Assembly (NCBI GenBank): GCA_041649575.1
Contig: JBAZMW010000001.1
Location: forward strand, 154,711 to 218,710
Length of the DNA: 64,000 bases
Origin: Patescibacteria group bacterium
GTDB lineage: Bacteria; Patescibacteriota; Patescibacteriia; 2-01-FULL-39-33
Direction of reading: 5' to 3'
A program made the position numbers and the translations under genes. Under the pieces are notes generated by a model. It was not told the origin of the DNA. It did not search any database and worked only from the letters and a program-made list of their open reading frames with translations. Shown one piece after another: positions 1-64,000 of the stretch; position 1 is the stretch's first letter, and every line of letters starts with the position of its first letter.

Positions 1-2004
1 CGTGAAGCTGGAGTTGGTGGCTCCGCTTATTGCCACGCCGTCCTTCTTCCACTGATACGAGAGCGGCGTCGTGCCCGAGGCCACAACCGTGAACGTAACC
101 AGCGATCCAATACTGGCCGTCTGTGATACCGGTTGCGTGGTGATCGTCGGGGCGACCGCTGTCGATTCGATTGTCAGTGTAGCCACATTGGACGTTGCTG
201 TTCCAGCGGCGTTTTTCACGACACAGCGATAGGCGCCTTCGTTGATCGCACCTGCCGACAGAATAGTGAGCGCGGAGCTCTTCACACCTATCGAAGCGCT
301 GTTCTCTGCGATGTCAACGCCGTTCATCTGCCATTGGTATGACAGCGGCGCTGTGCCCGTAGCCGTGACACTGAAGGTGGCCGACGCACCCAGGTCCACA
401 GTAAGCGAGTCTGGCTGTTTGGTGATCGTCGGGGCGACGGCTGTCGACGCTAGCGTCAGCGTTGCCACGTTCGACGTTGCTGTTCCAGCGGCGTTCTTCA
501 CGATACAGCGGTAGGCGCCAGCATTCACTGTGCCAACTGACAAGATTGTAAGAGTCGGACTCTTTATTCCCGTAGACGCGCTGTTCTCGGGAATGTCCAC
601 TCCGTTGTCTTGCCATTGGTATGACAGTGGCGCTGTGCCGGTGGCCGTGACACTGAAGATCGCCTGTTCGCCGACGTTTACCGTCAGTGAATCCGGCTGT
701 TTGGTGATCGCCGGGCTGATGGCTTCTCCTGCGGCCATGGCCACGTCGATTTTGTAGTAGCCGAGTCCTTGCCCGCTGGAGCCGGTCTCCTCGTGGAGTT
801 CGGTTCCGCCACTCACGCCGATGCCTTGCACTGTGCCGTTCTCGGCGGCATCGACCCGCCAGAGTTTGACCCAGTAGAAATGGTCGGAGTTCGGGTGTTT
901 GGCTGCGAGTCGTAGCTCGATCTGTTCGGCGCCGGCCATGTTCTGTTGCCAGACACCTTTGAGATTGATCACGGCCGGCGTACCATACTCCCAGTCGGGT
1001 GGTGGTACTGGCAGGATGATGCCGCCAGTATCGTTCGGGTACGCGCAAACCATCGCGCAGAGTCCGCTCGGAGACTGGTCATCGGGCCATCCGATGAAGC
1101 AGTTCCTCAGATCCCAGTGGTGTACATCGCAGTACACCGAGAGTTCGTCGCTGGTGTTGACGACGTTCAAGGTGACAATCGCGCTGTCGTCTTGCCAGGG
1201 GATTTCGCCCTCTCCTTCGCCTTCGCCTTCTCCTTCTCCGGCGTGATGGTTGGGATGGTCGTCCGGATTCAGTGGGTCGGTACCGGCATTGATTTCTTCG
1301 CGGTCCGTGTAGCCGTCTCCATCCGTGTCGGATCCGTACTGACCATACGGCAGGGTACCATAGAAGCATTCCTGCCAGTTGGGTACGCCATCGCTGTCCG
1401 GATCGCCTAGGGACCCGTTTTCGCCCGCCGGATCGTGCGGATCCAGCGAGTTTAGTGACTCCCAGAAATTGGGCATGCCGTCGCCGTCGGTATCGTCCAG
1501 TTCCGGAGCTTGCCGCCGGATGAAGATCGTGATCACAGAGTCGTGTCCGTTTAGTTTAACGGATAGGTCGACTCTGATCGACTTCGCCGCCGGGCTTGGT
1601 GGTACCGTTACCTCCCACTGCGTGCCGTCTCCTTCGATGTGGGGCGGGTCACTGGGAACACCAAATGGTTTACCCACCTCATTGAGATAGAGTCCATCGG
1701 TGATGCCACTGGCTTTGCCGCAGTCAAGCGGGAAGTCGACCCACTGGCCTTGCATTTCGGGCAGGGAAATCTCATACGAAACCGTCCCGCCCCTGGCGCA
1801 GTCGAAGTGGGCGCCGTCGATCTTGATCTTGGCCCCGTGTGAAATAACCACTCCAGGGTTGGCAACCTCGACAATTCCGATTTGCTGTCCGGTCTCGCCG
1901 AAGGTCGTCACCAGGATCGACATCTCTCTTTTTTCGGGGCATCCTACGAACAGAAGCCCCATGGCCAACGTAACTGCCACGCACATACTCACTCTCGTCT
2001 TCAT
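1..2004 (-). CDS. Secreted/lipoprotein-like surface protein (partial; C-terminus runs off the left edge). N-terminal domain has DxDxDG TSP3-like Ca-binding repeats, followed by at least three tandem Ig-like (I-set type) domains.
   Basis: I translated the reverse complement by hand from ATG 2004..2002 with no stops to position 1. It reads MKTRVSMCVAVTLAMGLLFVGC (signal peptide), then DTDGDGMPNFW / DPDSDGVPNW / DTDGDGYTD repeats and a GEGEGEGE run. Three ~90-aa repeats (VAPTITKQPDSLTV...TGTAPLSYQWQ.NGVDI...AYRC.VKNAAGTATS) show up in the DNA as ~270-bp tandem repeats. RBS AAAGGAGGcaacATG. About 60% GC. The provided ORF track omits it because no stop falls in the window. Confidence 0.75.
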   Translation of the reverse strand, partial: MKTRVSMCVAVTLAMGLLFVGCPEKREMSILVTTFGETGQQIGIVEVANPGVVISHGAKIKIDGAHFDCARGGTVSYEISLPEMQGQWVDFPLDCGKASGITDGLYLNEVGKPFGVPSDPPHIEGDGTQWEVTVPPSPAAKSIRVDLSVKLNGHDSVITIFIRRQAPELDDTDGDGMPNFWESLNSLDPHDPAGENGSLGDPDSDGVPNWQECFYGTLPYGQYGSDTDGDGYTDREEINAGTDPLNPDDHPNHHAGEGEGEGEGEGEIPWQDDSAIVTLNVVNTSDELSVYCDVHHWDLRNCFIGWPDDQSPSGLCAMVCAYPNDTGGIILPVPPPDWEYGTPAVINLKGVWQQNMAGAEQIELRLAAKHPNSDHFYWVKLWRVDAAENGTVQGIGVSGGTELHEETGSSGQGLGYYKIDVAMAAGEAISPAITKQPDSLTVNVGEQAIFSVTATGTAPLSYQWQDNGVDIPENSASTGIKSPTLTILSVGTVNAGAYRCIVKNAAGTATSNVATLTLASTAVAPTITKQPDSLTVDLGASATFSVTATGTAPLSYQWQMNGVDIAENSASIGVKSSALTILSAGAINEGAYRCVVKNAAGTATSNVATLTIESTAVAPTITTQPVSQTASIGSLVTFTVVASGTTPLSYQWKKDGVAISGATNSSFT

Positions 2005-2097
2005 GTTGCCTCCTTTGCCCTTGAGGGCTGTCTGTGTTGGTCGCCCTCGGGGCAACCGTCTTCACTATGTGACACTCCATTACAACACTCTTACTTG

Positions 2098-2118
2098 CAA
2101 ACGAACAACGCGGTTGTT
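2098..2118. promoter_or_regulatory. Perfect 9-bp inverted repeat (ACGAACAAC-gcg-GTTGTTCGT) upstream of the Ig-like gene; possible operator
   Basis: Palindrome read directly, about 95 bp upstream of the minus-strand start at 2004. Confidence 0.3.
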
Positions 2119-2264
2119 CGTTTTCCTTCTTTGTTTCAAAGGACTGCCGACCACGAGTTCCATGGTCGCTTAAACTGGCCTAAGTCAAAAGAAAGACCGA
2201 CCAAGTTTAATATATTATTTTAGCAAGATTATATTTTTTTGTCAAGATCTAAAAAATTTTTTAA

Positions 2265-2291
2265 AAATAAAAACAAAAAATTCTGATTATC
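2265..2291. terminator. Perfect palindrome AAAAAATTCTGA-tta-TCAGAATTTTTT, bidirectional terminator-like
   Basis: A-run/hairpin/T-run between the GC-rich 5' island and the host minus-strand operon. Confidence 0.4.
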
Positions 2292-2318
2292 AGAATTTTT
2301 TGTTTAAATTTAGATAAA

Positions 2319-3596
2319 TTATTTAGCCTGAACTTTACCGTCACTTTTTTCGAATTCATCTCTGGATAAAGCGGTGGTAATTGAGTAAGGAGTGACAATA
2401 TCAATCAGCTCGCTGGTAAAATCATCAGAAGCTGCCAAAGAAATGTTTTCTAAAAGGGAAGCCGGCTGGCCGATTTGTTCTTCAGTGGGAATAATTTCTA
2501 TTTCAAAAGCGGCCCCGACGCTGGGTAAAAAATTCGATGGCGCATAGACCTTGTCTATATTCCAGTTAATCTTTTTATTCGCTGGGTCATAAATGATAGC
2601 CGAACCGTTGGCAGCACTGAAGCGATTAGTCCAGGAGACGTTAGTTGGCAGTTGGGCGCTGATAGTAAGGTTATTCAAGTCGTTGTATTTATTTTCTAGG
2701 TTCAGAAAAATCCAATACCTGGTTGGCTGGCCAACTTGCGGTGGCAGTGGGCCAAAACCAAGCTGATCACTCTCCTCGGTATAATAGCGGGCAAAAGCGA
2801 CTACTTTACTTTCGGTGCTTATCCTCTGGTTCAATGGTTGACCGGTGCTAAAAATAGGGGACGAATTTCTTTCATTATTTCGATAAAATGCTTCGACATG
2901 ACTGCTAAGAACGAAATTCTTATCGTGAGCAGAGCTCTGCGGCAGTGACTTTTTGGTTTTGATGGAGAATTTAATTTCGCCAGTTTGTCCCGGATCCACC
3001 GAGGCCAGTTGCGGCAGCTGTTCTTTATTCCAGGTAATGACGCTTTCGCCGTCAATCATTCTTTCGTCAAAGATGGCTTTTAGTCGCAGGTCTTTCAAAA
3101 TAAAATTTTCTCGATTTTCATATTTAAGCACATAGGAATAAAATTGCCCCAGGTCGATATTTTTTTCGGATGAAACCAGGCTTAGGATTAAGTTGGTTTT
3201 GGCCGCCGGGACTGTTTCAGTGGTAGACGCTTCTTGATAATTGCCATGAGAAATAAAGCTGTTAGAAAAATCATTTCTTGTTTTCGGTGAGGACAGTAAG
3301 AGTAAAAGATTGAAAACAATAAGAAAGATAATAGTTATAGCCAGCAGCAAATCCACAATCAGGTGCCAGTAGCCATATTTGTTCTTTTGCGGACTGTAGT
3401 GCTTGTGCCAGCGCTTTCTGGCGGGAGAGATAAAAACATTAAGCGTGCCAATAATGACGTTGCCGCTTTTTTTGACTTTTAACTGATCGGGATAAATAGT
3501 GACGGCCGTCTGATCGTCCGATTCTCTGGGTTTGGCCTCGATGATCTCGGCTTTTGTTTCATCGGGAAGTTCTATCAGGGAAGTTTGATCCGGCAT
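2319..3596 (-). CDS. Hypothetical single-pass membrane protein (425 aa), last gene of the envelope operon
   Basis: ORF with a hydrophobic helix (HLIVDLLLAITIIFLIVFNLLLLL); no recognisable catalytic motif. Confidence 0.5.
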   Translation of the reverse strand: MPDQTSLIELPDETKAEIIEAKPRESDDQTAVTIYPDQLKVKKSGNVIIGTLNVFISPARKRWHKHYSPQKNKYGYWHLIVDLLLAITIIFLIVFNLLLLLSSPKTRNDFSNSFISHGNYQEASTTETVPAAKTNLILSLVSSEKNIDLGQFYSYVLKYENRENFILKDLRLKAIFDERMIDGESVITWNKEQLPQLASVDPGQTGEIKFSIKTKKSLPQSSAHDKNFVLSSHVEAFYRNNERNSSPIFSTGQPLNQRISTESKVVAFARYYTEESDQLGFGPLPPQVGQPTRYWIFLNLENKYNDLNNLTISAQLPTNVSWTNRFSAANGSAIIYDPANKKINWNIDKVYAPSNFLPSVGAAFEIEIIPTEEQIGQPASLLENISLAASDDFTSELIDIVTPYSITTALSRDEFEKSDGKVQAK

Positions 3597-3611
3597 TTTT
3601 TTTCTTGATTA

Positions 3612-5738
3612 TTAATTCGCGGCATATTCAAAATTATTATTTTTTTCGATAAAGCTGGTGGTAAAAACATTGGTGGTTAGCGCCAGTATTTCGGCCTGGC
3701 CATCACTGTCAATGTCGCTCGCCAGCGGCTTGACGCCTTCGCGTTTTTGCGGATTGTAGGCCAGCCAAGAATTTAACAACCTGCCTTGCTGATTGAAAAT
3801 TTTTATCTCCGGGCTACCGCCGAATCCAGGACCGGTGATGATCTCGTCTTGGCCGTCGCCGTTAACATCGCCGCAAGCGACATTGACGCCGCCGGCAAAT
3901 TTTTTATCGTAAGCGAAGAAACCCATTGACAATAGTTTACCACGATTATCAAAGATTTTCACATGAGGCCCGCCAGGACTGGAGGCGCCAACAACAATTT
4001 CGCTCTGGCCGTCGCCGTTAACATCGCCAGCAGCTACATTAACTCCCATTTTAGTCCAAGCTTTATTATAGGCATAAAAGCTGGTTGGTTTTGTTTTCCC
4101 TTGCCAGTTGAAAATTTTGACCAAATTAGCGCCGCCGGTTTCCGGGCCAGTGATAATCTCTTGCCAGCCATCATTATCCAAATCGGCGACGGCCAGAGAT
4201 AGGCCGCCGGCAAACTTAGAGCCATAAGGATAAAATTCGGCAATATTCTCTTGAGCGCTGTTATAAATTGTTATTTTATTTTTGGCGGCTACCAAAAATT
4301 CTTTTTGACCGTCATTATTCAAATCGGTTTTGCTGATTTTATTGCCTCCCAGAAACAGTGAAACATAAGCAAAGAAGCCATTTCTCACGGTGTGTCCATA
4401 AGCATTAAAAGGTCTGGCAAAAGAACCATTAGCAAAAACGCCATCTTCGATTTCCGCTAGCGGTCTCAAAAGAATGACGCCATCGCCGGCTTCCAGCGAT
4501 AGTTTATCAAGACGCGAGCCATTGTTTATTTCTGGGTCTTGGATGCCGTGTATTTTCTCGTATTCCGAGTCAAAGCTGACGGTTTGTTTTTTGTCGGTTG
4601 AATTTACAATAGCCACGCCGTTGGCAAAATCTCTTTGCCACAAGCCGGGCTGGAGATTATTGTTCGAAGTCAGGAGGTTTTTAGGAGAGGATTTGGCCGG
4701 ACCTAAGTTGACGTCATATTCGTCGTACCACCAAAAGTGCTCTCTTAGCTGGGTTCCAAAATTAAAACCATAATAGCCATTATAGAGCAGAGCACTGGCC
4801 AGTCCAAAGCGCATCAACTGGTAATTGGTACGATTGCCGGTATTATCGGTGTCAACGTTGATAATATTTAGACGCGGCAGATAGCCAGAATTATTGGTAT
4901 CGCGGTAGCGTTTCATCGAGCCATCCCAGCCACCTTCCCAATATTCGGGAAAACCTTCAAACATCCGGCCATTAAGATCCAAGTATGGGCCGTCGCCATT
5001 GCCGACAATCAGATATTTATCGCCAAATTTGTTTCTTAGATTTTTAAACAGATTTTTATAACCTTCTTGCCAAAGACGATCGATTTTTTCGGCGGAATCC
5101 AGATAACCGTCAGCGTCAATATCGATGCGCGAATTAACCCAGGAGACGTTTTGCCAGACATTGTCGAGCAGCAAGCCGTCCCAAAGGCCGGTGGCCAGCA
5201 CTTTATTCTGATAGAAGTCGGCTAAATAATCGGCATAAGACTTTCCGAGCCGGTTTTTGACATAAAGATTCATGGAAATATTGCCCGGCCAGAAAGAGAT
5301 ATTTTCTCCAGCCACGGTTTTCAATTGCCAGCGGGGGTCGCTCTCCTTGGCCAAGGTGTGCCACAGGCCAGCGCCTTGCGGCTCAACCACTGATAGCCTT
5401 TCGAGCGGGATTTCGTTGGCGGAAGTATAGGCCAAAATAACAATCCTGGGGTTTAGTTTCCTGATTAGTTTGATTTCTTGCTGACTAGTGCTTTGAGCCT
5501 GCATATCCAGAGCCAACAGATCATAAGCAGCCAGCTTAACAGCCTCTTCTTGAGTGATTGGAGTTTTCCAATATAAATTGACGGTACGAGGAAAGTTATA
5601 ACTAAGCAAATCGACAGCTAAAAGCGACTTAAGCGGCAGAAGAATGGCGCTGAAAAAAGCCGCTAAAATCAAACTGCCGGCCAGAATTTTTTGCCAAAGC
5701 TTTATTTGCAAGTTGGTTTTGGGAAACAAAACAAACAT
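3612..5738 (-). CDS. Membrane-anchored protein with a glycoside-hydrolase-like (TIM-barrel GHL-type) central domain and C-terminal FG-GAP/VCBS repeats
   Basis: N-terminal TM segment. C-terminal repeats DLDNDGWQEIITGPETGG..KIF, GDVNGDGQSEIVVGASSPGGPHVKIF and GDVNGDGQDEIITGPGFGGSPEIKIF are typical FG-GAP. The GH-like assignment for the middle domain is weaker. Confidence 0.55.
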   Translation of the reverse strand: MFVLFPKTNLQIKLWQKILAGSLILAAFFSAILLPLKSLLAVDLLSYNFPRTVNLYWKTPITQEEAVKLAAYDLLALDMQAQSTSQQEIKLIRKLNPRIVILAYTSANEIPLERLSVVEPQGAGLWHTLAKESDPRWQLKTVAGENISFWPGNISMNLYVKNRLGKSYADYLADFYQNKVLATGLWDGLLLDNVWQNVSWVNSRIDIDADGYLDSAEKIDRLWQEGYKNLFKNLRNKFGDKYLIVGNGDGPYLDLNGRMFEGFPEYWEGGWDGSMKRYRDTNNSGYLPRLNIINVDTDNTGNRTNYQLMRFGLASALLYNGYYGFNFGTQLREHFWWYDEYDVNLGPAKSSPKNLLTSNNNLQPGLWQRDFANGVAIVNSTDKKQTVSFDSEYEKIHGIQDPEINNGSRLDKLSLEAGDGVILLRPLAEIEDGVFANGSFARPFNAYGHTVRNGFFAYVSLFLGGNKISKTDLNNDGQKEFLVAAKNKITIYNSAQENIAEFYPYGSKFAGGLSLAVADLDNDGWQEIITGPETGGANLVKIFNWQGKTKPTSFYAYNKAWTKMGVNVAAGDVNGDGQSEIVVGASSPGGPHVKIFDNRGKLLSMGFFAYDKKFAGGVNVACGDVNGDGQDEIITGPGFGGSPEIKIFNQQGRLLNSWLAYNPQKREGVKPLASDIDSDGQAEILALTTNVFTTSFIEKNNNFEYAAN

Positions 5739-5740
5739 CT

Positions 5741-6922
5741 TTAATTATTTAGGTTTAGTAATTGGCTATAAATAGCTGACAATGCCTGGTAATGCTGTTG
5801 TGGATTGTATTTTGTTGCCGCCAGCTCTCTGGCCTTTAGGCCGAGCTTTTTTATCTTTTCACGATCGCCCGCTAATTCCATAATAGCATTTTTTAGGGCA
5901 GTCGGGTTGTCCGGCTCAAAAAGCAAACCAGTATCCTCGCTGACAATTTCCGGCACTGCTCCGACACGAGCGGCCACTACTGGCTTGAAACAGCCGTAAC
6001 TTTCCAAAATACTCAAACCAAAAGTCTCATGGACGCGTGACGGGAAAACAGTAAACAAACTTCTGGCGATAAGTTTGGTTAGTTCAGTACCGGTTTTGCG
6101 GCCGACAAACTGTATCCGGCCGGCTAAGCCAGACTCGGCAGCCAAGGCTTTTAGTTCATCTTCTTGCGGCCCGCCGCCGGCAATTTTTAATTTGATGTCC
6201 GGGATTTCTTTTAGAGCCCTGATTAATAAATCCACGCCCTTGCTTTCGTCGAGGCGGCCGAAAAACAGCAAGTAATCTTCCGCTGGCAGTGGCTGGGCCG
6301 GATAAGATTTCAGATCAATAAAATGCGGCAGGATTTGAATTTTTTCTTTTTTGAAGTTGGCTTTCAGTAGTTGATCTTTGACAAATTGCGAGGGGGCGAT
6401 AAAAAGATCGATATTATTCTGATAAATTTTTAGCAGTTTATGAAAATTGAACTCCAGCTTCAAAATCCAGGCGATAAGAGAAGAATTCTTGTGTTTGGTT
6501 GGTTTGTTGTCGGCACGCAAAGTATAATCCGGTTTAACCAGCTTGAAATCATGCACGGTCATTACTATTGGCAGGCCGGCTTGTTTGAGAACCGGCAAAA
6601 TAGAGGGAGAAAGCTGATGATAAATGTTGTGCAAATGGACGATTTGCGGCCGGTCGGCCTTAATCAGCCGGCTGATTTTTCTGCGAGCCGAGAGTGACCA
6701 AAACATCCTGGGGATTTTCATAGCGCTTCTTAGACTGAATCGGCCCAGCTCCCAATCGGTAAGAAAATATTTTTCTTGTCCGCTGTTGATATTTTTGGGA
6801 TTTTTTTGGGAGAAGTAAATTATCTCGTGGCCATGACCAGTCAAGAGGCGGCTTAAATTGAACAGGTAGGCTTCGGCGCCGCCGCGAGGATAGAGAAATT
6901 TATTGACTTGGAGGATTTTCAT
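5741..6922 (-). CDS. Glycosyltransferase family 4 (GT-B fold)
   Basis: C-terminal motif ...VFPSRVHETFGLSILESYGCFKPVVAARVGAVPEIV..GLLFEP, the typical GT4 E-X7-E region. Confidence 0.75.
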   Translation of the reverse strand: MKILQVNKFLYPRGGAEAYLFNLSRLLTGHGHEIIYFSQKNPKNINSGQEKYFLTDWELGRFSLRSAMKIPRMFWSLSARRKISRLIKADRPQIVHLHNIYHQLSPSILPVLKQAGLPIVMTVHDFKLVKPDYTLRADNKPTKHKNSSLIAWILKLEFNFHKLLKIYQNNIDLFIAPSQFVKDQLLKANFKKEKIQILPHFIDLKSYPAQPLPAEDYLLFFGRLDESKGVDLLIRALKEIPDIKLKIAGGGPQEDELKALAAESGLAGRIQFVGRKTGTELTKLIARSLFTVFPSRVHETFGLSILESYGCFKPVVAARVGAVPEIVSEDTGLLFEPDNPTALKNAIMELAGDREKIKKLGLKARELAATKYNPQQHYQALSAIYSQLLNLNN

Positions 6923-6931
6923 AAAATAGCG

Positions 6932-8428
6932 TTAGCCGTTTGTTTCCGCAGGCAGTTTTTGGTTGTTAATTATTTTTCCGGTGCGAATCAGACCCAGAAT
7001 CAGCCAAAAGAAGACGCCGGTTAGATTAGTTTCCAGATAAGGCTGGAACAGGCTGGCAAAAATCAGGGCAGTAAGACAAGCGACTAGACCCAGGTAGTAA
7101 GGATTTAAGTCCTCGTTTAAAAAAATTTTTTTCCAACTCTTGGCCAAGACCGTGGCGATGACTAATAAAAAAAGCAAGAGACCAATAATTCCCATTTGCA
7201 CTAAAATAGCTAGTAGCGAGTTGTGGATATTGCGGACCTCTTCGAAGGTGTGCCAATCTGGCAGTTCCAGGGGGATTTTAAGACCGAAGCCTACCCCCAA
7301 AAAAGGATTAAGCAGCCAGACTCTTTGAGCCGTCTGCCACAAACTGATCCGCCAGCTGGCGCTGGTGTCGCCGGCGGTATTTAAGATAGAAACGACGCGT
7401 TCTTTCAGGTCGCCGCCGTAGTTGTTGATTCCTTCTGGCAAGCCCTGTAGCGGCAGAAGGTTGACTACCAGAACAACCAGGACAACAATGCTGGCCAAAA
7501 CCATAAGATTTTTAAGGCCATAGCCGATTAGCTTTTTTCGGTTGGTTTTGGGGGCGATAAAAAGAAGCACTAAGGCGCCAACAACCAAAGCCAGCCAGAG
7601 GTGTCGCATCAAGGAGACGGCAATCCCCAGGCCCCAAAGCCACAAAACCAGGCTGGGCAAGCTATTGTTATAGAAACGTTTGGCAGCCAGTAAACTCAAA
7701 ATTATTAAAAAAGTTAGAACCAGATAGAAGGCATGAGTTCCGGCCAAGAGGCGGACGCCGCCGGTGGAGAGGGGAGTAAATTCAGTCCACAATCCCTGGC
7801 CTCTGAAAAAACCGATAGCAATAAAAACAATCAGCGCCAAGCCGCTTAAAATCATAATATGAATGAGGTTCTTAAATTTTTTACTGTCTTGAATAATATA
7901 TATAACCAAGAAGTAGAGAATCGGATAAAAAGCGTAATTTTTGAAACTGCTGAAAACTACGGCCGGATCGGCGTTAATATCTATCAGACCGCGCAAAAAG
8001 TAGAGGCCGGTCAGGGCCATGAAAAGCAAGAGGATTTTTTCCGGGGCTTCCAAAAATAATTTGGGACGACTTTTTCTGTAAAAAATATTAATTAATAGTG
8101 CCAGACCGGTAATCAAAATAACAAGGTCGAGCGGATAAATTTTGTAGGCGGCTTGTTCTATGACCAGTGACTGCAGAGTGAAAAAGCGCTCAAAGATCAT
8201 GGTCAGACAAACAATTATTCCCAGCCCGAGAGAGTTGAGGGGCAAAATAAAAATAGCGGCGACAACGACAAAGAGGATAAAAATCAAAGGCGAAAAACTG
8301 AAATAGATTATGCCGATAACAAAAGCGGCCAGATAGATATAGGCCACTATGTTGTAAAGCAGAGTCCAATTAGGCGTCCGGCGCGGTGGACTCTTCTTAG
8401 CGGTTAGGTTTTTATTTTTACCAGTCAT
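6932..8428 (-). CDS. Polytopic membrane protein, O-antigen ligase/polymerase (Wzy_C-like) family
   Basis: At least 10 predicted TM helices with a large loop; sits in an operon with a GT and a Wzz-like protein. Confidence 0.5.
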   Translation of the reverse strand: MTGKNKNLTAKKSPPRRTPNWTLLYNIVAYIYLAAFVIGIIYFSFSPLIFILFVVVAAIFILPLNSLGLGIIVCLTMIFERFFTLQSLVIEQAAYKIYPLDLVILITGLALLINIFYRKSRPKLFLEAPEKILLLFMALTGLYFLRGLIDINADPAVVFSSFKNYAFYPILYFLVIYIIQDSKKFKNLIHIMILSGLALIVFIAIGFFRGQGLWTEFTPLSTGGVRLLAGTHAFYLVLTFLIILSLLAAKRFYNNSLPSLVLWLWGLGIAVSLMRHLWLALVVGALVLLFIAPKTNRKKLIGYGLKNLMVLASIVVLVVLVVNLLPLQGLPEGINNYGGDLKERVVSILNTAGDTSASWRISLWQTAQRVWLLNPFLGVGFGLKIPLELPDWHTFEEVRNIHNSLLAILVQMGIIGLLLFLLVIATVLAKSWKKIFLNEDLNPYYLGLVACLTALIFASLFQPYLETNLTGVFFWLILGLIRTGKIINNQKLPAETNG

Positions 8429-9233
8429 AATAGCGAGGAGTGGTGCCTTGCCCGTCGTCCATTACTTCCGGGTCGATGTCATTTTCGGTTGCCGCCGTCA
8501 TAAAAGACAGAGCTTCATTGTTTAAATTCAGCTGCATCAGAGAAGGCTTATCGGTTTGGTCGTTTTTTTCTATCAGCTCCAGAGTTTCATCTTTGAGGCG
8601 GCCGATTTTCGGCTTGAAAATCGATTCAAAAAGCTGTTGCTCCGGAAAAATAATAATCAGAGTGAAACCTAAGACGATGCCGGCCACCAGACCCAAAACC
8701 GTATTAGTGGCGGTTCGCGGCTGATCGGGCTTATCAGAGGCCACCGGCGCGTCAATCATTTTTATCAGAATTCGATCGCCCAGCCCGTGATAAAGCTGAT
8801 GTTTGGTCATGACGGTATAGCTGATGGCTTGAGCAAATTGGTTTGCTTGGTCGCGATCGCGGTTTAAAACATTGATAAAAATAATGCCTTTGTTTTCCTC
8901 GGTCTTGACCTGAACGGCTTTCTTCCAGTTTTTCAAGCGAGTTTCCGCGCCAATGCCCAGCTCGTCTTTGAGATTAAAGTTGCTTTTAAAAGTGTTGTCT
9001 ATAAAAGAGTTGGTATAAACCACTTCGGTTAAAACGTTGGCGATATAATCGGCAGTGCGACTGGCAGTGTAGGGGTCGACGTTTTCCTGATTGACCACTA
9101 CCAAGAGCTTGACCGAAGACTTGTATTTGGGAGTTTGCAGCAAGCTCACTGCCAAACTGGCGATCATTACCAAAAGGCCAATAGTAATAATGGTTCTGAT
9201 GTTTTTGGCGTTAAAAAGATAAGTTGAACTCAT
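8418..9233 (-). CDS. Polysaccharide chain-length determinant (Wzz/Cap8A-like)
   Basis: N-terminal TM, a periplasmic coiled region, then a C-terminal TM (TVLGLVAGIVLGFTLIIIF); 11-nt overlap with the downstream gene. Confidence 0.5.
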   Translation of the reverse strand: MSSTYLFNAKNIRTIITIGLLVMIASLAVSLLQTPKYKSSVKLLVVVNQENVDPYTASRTADYIANVLTEVVYTNSFIDNTFKSNFNLKDELGIGAETRLKNWKKAVQVKTEENKGIIFINVLNRDRDQANQFAQAISYTVMTKHQLYHGLGDRILIKMIDAPVASDKPDQPRTATNTVLGLVAGIVLGFTLIIIFPEQQLFESIFKPKIGRLKDETLELIEKNDQTDKPSLMQLNLNNEALSFMTAATENDIDPEVMDDGQGTTPRYYDW

Positions 9234-9395
9234 ATTTGTTTAAATTTGGCTATTTTTTATAATTGTTTATTAACATCATAGATTATCATATTTTTTATAA
9301 AATGTCAAACATAGCCCTGTTCGATGGCCCAACGCTATTAGACAATAAAGCCATAAGCGATTATAATATTTATATCCGGCGTTGCCAATAAAAAT

Positions 9396-9770
9396 ATGAT
9401 TTTTTTTAAACTTCACGAATTAATTTGGGTTAATCCGGCCAAGCGCGACAAGGTAATCCTGATTAATTTGTCTTTAGCCCTACTGATTAACCTGGCCTTG
9501 ATAGCGGCGCTGATTTTTAATTTTTGGTGGGCCAAAGAATTCATAATTTTGCGTTTTAATATTTATTTCGGTATCAGCAGCCTGGGTGCTTGGTACAAGG
9601 TTTTTTTGATGCCGCTAATCGGCTTGATAATAATTGTTGTTAATTTTTTATTGAGCTTTTATTTTTATCTTAAAGAAAAATTATTGAGTTATTATCTGGC
9701 CGCCGCCGCTTTGGTTTGTAATTTGATTTTATTGGTAGCGGGGGCTCTTTTAATTTATATTAATTTATAA
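9396..9770 (+). CDS. Small hypothetical integral membrane protein (3-4 TM)
   Basis: ORF made mostly of hydrophobic helices. Confidence 0.4.
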   Translation: MIFFKLHELIWVNPAKRDKVILINLSLALLINLALIAALIFNFWWAKEFIILRFNIYFGISSLGAWYKVFLMPLIGLIIIVVNFLLSFYFYLKEKLLSYYLAAAALVCNLILLVAGALLIYINL

Positions 9771-9788
9771 TTAATACAACCATTTCTT

Positions 9789-10844
9789 ATGCTGATCGAT
9801 TTTTTTGTAATCAAAATTTTCTTTTTGGCCTTTTTGTCGTTTATAGTGGCGATTGCCTGGACGCCGGCTTTGACTCATTTTTTATACAAATACAAGCTGG
9901 GCAAACAAATCCGCACTTCCGATCGGGCGCCGATTTTTTCGCAAATGCATCAAAAAAAATCGGGCACGCCGGTGATGGGCGGCTTGTTGATTTGGGTGAC
10001 GGTTTTGGTTTTTGCTTTTGCTTTTCATTTTTTGGCAGTCTGGTTTGACGGCATTTTCGGCAAGTTTGATTTTTTGAGCCGATCCCAGACTTGGCTGCCA
10101 CTAGGAGCGCTGGTGGTGACGGCCCTGGTTGGGCTAGCAGACGACTTCTTAAATATCAGAAAGATCGGGCCCTATGGCGGAGGCCTGTCGGTCAGACATC
10201 GGCTGGTGGTTTACACCCTAATTGCTTTGGTGGTGGCCTGGTGGTTTTATTTCAAACTGGATTGGGACTTTGTGCGCATTCCTTTTTTGGCCACTTTTAA
10301 TATCGGTCTGTGGTACATACCTCTGGTAATCGTGGTGGTGGTGGCCACTGCTTTTTCGGTCAATGAAATTGACGGTTTGGACGGTTTGGCCGGCGGGACG
10401 CTCTTGGCCGCTTTCTCCGCTTTTGGAGCGATTGCCTTTGCGCAAGGCCGCTATGATTTGGCGGCTTTCTGCGGCGTGATTTTGGGAGCGCTTTTGGCCT
10501 TCTTGTGGTTTAATATTACGCCGGCCAGGTTTTTTATGGGTGATACGGGAGCAATGGCTTTGGGGGTGGTATTGGCGATAATGGCGCTACTGACCAATTC
10601 GGTTTTGCTCTTGCCGGTAATCGGTTTTTTGTTTGTGGTGGAATCGGCCTCGGTGATTATTCAGGTTGCCTCCAAGAAGCTGCGCGGTGGCAAAAAGATA
10701 TTTTTGTCGACCCCGATTCATCACCATTTTGAGGCCAAGGGTTGGCCCGAGGCCAAGGTGGTAATGCGTTTTTGGGTTATTTCCGCCATGACTTCCATTA
10801 TTGGACTGGTGATATTTTTAATGGATAGAGGAGCGTGGCGTTAG
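9789..10844 (+). CDS. mraY: Phospho-N-acetylmuramoyl-pentapeptide transferase MraY
   Basis: Motifs KKSGTPVMGG, GLADDFLNIRK, NITPARFFMGDTGAMALG, HHHFE; multi-TM. Confidence 0.9.
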   Translation: MLIDFFVIKIFFLAFLSFIVAIAWTPALTHFLYKYKLGKQIRTSDRAPIFSQMHQKKSGTPVMGGLLIWVTVLVFAFAFHFLAVWFDGIFGKFDFLSRSQTWLPLGALVVTALVGLADDFLNIRKIGPYGGGLSVRHRLVVYTLIALVVAWWFYFKLDWDFVRIPFLATFNIGLWYIPLVIVVVVATAFSVNEIDGLDGLAGGTLLAAFSAFGAIAFAQGRYDLAAFCGVILGALLAFLWFNITPARFFMGDTGAMALGVVLAIMALLTNSVLLLPVIGFLFVVESASVIIQVASKKLRGGKKIFLSTPIHHHFEAKGWPEAKVVMRFWVISAMTSIIGLVIFLMDRGAWR

Positions 10845-10850
10845 TCTGGT

Positions 10851-11049
10851 CGCTTTTCTTTTCTAGAAAAGAAAAGCGCACGCAAAAGAAAAGTCGCGAG
10901 CTAACATGAAAAATTTTGCGTTTCAGACAAAATTCTAACAAAATTTTTAAATTCCCCGCTCAGGCGCTGACGCGCTGAGCGGGTCAAACAGTAAAAATTT
11001 AGTAACGAATTTTGCCTTCACTTTTTTCAAAATTTTTCATAGGCTCGCA
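10851..11049. mobile_element. MITE-like dispersed repeat, copy 1. A 28-bp perfect palindrome CGCTTTTCTTTTCTAGAAAAGAAAAGCG (10851-10878) is followed by a ~155-bp element with imperfect terminal inverted repeats (GCGAGCTAACATGAAAAATTTT ... AAAATTTTTCATAGGCTCGC).
   Basis: About 75-80% identical to 61235..61413. Copy 1 carries an extra internal hairpin (CCGCTCAGGCGCTGACGCGCTGAGCGG). Confidence 0.55.
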
Positions 11050-11074
11050 TTGGGTAACTATCAAAAACAATTGT

Positions 11075-12205
11075 ATGAAGTATTTAGAATTAAGGAATAG
11101 GATTGAAAATTTTACCAAGTATCCAAAAACTCAAAAGATCTCTCGCTCCCTCATTGTTAACAAGGGATTTCATGGTAATTTTAATATTAGTTTTGGCGAA
11201 GCGCCGTTCCTTGAAAAGTTTGGAAATTATTTGGACAATTCAGAAGCGTATAATTTTTCCACCATTCAGCAAGTTATAAGGGTAAATGATTTTAGAGACG
11301 ACTTGGACTCAACACATCTCTTACTGTTTGATATGGCAGATGTTTCTGGTTTTATTGGTGGAAAAAATGTTTCAGATGATGAAAGAAAAAATATTGCCAG
11401 TTTTACCATCAGAAAAACATTTGAGTTTTTAATTAATGAGTTGAAACTAAAGCCGGAACGTTTCAAGATTTCGTATTTGACCGGAGGAAATGTTGAAGTA
11501 TTGACAGCTGGAAAATATAAATTTGATAAATATGTTGAAGGCGACTCTTTTATAAAAACTGCAAAAGAATTTGGTATTTGTGATGAACAATTTATCCCCG
11601 ACCAGACAAGAACAACTCTGCTAGCATTGAATTTTCAGCCACCAGTTTGTTGGGGTTATCGCAATGAAATTTTATATCAAACTGACAGCCCGAGCGAATT
11701 ATTAGATATTGCTTCTATCGAAAACTTACTTTGGCGGCCGGTGTTTAAAAATGGAATCATAGCCGATCTGGCTAGATGGGAAAATTTTTGGTCTTTTCAG
11801 GTTGTGGGTGTAGAAAGGTTATTAATGCTGATAAATAATTCGGACAAAGTTTATGCGGCTGATCATATTATGCCACTTATCACTAAATTTTCAGAAGTGA
11901 CAAATAGTTTGGATATCCATGTTTGCCGTATTACAATGGAGCTGCTACGAGTTTTCCATAGAATTGTAGCTGATATGGAAGGTTTTTCAATATTGTCCAG
12001 CTCGAGAAAAGAAAAGCTCATACCATATCGTAGAAAATTTTTACAAAATTGTGAAAAATTAGGCTTTGACTATAAAACAAATTTAAAAGAATTATTGACT
12101 CTTAACGGCAAATTGCAGCCATGTTATCCTGAACTCCTTTCGGGCACTGAAGCTAAAACTAATAAAATAATAGAATGGTTGAGAAAAGGAAAGATATATA
12201 CTTAA
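11075..12205 (+). CDS. Hypothetical protein (377 aa) inserted between mraY and murD
   Basis: Host-like AT-rich ORF. I placed the start at ATG 11075 because the track's upstream extension overlaps the repeat element. No recognisable motif. Confidence 0.45.
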   Translation: MKYLELRNRIENFTKYPKTQKISRSLIVNKGFHGNFNISFGEAPFLEKFGNYLDNSEAYNFSTIQQVIRVNDFRDDLDSTHLLLFDMADVSGFIGGKNVSDDERKNIASFTIRKTFEFLINELKLKPERFKISYLTGGNVEVLTAGKYKFDKYVEGDSFIKTAKEFGICDEQFIPDQTRTTLLALNFQPPVCWGYRNEILYQTDSPSELLDIASIENLLWRPVFKNGIIADLARWENFWSFQVVGVERLLMLINNSDKVYAADHIMPLITKFSEVTNSLDIHVCRITMELLRVFHRIVADMEGFSILSSSRKEKLIPYRRKFLQNCEKLGFDYKTNLKELLTLNGKLQPCYPELLSGTEAKTNKIIEWLRKGKIYT

Positions 12206-13611
12206 AAAATAAAAAAGTGACAGTCATGGGGCTGGGTTTATATGAAAATGGTAGCGGAATTTCGGCTACCCGTTTTTTGGTGGAGCAGGGCGCTCGGGTG
12301 ACAGTGACCGATTTAAAGACCAGGGAACAACTGACTGATCAGGTAAAGCGACTGGGGTCGTTGGCTAGGAAAATAAAATTTGTTTTAGGTGAACATCGAG
12401 AGGAGGATTTTAAAAATATTGATTTACTTGTAAAAAATCCAGGCGTGCCCAACATTTCAAAATATTTGCGAATCGCTCGAGAAAATAAGATTCCCATTGA
12501 GACGGATATCTCTTTGTTTTTTAAGCTGGTGCCGCGAGAAAGAATTATTGGCATCACCGGCACGCGCGGTAAAAGCACCACCACCAGTTTGATCTATGAA
12601 ATAGTAAAACTGGCCGACAAAAACGCGGTTTTGGGCGGCAATATCACCAAGTCGCCGCTGGCGCAGATGATGGAAGTAAAAAAGGGAGGCATGGTAGTGC
12701 TGGAGTTGTCTTCTTGGATGCTGGAAAGCTTAGAACCGCACAAAATGAGTCCGCAGCTGGCCATTTTTACCAATATTTACCCAGATCATTTAAATACTTA
12801 CAAAAATATTGCCGAGTACGCGGCAGCCAAAGAAAATATTTTCCAGTGGCAGAACAAAGATGATTTAGTGGTGCTAAACCGCGATAATAGCTGGACCAGA
12901 AAAATGGGCGCTAAAGTTCCAGGCAAAAGGTTTTGGTTTTCCAAAAAATATTTTGCGGCAGAAAACGGAGTTTATTTGAAAGGAAAAGATGTCTATTTTC
13001 GGCTCGCTGGCGAGGAAATAAAAGTCTTAAAAAAAGATGACATTCAAATTCTCGGTGAACATAATTTGGAAAATGTTTTGGCGGCGGTAGCCGCCGCTAT
13101 GGCCTGGGGAATCAGGCCGGAAACTGTCAGGCGAGGTGTAAAAAGCTTCAAAGGCATTAGCGATCGGCTGGAATTTTTGAGAGAAATAAAAGGGGTAAAA
13201 TATTATAATGATACCACCTCGACCACGCCAGAAGCGACGATGGCGGCCCTAAGGGCCTTAAGTTTAAAACCAAAAAGTAAAAGCTTAAAAGAAAAAAATA
13301 TTATTTTGATAGGTGGAGGGTCGGATAAAGGGTTGAATTTTAAAGAATTGGCCAGGGAGATAAGAGATAGAGTAAAAAATTTAGTTTTATTAAGGGGAAG
13401 TGGCAGTGAAAGACTGGCTAAAGAATTTTTAGCTTTAAGTTTTAAGTTTTCAGTTGTTGGCTCTATGGCTGATGCGGTTGGTTTGGCTAAAAGTTTTGCC
13501 AAGAGGGGAGATATTGTTTTGCTTTCTCCCGCCTGCGCTTCTTTTGGCATGTTTAATAATGAGCTTGATCGTGGCGCGCAGTTTAGGATGATAGTTAGGA
13601 AGTTAAAGTGA
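12175..13611 (+). CDS. murD: UDP-N-acetylmuramoylalanine--D-glutamate ligase MurD
   Basis: KKVTVMGLGL N-terminus, P-loop GITGTRGKSTTTSLIYEI, Mur ligase C-terminal region. Confidence 0.85.
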   Translation: MVEKRKDIYLKNKKVTVMGLGLYENGSGISATRFLVEQGARVTVTDLKTREQLTDQVKRLGSLARKIKFVLGEHREEDFKNIDLLVKNPGVPNISKYLRIARENKIPIETDISLFFKLVPRERIIGITGTRGKSTTTSLIYEIVKLADKNAVLGGNITKSPLAQMMEVKKGGMVVLELSSWMLESLEPHKMSPQLAIFTNIYPDHLNTYKNIAEYAAAKENIFQWQNKDDLVVLNRDNSWTRKMGAKVPGKRFWFSKKYFAAENGVYLKGKDVYFRLAGEEIKVLKKDDIQILGEHNLENVLAAVAAAMAWGIRPETVRRGVKSFKGISDRLEFLREIKGVKYYNDTTSTTPEATMAALRALSLKPKSKSLKEKNIILIGGGSDKGLNFKELAREIRDRVKNLVLLRGSGSERLAKEFLALSFKFSVVGSMADAVGLAKSFAKRGDIVLLSPACASFGMFNNELDRGAQFRMIVRKLK

Positions 13612-13629
13612 TGGCTTCGGCGAGGCAGG

Positions 13630-13712
13630 CCCGCCTGCGCCAGTTTTGGCATGTTCAATAATGAGTTCGACCGAGGCGCGCAGTTTAGGATGATAATTGG
13701 TAAATTAAAATA
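13630..13712 (+). repeat. Tandem GC-shifted duplicate of the murD 3' end, encoding ACASFGMFNNEFDRGAQFRMIIGKLK* (murD itself ends ACASFGMFNNELDRGAQFRMIVRKLK*)
   Basis: Direct comparison of 13530-13611 with 13630-13712: the same peptide with mostly synonymous, GC-increasing substitutions. The spurious minus-strand ORF 13203..13736 shows the same duplication. Confidence 0.7.
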
Positions 13713-13736
13713 AAAAAAATACGGCGGCGAGGACAC

Positions 13737-14100
13737 TTGCGTATCACTCGCCGCGCTCTAGGTCACGGACTGCGTTCACGATTGACCCCACGGACATGGG
13801 ATCGTGCTCCTGGGGGGCCGTCCCACAAAGCACGGCGGTTACCGGGGGCCGCGCGTCGCGTCCGCGACTGCACAGAGGCCTTTATGGAAGGCCCGGCGTC
13901 CGCGGTCTACGTCCGCAGGACGTGTCGCCGGTGCCCGTCGATGGCCGCGCCCGTCGCGCTTGTGCTCGGAAACAGATTCGAATTCGATATGGACAATGCG
14001 AGATGGGTGCCTTTTCGGTGCTGAATGTGCATAGTGCGTGTTCCTCCTTGTTTGTTCCATTGAACCTCTTCCAGATTGAAACTATGTAAGGCCATATTAG
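13737..14100. other. GC-rich (about 65%) structured ~360-bp islet of unknown nature between murD and ftsW; candidate ncRNA or foreign remnant. Best ORF candidate is a 41-aa minus-strand ORF (14032..13907) with SD AAGGAGG.
   Basis: Many stable hairpins (GCGGCGAG..CTCGCCGC; GGCCTTtatggAAGGCC; GTCGCGtccGCGAC). Every longer ORF is Arg-rich, i.e. non-coding-like. Confidence 0.3.
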
Positions 14101-14224
14101 CATATTAGTAAATTTTTGTCAATAATTAATTAAATAAAAAAATAAAAAATATTAATTTTTTGTTTAAATTTAGACAAAAATAATTGTTCGAAAATTATTA
14201 AAATAAATAGCCAAAGATCAAATC

Positions 14225-15370
14225 ATGAAAATAAAGGTCAGGGAATTATTAAGAGAAATCATAAAAGGCAAAAAAGATCAGCCGCCGGATTGGTATTTGG
14301 TGGGGCTGATTGTCTTTTTGACGGTTTTTGGCCTGATTATGCTGTCATCGGCCGGAGCGGCCGTTGGCTGGCAGAAATTCGGCGACAGTTACTGGCACGT
14401 TAAACACCAAATTCTTTTCGGCTTATTGCCGGGACTGGTTTTGTTTTTTATTTTTTCGCGGCTGGATTATCACCGACTGAAAAGCCTGGCCTCGCCCATG
14501 CTTTTTATTTCTTTGATTTTATTAGTTTTGGTGTTTGTGCCTGGCATTGGCGCCAGCTGGGGCACCTCAAAAAGCTGGATCAATTTTTTTGGTTTTTCGC
14601 TCCAGCCGTCAGAAATCGTCAAGCTCACTTATTTGATTTATCTGGTTTCTTGGCTGGCGGCCAAGGAAGAAAGACATTTAAAAAACTTGCAGCAGGGTTT
14701 TTTGCCGTTTTTGTTTGTTTTGGGTATAATCACCATTCTGATGGTTTTGCAACCGGACACGGGCACCATGCTGATCATTGTTCTGACTTCGCTGATCGTT
14801 TATTTTGTGGCGGGCGGCAGTTTTTGGCACCTGTCGTGGCTGTCGGCGGTAGGTTTGGGCGGGCTGGCTTTGATTATCAAGATTTCTCCTTACCGCGCGG
14901 CGCGGCTGACGACCTTTTTGCATCCCGAGCTCGACCCGCAAGGCATCGGTTATCATATTAATCAGGCGCTCTTGGCGGTTGGCTCGGGTGGCTGGCTGGG
15001 CCGTGGGTTTGGCCATTCGCGGCAAAAGTTCGCTTACTTGCCGGAGGTGGCCGGCGATTCTGTTTTTGCCATTTTGGCGGAAGAACTGGGATTTTTCATC
15101 TCGGCGGCCGTGGTGGCGCTTTTCGTTTTTCTGGCTTTGAGAGTTTTGAAAATGGCCAAAAATTGCCGTGATCCGTTTGGCTCGCTCTTGGCGGTGGGAA
15201 TTATCGTCTGGTTTGTCATTCAGGCTTTCTTGAACATAGGAGCGATTATCGGCGTTCTGCCGCTGACCGGCGTGCCTTTGCCTTTTATTTCTTATGGCGG
15301 CACTTCGCTGATGATTTGCTTGGCCGCTTCGGGAATTTTGGTTAATATTTCAAGGCACAATAATAATTAA
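14225..15370 (+). CDS. ftsW: SEDS-family peptidoglycan glycosyltransferase FtsW/RodA
   Basis: 10-TM protein with conserved SEDS C-terminus (PLTGVPLPFISYGGTS); dcw context. Confidence 0.85.
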   Translation: MKIKVRELLREIIKGKKDQPPDWYLVGLIVFLTVFGLIMLSSAGAAVGWQKFGDSYWHVKHQILFGLLPGLVLFFIFSRLDYHRLKSLASPMLFISLILLVLVFVPGIGASWGTSKSWINFFGFSLQPSEIVKLTYLIYLVSWLAAKEERHLKNLQQGFLPFLFVLGIITILMVLQPDTGTMLIIVLTSLIVYFVAGGSFWHLSWLSAVGLGGLALIIKISPYRAARLTTFLHPELDPQGIGYHINQALLAVGSGGWLGRGFGHSRQKFAYLPEVAGDSVFAILAEELGFFISAAVVALFVFLALRVLKMAKNCRDPFGSLLAVGIIVWFVIQAFLNIGAIIGVLPLTGVPLPFISYGGTSLMICLAASGILVNISRHNNN

Positions 15371-15383
15371 TCATTAACATAAA

Positions 15384-16439
15384 ATGAAAATTTTATTAGT
15401 CGGCGGCGGAACAATGGGTTCGGTGAGCCCGCTTATCGCCGTCTACCAAAAAATCAAACAGCAACAGCCGGAGACGGAATTCTTGTTTGTCGGCACCAAA
15501 ACCGGGCCGGAGCGGGCGGCCGTAGAGAGCTACAAGATTCCCTTTCAGGCGATTTCTTCCGGCAAGCTTAGGCGCTATTTCAGCTGGCAGAATTTCAGCG
15601 ATCCTTTCAGGATCCTGGCCGGACTGATCAGGAGCTTTTTTCTGATTTTGAGGTTTCGGCCCAATGCCATTATGATCGCCGGCAGTTTTGTGGGCGTGCC
15701 GGTAGCCTACAATGCCTGGCTGCTAAGGGTTCCGGTGCTTATCCACCAGCAGGATATTGTTGCCGGCTTGGCCAACAAACTGATGGGCAACACGGCCCAA
15801 AAAATAACCGTTTCTTTTGACATTTCGTTTAAAGATTTTTTCCCGAAAAAAACAGTTTTGACCGGCAATCCGGTGCGAGCCGAATTTTACGACTGTCAGC
15901 CGGCCAAGAGTCGCAAGTTTTTTGGTCTCAAAGAAGATTTGCCGGTGGTGTTGATTTTTGGCGGTGGTACCGGCTCGCAAAAAATCAACGAAACAGTCAA
16001 AAAATCTTTGCCGGAGCTGTTGCAGTTTTGTCAGGTTATCCATGTCACCGGTCGCGGCAAAACAATTAGCGTCAAGGCCGACGATTATCATCAATTTGAA
16101 TTTTTGACCAACGAGTTTACCGACGCCCAGTGTGCGGCCGATATTATTGTTAATCGGGCGGGCATGTCGACTTTGTCGGAATTGGTGATTTTGGCCAAAC
16201 CAACGATTTTGATTCCTTTGCCCGGGCATCAAGAAGACAACGCCAGTTATTTTCAAAAAAATAACGCCGTTATCACCCTCTCGGAAGCGAACTTAAATAA
16301 TGAAATTTTCACCAGCACGATAAAAGAGCTGGTTTTCAACTCGGGGCGAAAAAATAATCTGTCGAGGAATATGGCCAAGATGATGAAAACCAAAGGAGCC
16401 GAGGAAGTGGCGAGATTGCTCTTGGAAATAGCCAAATAA
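15384..16439 (+). CDS. murG: UDP-GlcNAc--undecaprenyl-PP-MurNAc-pentapeptide GlcNAc transferase MurG
   Basis: N-terminal GGGTMGSVSPLIAV and C-terminal GT28 domain; dcw context. Confidence 0.85.
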   Translation: MKILLVGGGTMGSVSPLIAVYQKIKQQQPETEFLFVGTKTGPERAAVESYKIPFQAISSGKLRRYFSWQNFSDPFRILAGLIRSFFLILRFRPNAIMIAGSFVGVPVAYNAWLLRVPVLIHQQDIVAGLANKLMGNTAQKITVSFDISFKDFFPKKTVLTGNPVRAEFYDCQPAKSRKFFGLKEDLPVVLIFGGGTGSQKINETVKKSLPELLQFCQVIHVTGRGKTISVKADDYHQFEFLTNEFTDAQCAADIIVNRAGMSTLSELVILAKPTILIPLPGHQEDNASYFQKNNAVITLSEANLNNEIFTSTIKELVFNSGRKNNLSRNMAKMMKTKGAEEVARLLLEIAK

Positions 16440-16456
16440 TCAAATTGAAATTTATC

Positions 16457-17851
16457 ATGTCCATTTTAGACACGAAGCTGGAAGCAATAAATAAAATATA
16501 TTTTATTGGTATTGGCGGTAGCGGCGTTTCGGCGGCGGCGCGGATTTTGCAAAAGGAGGGAAAAGAAGTCTGGGGCAGCGATATCAGCGGCGGCGAAATC
16601 GTCGAGGAACTGATCGGGGAAGGCATAAAAATTTTCATCGGCCAGAAAAAAGAAAATATTGTTTCGGATATTGACCTGGTTGTCTACAGCGTGGCCGTGC
16701 CTCAAGACAATCCGGAGAGGCAAACGGCGGAGAAACTGGGCCTTTGCCAGATAACTTACCCGCAACTTTTGGGTTTGCTGATGCGGGATAAGTACGGCAT
16801 CGGCGTTTCCGGCACCAATGGCAAAACCACCACCACCGCCATGTTGGCCAAAATTTTTTTGGCGGCGGGCGAAGATCCGACCGTAGTGGTGGGCAGTAAA
16901 GTTGATTTTTTGGCTGGCAACTCGCGAGTGGGCCAAGGAAAATATTTTATCTTTGAAAGCGATGAATATCGGCGGGCTTTCGATAATTATTTCCCCAAAA
17001 TCGCTTTGGTGACTTATATCACCGCAGACCATCTGGACTATTTTAAAGATTTGGAAGAAATCAAAGCGGCCTTTGGAGATTATTTAAACCGCCTGCCTCG
17101 AGCTGGCTTGGCGGTGATAAACGGCGATGATGATAATTCTCTGGCAGCGGCCAAAAACTGCCAGGCCAAAATAGTCTCTTTTGGCCTGGACAGGCCTGCC
17201 AATTATTTGGCCCAGGAAATAAAAACGGCCGGCGGCAAACAGACTTTTGAGGTGAGAGAGAGGGGCGGTGAGCCGGAGAAAATAACCATTAATTTGCCGG
17301 CCAAATATAATATTTATAATGCCCTGGGCGCCATAGCGGTGGCCAGGATTTGCGGTTTGAGCTGGCCGGTTATCAAGGGCGCTTTGGCCGATTTTACCGG
17401 CACTTGGCGGCGTTGGCAAAAAATTGGTAAAATAGGGAAGACAGAGATTATTGTCGATTATGCCCATACGCCGGACGCGGTGGAAAAAACCATCGCCGCG
17501 GCCAAAGGATATTATGCCGGCAAAAAAGTATTAATTGTGTTTCAGCCGCACCAATACAGCCGCACCAAGGAATTATTTTTGCCTTTCAGTAAAAGTTTTT
17601 GGCAAGCCGACTGGGCGATTATCACTGATATTTTCTATGTCAAAGGAAGGGAGAAGCCGGAGGATTTTGCTGTCAGTTCACAAAAGCTGGCTGAGGCGAT
17701 AATAACCAATGGCAGCCGCGCCGAATATGGCGGCGACTTGGCGCAAACAGAGGAATTGATAAGAAATAAAGCTGGCGATTTTGACGCGGTTCTGATGTTG
17801 GGGGCCGGCAATATTTACGAAGCGGCCAAGAGACTGTCAGAAAACAACTAG
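16457..17851 (+). CDS. murC: UDP-N-acetylmuramate--L-alanine ligase MurC
   Basis: IYFIGIGGSGVSAAARIL and GVSGTNGKTTTTAML P-loop. The track start 16445 is a TTG; I prefer ATG 16457. Confidence 0.85.
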   Translation: MSILDTKLEAINKIYFIGIGGSGVSAAARILQKEGKEVWGSDISGGEIVEELIGEGIKIFIGQKKENIVSDIDLVVYSVAVPQDNPERQTAEKLGLCQITYPQLLGLLMRDKYGIGVSGTNGKTTTTAMLAKIFLAAGEDPTVVVGSKVDFLAGNSRVGQGKYFIFESDEYRRAFDNYFPKIALVTYITADHLDYFKDLEEIKAAFGDYLNRLPRAGLAVINGDDDNSLAAAKNCQAKIVSFGLDRPANYLAQEIKTAGGKQTFEVRERGGEPEKITINLPAKYNIYNALGAIAVARICGLSWPVIKGALADFTGTWRRWQKIGKIGKTEIIVDYAHTPDAVEKTIAAAKGYYAGKKVLIVFQPHQYSRTKELFLPFSKSFWQADWAIITDIFYVKGREKPEDFAVSSQKLAEAIITNGSRAEYGGDLAQTEELIRNKAGDFDAVLMLGAGNIYEAAKRLSENN

Positions 17852-17889
17852 TTTAGTTAACAATAAAATAAAAAGTCGGAAGAGCAATT

Positions 17890-18159
17890 ATGAACAATCT
17901 TATCGACGATGACAGCCATAAAGAGGAGGAGGGGGAGGAGCTAATAGGCAGGGACCAGGAGGTAGAGCAAAAAATCGAGTGGGAAGAAGAGCTGGAGAGA
18001 ACTTATGGCCAAACGAATCGCCGTGAAAACCAGAAAGGAAACAAACTGACGGGCACTGGTTTTGCCAAACAGAAGCAAGTAATGGAAGCCAATAATTTTT
18101 ATCAGAAGCCGAGGCGCCGGCCGCCAGTCAAGCTGGTTGATCAAACCAAAGGAAAATAG
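17890..18159 (+). CDS. Small acidic/charged hypothetical protein (89 aa)
   Basis: ORF between murC and murB with low-complexity charged sequence. Confidence 0.3.
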   Translation: MNNLIDDDSHKEEEGEELIGRDQEVEQKIEWEEELERTYGQTNRRENQKGNKLTGTGFAKQKQVMEANNFYQKPRRRPPVKLVDQTKGK

Positions 18160-18184
18160 TTTTACTTGGTATTAAACCAAGCTC

Positions 18185-19156
18185 ATGGACACTTTAAATA
18201 AATTAAAGGCGGTGGTTTCTGGTTCCATAAAGGAGCGGGAAATTTTGGCGCCTTATACCACTTTCAATATTGGCGGCGCGGCCAGCTATTTTTATTTGGT
18301 TAATAATTCGGACGAGATGATTAAATTGGTGGCAGTGGCCGAAAAGAAAAAATTATCTTATCTTATTCTGGGCGGCGGCAGTAATCTGTTGATCAGCGAC
18401 CAGGGCTTTCAGGGTTTGGTCATAAAAAATAATTGCGCCAAAATCAGAATAAAGAATGATTTAGTGGAAGCGGAAGCCGGGGTCTTGCTTTCCAAGCTGC
18501 TGGGTGAAACGATGGCTGGCGCCTTGCTGGGACTCGAGTGGGCGACGGGGATTCCGGGCACGGTGGGCGGCGCTGTTTGTAATAACGCCGGCGCCTATGG
18601 CGGGCAGATGAGCGACAATATTATTGGCGTTAAAATCATAAGAAACGGCAAAATAAAAGAATTGACAAACAAAAAATGCCAATTCGCTTATCGAGAAAGT
18701 ATTTTTAAAAAGCAAGAAAAGCGTGATGTCATTTTGTCGGTAGTCTTGAAGTTGAAAAAGGGGAGCGCTGTCCAGCTAATGAAGGCCAGAGAAAACATCA
18801 AACTAATAAACAAAAAGCGGGGCAAAAAATTCAGTAGCGCTTCAGCCGGCAGTGTTTTTAAGAATATTTTTTTGGCCGAAAAGGAAATAATCGATTTTAA
18901 AAATAAATTTTCGCAACTGCCGGAAGAGTTTATGGAAAGTAGAAAAATACCAGCTGCCTGGCTGATCGATCAGTGCGGTTTGAAAGGCAGGGCTATTGGC
19001 GGCGCTAAAGTTTCAGAGGAGCATGCCGGTATAATTATAAATACCGGAACAGCTACCGCGGAAAACGTCATTATGTTAATTAGTGTCATCAAACAAAAAG
19101 TGAGAAGCAAGTTTAATTTGCAGTTGATGGAAGAGGTGGAGTACGTGGGTTTTTAG
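18185..19156 (+). CDS. murB: UDP-N-acetylenolpyruvoylglucosamine reductase MurB
   Basis: FAD-binding N-terminus (TTFNIGGAA), GGGSNLL, C-terminal MurB domain. Confidence 0.85.
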   Translation: MDTLNKLKAVVSGSIKEREILAPYTTFNIGGAASYFYLVNNSDEMIKLVAVAEKKKLSYLILGGGSNLLISDQGFQGLVIKNNCAKIRIKNDLVEAEAGVLLSKLLGETMAGALLGLEWATGIPGTVGGAVCNNAGAYGGQMSDNIIGVKIIRNGKIKELTNKKCQFAYRESIFKKQEKRDVILSVVLKLKKGSAVQLMKARENIKLINKKRGKKFSSASAGSVFKNIFLAEKEIIDFKNKFSQLPEEFMESRKIPAAWLIDQCGLKGRAIGGAKVSEEHAGIIINTGTATAENVIMLISVIKQKVRSKFNLQLMEEVEYVGF

Positions 19157-19262
19157 TTGTCATCGCGAGGGAGCGTAAGCGACCGTCCGCCTAGGTTTAG
19201 CGAGATAGGTGGCAATCTCGCGGGATTGCTTCGCTAAGCTCGCAATGACAATTAGTAATTAA
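19157..19262. repeat. Large imperfect inverted repeat built from two copies of a ~40-nt unit (TTGTCATYGCGAGG.AGC..AAGCGAC...) plus an inner hairpin GCGAGATaggtggcaATCTCGC
   Basis: Left arm 19157-19193 is the reverse complement of right arm 19215-19259 with few mismatches. A third, single-arm copy lies inside cysS (41887..41929). Confidence 0.6.
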
Positions 19263-19271
19263 CCAAAAAAC

Positions 19272-19577
19272 ATGCAAATCAACATCAAAGCGACCAAGGC
19301 GCAGCTCACGCCCCAGGCCCATGATATTATCAATGAAAAAATCGAGAGCCTGGCTAAATACTGCGACTGTATTATCAAAGCGGACGTAGAAGTGGGATTG
19401 ACCAGCCTGCATCACAACAAAGGCGATATTTATCGGGCAGAGGTAAATTTGGAGGTGCCGGGAAAAGTTTTGCGCGCCGAAGCCGAGACCGAAAATATAA
19501 CCAAATCAATGAACGAGGTGAGAGATAAATTAAAAATGGAATTAGTGAAGTACAAGGAAAAAATCAGAGAAAAATAA
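19272..19577 (+). CDS. hpf: Ribosome hibernation promoting factor / RaiA family
   Basis: MQINIKATKAQLTPQAHDIINEKIESLAKY..., a typical HPF/YfiA N-terminus; about 100 aa. Confidence 0.8.
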   Translation: MQINIKATKAQLTPQAHDIINEKIESLAKYCDCIIKADVEVGLTSLHHNKGDIYRAEVNLEVPGKVLRAEAETENITKSMNEVRDKLKMELVKYKEKIREK

Positions 19578-19729
19578 ATAAAAAAATGAACTACCCCAGT
19601 TCTGATAAGAATTAGGGTAGTTTTATGAATCCAGAAATATTTTAATAGTTTGGACAGGTGGGGCAGCTTTTATTTGCCTTATCTTGACTTTTTTGTTAAA
19701 ATAATGGCGTTATTATTTATTTTTATCAA

Positions 19730-22450
19730 ATGTCAATATTTTCTAAAATTTTCGGAGATCCCAATAAAAAAGTAGTTGTAGAAATGCAGGCAGTTATTGA
19801 GGAAATCAATAAGCTGGAAGCGCAACTGGAAAAACTGTCTGACGAGGAATTAAAGGGACAAACTCAAAAACTGAAAGAACAATTGACGCAAGGCAAGTCT
19901 TTGGACGATATCTTGCCCGAGGCTTTTGCCACGGTGCGGGAAGCGGCTAAACGCACCATCGGTCAGCGGCATTTTGACGTACAGCTTATCGGTGGCATTG
20001 TTTTGCATCGCGGACAAATCGCAGAAATGAAAACCGGCGAAGGTAAAACTTTGGTCGCCACCGGCCCGATGTATTTAAACGCCTTGGCGGGCAAGGGAGC
20101 GCATCTGGTGACCGTTAATGACTATTTGGCGCGCATTCACGCCGACTGGATGGGTAAAATTTATGATTTTTTGGGGTTGACCGTCGGCTGCATCCAACAG
20201 CAAAACACTTCCTATAAATTTGACGCCAAGTATGAGCGCCAGGAGGGTGACCCGATTTTGGACGTGCAAAATTTAGTGCCTTGCACCCGCCGGGAAGCGT
20301 ATGCCTGCGATGTTTTGTATGGCACTAACAACGAATTCGGCTTTGATTATCTGCGCGACAATATGGTGCAGTCGCTGGAGGAAATGGTTCAGCGCGAAAT
20401 TCACTTTGCTATTGTCGACGAGGTAGACTCGATTCTGATCGACGAAGCGCGGACGCCGCTCATCATCTCGGCGCCGGACATGGAGTCGACCGACAAGTAT
20501 TATCAGTTTGCGCAAATTGTCAGCAAGCTGGAGGCGGAAACGGATTATAATATTGATGAAAAAATGCGCGCGGCGACTTTGACCGAAGACGGTTTGTCTA
20601 AGGTAGAAAAAATACTGGGTGTGGAAAACATTTATACCGACAGAGGTATCAGCGAAGTGCACCATGTCGAACAGGCGCTCAAGGCCCGGGCGTTATTTAA
20701 GAAAGATCGGGATTACGTGGTCAAGGACGGCGAGATAATCATTATTGACGAATTTACCGGCCGGATGATGTTTGGCCGGCGTTATAGCGAAGGCTTGCAC
20801 CAGGCCATCGAGGCCAAAGAAAACGTCAAAGTGCAGAGAGAGAGCCAGACTTTGGCCACCATTTCTTTTCAAAATTATTTCAGGTTGTATCAGAAGCTCT
20901 CTGGTATGACCGGAACGGCGGCGACTGAAGCCGAAGAATTTTCCAAGATTTATAATTTGGAGGTGGTAGCGATTCCCACCAACAAAGCCATGATCAGGCG
21001 CGACTTAAGCGACCGGATTTATAAGAATGAAGCTGGCAAATTTAAATCGCTGGTTAAGGAGGTTAAGCAGCGTCATGAACAAGGGCAGCCAGTATTAATC
21101 GGCACCATCTCTATTGAAAAAAATGAACTATTGGCAGAGCTGTTGGCGCGAGAAGGATTGGAATACCAAATTCTTAATGCCAAACACCACGAAAAAGAAG
21201 CCCATATTATCGCGCAGGCCGGTAAATTCGGCGCGATCACAGTGGCAACCAATATGGCCGGCCGTGGCGTGGATATTATTTTGGGCGGTTATCCGTTCAA
21301 TCAAGAGGAATACGAGAAGGTAGTGAAAAGCGGCGGCCTGTGTGTCCTGGGCACCGAGCGGCACGAATCGCGCCGCATTGACAACCAGTTGCGCGGCCGC
21401 AGCGGCCGGCAGGGTGATCCGGGTGAATCGCGATTTTTTATTTCTCTCGATGACGACTTGATGCGAATCTTCGGCTCTACCAATATGAAATCGATCATGG
21501 AACGACTGGGTTTGCCCGAGGATATGCCTATAGAAAACAAAACCATCTCCAAATTAATCGAACAGGCGCAGAAAAAAGTGGAGGGTAATAATTTTGATAT
21601 CCGCAAGCACTTGGTGGAGTACGACGATGTGATGAACAAGCAAAGAGAAACTATTTATCGCAAACGGCGCGAGATTCTCAATAACATTGATACCAAAGAA
21701 AATGTCTTAAACGCTCTAACCAAAGAAATTCAAACGGTGGTCGACTTTCATACCCAGAATCCGGCCGAAGAAGAATGGAATACCAAGGAGATTTACGAGA
21801 CTGTCAATACAATTTTTCCTGTCAAAAATGAAATGCGGCTGTCTTTGGAACAGTTGAGGCTGGAGGCAGGGGACGATCAGCAGGATAAGATTTCTCGTGA
21901 TAAAATTTTTGGCTATCTGAAAAAATTGGTAATCGATACCTACAATAATTTGGAAGAAAAAATTAATCAGTTGCCCAACCCTTTGCCGGAAGTTTTGCCC
22001 ATGCGGCAGGTTGAAAGGGGCATGCTGCTAAGAGTAATCGACACTTTTTGGGTGGAGCATTTGGAGACGATGCAATATTTGCGTACCGGCATCGGACTAC
22101 GCGGTTATGGCCAAAGGGATCCGCTGGTAGAGTACAAGCGGGAGGCGCTTAGAATGTTTAAAGAATTATTGGCCAATATCGATAAGCAAATAGCTTACAG
22201 TATTTTCAAAGTCGGTTTTATCACTCCCAGTGAAATCGCAGTCGAGAAGCAGCCGAAGAATTTGCAATTTTCGGCTCCCAGTAAGGAATCGTCTTTTCAT
22301 TCGCCAATGGAAGCCGATGAGGGGCTGGAAGAAAGAAAAGCCGATAAAATTATCAAAGACAGCAGTCATTATGACGGGCAAAAAGTTGGCCGCAACGATC
22401 CATGCCCTTGTGGTAGTGGCAAGAAGTTTAAGAATTGTCATGGGAAGTAA
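19730..22450 (+). CDS. secA: Preprotein translocase ATPase SecA
   Basis: 906 aa; Walker A MKTGEGKT; DEAD-like DEVDSILIDEARTPLIIS; C-terminal zinc motif CPCGSGKKFKNCHG. Confidence 0.95.
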   Translation: MSIFSKIFGDPNKKVVVEMQAVIEEINKLEAQLEKLSDEELKGQTQKLKEQLTQGKSLDDILPEAFATVREAAKRTIGQRHFDVQLIGGIVLHRGQIAEMKTGEGKTLVATGPMYLNALAGKGAHLVTVNDYLARIHADWMGKIYDFLGLTVGCIQQQNTSYKFDAKYERQEGDPILDVQNLVPCTRREAYACDVLYGTNNEFGFDYLRDNMVQSLEEMVQREIHFAIVDEVDSILIDEARTPLIISAPDMESTDKYYQFAQIVSKLEAETDYNIDEKMRAATLTEDGLSKVEKILGVENIYTDRGISEVHHVEQALKARALFKKDRDYVVKDGEIIIIDEFTGRMMFGRRYSEGLHQAIEAKENVKVQRESQTLATISFQNYFRLYQKLSGMTGTAATEAEEFSKIYNLEVVAIPTNKAMIRRDLSDRIYKNEAGKFKSLVKEVKQRHEQGQPVLIGTISIEKNELLAELLAREGLEYQILNAKHHEKEAHIIAQAGKFGAITVATNMAGRGVDIILGGYPFNQEEYEKVVKSGGLCVLGTERHESRRIDNQLRGRSGRQGDPGESRFFISLDDDLMRIFGSTNMKSIMERLGLPEDMPIENKTISKLIEQAQKKVEGNNFDIRKHLVEYDDVMNKQRETIYRKRREILNNIDTKENVLNALTKEIQTVVDFHTQNPAEEEWNTKEIYETVNTIFPVKNEMRLSLEQLRLEAGDDQQDKISRDKIFGYLKKLVIDTYNNLEEKINQLPNPLPEVLPMRQVERGMLLRVIDTFWVEHLETMQYLRTGIGLRGYGQRDPLVEYKREALRMFKELLANIDKQIAYSIFKVGFITPSEIAVEKQPKNLQFSAPSKESSFHSPMEADEGLEERKADKIIKDSSHYDGQKVGRNDPCPCGSGKKFKNCHGK

Positions 22451-22462
22451 TCGGGACGGTCA

Positions 22463-22484
22463 CTTTTTTCCTAGGAGAAAAAAG
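22463..22484. terminator. Palindrome CTTTTTTCCTAGGAGAAAAAAG downstream of secA
   Basis: Perfect hairpin with a CTAG centre, the same architecture as the 10851 palindrome. Confidence 0.4.
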
Positions 22485-22524
22485 CTGACTAAAAAGAAAT
22501 AGCTCGCATTATATAATTAGATAT

Positions 22525-22956
22525 ATGGATCACGTTGCTATAATGAATAAGTCGTGGAAGCTGATCCCGAAAATTTTATCAGGAGAGAAAACCATCGAAT
22601 CTCGTTGGTATCAGACAAAGCGCTCGCCTTGGGGAAAAATAATGGCTGGCCAGACTGTTTATTTTAAAAATTCTGGTGAGCCTGTTATTGCTAAGGCTAT
22701 AGTCTCTGAGGCGATGCAGTTTGAAATTAATAGCATTGATGATGCAAGGGATATTGTAAGCAAATACGGCCAAGAAATATGCCTGGTCGATAATAATCCA
22801 GCCCGATGGAGAAGGCTGGCTAAGTATTGCATTCTCATTCGTTTGAAAAATCCTGAAAGGTTAGCCACGCCATTTCAAATTGATAAAAAAGGATTTGGGA
22901 GCGGTGCGGCCTGGATTATAGTAGAAAGTATAGAAAAGATCAAAATAAAAGAGTAA
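22525..22956 (+). CDS. ASCH/PUA-like domain protein
   Basis: N-terminus WKLIPKILSGEKTIESRWYQTKRSPWGKI resembles ASCH domain proteins; 143 aa. Confidence 0.4.
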   Translation: MDHVAIMNKSWKLIPKILSGEKTIESRWYQTKRSPWGKIMAGQTVYFKNSGEPVIAKAIVSEAMQFEINSIDDARDIVSKYGQEICLVDNNPARWRRLAKYCILIRLKNPERLATPFQIDKKGFGSGAAWIIVESIEKIKIKE

Positions 22957-22968
22957 TTTTTATTTAGT

Positions 22969-23226
22969 ATGGATATCCTGGAAGAACGAATAAAAAAGAT
23001 TGAAGAGAGAAATCTCAAAGTAGAGGTAGACAAAGCCTGGGAAACCAGCTGGACCAGGAGGCTTTGCGTTGCTATTTTTACTTATCTGGCTATCAGTTTG
23101 TATATGTTGGCGGTTGATATAGACCGGCCCTGGCTTAATGCTATTGTGCCCACGGTTGGTTTTATGATTTCTACACTCGCCATACAGCCTATAAAAAATA
23201 TTTGGATTAAAATTAATAAAAAATAA
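22969..23226 (+). CDS. Small hypothetical membrane protein (2 TM)
   Basis: ORF with two hydrophobic helices. Confidence 0.35.
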   Translation: MDILEERIKKIEERNLKVEVDKAWETSWTRRLCVAIFTYLAISLYMLAVDIDRPWLNAIVPTVGFMISTLAIQPIKNIWIKINKK

Positions 23227-23236
23227 CAAGAATTAT

Positions 23237-23716
23237 ATGGAAGGCAAAATAAAAAAGCCACTAACTTTATGCTTAGTGCATCAGGAGAATAAAATTCTCT
23301 TAGGTATGAAAAAAAGAGGATTTGGCGCTGGCAGATGGAATGGCTTCGGCGGAAAATTACAAGAAGAAGAAAGCATCGAAGCAGCGGCTAAAAGAGAAAT
23401 GCTAGAAGAAGCAGGACTGGATGTGAGGGATTTAGAATTAGTGGGTATTATGGAATTTGACGCCCCGCATTTTGAAAAAATTCTAGAGGTCCATGTTTTT
23501 CGAGCGGGTGATTTTGAGGGTGAGCCAATAGAATCCGAAGAGATGTTGCCCCAGTGGTTTGAAACAAATCAATTGCCGTTTGACTCAATGTGGCCAGACG
23601 ATATACACTGGATGCCGCTTTTTTTGGCTGGCAAAAAATGGCGCGGTAGATTCTTTTTTGATGAAAAAACCAACGAAATTGTGGAAATGGAGATATCAGA
23701 AGTTGACTCTTTGTAG
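23237..23716 (+). CDS. NUDIX hydrolase
   Basis: Nudix box GGKLQEEESIEAAAKREMLEEAGL (GX5EX7REUXEEXGU). Confidence 0.8.
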   Translation: MEGKIKKPLTLCLVHQENKILLGMKKRGFGAGRWNGFGGKLQEEESIEAAAKREMLEEAGLDVRDLELVGIMEFDAPHFEKILEVHVFRAGDFEGEPIESEEMLPQWFETNQLPFDSMWPDDIHWMPLFLAGKKWRGRFFFDEKTNEIVEMEISEVDSL

Positions 23717-23793
23717 CTTTGACAAAAAGCAGCTGTCATAATACAATGTCATTTTAGGAGCGTGGTACTTTCAACAACAAGGAGGATCTGGCC

Positions 23794-24162
23794 ATGTTAC
23801 TGGACTGCGGGGCTTATCTCGAATTACCGGGCAATCTTCAGCGTGAGCTGGCTAGGCCACTGGCCGAGCTCAATCAGGAGCTCGGAAATCTCTGGCAGCG
23901 AGTAGGCGCCCTGGAAGAAGGACAAGGGGACTACCGAGCACTCGCCCAGGAAGTCTTTGAACAGCTTCTGGCCGAGGTCAAGATGTGGGTCAGAGGCATC
24001 GCCGCGCGGGAAGTATTGGACAGCGGCAGGCAGGCCGAACTTGCCAGGGCAGCCCGCAACTTCCAACTGCGGGTGATCGAGGCGGTTTATACTCTGGGGA
24101 TAGAGTTTTCCTCTACCGTGCTGGTGGAAGAACCATCGGCGGCAGCAGCGGTTGTCGGCTGA
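23794..24162 (+). CDS. GC-rich islet ORF, 122-aa predicted alpha-helical protein of unknown function
   Basis: SD cAAGGAGGatctggccATG; about 58% GC against the ~38% host; followed by a rho-independent terminator. Confidence 0.5.
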   Translation: MLLDCGAYLELPGNLQRELARPLAELNQELGNLWQRVGALEEGQGDYRALAQEVFEQLLAEVKMWVRGIAAREVLDSGRQAELARAARNFQLRVIEAVYTLGIEFSSTVLVEEPSAAAAVVG

Positions 24163-24194
24163 AAAGGTTTCGCCTTGAAGTTCTGGTGGCACAA

Positions 24195-24236
24195 GAGCTG
24201 CTCCAACGGCTTGGAGCAGCTTTTTCTTTTGTTTTT
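24195..24236 (+). terminator. Rho-independent terminator (GAGCTGCTCCAAcggcTTGGAGCAGC + TTTTTCTTTTGTTTTT)
   Basis: Perfect 12-bp stem followed by a T-tract. Confidence 0.7.
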
Positions 24237-24281
24237 AAAATGTTAAAATTTATCTACCTTGAATTTAAATAATCAAAAAAC

Positions 24282-25142
24282 ATGCCAGAATTGCCGGAAG
24301 TGCAGACCGTCGTATCTGAACTGCAAAAAAAGATAAAGAATAAAAAGATAAAGGAAGTGCGGGTAAGGGCTGCTAAGGTAGCTTTGCCTAGCGTTAAAAT
24401 TCTAATAGCCAAACTAAAGAACAAAAAGATTCATGGCGTTTCTCGCCGCGGCAAGATGATTATTATTGATTTGGGCGGTGATCACAATATTTTAATTCAT
24501 CTGAAGATGACCGGTCAGCTGGTTTATGTGTCTAAGTCTGGTAAAAAGGTTTCGGGTGGCCATCCAATTGGCAACGTTGGAATTTTGCCTAATAAATTTT
24601 CTCACGTGATTATAAAATTTACTGACGGTTCGGTTCTGTATTTCAACGATATACGTAAGTTCGGCTGGGTTAAATATGTTGATAATGCCAGACGGGATTT
24701 GGCCAAACAAAAATACGGCATTGAGCCGTTTGACAAGGAATACAAAATTGATTGGCTTGGGTCGCTCTTGAAAAGATATAAAAATAAAAAGATTAAGCAA
24801 CTATTAATGGATCAAGAAAAAATCGCTGGTATTGGCAATATTTACGCCGATGAGTCGTTGTTTGCGGCCGGCGTTTTGCCCACCAGAACCAGCGGTAGCT
24901 TGAAAAAAGCGGAAATTAGTAAATTATTTGAGGCAATTCCTAAAATTTTGAAATTAGCAATCACCAAGGGCGGTACCTCGGCCGACAATTACGTGCGCAC
25001 CGACGGCACCCAAGGCGGTATGATGAAATATTTGAAAGTTTATGGCCGAAAAGGAAAAAAATGCCGGCGTTGCGGCGGCAGAGTTAAAAAAATAAAACTG
25101 GGCGGCCGTGGCACGCATTTTTGCCCAGCTTGTCAAAAATAA
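24282..25142 (+). CDS. mutM: Formamidopyrimidine-DNA glycosylase (Fpg/MutM)
   Basis: N-terminal MPELPEV (catalytic Pro2, Glu3) and C-terminal zinc finger CRRCGGRVKKIKLGGRGTHFCPACQ. Confidence 0.9.
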   Translation: MPELPEVQTVVSELQKKIKNKKIKEVRVRAAKVALPSVKILIAKLKNKKIHGVSRRGKMIIIDLGGDHNILIHLKMTGQLVYVSKSGKKVSGGHPIGNVGILPNKFSHVIIKFTDGSVLYFNDIRKFGWVKYVDNARRDLAKQKYGIEPFDKEYKIDWLGSLLKRYKNKKIKQLLMDQEKIAGIGNIYADESLFAAGVLPTRTSGSLKKAEISKLFEAIPKILKLAITKGGTSADNYVRTDGTQGGMMKYLKVYGRKGKKCRRCGGRVKKIKLGGRGTHFCPACQK

Positions 25143-25209
25143 GACAACTCTCTCCTTTGGTTCAAGGAGAGAGCATGTGTACGATTGTTCGCTTGGCGCC
25201 TCGGGCTGG

Positions 25210-25632
25210 CTAGGCGGCCGGTGTTTTAACAGTTCTTAATGCTTCTAGATGCGTCCGGCATTGCTCGGCGAGCTTCTGGGCGGTTTCATACATTCTCATA
25301 TCGGCCGCATGTTCCGCCTCATCTTCCTGTCTGGCTTGCGCGACCATTTCATCGGAGACTCTGGCTTTTGCTTCAGCGATTTTCTCCGCGTCGCCGGTCG
25401 TCAGTTCTTCTATCTCGCCCGCCAAAGTCCTGGGGTTGATATAAGCCAGTTGTGGCTTTGTCATGCCCTCAAGCTCTTTGATCAGGTCTTCCAGAAGAAC
25501 CATTGAGACCCTGTCGATGATGGTTTCCGGGGTGTCTCCCTCTCGCAGGTTGATGTGGGCGTCACCGGGAGCGCCAACGCCCCCTACGCCCACATTAATT
25601 GAGCTGATTGTCCGCGCGCTGTCGTCTGGCAT
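25210..25632 (-). CDS. GC-rich islet ORF, 140-aa acidic helical protein of unknown function
   Basis: SD AAGGAGGGttacttATG on the minus strand; about 56% GC. Hairpin CTCTCTCCTTTggttcAAGGAGAGAG at 25149-25174, between the fpg stop and this gene's 3' end. Confidence 0.45.
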   Translation of the reverse strand: MPDDSARTISSINVGVGGVGAPGDAHINLREGDTPETIIDRVSMVLLEDLIKELEGMTKPQLAYINPRTLAGEIEELTTGDAEKIAEAKARVSDEMVAQARQEDEAEHAADMRMYETAQKLAEQCRTHLEALRTVKTPAA

Positions 25633-25729
25633 AAGTAACCCTCCTTTCCAAGGACTAGCTATTTTATATCAGTTAACCGGCAAAAAAGCAAACACCCTGA
25701 TAAACGGGTGCTTGTTGGTTTGATGGAGA

Positions 25730-26164
25730 TTAAAGTATTATAAAAATCAAATAAAGCAAGATAGTCAGGCCGATGCCGATGCCCGTGCCGATAATTACTT
25801 CCATTAAGCCGTGGCCAACCCGTTCTGGCAGATAGGTGATCGTCTTTTTGTTTTTGAAAATTTCTTTGGCCAGACGATTGGTGAGAGCGGCATTATCGCC
25901 GATTTCGCGGCGGAAACCGATAGCGTCCCGCACTACTATCACCCACAAGACAAAGGCAATGGCAAAGGCGGCGGAGTCAAATCTCTGGGTCAGGCCGACA
26001 ACAGTAGCCAGAGAAGTGACAAAAGCCGCATGAGAAGAAGGCATGCCGCCGTAATCTCTGACCAGGTGTTGCCAAGTCAAATTATTTGGTATACCATCAA
26101 TAGAGAGTTTGATAATTTGAGTGGCGATACCCACTATAACGGGAATCAAGATTAACTCGAACAT
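25730..26164 (-). CDS. Divergent PAP2 family membrane protein (DUF212/YuiD-like)
   Basis: Motif YGGMPSSHAAFVTSLATVVGL, which is characteristic of this family, with flanking TM helices. Confidence 0.6.
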   Translation of the reverse strand: MFELILIPVIVGIATQIIKLSIDGIPNNLTWQHLVRDYGGMPSSHAAFVTSLATVVGLTQRFDSAAFAIAFVLWVIVVRDAIGFRREIGDNAALTNRLAKEIFKNKKTITYLPERVGHGLMEVIIGTGIGIGLTILLYLIFIIL

Positions 26165-26178
26165 AGTTTTGATTTTTT

Positions 26179-27027
26179 ATGCAATATTTTTTAGCAATTT
26201 TTGCCGGAGTTCTGCAGGGGCTGACTGAATTTTTACCGATTTCCAGCTCCGGACACCTGGTAATCTTTCATCAGATTTTTAAGGTTTCTTTTATTGGCGG
26301 TCCGGGCGCGGGCGAGAGCTTGTCGGGAGATTTATTGTTTGATGTGGTGCTGCATCTGGGAACTCTGGTGGCTCTCTTGGTCTTTTTTTTCCGTGATGTG
26401 GAAAAAATTGTTCGTGGTTTTTTCTCCAGCCTGACCAACTGGAACTGGGCCAATAATTTTAATCAACGCCTGGCTTGGCTGGTAATTATCGGCACGATTC
26501 CGGCGGCAATCCTGGGGTTTTTTCTGGAAGATTTAATAACTAATTACTCGCGTTCCGCTTTTTTAGTGGCTATAATGTTGATTGTGGTGGCGGTACTATT
26601 TTGGATTTTTGAAAAATATTCTTTGAAACAGAAAGATTTGCAAACCGCCAGTAGATGGGATTCCTTGATTATTGGTTGCGCTCAAGCCCTGGCTCTGATT
26701 CCCGGAGTTTCACGCAGCGGCATTACCATTATAGCAGGTCTGGGCAGAAAGATGAAGCGAATCGAGGCCGCTAGGTTTTCTTTTTTGCTGTCGATGCCGA
26801 TAATTTTTGCCGCCGGCATCAAAAAAATATTAGAAATCGACAGCTTGGCCAATGTTAATTGGCTAATTTTGATTATTGGTTTTTTGACGGCCACCGTCTC
26901 TGGCTATTTGGTGATAAAATACTTTCTTAAATACCTGAATCGTCATTCTCTGAATATTTTTGCCTGGTATCGATTGATAATTGGCTGTTTGATATTGATT
27001 TGGTTGATTTTTTTCTTTGGCGCATAG
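26179..27027 (+). CDS. uppP: Undecaprenyl-diphosphatase UppP/BacA
   Basis: LTEFLPISSSGHL motif; 8 TM; ...PGVSRSG... Confidence 0.9.
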   Translation: MQYFLAIFAGVLQGLTEFLPISSSGHLVIFHQIFKVSFIGGPGAGESLSGDLLFDVVLHLGTLVALLVFFFRDVEKIVRGFFSSLTNWNWANNFNQRLAWLVIIGTIPAAILGFFLEDLITNYSRSAFLVAIMLIVVAVLFWIFEKYSLKQKDLQTASRWDSLIIGCAQALALIPGVSRSGITIIAGLGRKMKRIEAARFSFLLSMPIIFAAGIKKILEIDSLANVNWLILIIGFLTATVSGYLVIKYFLKYLNRHSLNIFAWYRLIIGCLILIWLIFFFGA

Positions 27028-27728
27028 AGAATAAGGCAAAAGCCGACAAAAACCATCAGCAAATAATTGTTTAAGCGGTTGAGCTCTTCCAGGTTTTCCA
27101 GTCTGACCAGTTTTTGCCAAAAATCCTCGGGGTAAAAATAATTGGCAGCCGGCTTTTGGTCACTGGAGTCGGCAGCAGAATCGGTTTCGGTGTCGCCCAG
27201 GACTCGGCTGCCAAAAAGTTGCACCACCACTATGGCCGAGTGATTTTCAAACTTTCCTTTCAGAGCGGCCAGCCCGATTTCCTGGTATTGCGGCTTGACA
27301 ATATTGTCTCGATGACTGGGGCTGTCAATCCAGGCGCGAAAAAGGTCTTGACTGTTATTAAAATCAATAGCCAGGTTTTCGCCAACGTAAAAATAATTGT
27401 AATTAATTTCTTTGATCCATTGAGAGAACTTTTTGCCGCTGGGTGAGGTGTGGCTGAAATATTGATTAGTCAAAAGATCACTGGCCTTGTTAACCGCCGC
27501 CTGTGTCAGACGAGCATTGACTTTTAGGGGATTGAGCCCCAGGCTAAGCCGGTAATTATTGGTTAAATCAATCAACTCTTGCGGCTTAATGGCCGTTTCC
27601 TCGTTAAGATTCGGGTTTACCCGCGGATACAAGAAAATTGTCGTGGTTAAAGCGATTTTACTGATAATCAAGACTACCGTTAAAAACAAAATTAGTTTTT
27701 TGAAAGACTGGAGACTCAAATTTAGCAA
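26943..27728 (-). CDS. CAP/SCP/PR-1-like (YkwD-type) secreted domain protein
   Basis: N-terminal TM/signal, then ...FSHTSPSGKKF...YVGENLA...AWIDSPSHRDNIVKPQYQEIGLA, typical of the CAP domain. Its 3' end overlaps the uppP 3' end by 85 bp (convergent). Confidence 0.6.
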   Translation of the reverse strand: MLNLSLQSFKKLILFLTVVLIISKIALTTTIFLYPRVNPNLNEETAIKPQELIDLTNNYRLSLGLNPLKVNARLTQAAVNKASDLLTNQYFSHTSPSGKKFSQWIKEINYNYFYVGENLAIDFNNSQDLFRAWIDSPSHRDNIVKPQYQEIGLAALKGKFENHSAIVVVQLFGSRVLGDTETDSAADSSDQKPAANYFYPEDFWQKLVRLENLEELNRLNNYLLMVFVGFCLILYAPKKKINQINIKQPIINRYQAKIFRE

Positions 27729-27807
27729 TTAAAAATTAATTAAAACTCACATATATTATAGCATAAATATTGTCTTAGCGGTTAGGTCAGGCTATTAAAA
27801 AACAGTT

Positions 27808-28815
27808 ATGGTTATAAAAATAAAATTAATAATAATTTTGGTTTTAATCGCGGCGCTAATCGGCGGTTTTTATCTGGCGAGTTTGATTTTGTCGCCGGCC
27901 AGCCGTGAGAGTAAGGTGACTTATTTTTCCATTGAAAGCGGCGAGACGGTGGAACAAATTGCCCAGGATTTAAAAGAGCAAAAATTAATAAAAAGCGAGC
28001 TGGCTTTCAAAGCCTATGTACGCTTTGTGGGCGCGGGTAAAAAATTTGCGGCTGGCCAGCATCAGCTTGGGACCAATATGAGCACAAGAGAAATAGTCGG
28101 AGCTTTAACCAGCAGCGACAATATAAGTAATGAGAAAAAAATTATTATTTTAGAGGGCTGGAGAGCCGAAGATATTGCTAGCTATTTGGCCCGGGCCAAC
28201 CTGGTTGATAAAAAGGAGTTTCTCAAAGCCTTACGGCTCGCCCTTTGGCGCGATAAGTATGATTTTTTGAAAGAGGTGCCCGCTAATAATTTGGAAGGAT
28301 TTCTGTTTCCTGATACTTATCGTGTTTTTGCCGATGCCACCAGCAGCGAGATAATAAAAAAAATGTTGGATAATTTTAATCAGAAACTGACGGAAAAAAT
28401 GAGGGCGGACATTAAGCGGCAAAATGGGGATGTTTTCAGTGTGATAATACTGGCTTCAATTATTGAGCGCGAGGGCTTGTCCGATAATGACAAAAAGATG
28501 ATTGCCGATGTATTTATAAAAAGACTAGAGAAAGGAATAGGGTTGCAATCGGACGCCACTATAAATTATATTACGGGCAAAGGAGATCTGCGGCCAAGTT
28601 TGGCGGATTTGCAAATCGATTCACCATATAATACTTATAAATATCGTGGTCTGCCACCGGGCCCAATTTCCAATCCAGGACTGGTCTCGATAATGGCGAC
28701 AATTTATCCGCAGCAAAATGATTATTATTACTTCTTGACCGACAAGAATGGCAAAGCCATCTTTGCCAAGACCTACGAGGAGCATCAGGCAAACATCAGA
28801 AAATATTTAGAATAA
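27808..28815 (+). CDS. mltG: Endolytic murein transglycosylase MltG (YceG-like)
   Basis: N-terminal TM, then EGWRAEDIA, FPDTYRV, IIEREG, YNTYKYRGLPPGPISNPG motifs. Confidence 0.85.
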   Translation: MVIKIKLIIILVLIAALIGGFYLASLILSPASRESKVTYFSIESGETVEQIAQDLKEQKLIKSELAFKAYVRFVGAGKKFAAGQHQLGTNMSTREIVGALTSSDNISNEKKIIILEGWRAEDIASYLARANLVDKKEFLKALRLALWRDKYDFLKEVPANNLEGFLFPDTYRVFADATSSEIIKKMLDNFNQKLTEKMRADIKRQNGDVFSVIILASIIEREGLSDNDKKMIADVFIKRLEKGIGLQSDATINYITGKGDLRPSLADLQIDSPYNTYKYRGLPPGPISNPGLVSIMATIYPQQNDYYYFLTDKNGKAIFAKTYEEHQANIRKYLE

Positions 28816-28820
28816 TTTTT

Positions 28821-29372
28821 ATGGATCAAGGGCATTACACTCGTGGTGAAAAAGAATTTTTGTTAAAGATCGTCAGAACTACGCTGGAGAAATATTTACA
28901 GACGGATGAAAAGTTTGAGCCCCAGACAGTGAACCAGAGACTTTGGGAGAAGCGAGGCGTATTTGTGACTTTGCACAAAAAAGGCGAGTTGCGTGGTTGC
29001 ATTGGTTATATCGAGCCGGTTGAGCCCATAATGATGGCGGTACGCGATAACGCTATTGCGGCGGCTAATGATCCGCGTTTTTTACCATTGGCGGAAGAAG
29101 AATTAAAAGAAATAGAGATTGAGATTTCTATTTTGACGCCCTTGGAAAAAACGGTTTTGAGCGAAATAAAAAAGGGTGATGGCGTAATGATTAAACGAGG
29201 CAGAGCCGGCGCTACTTATTTGCCTCAGGTTTGGGACGATTTACCCGAGCCAGAAGTATTTTTTGGCAGTTTATGTCAGAAAGCGGGACTAGAAAGAGAA
29301 TGTTACAAAGATCAAAAGACAGAATTTTATAAATATTCGGCCATTGTTTTTAAAGAGGGGGAGATTTTGTAG
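28821..29372 (+). CDS. AMMECR1 domain protein
   Basis: LRGCIGYIEP motif and overall ~180 aa architecture. Confidence 0.8.
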   Translation: MDQGHYTRGEKEFLLKIVRTTLEKYLQTDEKFEPQTVNQRLWEKRGVFVTLHKKGELRGCIGYIEPVEPIMMAVRDNAIAAANDPRFLPLAEEELKEIEIEISILTPLEKTVLSEIKKGDGVMIKRGRAGATYLPQVWDDLPEPEVFFGSLCQKAGLERECYKDQKTEFYKYSAIVFKEGEIL

Positions 29373-29404
29373 GAGAAACGGGTGGAGTTAAAATTTTATT
29401 GCTG

Positions 29405-29432
29405 TTGACAAAATTTTTGTAGCTGCTATACT
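29405..29432 (+). promoter_or_regulatory. Sigma70-like promoter TTGACA-16-TATACT for the rplJL operon
   Basis: Read directly as TTGACAaaatttttgtagctgcTATACT. Confidence 0.6.
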
Positions 29433-29439
29433 GTTATTA

Positions 29440-29583
29440 ACAATCAAATTTTCCACAGACAATGGGCGCCCAAAAGGCTTAATTTACCGCCAAAGCGGTA
29501 GACCTATCGAGGAAATAAGGCTAGAGAGCCATTTTTCGAGTCTGTGGAAAACCACGGATTTTTATTTTATAATCATAATTTTT
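29440..29583 (+). ncRNA. Ribosomal protein L10 leader-like cis-regulatory 5' UTR
   Basis: About 145-nt structured leader directly upstream of rplJ with a long-range stem CCACAGAC...GTCTGTGG. Its position matches the known L10(L12)4 autoregulatory leader. Confidence 0.5.
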
Positions 29584-30111
29584 ATGCCAAAAACCAAAAT
29601 TAAAAAGCAGGAGATTTTAAAAAGCTTGGAAGAGCAAATCGCTCAAGCCAAGTCGGTTGTTTTCGTTAATTTTTCTGGTATACCGGTAAAAGAGATTGAT
29701 GCTCTAAGAAGTAAGGGTAAGGAACAAAAAATTTCTTATACGGTCACCAAAAAAACATTGCTAAAGAGGGTGTTAAAAGAGGGTGGCTATAAGATTGAGG
29801 CAGATAATGATTTTTCAGGGGAGCTGGCCGCTGTTTTAGGTTTGGAGGATGAGGTGGCGCCAGCCAAGCTGGTGAACGACTTTGCTAAAAGTAATGACAA
29901 GTTAAAAATTATTGGTGGTATTTTGGAACACAATCTGATCGGCTCTGATAAAATAGTGGCCTTAGCTAAGCTGCCTTCCAAAAAAGAATTATTGGCCAGG
30001 GCAGTTGGCAGTTTAGCCGCTCCGTTATCGGGATTGGTTAATGTTCTAGAGGGTAATTTGCGCGGTTTGATTTATGCCTTGGGCGCCATCAAAGACAAAA
30101 AGTCAGCTTAA
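29584..30111 (+). CDS. rplJ: 50S ribosomal protein L10
   Basis: 175 aa, conserved uL10 N-terminus, directly upstream of rplL. Confidence 0.9.
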   Translation: MPKTKIKKQEILKSLEEQIAQAKSVVFVNFSGIPVKEIDALRSKGKEQKISYTVTKKTLLKRVLKEGGYKIEADNDFSGELAAVLGLEDEVAPAKLVNDFAKSNDKLKIIGGILEHNLIGSDKIVALAKLPSKKELLARAVGSLAAPLSGLVNVLEGNLRGLIYALGAIKDKKSA

Positions 30112-30141
30112 TTAAAAAAATAAATTAATAATTTAAAATCT

Positions 30142-30570
30142 ATGTCAGAAGAAAAACCTGTCTCGCCGAGCCAAGGCGGAGAAGTGATTGTTCCGGAAAG
30201 GTTCAAAACACTGGTAGAGCAAATCGAAAAACTAAGCGTTTTGGATTTATCGGAATTAGTTAAGGTGTTGGAAGAAAAATTTGGCGTGTCCGCCGCCGCT
30301 CCGGTAGCCATGATGGCTGCTGGCGCCGCCGCCGCTCCGGCCGAAGCTGTCGAAGAAAAGAGCAGTTTTGATATCGAGTTAACCGCCGCCGGAGAAAACA
30401 AGATTGCCGTCATCAAGGCGGTGCGGGTGGTCACCGAACTGGGCCTGAAAGAAGCCAAAGATTTGGTGGACGGAGCTCCTAAGATGGTTAAGGAAGGCGT
30501 CAAAAAAGAGGATGCCGAAAAGATCAAGAAAGAATTGGAAGCGGCCGGCGCCACCGTCACCCTAAAATAA
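30142..30570 (+). CDS. rplL: 50S ribosomal protein L7/L12
   Basis: Ala-rich hinge plus C-terminal [56 protein letters not shown]. Confidence 0.95.
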
Positions 30571-30592
30571 AAGGGCTGATAAAAACACCCCG

Positions 30593-30629
30593 AAAGATCT
30601 CGGGGTGTTTTTGGTTTTTAGAAATTAAT
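30593..30629. terminator. Rho-independent terminator (AACACCCCGAaagatcTCGGGGTGTT + TTTTGGTTTTT), bidirectional
   Basis: Perfect stem and T-tract; overlaps the stop of the convergent minus-strand gene. Confidence 0.75.
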
Positions 30630-33023
30630 GTCGATTTGGTAAATTTTATTATCTGCCAGCAGGTAGATTTTTTTATCTTTTTCGGCCACCGACATGGCTT
30701 TTATTTCAGAAAAGTTTTTGGAAATGAATTGGGTCTTCAGGTTGCCTTTTTTGTCTACGACAACGATTCTTTTATTGGTTCGATTTAGCAGGTAAAGATA
30801 GTTAGAATCGGCTTCGGTTTGGATTTGGGCGATATCACTGAAGGCTGGGTCGAGCTTGATACTGAAAGATTCTTTTATTTTGCCGGCAGCCAAATAATTT
30901 ATTTCCCCATTGTTTTTGGCGGTAAAAACACCGCCGTCGATAGCCAAGGCGGTGGCCTCCTTAACGCTGGTACCGTCTTTAATCCAGGGACTACCGGAGT
31001 TGTAGACGTCATTACTGGGGTAGTGTTTGAAAATTTGATTTTTGGCGGTTTTGAGCGTATAGAGCTTGTCGCCATAAACAGCAAAATCTCTAATAGCAGT
31101 GTCGGCGGTGAGAACTTTCTCGGTGGTACCGCCGGAAAAATTGTGGCGGAAAAATTCCCGGTCGCCATTTAAAATTAAAACGCTATTATTTAAGGCGACG
31201 ATCTTGGCCACTTGAGTTAAGGGGTTGTTGAGCTGGATAGGGATGGTTTGCGATTTATCCAAATCTATTTTATAGAGTTTTTGATTCTGGTTGTCGAAGG
31301 TAAACAGCAGACCGCCACTCTTTGCTAAACCGACCGTCTGGGAATCAGGGTTCTGATTTTTTAGATCGGCGACTACTTTAGGATTTTCCAAGTAAGAGAC
31401 TTTTTGCAAAAGCTGATTCAGATCGGAGACTTTTTTGCCTAAATCGTCGCGGGTTTTTTTGTATTTGCGGGTCAAGGGAATTTTTCCCAACAGCTCGCTG
31501 GCCTGGCTCAGGGAATTCTTGGCTCCCGCTTCGTCATTGAAAATATTTTGCGCTTCGGCGGAGTTGATGCTCTCCTCGATTTGTTTGGTCAGCTCATCAA
31601 TATTTACTTGGGAGTTGGCCGTTGCCTCCCGTCCTTGCCAGACCAGACTTTGGCAAAACAAAAAAACCAAAACAAAGAGAGCGATTATTAGTATTTGCTT
31701 GGGTCGGCGAAGGTTGATAAATTTGGCGATTTGCCGGTTTAGCCAGTCGCTAATAGCCAAGAGCGGCCTGGGTCTTTTTTGAAAAGTTATTATTTTTTTG
31801 TAATTATCCAGGTTGATCTGATCGGCGATTCTTTTTATTACCGCGGCCGGCCGGATAATCTTTGGCTCTCTTGTTTCGGCCAACTCGTTTGAGGCCAACG
31901 ATTCATCGGCCATTCTTTTTTTAGCAACCTCGATTCTTGGCGGCTCGGCGGCGCTGGACAAGGCCTGCTCCGGAGCGGTTTCGTCAGCGAAAGAAAAATC
32001 TTCTGGAGTCGGCTTGACCTGGGGCCGGCGGGCAACAATTTTTTGTTTGAAACCAGAGAAAACGGCAGAAACTGCCAGGCCAATTTTTGCCAAACCAATT
32101 TTTAGATAACCAAATAATTTTTTTGTCGCTTTACCCAGAGCGGAAAAAATTATAATCAGCGCCTTCTTCCAATTAGGCAACAGGGAAGGGGTAAGATACT
32201 TTTCGGTTTTTTCCTGGGTGTCGAGTAGCCGGTTGATGGAGTGTTGGGGGTGGGCATTGGGTCCACTAAGAGCTCTGTCTGCTACCAGTCGTTGGCTTGT
32301 TTCTTTGGTGGCGGCTTCTTCCTCGGGGCCTGGCGATTGGATAATAACGGCATAAAAATTACCCTTGGCTCCTTGCATTTTCAGCACTTTTTCTATTTCA
32401 CTGATAGTGGCCATGGAAGTGTTTTCAGCGGCAATCTCCATTAAGTTGCTTTGCGACAAATATTCTAGAATAGCGTTGTTACAAATCAGCAGGTCGTCTT
32501 TGGAAGTAATAGAGCCGCTGATAATATTGGAGAACATCTTTTCCGGATTGTGCTTGGATTTTTTTTCTCCCGCTTGGCTAAAAATGTCAATGATTAAATG
32601 TTCGTAGCGTTTTTTGTAATGGAAGAGAAAGGCGTTGTTTTTGCCGATCTGGCTAAGATAGATTTTGTTTTTGTGGATCAGGCCGATTAAGGAATTAATG
32701 CCGCCCAGATCGATTTCGGCAATGGATTCCTGGATCATCCTGTAAAGCCGGCGGTTGGCTCGTTGCAGGCATTCCTCGAATCTTTTTTCCAGGCCGTATT
32801 CTATCTCGAAAGGCGGCAAATAATATTCTGTCTGTAAATCAGAAATAATTTCGGAAAATTTTTCCGTCACCTCGTCGGGTAGGCCGGAAAGTTCTATAAT
32901 ACCGAAAATCACGCCTAGTTTGTTTTTAAGCTCTTTATCGGTATCGGCGATGAAAGCGTCGCCCAGCACGTCCGGATCGGTCTCCCAGGCCAGCCGGCCA
33001 ATTTTTATTGGAAAGTTAGTCAT
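30618..33023 (-). CDS. Large hypothetical membrane protein (801 aa) with a cytoplasmic N-terminal domain, TM segments and a C-terminal beta-rich (propeller-like) domain
   Basis: Long ORF with hydrophobic segments (ALIIIFSALGKA..., ILIIALFVLVFLFCQ); no confident motif. Confidence 0.45.
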   Translation of the reverse strand: MTNFPIKIGRLAWETDPDVLGDAFIADTDKELKNKLGVIFGIIELSGLPDEVTEKFSEIISDLQTEYYLPPFEIEYGLEKRFEECLQRANRRLYRMIQESIAEIDLGGINSLIGLIHKNKIYLSQIGKNNAFLFHYKKRYEHLIIDIFSQAGEKKSKHNPEKMFSNIISGSITSKDDLLICNNAILEYLSQSNLMEIAAENTSMATISEIEKVLKMQGAKGNFYAVIIQSPGPEEEAATKETSQRLVADRALSGPNAHPQHSINRLLDTQEKTEKYLTPSLLPNWKKALIIIFSALGKATKKLFGYLKIGLAKIGLAVSAVFSGFKQKIVARRPQVKPTPEDFSFADETAPEQALSSAAEPPRIEVAKKRMADESLASNELAETREPKIIRPAAVIKRIADQINLDNYKKIITFQKRPRPLLAISDWLNRQIAKFINLRRPKQILIIALFVLVFLFCQSLVWQGREATANSQVNIDELTKQIEESINSAEAQNIFNDEAGAKNSLSQASELLGKIPLTRKYKKTRDDLGKKVSDLNQLLQKVSYLENPKVVADLKNQNPDSQTVGLAKSGGLLFTFDNQNQKLYKIDLDKSQTIPIQLNNPLTQVAKIVALNNSVLILNGDREFFRHNFSGGTTEKVLTADTAIRDFAVYGDKLYTLKTAKNQIFKHYPSNDVYNSGSPWIKDGTSVKEATALAIDGGVFTAKNNGEINYLAAGKIKESFSIKLDPAFSDIAQIQTEADSNYLYLLNRTNKRIVVVDKKGNLKTQFISKNFSEIKAMSVAEKDKKIYLLADNKIYQIDINF

Positions 33024-33134
33024 TTAAATAAATAATAAAGAAACAGAGAAGCTTAAATGATTTTACATTAAATCTACAATATTATACAATATTTAACAGA
33101 GTTAAGTCCAATATTACTTTACAGGACACAAGGC

Positions 33135-33758
33135 ATGCTTGAACAACTTTTTGGTTCAAAAACCAGAGTTTGTTTACTTCGGCTTTTTTTAAACAACCCG
33201 GAGAAATTTTTCTTTGTGCGAGAATTGTCCAGAAATTTAGAATTACAGCTCAACTCAATCCGCAGGGAACTGGAAAATCTGGAAAATATCGGCATCATTA
33301 CCTGCCACACAAAAAGGGATTTGGAGAAGGAAGTGGAAAAAGAATTAAAGGACAACAAAAAGTATTACAAACTCAATAATAATTTTGTTTTTGTCGAGGA
33401 ACTTCGTGTGCTGCTTATTAAGGCTCAGCTGATATTGGAAAAATCGCTGGTGGAAAAGGTGGAAAAACTGGGCAGCGTTCATTTCTTTTTGTTGTCGGGA
33501 ATTTTTGTAGGTCGCAGTGACGCGCCGGCTGATTTATTGGTAGTCGGCAAAGTCAATCGCAGAAAGTTTCATAATTTGATCAAGGGATTTGAGAAAGAAT
33601 TGGGCCAGTCGATAAATTATACCGTAATGACTAGAGCCGATTTTCAATATCGTCGCGATGTGACTGATAAGTTTTTATACGATTTGTTAGAAGGAAAAAA
33701 CATGGTGATTATGGACAGGTTGCCGCCACAATCAACCAGAGTTTATAAAAAGCATTGA
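33135..33758 (+). CDS. Putative winged-helix transcriptional regulator (207 aa)
   Basis: N-terminus KTRVCLLRLFLNNPEKFFFVRELSRNL looks wHTH-like; the C-terminal domain is unassigned. Confidence 0.35.
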   Translation: MLEQLFGSKTRVCLLRLFLNNPEKFFFVRELSRNLELQLNSIRRELENLENIGIITCHTKRDLEKEVEKELKDNKKYYKLNNNFVFVEELRVLLIKAQLILEKSLVEKVEKLGSVHFFLLSGIFVGRSDAPADLLVVGKVNRRKFHNLIKGFEKELGQSINYTVMTRADFQYRRDVTDKFLYDLLEGKNMVIMDRLPPQSTRVYKKH

Positions 33759-33777
33759 TTTTAGAAACTAAAAGTTT

Positions 33778-35175
33778 ATGAATAACAGAATCGGTTGGCT
33801 GATTTTTGGGGGATTGTTTTTGGGAGGATTATTTTTTTTGCCACAATTGTCGCTGGCCGTGACACCAAAAATTTTACCGGAGATTAAAATTTTTGACGCG
33901 CAAGGCGTTCTCAAAAAGAGTTTTTTGGTTTTCGGTAAAAATTATCAGGGGACAGCCGATTTGGCGGTTGTGGATTTGGGTGGCGATGGCACCAAGGAAA
34001 TCATAGTCGGCGCCGGCGGCGGCAACTGGCCGGCGGTGGAGGTTTGGCGCGGTGAGGGCAGTAAAATTTATGATTTTTTGGCTTATGATAAGAATTTTAA
34101 AGGCGGGGTTTTTGTCGGCGCTGGCGATATTGACGGTGACAAAAAAGAAGAGATCATCACGGGCGCCGGCTATGGCGGCGGGCCGCACGTTAGAATTTTT
34201 AAGGACAAGGAGCCGATTTTGAACTTTTTTGCCTTTAATAAAGACGATCGGCAAGGGACAAAAGTAACAGCAGCCGATTTGGGCGGCGACGGCCGGGTAG
34301 AGATATTGGCCGGCTCCAGCTTCAATCAACAGCCAGAGTTGTTGCTTTTTGACAATCTGGGCGGCAAATTAAGCACCGGACAAAAATTTAATTTTTCTTC
34401 GAATAGCGGACTAAATTTAAGCAAGCTGGACATTAACGGCGACAAGAAAAATGAGATTCTTTTGGCTTCAGGCTATGGCAATCCGCCGGAAGTTTTTATT
34501 TTGGATAATCGGCTTAAGGAAATAGGCAAATTTTTGGCGGCGGAAGCGAACTACCAGGGAGGCATTAATGTGGCCGGCGGGGATATTGATAATGACGGCC
34601 AAGACGAGATAATCACCAGTATCAGTTTTGCCGGCCAGCCGAGAATAAAAATTTTCAAAGCCAATGGTGAATTAATCAAAGAGTTTTGGGCTTACGATAC
34701 GGGCTACCGGGGCGGGGTCAAGGTGGCGGCGGGAGATGTCGACGGCGACGGTCGGCTGGAAATTATCACCCTGCCGGAGAGAATTTTCGGCAATTTAAGG
34801 ACGGAATACAAATACATAGAAGTTGACTTAAAGCAACAGCGCTTAAAGTATTGGCAGGGCGGCTATCAGCTGGGTAGTTTTTTAATTTCTTCCGGTTTGG
34901 CCAAAACGCCAACACCGACAGGAGAGTTTGTGATTTATAACAAGCGTCCCAAGGTGACGATGAGCTGGTATTACGGACCCAACAATCCTATGAATTATAA
35001 TTTACCCGGCGTACCCTGGGTCTCGTCTTTTTCCGGCCATTATACCATTCATGGCACCTATTGGCATAATAATTTCGGCCACCCCATGAGCCATGGCTGC
35101 ATTAATATGAAGACACCAGAAGCAAAAATAATTTATGACTGGGCGGATCTGGGAACTAAAGTGATTATTAACTGA
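33778..35175 (+). CDS. Secreted FG-GAP repeat protein fused to a C-terminal L,D-transpeptidase (YkuD) catalytic domain
   Basis: Signal peptide; six FG-GAP repeats (e.g. GDIDGDKKEEIITGAGYGGGPHVRIF); catalytic motif HGTYWHNNFGHPMSHGCINM of L,D-transpeptidases. Confidence 0.8.
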   Translation: MNNRIGWLIFGGLFLGGLFFLPQLSLAVTPKILPEIKIFDAQGVLKKSFLVFGKNYQGTADLAVVDLGGDGTKEIIVGAGGGNWPAVEVWRGEGSKIYDFLAYDKNFKGGVFVGAGDIDGDKKEEIITGAGYGGGPHVRIFKDKEPILNFFAFNKDDRQGTKVTAADLGGDGRVEILAGSSFNQQPELLLFDNLGGKLSTGQKFNFSSNSGLNLSKLDINGDKKNEILLASGYGNPPEVFILDNRLKEIGKFLAAEANYQGGINVAGGDIDNDGQDEIITSISFAGQPRIKIFKANGELIKEFWAYDTGYRGGVKVAAGDVDGDGRLEIITLPERIFGNLRTEYKYIEVDLKQQRLKYWQGGYQLGSFLISSGLAKTPTPTGEFVIYNKRPKVTMSWYYGPNNPMNYNLPGVPWVSSFSGHYTIHGTYWHNNFGHPMSHGCINMKTPEAKIIYDWADLGTKVIIN

Positions 35176-35180
35176 TTTTT

Positions 35181-35582
35181 ATGATTCTAATCATTAACAC
35201 CGCTGGTAGCGATTTCTCGGAAATAATTTTGGCTAAAACCAAGGATAAGTTTTTGATCAAAAAAATAGCCGGACATGGCCGACAACAATCAGAAAAATTA
35301 TTGGCAACAGTGGATGCTTTTTCAAAGAAAAATAAAGTAAAGCTGGCTCAGCTTAAAGCTATTGGGGTGGTGAGCGGTCCCGGAAGTTTTACGGCGCTAA
35401 GAATAGGCGTTACAGCAGCCAATACCCTGGCTTATGCTTTAAAGTTGCCGCTCGTTGGCTTAAAATTAGGAGAATTTAACGACAGCAAACAGCTGGTTGA
35501 TAAAATTTTTAGAAAAATAGTAAAAACCAAACCAGGAAGAATCGTGTCTCCCTTCTATAACAAAGAACCCAATATAAGTTAG
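35181..35582 (+). CDS. tsaB: TsaB/YeaZ-like tRNA t6A biosynthesis protein (short form)
   Basis: VVSGPGSFTALRIGVTAANTLAYALKLPL motif; only 133 aa. Confidence 0.55.
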   Translation: MILIINTAGSDFSEIILAKTKDKFLIKKIAGHGRQQSEKLLATVDAFSKKNKVKLAQLKAIGVVSGPGSFTALRIGVTAANTLAYALKLPLVGLKLGEFNDSKQLVDKIFRKIVKTKPGRIVSPFYNKEPNIS

Positions 35583-35685
35583 CTGGCCTTATTTATCCCC
35601 AATTTATTAACTTATTGTCGAAATAATGAAAAAAATGGCTTAAAATCAGGCCATTTTTTGTGTTTAAAAATAATTGACGCCAGTG

Positions 35686-35744
35686 TTGAAAAGTAAAATA
35701 AAGTGGTGTATAATAAATGATATATGGGGAAAAGTGGGGAAAAC
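35686..35744 (+). promoter_or_regulatory. mraZ promoter (TTGAAA-17-TGTATAAT, extended -10) followed by two direct TGGGGAAAA repeats, candidate MraZ operator
   Basis: Read directly; repeats at 35725 and 35736 upstream of mraZ. Confidence 0.5.
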
Positions 35745-35800
35745 CTGTTTGGTAAGAGGATAAATCCAATACAAAATTATAAAAAAGTCAATTAAAGACC

Positions 35801-36229
35801 ATGTTTGTCGGCCAATATTCACACAATTTAGATAATAAAGGCAGGGTGGCGGTGCCAGCCAAGTTTCGTCAGGAATTGAAAAAAGCAGTGGTTACCAAGG
35901 GTTTGGATGACTGCCTTTTTTTATATCCCAAAAATGAGTGGGACAAAATTGCCACCAAGGTGGCTAATTTGCCCATGGATAAGCCGGAAAATCGCGCTTT
36001 CGCCCGCTCGCTTCTGGCCGGCGCTTCGGAAACAGAGTTTGATAAGCAAGGAAGAATAATTCTGCCGGAGTATTTAAGGGAGTTTGCCGGCATCAATAAA
36101 AATGTCATCATAGTCGGTTTGTATAATCGTTTGGAAATCTGGGATGAAAAGAAATGGGATAATTATAGAAAGGAAAGCGACAGGAATTATAACAACATCG
36201 CTAACGCGTTGAATGACTTAAGATCCTGA
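35801..36229 (+). CDS. mraZ: Transcriptional regulator MraZ
   Basis: MFVGQYSHNLDNKGRVAVPAKFR, two SpoVT/AbrB-like halves. Confidence 0.9.
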   Translation: MFVGQYSHNLDNKGRVAVPAKFRQELKKAVVTKGLDDCLFLYPKNEWDKIATKVANLPMDKPENRAFARSLLAGASETEFDKQGRIILPEYLREFAGINKNVIIVGLYNRLEIWDEKKWDNYRKESDRNYNNIANALNDLRS

Positions 36230-36235
36230 AAAATC

Positions 36236-37135
36236 ATGCTGGAAATCCAGAGCCTACATCAGCCAGTATTATTGAGAGAGGTTTTATCTTATCTTAGTCC
36301 ACAGCCCGGCAAAAATTTTGTGGACTGCACTTTTGGCGGCGCCGGACACGCTTTGGAAATTTTGGAGAAGATTAAGCCGCAGGGCAGATTAATCGGTATT
36401 GATTGGGACGATTCGGCGATTCTGACCAGCCGTAATGAGAATTTAATCTTAGTCAATGATAATTATAAAAATTTAAAAAAAATAATCAATGATGCTGGAA
36501 TTGATAAAATTAGCGGAATACTGCTGGACCTGGGGCTGTCTTCAAATCAGCTCGGCCGAGAGGATCGGGGATTTGGTTTCCAGAGCCAGGGACATCTTGA
36601 CTTAAGATACAGCCAGCAGACCAACGGATTGACGGCGAGAGATATTTTAAAAAGTTACAGCGAGGAAGAGTTGTTTCAAATATTTAAAAATTATGGAGAA
36701 GAGCCACTGTCTCGGCCAATCGCCAAGAAAATAATCGCGAAACGCCAAGAAGGTCGGGCCATTGAGACGGCTGAAATGCTTGTCCAGCTAGTCTCACAAG
36801 TCTACTCCCATTATTTTAAATCACGTTCGCGCCGTAATCCGGCCACCAGAGTTTTTCAGGCGCTAAGAATCGCTGTTAATGATGAATTTGGCAATCTGCG
36901 GAGTGTTTTGCCGCAAGCAGTGGAGGCCCTAGTTCCTGGCGGCCGGCTGGCGGTAATTTCCTTTCATTCTGGAGAGGATCGTATTGTCAAACAGTTCTTC
37001 AGGCAGGAGGCCAAAAAAGATCGGCCGACAGTTAAAATTTTGACCAAAAAGCCGATAACAGCTTCGACTCAAGAGAGAGAAAAAAATCCCCGCAGCCGCA
37101 GCGCTAAACTAAGAGTAGTCGAAAAAATTAATTAA
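36236..37135 (+). CDS. rsmH: 16S rRNA (cytosine1402-N4)-methyltransferase RsmH
   Basis: HQPVLLREVL..DCTFGGAGH..DLGLSSNQL motifs. Confidence 0.9.
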   Translation: MLEIQSLHQPVLLREVLSYLSPQPGKNFVDCTFGGAGHALEILEKIKPQGRLIGIDWDDSAILTSRNENLILVNDNYKNLKKIINDAGIDKISGILLDLGLSSNQLGREDRGFGFQSQGHLDLRYSQQTNGLTARDILKSYSEEELFQIFKNYGEEPLSRPIAKKIIAKRQEGRAIETAEMLVQLVSQVYSHYFKSRSRRNPATRVFQALRIAVNDEFGNLRSVLPQAVEALVPGGRLAVISFHSGEDRIVKQFFRQEAKKDRPTVKILTKKPITASTQEREKNPRSRSAKLRVVEKIN

Positions 37136-37163
37136 TAATAAAAGTGGCTAGCAAAACAAGTTT

Positions 37164-37535
37164 ATGTGCAAACTTTGGAAAAAAGAAGAGAGCAATCATC
37201 ATTTTCCCGAACTGAACAAAAAAAAGAAAATCGTTTCCATAGTTAAAAGTTGTTTCGGTTGGAACAAGCTGAGTTTGGTTTTGGTGGCCCTAACCATCAC
37301 GATCGGCCTGACTTATTTGTTTCAGACCAATGCCACGGTAGCCGACGGTTATAAAATTAAAGGATTGGAAGATAAAATCAACAGTTTAAAAGAGGAAAAT
37401 AAAAAATTAAATTTAAAAAGCATTGAGTTGCAGTCAATGGCCAATATTTCCAGTCAAGTAGCCGACCTAAATTTAGTAACGACCAAAGACATCGAAATTA
37501 TAACGCCAGTTGGTTCGGCCGTGGCCTTACGTTAA
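37164..37535 (+). CDS. ftsL: Cell division protein FtsL-like (single TM plus coiled coil)
   Basis: Small bitopic protein between rsmH and ftsI. Confidence 0.55.
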   Translation: MCKLWKKEESNHHFPELNKKKKIVSIVKSCFGWNKLSLVLVALTITIGLTYLFQTNATVADGYKIKGLEDKINSLKEENKKLNLKSIELQSMANISSQVADLNLVTTKDIEIITPVGSAVALR

Positions 37536-37541
37536 AAAGAA

Positions 37542-39437
37542 ATGAGTTGGCGGCAAAACAAACCAGAAAAATCGGGAAACCATGGCGGCAGCAAGGTTAG
37601 AATCAGACTTCTAGCCATTTTTTTTATAGTTTTTGGATTTTTGGCGATAGTCCGGTTATTCGATCTGCAAATTTTAAAAGGCAGTTTTTATACCGCCTTA
37701 GCTTCTGGTCAACATGAGTTGTATCAGCGGTTATTTCCCGAAAGGGGCTCGGTTTATGTGATAGAAAAAGAGGGCAACAAAGAAACGCTTTTCCCTTTGG
37801 TTACTAATCATGATCTATACATGCTTTATGCCATACCGAAAGAAATTGTCGATCCCGAGGAAACAGCCAAAAAAGTAATGGCTATCTTCGGTTTGCCGGA
37901 AGAGATTAATTTTAAGCAAGTGGAAAAAGAGTTGTTTGCCGATATCTCGGCCAGTACTAGTCCCAAGCTGGCGGCCGAAATAAAAGAGGAGAGAAAGAAG
38001 AAGTGGTACCAGGAGCAGCTGGATTTGGAAATAAAAAAATTAGCTGACAAATTTTCCAGAAAAGAAGATCCTTATGAGCCGATCAGGCATAAATTAACGC
38101 CAGAGCAGGTGGAAGAGATCAAGGCATTGAATATTGATGGGCTGGCTTTTCAAAAAGAAGTTTGGCGATTTTACACGGAAAAAGGTTTGGGTGGCCATCT
38201 TTTTGGCTTTTGGGGTTTTGCCGGCGATAATCGTCAAGGAAAATATGGTTTGGAGGGTTATTTTGATCAAATTTTGGCGGGCAAATTCGGAGAAATTCAC
38301 TCGGAACGCGATGCTTGGGGCAATATCATAGCGGTCGGTAAGAATTCGTTGGTAGAAAAGATTGATGGTTCTGATTTGGTTTTGACCATTGACAGGGCTG
38401 TTCAGTACAAGGCTTGCCAGGCGTTGTATCAGGCGGTAGATCATTTTGAGGCGGCTGGCGGAGCGGTGGTGGTGATGAATCCTAAAACCGGAGCCATTTT
38501 GGCTATGTGCGGGGCTCCCGACTACAACCCCGACGAATATAATAAAGTTGACGATATCCAAGTTTATAATAACCCGGCGATTTTCAAGGCCTATGAGCCA
38601 GGCTCGATTTTCAAAGTGATCACTATGGCGGCGGCTTTAGACGCTGGCAAGATAGAACCAACAACAACCTATGAAGATAAAGGAGAAGTGGTTTACGATC
38701 ATTTTCATATCAAGAATTTCAATGACAAAATATATGGCCGCCAGACAATGATCGAGGTTTTGGAAAAATCAATAAACACCGGAGCCATTTATGCCATGAA
38801 ACAGACGACGGCCAAAGTTTTTACTAAATACGTGAAAGACTTCGGTTTCGGACAAAAGACCGGAATCGAATTGGATAAAGAGGTGGTTGGCGACATTTCC
38901 AATTTAGACAGAAGAGGCGAGATTTATGCGGCCACCGCTTCTTTTGGACAGGGTATTATGGTGACGCCGCTCCAGATGTTGACAGCGGTTTCGGCTATTG
39001 CCAATGAGGGAAAAATTATGAAGCCATATATCGTGTCTAAAATTATCAGCCACAACAAGGGCCAGGATGAGATTGAGGAGTTTCGGCCGCAGGAAGTGCG
39101 GCAGGTTATATCTCCTAAGGCGGCGGCCATGCTTTCCGGCATGATGGTGAGCGTGGTGGAAAGCGGCCATGGCAAACCGGCAGCAGTGCCCGGCTATCGA
39201 GTGGCCGGCAAGACCGGCACCGCCCAAATAGCCAACAAAAATAGCGGCGGTTATTCCTCGGCGGTTTATACTTCTTTTGTCGGTTTTGCTCCTTTCGCCG
39301 ACCCCAGGATCGCTATAATTGTGAGCCTCGACAATCCGCAAAGAGGCCGAGAGGCGATGGTGGTGGCGGCGCCGGTTTTTGCCGACATTGCCAAATTTGC
39401 CCTGCAGTATTATAATGTGCCTTACGATAATAAATAA
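37542..39437 (+). CDS. ftsI: Peptidoglycan D,D-transpeptidase FtsI (class B PBP)
   Basis: SXXK (GSIFKV), SXN (KSINTG), KTGT (GKTGTAQ) motifs; N-terminal TM. Confidence 0.85.
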   Translation: MSWRQNKPEKSGNHGGSKVRIRLLAIFFIVFGFLAIVRLFDLQILKGSFYTALASGQHELYQRLFPERGSVYVIEKEGNKETLFPLVTNHDLYMLYAIPKEIVDPEETAKKVMAIFGLPEEINFKQVEKELFADISASTSPKLAAEIKEERKKKWYQEQLDLEIKKLADKFSRKEDPYEPIRHKLTPEQVEEIKALNIDGLAFQKEVWRFYTEKGLGGHLFGFWGFAGDNRQGKYGLEGYFDQILAGKFGEIHSERDAWGNIIAVGKNSLVEKIDGSDLVLTIDRAVQYKACQALYQAVDHFEAAGGAVVVMNPKTGAILAMCGAPDYNPDEYNKVDDIQVYNNPAIFKAYEPGSIFKVITMAAALDAGKIEPTTTYEDKGEVVYDHFHIKNFNDKIYGRQTMIEVLEKSINTGAIYAMKQTTAKVFTKYVKDFGFGQKTGIELDKEVVGDISNLDRRGEIYAATASFGQGIMVTPLQMLTAVSAIANEGKIMKPYIVSKIISHNKGQDEIEEFRPQEVRQVISPKAAAMLSGMMVSVVESGHGKPAAVPGYRVAGKTGTAQIANKNSGGYSSAVYTSFVGFAPFADPRIAIIVSLDNPQRGREAMVVAAPVFADIAKFALQYYNVPYDNK

Positions 39438-39477
39438 GGAAAACGCGGTTTATCAAATTTAATAACAGGAAAGAAAA

Positions 39478-40764
39478 ATGAAATTTTTTAAAAAGATTGT
39501 CCAAAAAATTTTACGGCTGTTGGCGCGGCTGATTTTGAATAAATACCAGCCGGAGATCATTGGTATCACCGGCAGCTTTGGCAAGACTTCGACCAAGGAA
39601 GCGATTTACACCGTTTTATCAAAAAGATTTAACGTGCGAGAGAACATCAAAAATTACAACAACGAAATCGGTTTGCCTTTGACAATTATTGGCGCCGGTA
39701 GCGGCGGTCGTTCGGTGTGGGGCTGGGTAGGAGTATTTGCCAAGGCGTTAGTGTTGTTGATTTGGAAAGACAAAAGATACCCGGAAATTTTGGTTTTGGA
39801 AATGGCAGTCGATCGGGTGGGTGATATGAAGTATCTGACCGATTTGGCGCCTTGTAAAATAGGAGTGGTCACCAATATCGGCCCGGTGCATCTGGAGTTT
39901 TTCAAAACCCTAGAGAGAATCGCCAAGGAAAAATCAGTGATTGTCTCGCAACTGACCACCAACGGCTGGGCGATCTTAAATGCCGATAATGATTATGTGC
40001 GGCAGATGGCCGAAGAGACCAAAGCCAGAATCATGACTTATGGTATTTTAGAAAAAGATACAAGTATCAGGGCATCGGAAATCATTATTTCACAGAATAA
40101 TCAAGAAGAGATCGCGGGTTTGAGTTTTAAACTCTCATACCGTGGCAGTACGGTGCCGGTTTTCCTGCCTAATATTTTGGGCGAACATTTGATTTACGCG
40201 GCGCTGGCGGCAGCGGCCATCGGCCTGGTTTATGAAATGAATTTGCTGGAAATTTCCGAGGCTTTGCGACTGTTTAAAGCGCCAAGCGGCCGCATGAACT
40301 TGCTGGTAGGAATCAAGCAGACAAAGATCATTGACGATAGCTATAATGCCGGTCCGGATTCGATGCTGGCGGCTTTGAAGGTTTTGGGAAAAATTAATGG
40401 CGGTGGCAGAAAAATAGCGGTTTTGGGCGATATGTTGGAACTGGGCGATTATACCGACGAAGGACACCGTCAGGTAGGGGCGGAAGTGGTTAAGAATAAG
40501 ATAGATATTTTAATTACAGTGGGCGAGAGAGCGAGAACAATCGCGGCCGAATCGCAAAGACAAGGCCTGGACAGTGATCTGATTTTTAATTTTTCCGACA
40601 CGGAAAGAGCCGGATCTTTTTTGCAGGAAAGAATGGAAGAAGGCGACCTGGTTTTGGTCAAAGGGTCGCAAGGAATGCGAATGGAGAAGATTGTCAAAGA
40701 AATAATGGCCGAGCCGCTTAGAGCCAAAGAACTTTTAGTACGCCAGGAAAAGCCCTGGAATTAG
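39478..40764 (+). CDS. murF: UDP-MurNAc-tripeptide--D-alanyl-D-alanine ligase MurF
   Basis: GITGSFGKTSTKEAIY P-loop, Mur ligase middle and C-terminal domains; follows ftsI directly with no murE. Confidence 0.85.
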   Translation: MKFFKKIVQKILRLLARLILNKYQPEIIGITGSFGKTSTKEAIYTVLSKRFNVRENIKNYNNEIGLPLTIIGAGSGGRSVWGWVGVFAKALVLLIWKDKRYPEILVLEMAVDRVGDMKYLTDLAPCKIGVVTNIGPVHLEFFKTLERIAKEKSVIVSQLTTNGWAILNADNDYVRQMAEETKARIMTYGILEKDTSIRASEIIISQNNQEEIAGLSFKLSYRGSTVPVFLPNILGEHLIYAALAAAAIGLVYEMNLLEISEALRLFKAPSGRMNLLVGIKQTKIIDDSYNAGPDSMLAALKVLGKINGGGRKIAVLGDMLELGDYTDEGHRQVGAEVVKNKIDILITVGERARTIAAESQRQGLDSDLIFNFSDTERAGSFLQERMEEGDLVLVKGSQGMRMEKIVKEIMAEPLRAKELLVRQEKPWN

Positions 40765-40837
40765 GTTTGCTAAAAATTCTAGAAAATTTTAAAATTATCA
40801 TATTAATAATTAAACAGATGGCTGTAATCGAGGATTT

Positions 40838-42265
40838 ATGCCAAAAATTTATAACACCTTAACTCGCAAAAAAGAAGAATTTGAACCACTTAAAGACAAA
40901 GTGGTTACTTTTTATCAATGCGGTCCGACGGTTTATTGGACACAGCATATCGGCAATATGCGAGCCATGGTTTTGGCGGATTTGATTAGGCGTTCGCTGG
41001 AATATTTGGGTTATAAAGTGAAGTTTGCCAGAAATTATACCGATGTCGGCCACTTGACCAGCGATGAAGACGAAGGCGAGGATAAAATGGCCAAGGCCGC
41101 TAGTAGGGAAAAATTAACGCCGGAAGAAATCGCGGATAAATATATTGGAATTTTTGAACAGGACGTGAAGGCCCTGAATTGCGAGGAGCCAACTTATGAG
41201 CCACAAGCCACCAAGTATATAAAAGAGATGCAAAAAATGGTGCAAACCTTGATTGACAGGGGCTATGCTTATGCCACTGATTTGGCGATTTATTTTGATG
41301 TTAATTATTATATTGAAAAAGGCGGGGATTATACTGGTCTGTCCGGCCAGGATTTAGAAAAAAATATTACTAATGCCGGCAAGGGCGAAGTAAGTGACAA
41401 GCAAAAAAAGAAGCCGCAGGATTTTGCAATCTGGTTTTTTAAAGTCGGTGAACACCAAAATGCTTTGCAGACTTGGGACAGCGAGTTCAAATTGCCTGAC
41501 GGGCAAAGCATAAAAAAAGAAGGTTTTCCGGGCTGGCATTTGGAATGTTCGGCGATGAACAAGGCGCTATTTGGCGATACGATTGATATTCACATGGGCG
41601 GCATTGAACATGTTCCGGTGCATCACACCAATGAGATTGCCCAGAGCGAGGCGGCCAACGGCAAGAGGTTTGTAAATTATTGGCTGCATAATGAGCATTT
41701 GACGATTGACGGTGGAAAGATGTCTAAATCTGAAGGCACAGCCTATTCTTTGGCAGATATTAGAGCCAAGGGACTTGACTCGCTGGTTTTGAGATACTTC
41801 TTTTTGCAGGCGCATTATCGCAGCAAACAAAATTTTACTTGGAAGGCATTGGAGTCGGCCAGTGTGGCTTTGAATAATTTAAAGAATGTCATTGCGAGGA
41901 GCAAAGCGACGAAGCAATCCCGTGGCAATATAAGCGAAGAGTTTAAACAAAAATTTACTGCCGTTTTGGGTGATGATTTCAATATTCCGCAGGCCTTATC
42001 TATTGTTTGGGAAATATTAAAATCGAATTTGCATGATGAGGACAAGGTGGCGACTATTTTGGATTTTGATAAAGTTTTGGGCTTAGGACTTGATAAAATT
42101 AAGGCAGAAGAGATTCCGCAGGCGGTAATTGATTTGGCCGAGGAGAGACTGAAAGTCAGGCAGGACAAGGATTTTAAAAAATCTGATGAGTTGAGAGAGA
42201 AGATGAAAGAGACGGGTTGGGAGATAGAGGATGAGAAGGAAGGATATAAATTAAAGAAGTTATAA
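40838..42265 (+). CDS. cysS: Cysteine--tRNA ligase
   Basis: HIGN (TQHIGNMRA) and KMSKS motifs, CysRS Zn ligands; 475 aa. Confidence 0.9.
   Translation: MPKIYNTLTRKKEEFEPLKDKVVTFYQCGPTVYWTQHIGNMRAMVLADLIRRSLEYLGYKVKFARNYTDVGHLTSDEDEGEDKMAKAASREKLTPEEIADKYIGIFEQDVKALNCEEPTYEPQATKYIKEMQKMVQTLIDRGYAYATDLAIYFDVNYYIEKGGDYTGLSGQDLEKNITNAGKGEVSDKQKKKPQDFAIWFFKVGEHQNALQTWDSEFKLPDGQSIKKEGFPGWHLECSAMNKALFGDTIDIHMGGIEHVPVHHTNEIAQSEAANGKRFVNYWLHNEHLTIDGGKMSKSEGTAYSLADIRAKGLDSLVLRYFFLQAHYRSKQNFTWKALESASVALNNLKNVIARSKATKQSRGNISEEFKQKFTAVLGDDFNIPQALSIVWEILKSNLHDEDKVATILDFDKVLGLGLDKIKAEEIPQAVIDLAEERLKVRQDKDFKKSDELREKMKETGWEIEDEKEGYKLKKL
41887..41929 (+). repeat. In-frame copy of the 19157-family palindromic repeat unit inside cysS (GTCATTGCGAGGAGCAAAGCGACGAAGCAATCCCGTGGCAATA)
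   Basis: Shares GTCATTGCGAG and AGCGAAGCAATCCCG blocks, in the same order, with 19157..19262. Confidence 0.5.
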
Positions 42266-42277
42266 ATAAAATTTTTA

Positions 42278-42325
42278 GACAAATTTAATACCGGAAAGTC
42301 GCTGGCGCAACCTTCCAGTATAGTG
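42278..42325. repeat. Direct repeat copy 1 (TTTAGACAAATTTAATACCGGARRGTCGCTKGCGCAACCYYCCRGTAT), hairpin-containing, immediately 3' of the minus-strand 122-aa gene
   Basis: Differs from 42782..42829 at 5 positions. Contains inverted TACCGG..CCGGTA arms and a TTGCGCAA palindrome. Confidence 0.7.
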
Positions 42326-42348
42326 TTTACCGTGCATTATAATCCAGC

Positions 42349-42717
42349 TCACTCTACTTGAGCATTGATTTCTGCTGTAATGCCGGAGTACAACTTGTGG
42401 CGTTCCGGCCCCACGATAAATGAGAGAGCGACAAACCCCAGTACAGTTTTATTATGTTTGTATCGAATGTTCCGGCAAAGCCTTTTCATGATGCCATGTA
42501 AGTACACTGGGTGAGAGCGAATCAAGGCACGGCGAGTGCGTGGGTCCTGCCATTCTTTCAACACCTCCCATGCTTTTTGTTCGTCGTATTTTTGACTTTC
42601 TTGTAATGCCTGGCGTAATTCGTCCGCATAGTCGCGGCGAAAGTTGTCGATCTCTGCGATCGACAAGACTATTGGCACCCCATCATCCATTTCCCCGTTT
42701 CCACTTTCCGTTCCCAT
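42349..42717 (-). CDS. GC-rich island gene 1, 122-aa hypothetical protein
   Basis: SD AGGAGGGatcgtcATG; about 57% GC; no recognisable motif. Confidence 0.55.
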   Translation of the reverse strand: MGTESGNGEMDDGVPIVLSIAEIDNFRRDYADELRQALQESQKYDEQKAWEVLKEWQDPRTRRALIRSHPVYLHGIMKRLCRNIRYKHNKTVLGFVALSFIVGPERHKLYSGITAEINAQVE

Positions 42718-42781
42718 GACGATCCCTCCTGTTGTAGGTACTGTTTTTAGTCTATCAGATGGTTTTAAAATAGTAAAATTT

Positions 42782-42829
42782 ATATTTAGACAAATTTAAT
42801 ACCGGAGGGTCGCTTGCGCAACCTCCCGG
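42782..42829. repeat. Direct repeat copy 2, immediately 3' of the minus-strand 475-aa gene
   Basis: See copy 1. Preceded on the gene side by a second small hairpin ATCGCCgtcaGGCGAT. Confidence 0.7.
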
Positions 42830-42858
42830 TATGTTGATGTACGATCGCCTGACGGCGA

Positions 42859-44286
42859 TTAGTTGAGAGCGACTGCCTCCTGCCTGCCCTCGGTGCTCAG
42901 GACCACATGGTCCTCCTCGAGCCTTAGCACGGCGATGGCGGCGCTGCCCGCGCTCTCATAGGCGTGGTTCTCGTAGATCAGCCGCGGCTCCTGGCCCGGC
43001 ACCATGACATAGAGCTCATAGCGTAGTTGCGGGTCGGCGATGCGGTGATCGATCTGCTCCTCGGCCACGAAGACCGCCAGGCCCAGTCGCGCGCTTATGA
43101 TCCTGTGCCGTACCGACGGCGTGCGGTAGGACACTTGGCCGGGAGTCCCCATCGGCATCTGTATGACTACGCCGTACTTCTGATCCCCGTAGTCTTGGTA
43201 CATCTTTGGCTTCAGGCGCCAAGATGCCATCTTTTGCGCCAGGATCTGGGCGATCGCCGCGTCCACCTCGCCCTCAAAGGCGGCCTGCTCGGTCTCGTTG
43301 AGCTTGGGCGGACTCGGAGTCGCTTCAGTCGGCTCGAAGACAAACTCGGCGATGCGGTTGCCGTACTCCTCGTTGACGAGTTCGACGGTGATTTTCACCT
43401 GGCCGCCCCTTTCGTCAATTTGGATTTGCCCCAGGTCGTTGATGCACAAATCGTGCCGGTCGGCGCTACTGCTGTAGCGGTTGCGCCACTGCCATTCTTG
43501 CATCTGGTCTCGGCCGTGGTGGTAGATCACCACTTGATCGAAGTAGCCGATGCCGCCACTGCCACCCCACTCGCTTCGGGCTACCAGAAACACGGCCGTG
43601 TCGGGATCGAGCACCCTGACCTTCCCGATACTGCACCGCTCCATCTTCATCAACTCCTCAATGAACAACCGGAGCCGTGCCGACACTTCTTGCCCGCCGA
43701 GTACCTCGGCCAATGCCTCCTCATGACTCAACCGCGAGTCATCCTCCAGCAATGCTTTGACGCTGGCGGCGGCTTCGGCCAGCTCTTCCCGCTTCTGCTG
43801 GATTTGGCTGGCAAACTCTTCGCCACCGAGAAGAGCCAGCGCTTGGTGTGCGTCGGAGTAGGATTGCCGCCCGATCTCGTAAGTTTCCCGCGGGAAGTTG
43901 TCGGGGGGGAGCTCTTGTACCAAACTCCTGATGCCCAACTCATCGGTCAGGGCCAGGAACTTTTCCGTGAGCTTTCTTTCACAGCAACCACAACCATTCA
44001 TGGTCGGGTCGATTGCACTGAAGGCCTCGGCGATCGCCAGCCGGACCAGGGGATCGGGCTGGGCATTGATGGCCTTGACGATCCGCCCCCGTTCCTCGGC
44101 CGGCAATTCGCGGAGGCGTTGCACATACTTCCCGCCGCGCTGGCCATCGGCCATGGTCACAGGGATGCCGGTGACCTGCTGGGCAACTTGTAGGCAGACA
44201 GACAATTCCAACTGCCGCAGTTGTCGGCCAATCTCTTCCTCCACTTTCCGCGCTTCTTTCAGCGCTCTTTCTCTTTCCTTGTTCAT
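42859..44286 (-). CDS. GC-rich island gene 2, 475-aa hypothetical protein (no recognisable domain)
   Basis: SD GGAGGAGacaacaATG at 44286. The track's longer 509-aa version overlaps the upstream gene. Coiled-coil-like N-terminus (MNKERERALKEARKVEEEIGRQLRQL), a CGCC cluster, C-terminal beta-rich half. The antisense 388-aa ORF is Arg/Gly-rich and rejected. Confidence 0.6.
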   Translation of the reverse strand: MNKERERALKEARKVEEEIGRQLRQLELSVCLQVAQQVTGIPVTMADGQRGGKYVQRLRELPAEERGRIVKAINAQPDPLVRLAIAEAFSAIDPTMNGCGCCERKLTEKFLALTDELGIRSLVQELPPDNFPRETYEIGRQSYSDAHQALALLGGEEFASQIQQKREELAEAAASVKALLEDDSRLSHEEALAEVLGGQEVSARLRLFIEELMKMERCSIGKVRVLDPDTAVFLVARSEWGGSGGIGYFDQVVIYHHGRDQMQEWQWRNRYSSSADRHDLCINDLGQIQIDERGGQVKITVELVNEEYGNRIAEFVFEPTEATPSPPKLNETEQAAFEGEVDAAIAQILAQKMASWRLKPKMYQDYGDQKYGVVIQMPMGTPGQVSYRTPSVRHRIISARLGLAVFVAEEQIDHRIADPQLRYELYVMVPGQEPRLIYENHAYESAGSAAIAVLRLEEDHVVLSTEGRQEAVALN

Positions 44287-44308
44287 TGTTGTCTCCTCCG
44301 TTCGTCGC

Positions 44309-44606
44309 CTAGTGCGCGAACGCGTTGAGAAACTTTGCCAGCTCCCTCGGCTCTTTCTTGGAATGCCGAAGGAATCTGACGCACGCACCCACTAACTCTG
44401 CTCCGAAATTCTCTTCCCGGCAGGCGATAGCGTACCACCTGGCTGCCAGCGCCTTTTTGCGTTTGCCGGTCCTGGCTAGGACCAGATTATACGCCTTGGA
44501 AGGACTGGTAGCAGACTCGGTGAGGTTGAGCAGTTCGGGTACGGCCCAAACCGCCTTGGCGCGTGCCAATAACTCGATCAGACGCTTGACGTCTTTTGGT
44601 GTCATG
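44309..44606 (-). CDS. GC-rich island gene 3, 98-aa basic helical protein (possible small regulator/partner)
   Basis: SD AGGAAAGGAGcaagccATG; 20-bp gap to gene 2; a probable operon with it. Confidence 0.5.
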
Positions 44607-44773
44607 GCTTGCTCCTTTCCTCTGTAAGGTGCTATCAAGCTGATTGCCAGCTTAACTAATAATTATATCATATTATAACATAATTGTCAATGGTATTTTG
44701 TTATTTTATTTAAATTTAGCCAAAAATAATAAGTATTTTTGCCAAAAGTAGCAATTTGAATTAAAATATAGTT

Positions 44774-45853
44774 ATGAATTTTTGGAAAAAAATAAAAAAG
44801 CCCTGCCTATCCGGCAGGCAGGCGATTTTGGCTCTAGCCCCAATGGCTGGGGTTTCTGATTCGGCTTTTCGACAGGTCTGCAGAGAGTATGGCGCCGATG
44901 TAGTCTATACCGAAATGGTATCGGCCGACGGCCTTTTTTATGATTCCAAAAAAACTTTGGAATTTTTAAAATTCAATAAAAAAGAACATCCGGTGGTAAT
45001 TCAGCTGTTTGGCAAACAGTCTGAAAGATTCACTAAGGCCGCGCAAATTTGCGAGCAAGCCGGCTTTGACGGTATTGATATTAATTTTGGTTGTCCGGCC
45101 AAAAAAGTTGCTGGCCATGGCGGCGGAGTGACGCTGATGCGCGATTTGCCAAAGTGTCGAGAAATCATTGAGGCGGTTTTGGCTGGCACCAAGTTGCCGG
45201 TATCGGTGAAGTTGAGATCTAGTATTAATGTCAGGGGTTTGCCATGGCAAACCCCTGCATGCGGCAACCTGGTGACAGCTTTGGATTTTATAAAATTTAT
45301 GAAAGATTTGCCGCTCTCGGCAGTGATGATTCATGGCCGGCCATACGAAAACCCTTTCAATGCCGAAATAGATTATGAGATGATTAAGAAATGCGTTGAA
45401 TTTATAAAAAATAATTATTATTTAATGACACGGGATTGCCACCTGTCTCGCCGAGCCAAGGCGGACGCTCCGCTCGCAATGACAGCGCCAATAGTTTTGG
45501 GTAATGGCGGTATTAAGACACCAGAAGATGCAAAAAGAATGTTGGAACAAACCGGCGCCGATGGTGTTGGGCTGGCTCGCGGGCTTTATGGCCGGCCGTG
45601 GCTGTTTCGGCAAATTAAAGACTATTTAAAGAAAGGAAAATACAGTAATCTAAAACTAGAAGAGATAAAAAAAATTATTTTAGAGCATGCTAAATTGGCT
45701 TTTGAAAACAAGGATAAACACGGCATAGTGGAATTAAGGAAGCATTTGGCTTGGTATATTACTGGCCAGCCTGGCGCCAGAGAGTTAAGGGCTAAGTTGG
45801 TACGGGTGGAAGATGTAAAAGAAATAAAAGCGATTTTAAAGTATTTAAAATAA
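44774..45853 (+). CDS. dusB: tRNA-dihydrouridine synthase (Dus family)
   Basis: LAPMAGVSDSAFR...VDINFGCP...catalytic Cys region; FMN-binding TIM barrel. Confidence 0.8.
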   Translation: MNFWKKIKKPCLSGRQAILALAPMAGVSDSAFRQVCREYGADVVYTEMVSADGLFYDSKKTLEFLKFNKKEHPVVIQLFGKQSERFTKAAQICEQAGFDGIDINFGCPAKKVAGHGGGVTLMRDLPKCREIIEAVLAGTKLPVSVKLRSSINVRGLPWQTPACGNLVTALDFIKFMKDLPLSAVMIHGRPYENPFNAEIDYEMIKKCVEFIKNNYYLMTRDCHLSRRAKADAPLAMTAPIVLGNGGIKTPEDAKRMLEQTGADGVGLARGLYGRPWLFRQIKDYLKKGKYSNLKLEEIKKIILEHAKLAFENKDKHGIVELRKHLAWYITGQPGARELRAKLVRVEDVKEIKAILKYLK

Positions 45854-45911
45854 TTTATTTTATTAATCTAAAAATACCGGCCGTTAAGACCGGTATTTTT
45901 AAAGGAAATTA

Positions 45912-46853
45912 TTACAACAATTTTTTTTTCTTGAAGATAAATAACAGGAAAAGGACGGTTAGGAGCATCAGAATGATAACCCCCCAAAAGCCGGCTTGAT
46001 TATCAAGAAAGGGCATGCCAATGACAGTATTCATGCCGAAGATGCCGGAGATTAAAGACAAGGGGAGAATTAAAACCGAGAAGACGGTCAAAGTTCTCAT
46101 AATATCGTTAAGCTTGAAATAAACCAAAGAGCCGTTGGTGTCCTCCAAGGCCTCGATCATTTCTTTGTGGCTGTTAAGCAAATCCCAAATATTTTTGGTG
46201 TGTTCAATCAGGTTATTATAATAGGCCTTTTGTTTGTTGACAGGAAAATACTCAACTCCTTCGTGGATGATTTTCTGAATGACATTTTTGTGGTTTTCCA
46301 TGATTTTGCGGAAATTCAAAATATTTCTTTTGATGTTTAGGATTTCGGTGACCATGCGCCGTTCGTGCCCGGCGAAGATGTTTTTTTCGATGTTTTTGAC
46401 ATCCAAACTGATATGGTCGAGGATGGGATAGCAGTATTCTTGCAAGCGGACAATGATTTCGTAAAGCAAGGCGGCGTTGTTGCCGGTCAGGTATTGGCGG
46501 CAATAAAACTCGTCGCTGGAACAAAGATTGAAGATTTCGGTCAGCGGCGGCAGGTTGTTTTTGTGTACGGTGATAACAAAATCTCGGCCGATGAAAAAAT
46601 CAACTTCTTCCGGCTCGATGGAGCGGCTCTTGCTGTTGTAGAAAGGAAATTGCAGAATTAGGAAGCAGTAATTTTGGCGTTGGTAAAATTTGGGCCGCTG
46701 GGCATATTGCGAGGCGAAAGAATCCTTTAAATCCAATTCGTTAAACTTGTATTTTCTTCTTAGATATTCGATTTCTTTTTTTTGGGCGCTAATGATATTA
46801 ATCCAGGCAAGATTGCCGGTCGGGGATTTTAGGGTGGTGATATTTTTGTTCAT
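45912..46853 (-). CDS. corA: CorA-family Mg2+/Co2+ transporter
   Basis: C-terminal two TM with GMN motif (IFGMNTVIGMPF). Confidence 0.8.
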   Translation of the reverse strand: MNKNITTLKSPTGNLAWINIISAQKKEIEYLRRKYKFNELDLKDSFASQYAQRPKFYQRQNYCFLILQFPFYNSKSRSIEPEEVDFFIGRDFVITVHKNNLPPLTEIFNLCSSDEFYCRQYLTGNNAALLYEIIVRLQEYCYPILDHISLDVKNIEKNIFAGHERRMVTEILNIKRNILNFRKIMENHKNVIQKIIHEGVEYFPVNKQKAYYNNLIEHTKNIWDLLNSHKEMIEALEDTNGSLVYFKLNDIMRTLTVFSVLILPLSLISGIFGMNTVIGMPFLDNQAGFWGVIILMLLTVLFLLFIFKKKKLL

Positions 46854-46903
46854 TTGAAGCCAGGTTAGTAATTACCTTTTTATTATAGCATAAAAATATT
46901 GTT

Positions 46904-47473
46904 TTGTGCTATAATAAAAATGAAATAATTACTCCGTCAAACCAAATGGTTGATTCGCAAAAAATGAAAAAAGTGGAGCAAGAACCCTTGGGTACGGCCG
47001 ATTTCAAGCCGGAGGCTTTCAGGCTGCCCCAAAAAGAAAAAGCTCCTTTGCCGGTGCCAGAGAAACCGCAACTGGAGTCCGGGGACAATCTGGAATCCTC
47101 CAGGCTGTCCAACCAGTCGGAGATGGTGCAGGCGGGGGAATTGATTCAGCGCCATGCTCTGCCGCCAACCGCCAGCCTTTACGAAGAAGACTACCGGCGC
47201 ATCGAGAAGGTGCTGGAGGAGAATTTGAGTGATTTTTATTTTCGTCTCTCGCCCTTGGAACAACAGAAGTTCAAGCAAAAAGGCGAGGAGACAACGGTGG
47301 CAATTTTAAGGATTATTTCCAAGCCTAGATTCAAAATAAGAAGAATAGTGGAGCTGATAAAAAATTGGCTGAAGCTGTTGCCGGGAATCAACCGTTTTTT
47401 TCTGGAGCAAACAGCCAAGATTAAAGCCGATAAAATCATAGTGGAAGTCACCAGAAAAAGACCATATTTTTGA
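46904..47473 (+). CDS. Hypothetical protein (189 aa), translationally coupled to the downstream ATPase
   Basis: ORF whose stop overlaps the next start (ATGA). Confidence 0.4.
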   Translation: MCYNKNEIITPSNQMVDSQKMKKVEQEPLGTADFKPEAFRLPQKEKAPLPVPEKPQLESGDNLESSRLSNQSEMVQAGELIQRHALPPTASLYEEDYRRIEKVLEENLSDFYFRLSPLEQQKFKQKGEETTVAILRIISKPRFKIRRIVELIKNWLKLLPGINRFFLEQTAKIKADKIIVEVTRKRPYF

Positions 47474-50037
47474 TTATGGATCTGACTCTTAATCAAACAA
47501 CCGCGGTATTGCCGGAGCTGGTAAACCAAATTGCTTTTTGGCTGGTTTTTGGCTTGGCCCTAGCGCTGGCGGTGGTTTTAATTTTGTTGACTTTGAGAAA
47601 GATTTTGCGTTCTTATAAAATTTATGCGGCGGTTTTTGAAAATAAAATTTTTCGGCTGACGCTGCCCAAAAGAACAATCGAAAAAGAAGAAGAACGCAAA
47701 ACTGTCAAAGAAATGCTCTCCGGCGTGGAAAATCTCTATGCCAATTTGGGAGGACTAAGGGCGTCGCGCGGTTTCAAGACCTGGCTGTTCGGCCGCTATG
47801 ATCATTGGGCGCTGGAGATCGTGGTGGGCGAGGACCAGCTGATCACTTTTTATCTGGCGGTGCCCAAATATTTGGAAGATTATTTAAAACAGCAGTTTTT
47901 GTCGCAGTATCCGTATTGTCAAATTGAAGAAGTTGAAGATTACAATATTTTCAAGCCCCAAGGCTATGTGGCGGTTGGCCACTTAAAGACGATAAAAAAC
48001 AAAATGTTTCCCATTCTGACCTATAAACAGATGGAGATCGATCCTTTGGTGGCGGTTTTGAGCTCGCTGGCCAAGCTGCCACCGGGGCAGACGGCCGCTA
48101 TCCAGCTGGTGATGCGTTCGGCCAGAGGCGAATGGCGCAACCAGGGAATCAAAGTCGCTTCCCAAATGCAGCAGGGCAAAAATTTAAAACAAGCCCTGGG
48201 CGCGGTCAGTTCCAAAGGAGTTTCCGGCGCTCTAGGCAAGCCGGCAGACTGGTTTTATGCCGCCGGCACCGGCAAAAACAAGTCGCAACAACTTAACAAG
48301 CAACCGGAGCTATATCGCTTGTCGCCGATGGAAGAGCAAGTGGTCAAATCTCTGGAAGAAAAGGCTTCCAAGGCCGGGTTGGACGTCAATATCAGAATCG
48401 TGGCCTTTGCTCCGCTGGAAAATCAGGCCAAAGAGATTTTGCGGCGGATTTGCAACTCTTTCGCCCAGTATTCCAGCTACGAATATGCCAATGGCTTTAA
48501 GGCCGTAATCAAGGGTACGGGCAGAAAATTGATCGGCGATTTCATTTACCGTCATTTTGACGAAAGCATCAACATGATTTTAAATACCGAGGAACTGACT
48601 TCTTTGTGGCACTTGCCGCTACCCAATACCGAAGTGCCCAATATTCTTTGGCTCCAGGCCAGAAAGCTGCCGCCGCCGGTCAATATGCCGCCAGAGGGAA
48701 TAATTTTGGGAGAAAATGTTTACCGCGGCCAGCAGACAATCGTTAGAATGAAAGACGCGGATCGCCGGCGCCATATGTATATTATTGGTATGACCGGCAC
48801 CGGCAAATCGACAACCATGGCCACCATGGCCATTCAGGATATCAGAGCCGGCAAGGGCGTCTGTGTCATTGATCCGCACGGCAGCCTGATGGAAGAAATT
48901 ATTCCCCATATTCCCGAAGAAAGGTTTGAAGACGTGATTATTTTTGATCCCGCCGACGTCGAGCGGCCGCTGGGGCTTAATATGCTGGAGGCCAAGAGCT
49001 CCTACGAAATGGACACGGCGGCTCAAGAAATGATCACTATTTTTTATAAATTATTGCCGGATCCGGCCATGGCTGGCCCGATGTTTGAGCATTATATGAG
49101 AAACGCGCTTTTGGCGTTGATGGCCGATCAGGATGATCCTGGCACCTTGGTGGAACTGGCCAGAATTTTTACCGACGAGCCGTTCCGCAAAAAGAAATTG
49201 GAGCATGTCAAGGATATTTTAGTCAAGGATTTTTGGGAAAGAGAATACACGGCCTCGCAAAAGGGATCGACCGGCGCCGACATGCTTTCTTATGTCATTT
49301 CCAAAACCGGCCGTTTTGTGGAAAACGAGCTGATGAGAAATATCATTGGTCAGTCGAAATCAGGCATCAACTTTCGCGAGGCGATGGACCGGCAAAAAAT
49401 ACTGCTGATGAATTTATCCAAAGGAAAAATCGGCGACACCAATAGTAATCTATTGGGGCTGATCGCCGTTTCCAAACTGCAAATGGCGGCTTTAGCCAGA
49501 GCCGACATGCCTGAGAGCCAGCGTAAAGATTTTTATCTGTATATCGATGAGTTTCAGAATTTCATTACCGACAGCATTTCTGTAATTTTATCGGAGGCCA
49601 GAAAATACAAACTCAATTTGGTGATGGCTCACCAGTACATCGCCCAATTAGTGCAGAACAACGATACGCGGGTTAAGGACGCGGTTTTTGGCAATGTGGG
49701 TACGATAGTCTGCTACCGCATCGGCGTGGACGACTCCGAGGTGATGGCCAAACAACTGGCTCCGCAAGTCAATGAGTTTGACGTGATGAATATTGAAAAA
49801 TACCATGCCTATGTCAGGCTGTTGATAGATAACACCGCCTCGGAAACTTTCAATATGCTGGCTTATCCGCCAGACAAAGTGGCGGCCAGCTCGGCGGATC
49901 CGGAAATCGTCAAGCCGCTGAAAGAGCTGTCCCGGCTGAAATACGGCCGTGACCGCAACTTGGTGATAAGAGAAATAATAGAGCGGTCGAAAATCGGGCA
50001 GCTGGGCGTCAAGCCGCCTAGCCCGCTTGGCAAATAA
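47470..50037 (+). CDS. Membrane-anchored P-loop ATPase of the VirD4/TraG (T4SS coupling protein)/DUF87 superfamily
   Basis: N-terminal TM; Walker A HMYIIGMTGTGKST; Walker B-like DFYLYIDEFQNF; 855 aa. Confidence 0.55.
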   Translation: MIMDLTLNQTTAVLPELVNQIAFWLVFGLALALAVVLILLTLRKILRSYKIYAAVFENKIFRLTLPKRTIEKEEERKTVKEMLSGVENLYANLGGLRASRGFKTWLFGRYDHWALEIVVGEDQLITFYLAVPKYLEDYLKQQFLSQYPYCQIEEVEDYNIFKPQGYVAVGHLKTIKNKMFPILTYKQMEIDPLVAVLSSLAKLPPGQTAAIQLVMRSARGEWRNQGIKVASQMQQGKNLKQALGAVSSKGVSGALGKPADWFYAAGTGKNKSQQLNKQPELYRLSPMEEQVVKSLEEKASKAGLDVNIRIVAFAPLENQAKEILRRICNSFAQYSSYEYANGFKAVIKGTGRKLIGDFIYRHFDESINMILNTEELTSLWHLPLPNTEVPNILWLQARKLPPPVNMPPEGIILGENVYRGQQTIVRMKDADRRRHMYIIGMTGTGKSTTMATMAIQDIRAGKGVCVIDPHGSLMEEIIPHIPEERFEDVIIFDPADVERPLGLNMLEAKSSYEMDTAAQEMITIFYKLLPDPAMAGPMFEHYMRNALLALMADQDDPGTLVELARIFTDEPFRKKKLEHVKDILVKDFWEREYTASQKGSTGADMLSYVISKTGRFVENELMRNIIGQSKSGINFREAMDRQKILLMNLSKGKIGDTNSNLLGLIAVSKLQMAALARADMPESQRKDFYLYIDEFQNFITDSISVILSEARKYKLNLVMAHQYIAQLVQNNDTRVKDAVFGNVGTIVCYRIGVDDSEVMAKQLAPQVNEFDVMNIEKYHAYVRLLIDNTASETFNMLAYPPDKVAASSADPEIVKPLKELSRLKYGRDRNLVIREIIERSKIGQLGVKPPSPLGK

Positions 50038-50098
50038 ATTAAATTGTGATATATCAAATATTGCTAGGGAGCGTCTAACTTGGGAAGGAGGAAACACC

Positions 50099-50359
50099 AT
50101 GATTACGACCGTGACCCTGACAAAGCCTTTACAGGTGGCGGATTTTTCCGGCAGTGACTGGAAGTTTCGGACTCTGCCACAAGGAGAGTACCAGGTGGAG
50201 GATGTGGCCAATCCCTTGGGTCTGGCAGGCGAAGACGATCATTGGCTGGTGCTGGCAGGCACCCAGGAAGGCATGAGAGAAAGCGTCTGGCGACGGCACT
50301 GCTGCAGGGGGCAGAAGCGGAGCTGGCTAAAGACTTTGCCAGAGCCGTGTCCGGCGTAG
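50099..50359 (+). CDS. GC-rich islet ORF, 86-aa hypothetical protein
   Basis: SD GGAAGGAGGaaacaccATG; about 56% GC; followed by an imperfect hairpin and T-run at 50375-50428. Confidence 0.45.
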   Translation: MITTVTLTKPLQVADFSGSDWKFRTLPQGEYQVEDVANPLGLAGEDDHWLVLAGTQEGMRESVWRRHCCRGQKRSWLKTLPEPCPA

Positions 50360-50434
50360 GACTCGTGGAGGACTAGTATTAGAGACGGCCGTTTAACCGA
50401 GGCAACCGGTTAGACGGCTCGATTTTTATCTAAG

Positions 50435-50463
50435 TTGCCGAAAACCAAGCCTTGGCCTATAAT
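50435..50463 (+). promoter_or_regulatory. Sigma70-like promoter TTGCCG-17-TATAAT upstream of dnaX
   Basis: Read directly. Confidence 0.5.
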
Positions 50464-50488
50464 TAAAGAAAAGAAAACACGGGTTTTT

Positions 50489-52219
50489 ATGTCGACTTTA
50501 TACCGCAAATACCGGCCGCAAACTTTCAAGGACTTAATCGGCCAGAATCATATAAAAATCACTCTGCAGCATGAGCTGGAGCTGTATCAGATCGGCCACG
50601 CTTATCTTTTTTGCGGGCCCAGGGGTCTGGGCAAAACCAGTGCGGCGCGGTTGTTTGCCAAGGCGGTTAATTGTCAAAACATAAAAGAAGGCGAGAGCGA
50701 GCCCTGCAATGTTTGCGAATCTTGCCTGGCGATTACCAGCAGTCGAGCGCTGGATATTATAGAAATCGACGCGGCCAGCCATACGGGCGTAGATCAGGTG
50801 CGGGAAAACATTATCGAGAACGTGCGCTTTACCCCCAGCGGCAGCAAATACAAAGTTTTTATCATTGACGAGGTGCACATGCTGTCGATTTCGGCCTTTA
50901 ACGCTTTGCTAAAAACACTGGAGGAGCCGCCGGCGCACGCCATTTTTATTTTGTGCACCACCGAGATCCACAAAGTGCCGCAGACGATCATTTCCCGCTG
51001 CCAGCGTTTTGATTTTAGAAAAGTTTCTAAAGCCGATTTGTTAAAAAGATTAAAATATATTGTTAAGGCAGAAAATAAGCAGGTGGCCGACAAGGTGTTG
51101 GAGAACATTATTATTTATTCCGAAGGCTGTGTGCGCGATGCGGAGAGCCTGCTGGGTAAGATTTTGACTTTGGGCGATGATATTAGCGAAGAGATGGCCG
51201 AGATAGTTCTGCCGCATTCTGATTTCAGCCTGATTGTTTCTTTTTTGGATTTTATTCTGGAGAAAAATACCACCGGCGCCATAGAATTAATCAATAAGCT
51301 GGTCACCGACGGCGTTGATTTGCAAATTTTCACCGACAGTCTGGTTGAATTTTTGCGTAAGGTTTTGTTATTGAAGGCGGGCGGCAGTTTGGGAGAATTC
51401 GGCATCGAACTGGACGAAGCAACAGAAGCCGCGGCGGCCAGACTGGCGGAAAGGTTCGACTACGCCAAACTACTTTCGGTAATAGAGTTATTCTTGGCTA
51501 AAAAGCAGGAACTGAAAACCGCTTTTATCCAGCAGTTGCCTTTGGAAACGGCGGCGGTGCAGCTAAGCGAAGAAGTGATTTGCCGGCGGGATGACGATTC
51601 TGAAAATAAGGATTCCGGCGCCGGCGGCTGTCCGGAAGGTTTTAAAAAGGAAAAACAAGAAGACAAGGAAGCGGCAGAGAAAAAAATCAAAGAAAAGATA
51701 AAAGATCGGCTGGCGCGTTTTAGCCATTTAAAAAGCAAGGAGGCGGCGCCGGAAACAGCAGAGAGCCAGGCAGCCAGCGATCAGCCAGAAAGTAAAACCG
51801 ATGAAAACCAAAAAATAGTTAGTTTTGAAGAAATAACAGAAAGTTGGCAAAAAATAATCGAAGTCTTATTGAAAAAAAACTACACTTTGGGCTCGCTACT
51901 GAAAATCAGCCGGCCATTGGAGTGCCAAGACAACATCTTGGAAATCGGCCTGAAGAGCAAGTTTTATAAAGATCGTCTGGAGGATTTGAAAAACAAGAAG
52001 CTGATTGGCGACGTAGTTTCGGAAGTAGTAGCGGCGGCGGTGGTTGTCAGGGGAGTGATAAAAGAAGACGTTGAGCCGTTGATGGCGGGGCAGCAGAGCG
52101 GGCCGGCTGCCGGCGCCGAGGCTCTCGATGCCAAAATCGAAAGCGCTGCAATTAGTATTGAACCGATAAAAATCCAAAAATCAGGCGATGTGGCCCAGGA
52201 AGTGATAGCCATGTTTTAG
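50489..52219 (+). CDS. dnaX: DNA polymerase III subunit gamma/tau
   Basis: MSTLYRKYRPQTFKDLIGQ, GHAYLFCGPRGLGKTS, Zn module CxxC...CxxC, DEVHML. The start is set at ATG 50489 because the track start overlaps the promoter. Confidence 0.85.
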   Translation: MSTLYRKYRPQTFKDLIGQNHIKITLQHELELYQIGHAYLFCGPRGLGKTSAARLFAKAVNCQNIKEGESEPCNVCESCLAITSSRALDIIEIDAASHTGVDQVRENIIENVRFTPSGSKYKVFIIDEVHMLSISAFNALLKTLEEPPAHAIFILCTTEIHKVPQTIISRCQRFDFRKVSKADLLKRLKYIVKAENKQVADKVLENIIIYSEGCVRDAESLLGKILTLGDDISEEMAEIVLPHSDFSLIVSFLDFILEKNTTGAIELINKLVTDGVDLQIFTDSLVEFLRKVLLLKAGGSLGEFGIELDEATEAAAARLAERFDYAKLLSVIELFLAKKQELKTAFIQQLPLETAAVQLSEEVICRRDDDSENKDSGAGGCPEGFKKEKQEDKEAAEKKIKEKIKDRLARFSHLKSKEAAPETAESQAASDQPESKTDENQKIVSFEEITESWQKIIEVLLKKNYTLGSLLKISRPLECQDNILEIGLKSKFYKDRLEDLKNKKLIGDVVSEVVAAAVVVRGVIKEDVEPLMAGQQSGPAAGAEALDAKIESAAISIEPIKIQKSGDVAQEVIAMF

Positions 52220-52269
52220 CTTGATTTTTTTGCTTTTTTTTGTTAAATTAATTATTCGATTATTTTTAT

Positions 52270-52343
52270 TGCGGGATCGTCTAATGGTAGGACACGCCCC
52301 TCTGGAGGGCGGTATCATGGTTCGAGTCCATGTCCCGCAGCCA
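52270..52343 (+). tRNA. tRNA-Gln (anticodon CTG)
   Basis: I folded it by hand: acceptor TGCGGGA/TCCCGCA, anticodon stem CGCCC/GGGCG with loop CTCTGGA, T-arm CATGG-TTCGAGT-CCATG, CCA encoded. Confidence 0.8.
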
Positions 52344-52401
52344 ATTGCGTTTTTCTGGTTATTTCCTATAATAAAGTCAGAATTACCTAACTAAAAAACA
52401 T

Positions 52402-55400
52402 ATGAAAAAAGGCAAACTAATATTTGTTGGTTTGGCTTTATTTTTTTGTTTGATTGGTATTTATAAGCTGGTTTTGGCGCAAACCAGCTGTTATTTCAAG
52501 GGCCCTGAGACTTCGCCGGATCTTTTGCGTCTAAGCAGCCTTGATATTAGCGGTAACGGCAATTTGCTAGTTGGGGATACGGTGACGGTCGGTTTTAATT
52601 TGCAAAATTATGGCCAAAGCGATATCAAGCTTGGTTCAAAGGGAATCTTTGCCGCTGGATTCGATCCCAGCAGTTCCGACGCCTCGTTTGGCTTTTCTTA
52701 CGCCAATGCCATCTTAAAGCCGGGGCAAACAGTTTCTTTCAAGGCTTCAAGAGTTTTGGATAAAGAGGGGGTTTGGACAATCTGGCCGTCATATCAGATT
52801 GTTAGCGGCAAGACGGAAAAACTAGGGCCAGACAATTGGCGCGCCTGTCCTTTAAGCGTAGCGGCGGCTCAAAAAGACTCCGACCAGGATGGCGTTTATG
52901 ACGAAAGCGATAATTGTCCCAGCGCTTATAATCCCAATCAGGAAGATATTGATGGCGACAAAATTGGCGATGCCTGCGATGGTTGCGATGACAGGGATTG
53001 GGATCAGGATAAGATTAAGAACTGCTCCGACAAATGTCCCGATCAGCCAGAGATTTTTAATCAATATCAAGATGAAGACGGCTGCCCCGACGAAAAGCCG
53101 CAGGAAACCAAAGACAGCGATCAAGATGGAGTTGATGACAGCAAAGATAATTGTCCGAACGCTTATAATCCCGATCAAAAAGACGGTAACAGTAATAACC
53201 AGGGCGACGCTTGCGAACAAAGAACAGACGGACAAGATTTACCGGAAGAGAACAAAGAATCGCCGGTTTCACTAGTTACCGGTTTGCCAGCCGAGACTGC
53301 CGGCAATGTTAATTTAAATATCAATGCTTCGCGAGTCCCGACAGAAGAAATAAGCGTCCCTTGCGACCTTTCGGGAACGATTTGGAATTTTAAATATTTG
53401 TCAAAAACCTTAAAGGTGAGGATTTGCGAAGCCGAAAGAATCGGTGGCGGCTGTCTGCCAACCCCGCCGTTTACCTGCACTGGTGGCGCTGTCAGTTGTA
53501 AAGAAGGTGGCGCCAGTTGGCTAGAAAATGTCAGTCGGGTTTGGACCGGAGAGGAAGCCTACCGTAATCCCGGGCCGCTGTCTTACCGGGCCAGGGTCGG
53601 TTGTGGCAGTAGTTATTTGATTACGCCGAGCTACGAACCATTCGAACAAGAATGCCAGTGGCAGGGACGTTTTAGCCCAACCAGAAGCAATTTTGTCAAT
53701 ATGAGCGGCACCAGCCAGACGGGTTATGATTTTAATTTCACTGCCAACGAACTCACGCCACCCAGTGTTAACATGATAAGTGACGATGTCAGGCGGCCGG
53801 CTACCTTTAAGGGCGAAGGTAATTTTAAGGTTTTGGTTAACGCTTTTGACGCCAGCGGTATCAAAAACATAAAGATAACCGGCAGCTATACGGTGAAGTA
53901 TTTTTCAGCCGATGAAACCGGGCCGTTGGAAACTGGCCGCGGTGATGAGACGGTGACAGTGGACAGAAGTTGCAGCATTTCTCCCTGCGATGTGTTTTTG
54001 CCTTATTATGCTGGAGGCAAACAAATCAGCTTTGATTTGCATATTAGCGCCTGCGACAACAACGGCAATAAAATTGAAACCACTTATAACCATGTTTTTC
54101 CCGATAATTCGGGCGATCTTGTTGTCGCCGCCACCGATCCGGTGCAAGTGATTTATGACGCGCCTTTGGTCAAAAATAAGAACACGGCTTTTCGGATTAA
54201 GGTCAATTCAACTTTTCCTTATCCGACAGAAGCCAAGTTTCGTCTTGATTTGCCGCCGGATAAATGGAGCATGACCAGCCGTAGCGGCAGTTATCTTTTG
54301 GGGTTTACTCCAGGTTGGCGCTATAAAGATCTGTGGGGGCCGATAAAAATTCCGGCCAACGCCAGGAATCATGAGATCATGTTGCCGATAATTGCCGATT
54401 GGCAAAAAGAACTCGATTATGACAGTACCGCTGACAGGGAAGGCAAGGTGTTGCGCGGACGCGAGGTTAGCGGCGTTTGGGGACTGGATGTCCGATTATT
54501 GCCCATTCCCGCGGCTGACAGAGTAAATTATTCCGTCAGTATTGATCCGGAAAACCAAATTTCCGAAACTAACGAGAGAAATAATATTATTAATTCCGTT
54601 GAATATTCGACAGCCAAAACTAAGGCTTGGCGGTTTTTGTTCATTCCTTATCGTGATGGTTCTGGCGGCGGTATGTGCGCGCCAACCGAGGGCATGCGTC
54701 AAGGTGGAGCCAAAAGACAACTGGAATATGTGCTGGCCACGTTCCCAATCGCTGAAAACAAAATTGAATATGGTTTTTCTTATACCAATTTTTCCCTTGG
54801 TTGCGGCGGCGATCCTGACGGCCAGTGCGAATATGCGCGGGCTTTTAATGTCAGCCGCGGTGAATTTTTGAGGTGGATGGCGCGTTTGGCTCTGGACGAG
54901 GGTTATGATTTCGGCGTGGCTATTGGCTGCGGCGGCGGTGGCGGCGCCGGCGGATCAGATAAGGCCGTGTTTATCGGGGCAGACGGAAATGAAGCGCTGC
55001 TGGCGCATGAGTTTAATCATGTGGTATCGCCGGTCAGCGACGTTTATTCTCGGGATTGCTATAGCAGCTGGAATGAAAGCTACTGTGAGAAGCCGGATGG
55101 CCAACGTTTCTACTGCTGCTGGCAGGATTACAACGACGAGAAAGACCGCCGTGAAAGCAATGGAGTCGATCCAATGGAAGGCTGCACGGTTGACTGCGGC
55201 CAAAACGAGACTTCGGGTTGTGATGGAGCTTGCTGCCACGCCCGCTGTCAGCCGGGTTGCGCTGCGGCCGGTGGTGTTAATTATTACGCACCGGATTTAC
55301 GGATTGATCTGCCGGCCACTAACGGTTTTTGGGCCAATGAATGGCAGAAAAAAGAAAGCAAGCAATATTTTATGGACGGTCCAAGAGGTGATAACTGGAT

Positions 55401-56229
55401 GACGGCCCGAAGCGTGCGGGACAGCGGTTTCAGCTTTTGTCCCAGCCCGGATATCAATGTTGATTATGATGGTTACCTGAATTTATTAAACAACCCTCGT
55501 TTCAAGAGCGCTAGCGACCCCCAGGGCTTATTAGTCAGCGGTACGATTAATAAAAATGGCACAGTTAAATTTGACCCGTTTGTCTATTTGCCAGAAACCT
55601 TTCTTGATTTAGAACCAAATAGTGGGGGTGACTACCAGTTTGTTTTACTCGATGAAAACAAAAAGGAATTAAGCAAGTCGGGTTTTGATGTTTATTTTTA
55701 TCAGTATGATCCCGGTGGCGGGCCGCTGGAGGAGACTTCTTTTGCCTACCGGATTGAGTGGAAGGAAGGAACTAGCTTGATAGAATTACGCAACAAAGCC
55801 GGTCAGGTTTTGGCTAGCCGGCAGGTATCAAAGAACAAGCCGGAAATCGAAGTGGTTTATCCCAACGGCGGTGAGGTTTTTAAGATTGGCAAAAAAATAG
55901 AGCTTAATTGGCAAGCGAGCGATGCCGACGGCGACGAATTGTTTTATTCTTTGGCCGTAAGCTCGGATGGCGGCAAAAGTTGGCTACCCGTGGACATGGA
56001 TTTGAAAACGACAAGCTATGAACTTAATACCGCCGCTTTAAGGCCGGGCGATTATCTACTTAAAGTCAAGGCCAGTGACGGTGTAAATACATCACAGGAT
56101 GTTTCTGACAAGACTTTTGAAGTTAAGGCTGTAAAAAAAATCAAAAATTTGTATTTTTTGGCTTGGGGCGTGGCGATGCTGATTTTATTGGGGATTTTAT
56201 GGAAGAAAAAGTTTGTCCGAAAGAAATAG
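52402..56229 (+). CDS. Giant surface protein (1275 aa) with signal peptide, TSP3-type Ca-binding repeats, a CARDB-like region, a putative zinc-metalloprotease HExxH site (HEFNH), Cys-rich modules and a C-terminal TM anchor
   Basis: DSDQDGVYDESDNCPSAYNPNQEDIDGDKIGDACD repeats; ALLAHEFNHVV; C-terminal LAWGVAMLILLGILWKKK. Confidence 0.7.
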   Translation: MKKGKLIFVGLALFFCLIGIYKLVLAQTSCYFKGPETSPDLLRLSSLDISGNGNLLVGDTVTVGFNLQNYGQSDIKLGSKGIFAAGFDPSSSDASFGFSYANAILKPGQTVSFKASRVLDKEGVWTIWPSYQIVSGKTEKLGPDNWRACPLSVAAAQKDSDQDGVYDESDNCPSAYNPNQEDIDGDKIGDACDGCDDRDWDQDKIKNCSDKCPDQPEIFNQYQDEDGCPDEKPQETKDSDQDGVDDSKDNCPNAYNPDQKDGNSNNQGDACEQRTDGQDLPEENKESPVSLVTGLPAETAGNVNLNINASRVPTEEISVPCDLSGTIWNFKYLSKTLKVRICEAERIGGGCLPTPPFTCTGGAVSCKEGGASWLENVSRVWTGEEAYRNPGPLSYRARVGCGSSYLITPSYEPFEQECQWQGRFSPTRSNFVNMSGTSQTGYDFNFTANELTPPSVNMISDDVRRPATFKGEGNFKVLVNAFDASGIKNIKITGSYTVKYFSADETGPLETGRGDETVTVDRSCSISPCDVFLPYYAGGKQISFDLHISACDNNGNKIETTYNHVFPDNSGDLVVAATDPVQVIYDAPLVKNKNTAFRIKVNSTFPYPTEAKFRLDLPPDKWSMTSRSGSYLLGFTPGWRYKDLWGPIKIPANARNHEIMLPIIADWQKELDYDSTADREGKVLRGREVSGVWGLDVRLLPIPAADRVNYSVSIDPENQISETNERNNIINSVEYSTAKTKAWRFLFIPYRDGSGGGMCAPTEGMRQGGAKRQLEYVLATFPIAENKIEYGFSYTNFSLGCGGDPDGQCEYARAFNVSRGEFLRWMARLALDEGYDFGVAIGCGGGGGAGGSDKAVFIGADGNEALLAHEFNHVVSPVSDVYSRDCYSSWNESYCEKPDGQRFYCCWQDYNDEKDRRESNGVDPMEGCTVDCGQNETSGCDGACCHARCQPGCAAAGGVNYYAPDLRIDLPATNGFWANEWQKKESKQYFMDGPRGDNWMTARSVRDSGFSFCPSPDINVDYDGYLNLLNNPRFKSASDPQGLLVSGTINKNGTVKFDPFVYLPETFLDLEPNSGGDYQFVLLDENKKELSKSGFDVYFYQYDPGGGPLEETSFAYRIEWKEGTSLIELRNKAGQVLASRQVSKNKPEIEVVYPNGGEVFKIGKKIELNWQASDADGDELFYSLAVSSDGGKSWLPVDMDLKTTSYELNTAALRPGDYLLKVKASDGVNTSQDVSDKTFEVKAVKKIKNLYFLAWGVAMLILLGILWKKKFVRKK

Positions 56230-56239
56230 CTTATAATAA

Positions 56240-56273
56240 AAACACCCCCGATAATTTTCGGGGGTGTTTTTTT
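56240..56273. terminator. Bidirectional rho-independent terminator (ACACCCCCGataattttCGGGGGTGT + T7)
   Basis: Perfect 9-bp stem between convergent genes. Confidence 0.75.
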
Positions 56274-56284
56274 ACAAATAAGCT

Positions 56285-57358
56285 TTAATACAGGGGACAA
56301 GTTTGAGATAAAATTGGTTTATTGGCGGTAGTGCCGCAATTATTAATATCTAGACAATTCCGGTATCTTTGACCGTCTAAATAGCAGACGCTCCAGGCAG
56401 TGCAGGACCAATTTTCAGTGCAGAGGCAGGCTTGGCTGGTGCTGGGTCGGTAGTAATAAGTGCCGCAGCTGTTGCTGTCGGTACAGGAGCGGTATTGCTG
56501 GCCGCCTTGGCAGACGCCCCAATTATTACAAGTCCAATTTTCAACGCAAGAAAAACAAGATTGGCTTTCCGGAGGTTTATTATCATTTACACCGCAGCGA
56601 TTACTGTCAGTGCAGGTGCGGTATTGTCTATTGTAAACGCAAGAAGACCAGCTGTTACAGGTCCAGTTAGGATTGCAATGATAATTCAGGCTGACGCTGA
56701 TTTTGGTCAGGGCATCTTCGCGGTTGTAGATTGTCGATCCATTGGGGTAGGTCATTGAAGGATCCACGTCGAGAATCACCGATTCGAAACGAAAATTATT
56801 ACTGGTAAAGCCACTGTCGGTCACCAGTCGTTTTTGGCCGTTTTGGATGTAGTAAGTATCAAAAGAATTTTTATAGCGCAGCAGCGTGCCGTCTGGCAGT
56901 TTTTGATTGGAAGTGATATCACAAACGCCGTCATTGTAGTAACTAGATTCAAAGCCGGCGGGAATAACCAAAGCGCGGTTATATTGGTAGTTGCCATAAT
57001 GAGCAGGAGCGCGGCAAAGTCTTCCGTTGGGCAGTACGGCGTACATCTTTAGGCTGCTGCCAAACCGCACCAGAGCATAGCCAGGGCGAACCGTGACGTT
57101 TTTTCCGACAAGCAGCTGGTTAAACTCTGATTCCGAAACGGTGATAACCGACTGGTTTTTCCAAGAGCCGGTATACCAACTGAAGAAAGTTGATTCGGTC
57201 GGAAAGAGATGGCGTCGATCATTGGCATCCACATAATAAACACTGGGGTTGTTGCGGATTTTAATCAGATCACCATCGCTCGGATAATAAGCCAGTGCCG
57301 GCGCGGTGACCAGAACCGACAACGCCATAATGGCTAAAACAAGCAGTTTTTTGGTCAT
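56285..57358 (-). CDS. Secreted protein with three tandem ~40-aa Cys-rich modules (C-x2-NWxC-x2-W-x2-C...R-x-C-x-D-x-N-x-CG)
   Basis: Signal peptide MTKKLLVLAIMALSVLVTAPALA; repeats CNPNWTCNSWSSC..RTCTDSNRCG, CVENWTCNNWGVC..RSCTDSNSCG, CTENWSCTAWSVC..RNCLDINNCG. Confidence 0.6.
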   Translation of the reverse strand: MTKKLLVLAIMALSVLVTAPALAYYPSDGDLIKIRNNPSVYYVDANDRRHLFPTESTFFSWYTGSWKNQSVITVSESEFNQLLVGKNVTVRPGYALVRFGSSLKMYAVLPNGRLCRAPAHYGNYQYNRALVIPAGFESSYYNDGVCDITSNQKLPDGTLLRYKNSFDTYYIQNGQKRLVTDSGFTSNNFRFESVILDVDPSMTYPNGSTIYNREDALTKISVSLNYHCNPNWTCNSWSSCVYNRQYRTCTDSNRCGVNDNKPPESQSCFSCVENWTCNNWGVCQGGQQYRSCTDSNSCGTYYYRPSTSQACLCTENWSCTAWSVCYLDGQRYRNCLDINNCGTTANKPILSQTCPLY

Positions 57359-57516
57359 AGTTTTTAATCAAGGTAGTTAAAAGTTGTTAGAAACTTAACA
57401 AAAAACAACCGGCTTGTCAATTAGAAAAATTGGTTGTTGGCAGCGGCAGAAAGTTTGAGCCAAACGGTTGTTTTCCTTTCTAATTTTGCTATACTTAAAT
57501 TCAGTTAAGTGTTTTT

Positions 57517-58881
57517 ATGAAAATTTCTTTTTACGGCGCCTGCCGCGAGGTCACCGGCTCGTGTATTTTGGTGGTAACAACCAAAAATAAATTTTTGGTT
57601 GACTGTGGTATTTTTCAGGGCGAAAAATTTGCTATGGCAAAAAATTTTGAACCGTTTGAATTCGACGCCAGTTCGATAGATTTTGTGCTACTGACTCATG
57701 CGCATCTAGATCATTGCGGCCGGCTGCCCAAGCTGGTCAAGGCGGGATTTAAGGGAAAAATATATTGCAGCGAACCAACCAAGGATTTGACCGAAATTAT
57801 TTTAGAAGATTCGGCCAGAGTGATCCAGGAAGAGGCAAGACGGCACCAGCACCAGCCGCTTTATCTGGCCAAAGATGTTTTGAGAGTTAAACCGTTTTTA
57901 TCGCCCTTAGCCTATGGCCAAAAGATTAAAATTAATTCTAATACTAGTATTAGAATTTTAGATGCCGGGCACATTTTGGGTTCGGCAATTTTTGAAGTTT
58001 GGCTTAAAGAGAAAGATGGAGAAAAGAAGCTGGTTTTTTCCGGTGACTTGGGCAACCCACCGGCGCCGATAGTGAGAGACACGGAATTTGTCTCAGGCGC
58101 TGATTTGGTGGTTGTCGAGTCAACTTATGGCGGCAGGACCCACGAGTCGCCGGAACTACGACGACAACTCCTGCAACAAGCGGTTAAGGATTCTGTCGGT
58201 CGGGGAGGGGCGCTCTTAATCCCGGCTTTCGCCCTTGAAAGAACGCAGGAAGTTTTGTACGAATTAAATTTTTTGGTGGAAAACAAAATGGTGCCGGCGG
58301 TGCCGATTTTTGTCGACAGCCCTTTGGCCATCAAGGTCACTAGTATTTATAAAAAGTACGCCTCGTTTTATGATCAGGAGTCGAGAAAGCTGATTGAGGC
58401 TGGTGATGATTTGTTTAATTTTCCAGGCTTGGTTTATACGCCGACAGTGGAAGAATCGAAAAAGATTAATATTACACCGGCGCCAAAAGTGATTTTGGCC
58501 GGCAACGGCATGGCTAACGGCGGCCGCATTCCCTACCACTTGAAACTAAATCTGGACAATCCTAACAACCAGCTGTTGATTATTGCCTATCAGGTGGCCG
58601 GATCCTTGGGCAGGCAGCTCTTGGATGGCGCAGAAAAAGTGATTATCGACGGGGCAGAAGTAAGAGTCAGAGCTAAAGTGACGGCCATTGGTTCTTATTC
58701 TTCCCATGCCGACGGGCCCACCCTGCTGCATTGGCTGGAAAAAATAAAGCAGCCGAAACCCAGGCAGATTTTTGTAGTGCATGGCGAAAAAGAGTCAAAC
58801 TTCATGTTGGCCGACAAAATCAAAGAAAAATTAGGAATTTCGGCGACGGTTCCCGAGCCCGGCCGAATTTATGAAATTTAA
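57517..58881 (+). CDS. Metallo-beta-lactamase fold beta-CASP ribonuclease (RNase J/CPSF-like)
   Basis: HAHLDHCGRLP motif 2, downstream beta-CASP motifs; 454 aa. Confidence 0.75.
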   Translation: MKISFYGACREVTGSCILVVTTKNKFLVDCGIFQGEKFAMAKNFEPFEFDASSIDFVLLTHAHLDHCGRLPKLVKAGFKGKIYCSEPTKDLTEIILEDSARVIQEEARRHQHQPLYLAKDVLRVKPFLSPLAYGQKIKINSNTSIRILDAGHILGSAIFEVWLKEKDGEKKLVFSGDLGNPPAPIVRDTEFVSGADLVVVESTYGGRTHESPELRRQLLQQAVKDSVGRGGALLIPAFALERTQEVLYELNFLVENKMVPAVPIFVDSPLAIKVTSIYKKYASFYDQESRKLIEAGDDLFNFPGLVYTPTVEESKKINITPAPKVILAGNGMANGGRIPYHLKLNLDNPNNQLLIIAYQVAGSLGRQLLDGAEKVIIDGAEVRVRAKVTAIGSYSSHADGPTLLHWLEKIKQPKPRQIFVVHGEKESNFMLADKIKEKLGISATVPEPGRIYEI

Positions 58882-58945
58882 AAACCGCTTGCCTATTAAT
58901 CATCAAAGTTATAAAATAAGAAAAAGATAATTAACAAACAACAAT

Positions 58946-59704
58946 ATGGAAAATTTCAAATCACCCAAGGCGATTATAGCCCTTTTGGCGTTAATCGCCA
59001 TTACGGCGGTAGTTATCATTTCGATTTTAAGAGATAGAATCGTTAACCAGCAGCCTTGGCAGGTGGCGGTCGTCGGCCAAGGCAAGGTGGCTTATCAGCC
59101 GGACATTGCCGATGTCACTTTGGGGGTACAAATAGACAAGGTGGCCAAGGCGGAAAACGCCCTAAATCAGTTGAATGACAAAGTTAATAAAATTATCGCG
59201 GCCGTAAAGGCGGCCGGCATTCCGCCGGAAGATATTCAGACTCAAAATTATTCTCTTTATCCGCAATATGATTCGCCAGACAATGTCATGAGTCTATCGG
59301 GGTACAATGCCAATCAGCAGCTATTAATAAAAGTCAGGGGCATAGACAAGGAACCAGAGAGGGTCAGTAAGGTGGTGGCGGAAGCCACTAAGGCCGGAGT
59401 CAATCAAGTGGTGGGAGTAAGTTTTGATGTCTCTAATTTGGAAGAATTAAAGCAACAGGCGAGAATCAAGGCCATAGGCGATGCGCAAATCAAGGCCAGC
59501 AGTCTGGCCGCGGCGGCCAGAGTGAGATTGGGCAAGGTTATTGGTTGGTGGGAAAATATAATTCAAGCGCCAGGAATAGGTAATGCTTATTATGGTGATA
59601 AGGGAGGCATGGGAGGCGGACTGGGCACGGGAGCGACGTCTTCATTGCCGACCGGCAGTCAAGAAGTTATTTTAGAAATCAACCTTAATTATCAGGTTAG
59701 ATAA
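58946..59704 (+). CDS. SIMPL/DUF541 domain protein
   Basis: N-terminal TM then QNYSLYPQYD and overall SIMPL-like pattern; 252 aa. Confidence 0.6.
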   Translation: MENFKSPKAIIALLALIAITAVVIISILRDRIVNQQPWQVAVVGQGKVAYQPDIADVTLGVQIDKVAKAENALNQLNDKVNKIIAAVKAAGIPPEDIQTQNYSLYPQYDSPDNVMSLSGYNANQQLLIKVRGIDKEPERVSKVVAEATKAGVNQVVGVSFDVSNLEELKQQARIKAIGDAQIKASSLAAAARVRLGKVIGWWENIIQAPGIGNAYYGDKGGMGGGLGTGATSSLPTGSQEVILEINLNYQVR

Positions 59705-59729
59705 ATTGTATAAAAAAGTTATTAAAAAT

Positions 59730-59756
59730 GACTCCGTTAAAACGGAGTTATTTTTT
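59730..59756 (+). terminator. Rho-independent terminator (GACTCCGTTaaAACGGAGTT + ATTTTTT)
   Basis: Hairpin plus T-tract after the SIMPL gene, followed by a TTGACA-16-TAAAAAT promoter-like sequence for the tRNA cluster. Confidence 0.6.
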
Positions 59757-59803
59757 GACAAAATTAATAAAAAATGTAAAAATATCAGATAAATGGGCTT
59801 ATG

Positions 59804-59841
59804 GTCTAGTGGTATGACGCCACATTCGTCCCGCCCCTTTT
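59804..59841 (+). pseudogene. tRNA-like 5' fragment (acceptor plus D-arm, GGGCTTATGGTCTAGTGGTATGAC...) lacking an anticodon or T arm
   Basis: Resembles the 5' third of the tRNA-Gln at 52270, but no complementary anticodon stem or 3' half can be drawn before tRNA-Ala begins. Confidence 0.3.
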
Positions 59842-59915
59842 GGGCTCGTAGCTCAGTTGGCTAGAGCGCCGCATTCGCATTGCGGAGGTCAGGGGTCCGA
59901 CTCCCCTCGAGTCCA
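59842..59915 (+). tRNA. tRNA-Ala (anticodon CGC), with G3:U70
   Basis: Acceptor GGGCTCG/CGAGTCC with the G3-U70 identity pair, anticodon stem CCGCA/TGCGG, loop TTCGCAT, T-arm AGGGG-TCCGACT-CCCCT; CCA not encoded. Confidence 0.8.
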
Positions 59916-59983
59916 AAAGGAGCGGGATGGAGGCGGCAGCCTGCCTGCCGGCAGGCAGGTTTGATTCGGTCTAGATCCAATTG

Positions 59984-60057
<74 letters not shown>

Positions 60058-60075
60058 ATGATTATTTTTTTCATG

Positions 60076-61020
60076 TTTAAGCGACATTCAAAAATTTTTT
60101 ATTTTATTTTTTTTCTGGCCGGGGTAGCGGTTTTTTTATTATTGGCCAGCCCGAGTCTGTCCTCAAAAGTCAAGCCGTTTTTTGTAAAGCCAGCCGTTGA
60201 AAAATCAGCTGATAGCTTGGAAGGCAGGGAAACGGAGAGCGCGGAAATATCAAAGATTTTTGGGGCGGCTATTAACACGGCCACTACCACAGCCACCACT
60301 CATAGTCAAGCTCGATCGTTTAGTGAAACAAAAACAGCAAAAAAAATATCTCTGGAGTTGCCCATCCTCATCTATCATCATATCGACAAACTACCACAGA
60401 AAACTGCTTACCCGGGTTTGTTCAATGATCCGGCTGTTTTTGAGCAACAGTTGATTGCTTTGAAAAATGATGGTTACCAAACGATTTTTTTGAAAGACCT
60501 GGCCGAAGCGTTGACAGGCAAAAAACAGCTGCCAGTCAAGTCATTAGCCTTGACTTTTGATGATGGTTATGAAGATTTTTATCAGCAGGCTTTTCCTTTG
60601 CTGAAAAAATATGACAGCAGGGCCACCGTTTTCGTAATTGTTGATTCTTTGAATACTCCCGGGTATTTGACAACAAAACAGCTAAAAGAAATGTCGGCCA
60701 GCGGCTTGGTGAAAATCGGTTCGCACACCTTGAGCCATATTAATTTGAAAATAGCTTCTGATCAGCAGATCAGAGAAGAAATTGTAAACAGCAAAAAGAA
60801 GTTAGAAAAGATTTTGGGTCAGGCGGTCGATGATTTCGCCTATCCTTACGGTTTTTTTAACGGCCGCGATGAGCAAACCGTTAGAGAGGCTGGTTATTCC
60901 TCGGCCGTGTCCACCAGGATCGGAAAATATCAGAGCCAAAATGATATTTTTTCTCTGCGGCGTCTGCGACCGGGCAATAGGGTGGCCAGCGGATTATTAG
61001 ATTTTTTAAAAGCTTTTTAA
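60076..61020 (+). CDS. Polysaccharide deacetylase (NodB/CE4 family), membrane-anchored
   Basis: N-terminal TM, LTFDDGYEDFY and HTLSH motifs. The start is set after tRNA-Val. Confidence 0.8.
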   Translation, partial: FKRHSKIFYFIFFLAGVAVFLLLASPSLSSKVKPFFVKPAVEKSADSLEGRETESAEISKIFGAAINTATTTATTHSQARSFSETKTAKKISLELPILIYHHIDKLPQKTAYPGLFNDPAVFEQQLIALKNDGYQTIFLKDLAEALTGKKQLPVKSLALTFDDGYEDFYQQAFPLLKKYDSRATVFVIVDSLNTPGYLTTKQLKEMSASGLVKIGSHTLSHINLKIASDQQIREEIVNSKKKLEKILGQAVDDFAYPYGFFNGRDEQTVREAGYSSAVSTRIGKYQSQNDIFSLRRLRPGNRVASGLLDFLKAF

Positions 61021-61234
61021 TTCTTATGAAAAATCATGCTAAAGTCGGCGGGCGCAAAGGTCTGCCGGGATACCGGACACCTTCGAGCTTTAGGTTTCGT
61101 AAAGACTTAGCAGTAAAAAGCTTGAAAGCTTTTAAAAGGGTTAAATAGTTGTCAGGAGGCACAGAGTTTGTTATACTAGTCCCTAGCCGACCAAAGCACG
61201 GTGATTTTTGCGTATATTTGCGTATATAAGTTAT

Positions 61235-61413
61235 TTTTTCTTTTCTAGGAAAAGAAAAAGCTAACAAAAAGAAAAGTCGCGAGCTAGATGAAAATTTGGC
61301 GCTTCAAGTCAAAATCCTAACAAAATTTTATAACTCCTCGCTTCGCTCGTCAAACAGATGAAACTTAGTAACGAATTTTGACTTACGCTTATCCCAAATT
61401 TTCATAGGCTCGC
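61235..61413. mobile_element. MITE-like dispersed repeat, copy 2 (palindrome TTTTTCTTTTCTAGGAAAAGAAAAAG, then a TIR-bounded element GCGAGCTAGATGAAAATTT...AAATTTTCATAGGCTCGC)
   Basis: Aligns with 10851..11049 at about 75-80% identity and lacks that copy's internal hairpin. Confidence 0.55.
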
Positions 61414-61437
61414 AAAATAAGAAAACAATTTTTAATA

Positions 61438-63276
61438 ATGTCAGGAAAATTATTTAAATTAAAATCTAAATTTGCCCCAGCGGGCGATCAGCCTCAAGCG
61501 ATTGAGAAGCTTTGGCATGGCCTTGAGAAAGGGGATGCTTTTCAAACGCTGCTGGGCGTTACGGGGTCAGGCAAAACTTTTACCATGGCCAATTTGATAG
61601 CCCGACTAGATCGTCCAGTACTAGTGATGGCGCCGAACAAGGCTTTGGCGGCCCAGCTTTATCGCGAGTATAAAAATTTTTTTCCGGAAAACAGTGTTAA
61701 TTATTTTGTGTCTTACTATGATTATTATCAGCCGGAAGCGTACCTGCCGACGACTGATACTTATATCGACAAAGAAGCGATGATTAATGAAGAGATAGAT
61801 CGTTTGCGGCACCAGGCCACTTCGGCTTTGTTGTCGCGACGGGATGTGATCGTGGTGGCCTCGGTTTCCTGTATTTACAACCTGGGTCTGCCGGAAAGCT
61901 ATTTGGAGTCGCGTCTGCATTTGACGGTCGGCCAGCCGATTGTTCGCGCCGATCTGATTCGCCAACTGGTCAAAATCCAGTTTACCCGGACTCCTGGTGA
62001 GCTGAAACGCGGGACTTTTAGGGTGCGCGGTGATGTTTTTGAGATTATGCCGGCAGCGGCGCAGGTGGTTTACAGAGTAGAATTAGCGGAGCAAAAAATA
62101 AAAGAAATTCACATTATCAATCAATTGACAAGAAAAAGATTGGCAAGTTTGTTCGAGCTTGTTGTTTTTCCGCCCAAACACTTTGTTTCTTCCAAGCCGG
62201 AAATCGAAAGAGCCATTAAAGATATTAAATTAGAATTGAAAGACAGATTGAAATACTTTAATAAAAAAAATTTATATTTGGAGACGGAGCGACTAGAGCG
62301 GCGCACTCGTTATGATATGGAAATGTTGAAAAGTATCGGTTATTGCCATGGCATCGAGAATTATTCGCGTCATTTGACTGGCAAACTGTCGGGTGAAGCG
62401 CCGGAGACATTACTAGCCTATTTTCCTAAAGATAAGAAAGGCCAGCCAGACTTTTTGACTATTATGGATGAATCACATATCGGCTTACCGCAAGTGCGAG
62501 GCATGTACGCTGGCGATCGAAGTAGAAAAGAAGTTTTAGCGCAGTATGGTTGGCGATTGCCCTCCGCTTTGGATAATCGGCCACTGACTTTTGACGAGTT
62601 TTTGCGGCGTATTGGCCAAACTATTTTTACTTCAGCGACTCCGGGTGATTGGGAAATTAAGCATTCGACTCAAGTGGCGGAGCAGGTGATTCGGCCGACC
62701 GGACTAATTGATCCGCCAGTAGAGGTAAGGCCGGTTTTTGACAAAAAGAATAATTACAGTCAGGTTGATGATGTGATTAAAGAAGCTAGAAAAATAGTAA
62801 AGCAGGGTGAGCGGGCGATTATTAATACTTTAACTAAGAAGCAAGCTGAGGATTTGGATAATTATTTGCGCGGCAAGGGAATCAAATCCGATTACTTGCA
62901 CAGCGACATTAATACGATCCAGCGCACCGAAATTCTAATGAATTTCCGCAAAGGCAGGTTCGATGTTTTAATCGGCGTCAATTTGCTCCGGGAAGGCCTG
63001 GATTTGCCGGAAGTGACTTTAGTGGCTATTTTGGATGCGGATAGGGAAGGATTTTTGCGCAGCGAGGTATCGCTAATGCAAACCATGGGTCGGGCGGCCA
63101 GAAATGTCACCGGCAAGGTAATTTTGTATGCTGATAATCTGACCGGTTCGATTAGAAGGGCGATAAAAGAGGTAGCCAGAAGGCGTAAATTACAAATGGA
63201 ATACAACAAGCAACACGGCATTCGGCCGGAGACAATTATCAAAGAGATTGAAAATTTTTTGGATATTGAAAATTAA
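61438..63276 (+). CDS. uvrB: Excinuclease ABC subunit B UvrB (short form, 612 aa)
   Basis: GVTGSGKTF Walker A, beta-hairpin region YYDYYQPEAY, helicase motifs, VLIGVNLLREGLDLPEV. The C-terminal UVR domain appears to be absent. Confidence 0.9.
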   Translation: MSGKLFKLKSKFAPAGDQPQAIEKLWHGLEKGDAFQTLLGVTGSGKTFTMANLIARLDRPVLVMAPNKALAAQLYREYKNFFPENSVNYFVSYYDYYQPEAYLPTTDTYIDKEAMINEEIDRLRHQATSALLSRRDVIVVASVSCIYNLGLPESYLESRLHLTVGQPIVRADLIRQLVKIQFTRTPGELKRGTFRVRGDVFEIMPAAAQVVYRVELAEQKIKEIHIINQLTRKRLASLFELVVFPPKHFVSSKPEIERAIKDIKLELKDRLKYFNKKNLYLETERLERRTRYDMEMLKSIGYCHGIENYSRHLTGKLSGEAPETLLAYFPKDKKGQPDFLTIMDESHIGLPQVRGMYAGDRSRKEVLAQYGWRLPSALDNRPLTFDEFLRRIGQTIFTSATPGDWEIKHSTQVAEQVIRPTGLIDPPVEVRPVFDKKNNYSQVDDVIKEARKIVKQGERAIINTLTKKQAEDLDNYLRGKGIKSDYLHSDINTIQRTEILMNFRKGRFDVLIGVNLLREGLDLPEVTLVAILDADREGFLRSEVSLMQTMGRAARNVTGKVILYADNLTGSIRRAIKEVARRRKLQMEYNKQHGIRPETIIKEIENFLDIEN

Positions 63277-63583
63277 AACCCGCAGGCTGGAGTGCTTGCG
63301 GTGTTAGAGAACAGGGGGGGGGATGTGCTGCTAGCGGGTTAAGGTGCGCGGTGATCCGGAGGTGGGAGGGGGAACTTCGGGTGATTTGATTTGAAGCCCG
63401 AGGAGTCCGTGTTAGAAATGTGCTGGCCGACAACTTTGACCGCGTTGCCGACTTCCTGGTAACAGCCCAGGGCGAAGTTATGAGGAAGAAGAGGGGCGTT
63501 AGGGTTAGGATCAGTCCCAAAAACAGAGCCATCACGCAACCTTTGGGGGGAGGCCCTAGTGGCGTTTCATTGGTGTTTTCCAT
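63239..63583 (-). CDS. GC-rich tail-region ORF, possible small membrane protein (TM helix VMALFLGLILTLTPLFFLITSPW). The C-terminal two-thirds are low-complexity and overlap the uvrB 3' end, so probably only the first ~45 aa, if any, are real.
   Basis: SD AAGGAGActgatcATG; antisense to the 63420..63638 ORF. Confidence 0.25.
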   Translation of the reverse strand: MENTNETPLGPPPKGCVMALFLGLILTLTPLFFLITSPWAVTRKSATRSKLSASTFLTRTPRASNQITRSSPSHLRITAHLNPLAAHPPPCSLTPQALQPAGFNFQYPKNFQSL

Positions 63584-63638
63584 GATCAGTCTCCTTGTGG
63601 GGTTAATGTACGCATTGATAGTTAATTATATTGTTTAA
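63420..63638 (+). CDS. GC-rich tail-region ORF, 72-aa protein with a C-terminal TM helix
   Basis: SD GAGGAGtccgtgttagaaATG; ends directly before a strong terminator hairpin. It is mutually exclusive with the antisense ORF. Confidence 0.35.
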   Translation: MLADNFDRVADFLVTAQGEVMRKKRGVRVRISPKNRAITQPLGGGPSGVSLVFSMISLLVGLMYALIVNYIV

Positions 63639-63650
63639 TAGTAATTTGTC

Positions 63651-63712
63651 AATAAAAAAAAGAGTCCCCGAAAACCAGTCTTCCGCGAAGACCGGTTTTC
63701 GGGGGGTTTGTC
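63651..63712. terminator. Strong bidirectional terminator: A8 + CCCCGAAAACCaGTCTTccgcgAAGACcGGTTTTCGGGG + GGTTTG
   Basis: 16-bp stem with one mismatch. T-run on the minus strand (for gene 63921..63721), G/T-rich on the plus strand. Confidence 0.75.
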
Positions 63713-63720
63713 AACCTTGT

Positions 63721-63921
63721 CTAACTGACAAGAGCGAGCGGCTGAGCAACGGACGTACACTCATATGGATACGCCCAGCGCTTGCCAGCCAGGCCAGCAA
63801 AGTGAAGAGTCAGAAAGTCTCCTGGCTCGGCGACGACACTAGCTGTCTTGCCGTTAAGTTTGTTTCCTCCTTGAGCTGAATTGAAGATGACGGTTCTGTT
63901 CTGGCGATGTGTTTCACTCAC
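63721..63921 (-). CDS. GC-rich tail-region small ORF (66 aa, GTG start) of unknown function
   Basis: SD GAGGAGaaacagctGTG; terminated by the 63651-63712 hairpin; beta-rich sequence (VIFNSAQGGNKLNGKTASVVAEPGDFLTLHF). Confidence 0.4.
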   Translation of the reverse strand: MSETHRQNRTVIFNSAQGGNKLNGKTASVVAEPGDFLTLHFAGLAGKRWAYPYECTSVAQPLALVS

Positions 63922-64000
63922 AGCTGTTTCTCCTCATAGTTGTTGACAGAAAATGGAGCTTCTGTAGTGTATTACATAATAAGAATTTTGTCAAATATTA

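Follow-up and report, generated by a model that had tools for sequence, protein, structure and literature searches.

We think it reasonably probable that the segment between cysS and dus in this genome is an old, compositionally foreign accessory operon forming a self-contained transcription unit, with the repeat at the locus serving as the operon's terminator. The repeat, of 48-51 nt, is most likely an RNA terminator hairpin of this operon that is present twice. On this reading the repeat is unremarkable; more unusual are the two uncharacterised protein families of the operon, which occur as a conserved gene pair in Patescibacteria-like genomes.

Organization, composition and age of the island

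In what follows the window (W) is the whole 64-kb stretch of DNA that was analysed, and the loci compared with it carry L-numbers (L002, L003 and so on). The 98-, 475- and 122-aa proteins are named P98, P475 and P122, and the two repeat copies RB and RA. The features of the island and its flanks are as follows.

40838-42265, plus strand: cysS, flanking the island
42271..42321, minus strand: repeat copy RA, a hairpin (42288-42321) and a tail identical to that of RB; proposed terminator of P122
42349..42717, minus strand: P122 gene, a 122-aa orphan with Shine-Dalgarno sequence AGGAGGG, between both repeat copies
42782..42832, minus strand: repeat copy RB, a 34-nt hairpin (42799-42832) and an invariant A/T-rich tail; proposed terminator of P98-P475
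42845..42858, minus strand: small hairpin TCGCC-GTCA-GGCGA (gene strand) right after the P475 stop, from sequence and fold
42859..44286, minus strand: P475 gene, 475 aa
44309..44605, minus strand: P98 gene, 98 aa, all-helical, leading the operon
44637..44653, minus strand: 5'-UTR stem-loop AAGCTGGCAATCAGCTT (gene strand), followed by the conserved leader and Shine-Dalgarno sequence TTACAGAGGAAAGGAGCAAGCC-ATG
44662..44690, minus strand: sigma-70-type promoter of the P98-P475 operon (TTGACA, 17 nt, TATAAT, with a TG extension)
44774-45853, plus strand: dus, flanking the island

The three minus-strand open reading frames between cysS and dus are confirmed, each with a strong Shine-Dalgarno sequence, and P98 and P475 form a close pair, with a measured gap of 22 nt in place of the 20 bp first given. 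The claim that all three genes have a GC content of about 57% is wrong: the values are 60.6% for P475, 56.6% for P98 and 48.2% for P122, against a window mean of 45%. The GC3 of P475 is 76.5%, where the window mean is 0.506 with a standard deviation of 0.084. The GC content of cysS and dus is 42-43%, compared with 57-61% in the P98-P475 unit, and it jumps abruptly from ~42% to ~60%, and then back, at intergenic boundaries. The neighbouring genes in the window are cysS, murF, dus and corA.

A related Patescibacteria genome (L003, GCA_041650015.1) carries P98 and a homologue of P475 of ~460 aa at the same dus-cysS site, with one hairpin and no P122. Comparison of W with L003 gives identities of 72% and 57% for the two proteins of the island and, in the flanks, of 68% for CysS, 66% for Dus, 63% for CorA, 72% for a TraG-like protein and 57% for DnaX. 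The divergence of the island is thus similar to that of the core genes on either side, which implies that it predates the split between these two genomes. Throughout this divergence P98-P475 stays at ~60% GC (GC3 76%) in a genome of ~45% GC, which is not what simple amelioration predicts.

The promoter of the P98-P475 operon matches the consensus at 12 of 12 positions, and an equivalent TTGACA-N17-TAnAAT precedes the P98 homologues in L003, L011, L013 and L023. The stem-loop in the 5'-UTR has a counterpart in the same place in L003, AAGCCGATGGTCGGCTT, in which the changes are compensatory; at other P98 loci the leader hairpin is not the same one, and TTACAGGAAAGGAGCAcGCC-ATG follows it. This element may have an mRNA-stabilising or regulatory role. 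The small hairpin that follows the P475 gene likewise has an analogue after the stop codon in L003, GTCGCT-AGTCG-AGCGAC.

The duplicated hairpin repeat

The repeat spans 51 nt and is present at 42271-42321 and 42782-42832, the two copies being 88% identical (6 of 51 positions differ). The degenerate 48-mer by which it was first described matches exactly only at 42274-42321 and 42785-42832, and in none of 100 shuffles; the direct repeat is thus real and above chance, with two copies near the places first given and coordinates that were off by 3-4 nt. The original prediction assigned a repeat to each gene; in fact it is the two transcription units, P98-P475 and P122, that are each followed by a copy, and not three genes. 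Of the two copies, only that at 42785-42832 has the TTGCGCAA palindrome and TACCGG/CCGGTA arms that are perfect; the cysS-side copy has TGGCGCAA and CCAGTA.

Each copy consists of a 14-15-bp hairpin and a 17-22-nt A/T-rich tail. The stem is a continuous helix of 14-15 bp with a 4-nt loop, 34 nt in all, and the three known copies (RA, RB and L003) have the same 22-nt tail, TCCGGTATTAAATTTGTCTAAA. Since the 3' stem arm of RB is the same as that of the single L003 copy and that of RA differs, RA is more likely the copy associated with P122. RA lies 5 nt from the cysS stop codon, between convergent genes.

The RNA reading of the repeat is based on the behaviour of the two strands on folding. As RNA, the gene strand gives -23.7 kcal/mol for RA (z -4.3) and -24.0 for RB (z -4.8), compared with -12.1 (z -0.7) for RA on the opposite, cysS strand and -19.4 (z -2.1) for RB. 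When the three copies are taken together, the gene strand has 39 of 42 stem cells paired and the opposite strand 35 of 42; at n=3 sequences the covariation statistics are powerless, with 349 of 500 shuffles reaching the observed values. Four one-sided stem substitutions form G·U when read on the gene strand and C·A when read on the opposite strand. The gene strand folds much better because the mismatches turn into G·U pairs there, and as G·U pairing is relevant in RNA only, the asymmetry counts for the RNA reading.

The position of the hairpin also fits that of a terminator. It lies 27-60 nt 3' of the stop codon, beginning at 27 nt for both P475 and P122, and in every homologous module (L004, L011, L013, L016, L017 and L026) a GC-rich hairpin and then a T-rich stretch are found 10-60 nt after the last gene. 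The shared terminator site raised in the original prediction is supported by this match to the canonical terminators of homologous operons and by the gene-strand RNA structure. The tract 3' of the stem, UAUUAAAUUUGUCU, has 8 U in 14 positions and is not a clean U-run, and a consensus terminator scan made no call. The repeat resembles the intrinsic terminators common to convergent genes in being a GC-rich RNA stem-loop followed by a U/A-rich stretch, here between P122 or P475 and cysS, with canonical versions at the same position in homologous operons. It differs from them in its interrupted U-tract, in a 22-nt tail that is invariant across diverged genomes, and in being reused after an unrelated orphan gene, so that the copies form direct repeats around P122. 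That the tail is invariant while CysS is just 68% identical between the genomes hints at an additional role beyond the usual needs of a terminator, for example in protein binding or as a recombination core.

P122 is exactly bracketed by both repeat copies. A search of 5.8 billion proteins for relatives of P122 returned only P122 itself, and tblastn against all of the fetched related loci, including L003, found none. We propose that minus-strand transcripts would end at the hairpin and its A/T-rich tail, and that the lineage-specific orphan P122 would later have been added downstream with its own, slightly diverged terminator copy, giving the pattern gene(s)-hairpin-gene-hairpin. The route of duplication that we infer is most plausibly recombination at the terminator sequence during capture of the P122 unit; equally, the relative may have lost P122 through recombination between both copies.

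The distribution of the repeat was followed in several ways. Matching across the 64 kb found no third copy in the window, and a covariance model trained on the three copies, when run over W and 13 related loci, returned only these same copies; the known copies are thus two in W and one at the orthologous L003 site. In a set of 185,579 species-representative genomes, the exact 19-mer of the tail, GGTATTAAATTTGTCTAAA, has no match in Patescibacteria; its six exact matches are in unrelated taxa, have no adjacent hairpin and are put down to chance. The same 19-mer has 0 matches in IMG/VR. Confinement of the repeat to one locus, which the original prediction named as evidence against a cassette system, is essentially what we found. 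Rfam, with gathering and E-value thresholds, gave nothing relevant over 42200-44800.

Three further candidates were set aside. A degenerate third copy upstream of P98 (W ~44712-44760; L003 ~9556-9580) has an alignment score that 57-184 of 2000 shuffles reach, and is without a hairpin. A dispersed extragenic palindrome of the REP, BIME or MITE type finds no support, there being just two copies in 64 kb, none added by the covariance model and no match to the 19-mer in the Patescibacteria species representatives. A 23-nt inverted repeat with 74% complementarity (42866-42888 and 44813-44835) lies within coding sequence on both sides and was treated as chance.

The P98 and P475 families and their modules

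The original prediction recognized no family for these proteins, and Pfam, NCBIfam, PHROGs, PADLOC and the PDB bear this out: the first four gave only noise for P98, P475 and P122 (DUF7342, E 0.022; RT-TIR_XII, 0.005; Csx16, 0.039), PDB profile searches gave nothing significant, and PDB fold searches were uninformative. P98 and P475 have confident predicted folds (pLDDT 92), for which there is no informative match among solved structures. The P98 family has an invariant TGKRKKALAARW motif. The N-terminal half of P475 is coiled-coil or helical and carries the predicted CGCC cluster, which is present as NGCGCCER and partly conserved across the family; the C-terminal half comprises two beta-rich domains with conserved SRSEWGGSGG, QWRDRY, EEQIDH and EDHxY motifs. 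The AlphaFold model, with its long N-terminal helices, agrees with the helical N-terminus and beta-rich C-terminal half first read from the sequence. Public data include 242 cluster representatives of the P475 family, and Pfam on 76 of its members identified one Response_reg fusion, one SGNH match and one marginal scaffold match.

P98 is always the first gene of small self-contained modules, which lie at various sites between housekeeping genes and have a GC content above that of the host in all cases. The partners vary, often belonging to the P475 family and often being a stand-alone receiver, which frequently accompanies the P98-P475 pair as well; P98 is directly upstream of a P475-family gene in W, L003, L016, L022, L026 and L028, and the second genes, unrelated to each other, encode 71, 141, 142, 183, 239, 287 and 431-475 aa. 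The 141-aa partner in L011 appeared receiver-like by eye, but neither Pfam nor phmmer bears this out. Scanning metagenomes with the profile of P98 identified three loci only, the P98 and P475 profiles had no relatives in IMG/VR, and PHROGs gave nothing for the neighbours of P98 in L017, L013 and L023. The roles of these proteins are wholly a matter of our inference: P98-P475 may be an accessory regulatory or effector module in which P98 is a small nucleic-acid-binding or adaptor subunit.

An arrangement of this kind could also belong to a conflict module, either toxin-antitoxin-like or directed against phages, in which P98 would be the small conserved regulator or antidote preceding a polymorphic effector, a reading that we regard as unlikely. 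The gene order, the gene sizes, the variable and unrelated second genes behind a conserved small first gene, the patchy location between housekeeping genes, the deviation in GC from every host and the occasional carriage by integrative elements, as in the L013 copy tied to a large-serine-recombinase element, are all features shared with type II toxin-antitoxin or adaptor-effector systems. However, P98 and P475 match no known toxin, antitoxin, immunity or defence family, with no PADLOC, Pfam, NCBIfam or PHROGs match that exceeds noise and no relatives in viral contigs. The most frequent partner of P98 is a protein of 430-475 aa with two beta domains, and the recurrent link to stand-alone receiver domains points toward signalling instead. 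Furthermore, the module has been kept at one locus throughout the divergence of W and L003, which is atypical of fast-turnover defence islands.

A second comparison is with phage morons, independent transcription units that carry both a promoter and a terminator and whose GC content differs from that of their neighbours (PMC3594210). P98-P475 is similarly an extra unit inserted between conserved genes, with its own consensus promoter and proposed terminator and a GC content strongly off that of the flanks. It differs in lying outside any prophage, without phage genes, PHROG matches or IMG/VR relatives, between housekeeping genes of a Patescibacteria chromosome where it has been retained across a deep split.

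Cassette, integron and chimera readings

The bracketing of P122, together with the repeats around homologous modules, fits site-specific insertion at least as well as simple duplication. It is conceivable, if doubtful, that the hairpin and tail form a DNA-level att-like site, that P122 with one copy is an integrase-less cassette, and that P98 modules generally move in this way; the route in that case would be recombination at a pre-existing copy, either site-specific in trans or RecA-dependent. P122 lies exactly between the 51-nt direct repeats, the relative with a single copy has no P122, and the 22-nt tail is invariant in three of three copies. Direct repeats also surround P98 modules elsewhere (35 nt at 100% identity in L011, 48-80 nt at 96% in L022, ~80 nt at 84-94% in L023); in L017 two unrelated genes are each followed by the same ~110-nt terminator-linker, and in L013 a 27-nt direct repeat encloses a 6.1-kb element that contains a P98 module together with a large serine recombinase. 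Against this, no recombinase was found in the 64-kb window, and P98-P475 itself is not bracketed by repeats in W or L003. Of the 51 positions, 6 differ between the copies, and the changes in the stem keep RNA, not DNA, pairing. The direct repeats of the other loci share no sequence with that of W, the one in L011 being without a hairpin, and the W repeat was not found in species-representative genomes or viral contigs.

One cassette-like aspect stands, namely the bracketing of P122, its absence from the relative and the repeat-flanked homologous modules; the integron-like reading of the original prediction is not supported. Since the modules exceed their hosts in GC content and a number of them lie within long direct repeats, an integrase-less cassette mechanism is retained as a minority possibility. 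If the bracketing repeats are recombination substrates, they would offer a handle on accessory-gene gain in reduced, recombinase-poor genomes.

A broader proposal, that P98-led modules make up a class of Patescibacteria gene cassettes that is new and needs no integrase, we hold to be improbable. Such a cassette would consist of a promoter, a conserved leader, P98, a variable cargo and a hairpin terminator with a conserved tail, and would be captured, exchanged and lost by recombination at terminator or linker sequences. If true, this would explain the direct repeats of the modules, the repeat-bracketed P122 and the identical linkers after unrelated genes, and the persistent high GC would mark a shared cassette pool.

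A true integron-type array, or a CALIN, in which the hairpins are attC sites recombined by IntI, is very improbable and the reading is already largely refuted. There is a superficial likeness, in that an open reading frame followed by an imperfect palindromic repeat occurs in two tandem units with no nearby integrase, and for a CALIN two attC sites suffice, without an intI close by (PMC4889954). However, attC sites are defined by R and L boxes, an unpaired central spacer, extrahelical bases and a variable terminal structure (PMC4889954), whereas the stem here is continuous and has none of these features. By sequence inspection there is no RYYYAAC/GTTRRRY motif at the base of the stem. The range of attC sites is roughly 57-141 nt, and the hairpin of 34 nt is shorter. 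Its mismatches are G·U on the coding-strand RNA, which is irrelevant to folded single-stranded DNA, and the hairpin appears optimised as coding-strand RNA, in two copies only. The first unit, P98-P475, has its own sigma-70 promoter, unlike the mostly promoterless, Pc-driven cassettes of integrons.

Nor was IntI or another tyrosine recombinase found in the window, and the suggestion of a nearby integrase or recombinase finds no support in its 64 kb. No recombinase was identified among the Pfam matches within +/-10 kb, on visual inspection of the N-terminal 70 residues of the 50 largest open reading frames, or by Pfam on 10 unassigned ones; the remaining frames beyond +/-10 kb were assigned by eye only. 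A literature search on integrons or cassette islands in Patescibacteria/CPR gave nothing relevant. The absence of a recombinase and of attC features, the operon's own promoter and a repeat at this locus only leave the integron-like reading unsupported.

Finally, the abrupt GC step might mark a chimeric assembly or contaminating DNA of a GC-richer organism, an explanation to which we give practically no credence. The junctions are the same in three independent assemblies (an NCBI MAG contig of 244,907 bp, a 126-kb ENA contig and a Logan contig of SRR8542065 from dus to cysS), the last of these runs (L002, SRR8542065) reproducing both at 100% identity, and the same architecture is present in a second genome at 57-72% protein identity.

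Organization of the island between cysS and dus

The window is a segment of a CPR (Patescibacteria) chromosome of ~45% GC that carries the dcw cluster, secA, cysS and dus. The island between the latter two genes consists of three minus-strand genes, P98, P475 and P122 (98, 475 and 122 aa), and two repeat copies, RA and RB, in the order P98-P475 operon (22-nt gap), RB, P122, RA, cysS:

40838-42265, plus strand: cysS
42271-42321: RA, 5 nt from the cysS stop
42349-42717, minus strand: P122
42782-42832: RB, 27 nt past the P475 stop
42859-44286, minus strand: P475 (NCBI name 'MAG: hypothetical protein WC518_00955 [Patescibacteria group bacterium]')
44309-44605, minus strand: P98
44690-44662: sigma-70 promoter of the P98-P475 unit, a 12/12 match with TG extension
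44774-45853, plus strand: dus

The three genes and the repeat are real, as originally predicted; the repeat pattern matches exactly twice in the window and in 0 of 100 shuffles. Two details of that prediction were overstated. A repeat does not follow each gene; rather, the P98-P475 operon and P122 each end in one copy. A GC content of ~57% had been attributed to all three genes, and while P475 (60.6%, GC3 76.5%) and P98 (56.6%) are GC-rich, P122 reaches just 48.2%, with cysS at 41.9% and dus at 43.4%. P475 is the strongest GC3 outlier of the 50 window ORFs (mean 0.506, sd 0.084).

A related Patescibacteria locus, L003 (GCA_041650015.1), matches the window in synteny through DnaX, TraG-like, CorA, Dus, an uncalled P98 homologue, a 459-aa P475 homologue and CysS. 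Its island is also GC-rich (53-60% vs ~43% for the locus), and the island proteins have diverged in step with the flanking proteins.

Protein identity between the window and L003
P98: 72%
P475: 57%
CysS: 68%
Dus: 66%
CorA: 63%
TraG-like: 72%
DnaX: 57%

Most parsimoniously, the island would already have been present in the common ancestor of the two genomes. It is not recent, yet its composition has not been ameliorated toward the host.

The repeat as a probable terminator or possible recombination site

The repeat, described initially as 48 bp, extends to 51 nt, and RA and RB are 88% identical. L003 has exactly one copy, between the P475 homologue and the convergent cysS, and no P122; this copy reads ACCGGAGGGTTGC-CAGCA-GCAACCCTCCGGT, then ATTAAATTTGTCTAAAATAT. 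When the three copies are aligned the stem varies and a 22-nt block, TCCGGTATTAAATTTGTCTAAA, is invariant. RNA of the gene (minus) strand folds at -23.7 kcal/mol for RA (z -4.3) and -24.0 for RB (z -4.8), compared with -12.1 (z -0.7) and -19.4 (z -2.1) for the cysS strand of the identical DNA. The gene-strand fold is stronger because four one-sided stem substitutions pair as G·U there and as C·A on the opposite strand; over the stem cells of the three copies, standard pairs number 39/42 and 35/42, respectively. Since wobble pairs count in RNA, and not in duplex or cruciform DNA, the repeat looks selected as an RNA structure in transcripts of the island genes. Covariation over three copies is powerless (349/500 shuffles reach the observed values), and the pairing asymmetry is therefore a directional argument rather than proof.

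The homologous modules of other genomes all have a GC-rich hairpin and then a T-rich stretch 10-60 nt past the last gene where examined, and several of these hairpins are textbook terminators (loci L004, L011, L013, L016, L017 and L026). The position of the repeat, like its strand-biased fold, argues for an RNA terminator. Two points count against a plain terminator: the tract past the stem is interrupted (UAUUAAAUUUGUCU), with no call by a consensus terminator scan, and the tail is conserved beyond what a terminator should require. On balance we favor, with some reserve, a moron-like accessory operon (as defined in PMC3594210), self-contained and long resident at the cysS-dus junction, whose predicted RNA hairpin terminator would be present twice through addition of the lineage-specific orphan gene P122 with a second copy. 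The repeat in itself is ordinary.

It is rather unlikely that the repeat is an att-like recombination site or part of an integrase-less cassette. This reading draws on P122 being precisely bracketed by RA and RB and missing from L003, and direct repeats around modules elsewhere keep alive a minority view of terminator or linker sequences as recombination substrates.

RB and the L003 copy agree fully in the 3' stem arm, whereas RA differs there, so RA is more likely the copy that arrived with P122. The bracketing of P122 and its absence from L003 would result if 'P122 + terminator' had been captured through recombination at a pre-existing terminator, and equally if L003 had lost P122 when two copies recombined.

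Integron-like cassettes, as first proposed, or a CALIN are very improbable. The window yielded no integrase or transposase and no recombinase of another kind (precomputed Pfam within 10 kb on either side, ORF map by eye, Pfam on ten unassigned ORFs), and the first unit is served by a 12/12 promoter of its own. The attC hallmarks of integrons and CALINs, namely R and L boxes, an unpaired central spacer, extrahelical bases and a variable terminal structure (PMC4889954), are absent from the hairpin. The repeat is not dispersed: neither the pattern nor a covariance model built from the three copies finds further copies in the window, and the 19-nt tail gives chance matches only among 185,579 species-representative genomes and no match in IMG/VR. 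Across these collections the repeat is essentially confined to this locus, an outcome named at the outset as refuting the cassette proposal. Upstream of P98, what had looked like a degenerate third copy was not significant.

An assembly chimera as the origin of the GC-rich segment deserves practically no credence: a 3,075-bp Logan contig (SRR8542065; another run, independently assembled) matches with 100% identity over a span that begins within dus and ends within cysS, a 126-kb ENA contig likewise covers this stretch, and the locus is not an assembly artefact.

P98-led modules in other genomes

The expectation that the three proteins belong to no known family was borne out, with nothing above noise in Pfam, NCBIfam, PHROGs and PADLOC. 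P122 is a true orphan, with a self-match only among 5.8 billion proteins and nothing by tblastn against related loci. In every case P98 opens a compact module. The second gene is of the P475 family in the window, L003, L016 (467 aa), L026 (468 aa) and L028 (431 aa); in L022 it encodes the family's C-terminal domain only (287 aa), and in L011, L013, L017, L023 and L025 it is unrelated (71-239 aa), none of these partners having a Pfam family. A stand-alone receiver (Response_reg) gene lies within the module in L022, L026 and L028 and also adjoins P0003, and a Response_reg fusion occurs in one member of the P475 family, which suggests possible phosphorylation-dependent control. P98-P475 may have a receiver-controlled effector role; a conflict or TA-like role is rather unlikely.

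Module sites vary by genome, between unrelated housekeeping genes (bipA; mraY-murD; smpB-infC; rpsP; RNase H, where a neighbor resembles, by eye, the RNase P RNA gene), and in each genome the module exceeds its host in GC; one contig of 33% GC, for instance, has a module of 40-43%. Upstream they have in common a sigma-70 promoter, a 5'-UTR hairpin and a conserved leader, TTACAGGAAAGGAGCAcGCC-ATG; the hairpin sequence varies between modules, with compensatory changes between the window and L003. The repeats that surround them have no sequence in common with the window repeat.

Repeats around modules elsewhere
L011: perfect 35-nt direct repeat brackets the module; no hairpin
L022: 48-80-nt direct repeat (96%) brackets P98, the P475 C-terminal domain gene and the receiver
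L023: ~80-nt repeat (84-94%), beginning in the 3' arm of a terminator, brackets P98 and the 239-aa gene
L017: same ~110-nt double-hairpin linker after each of two unrelated genes; promoter block common to two units
L013: 27-nt repeat brackets a 6.1-kb segment that carries the P98 module together with a large serine recombinase

As judged from these arrangements, P98 modules show themselves to be accessory and repeatedly inserted. Further study is warranted for the P98-P475 pair, for the persistence of its composition and for the relatives bracketed by repeats.

Small GIY-YIG genes just upstream of P98 modules in unrelated contigs (L022 4165-4437, L025 2765-2989) could be coincidence or a hint of homing-type mobility. 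Two different genomes have motifs in common (L016 7790-7830; L022 5716-5738, 7238-7254 and 7710-7732): CTCTTTYTCCGAGATTT follows the terminator behind genes of the modules, and AAGTTCTTTGWKAAAA precedes the promoters of modules. These motifs appear to be non-coding bookends that travel with modules. The 52% GC contig of L017 (1-8305; also L018) holds solely orphan genes in units, with no Pfam or PHROG match; the units reuse a promoter block (178-219 / 4514-4555), a terminator-linker (1021-1113 / 7081-7172) and a 182-nt repeat (1622-1803 / 6291-6472).

Other features of the window

The window contains three copies of a small, dispersed palindromic element (TGTCATTGCGAG ... GCAATCCCGYG):

19222-19249, inverted
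41888-41925, plus strand: in-frame in cysS, encoding VIARSKATKQSRG
45425-45483, inverted: in-frame in dus, ~22 extra residues absent from L003 Dus

The cysS and dus copies flank the island, mutually inverted and ~3.5 kb apart; MITE-like insertion in frame, with no relation to the island, is the probable explanation. The Dus N-terminus also has a 7-codon insertion relative to L003 (CLSGRQA; 44802-44822, dus codons ~10-16), which on the minus strand forms a terminator-like GC-rich hairpin then a T-run.

Two small GC-rich orphan genes with no Pfam match, 23794-24162 (plus strand, 59% GC) and 25210-25632 (minus strand, 55%), flank an fpg/mutM-like gene. A TTGACA-N17-TACAAT promoter of its own and a canonical terminator accompany the former, and its SD leader (CAACAAGGAGGATC) is similar to the one in front of P122 (ACAACAGGAGGGATC); the genome may carry several moron-like units. 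At 1-2055 a minus-strand ORF of 59% GC, which extends past the start of the window, forms a second large compositional outlier; it contains ~290-nt segments repeated internally and apparently a signal peptide, and a terminator-like hairpin lies in the region upstream of it.
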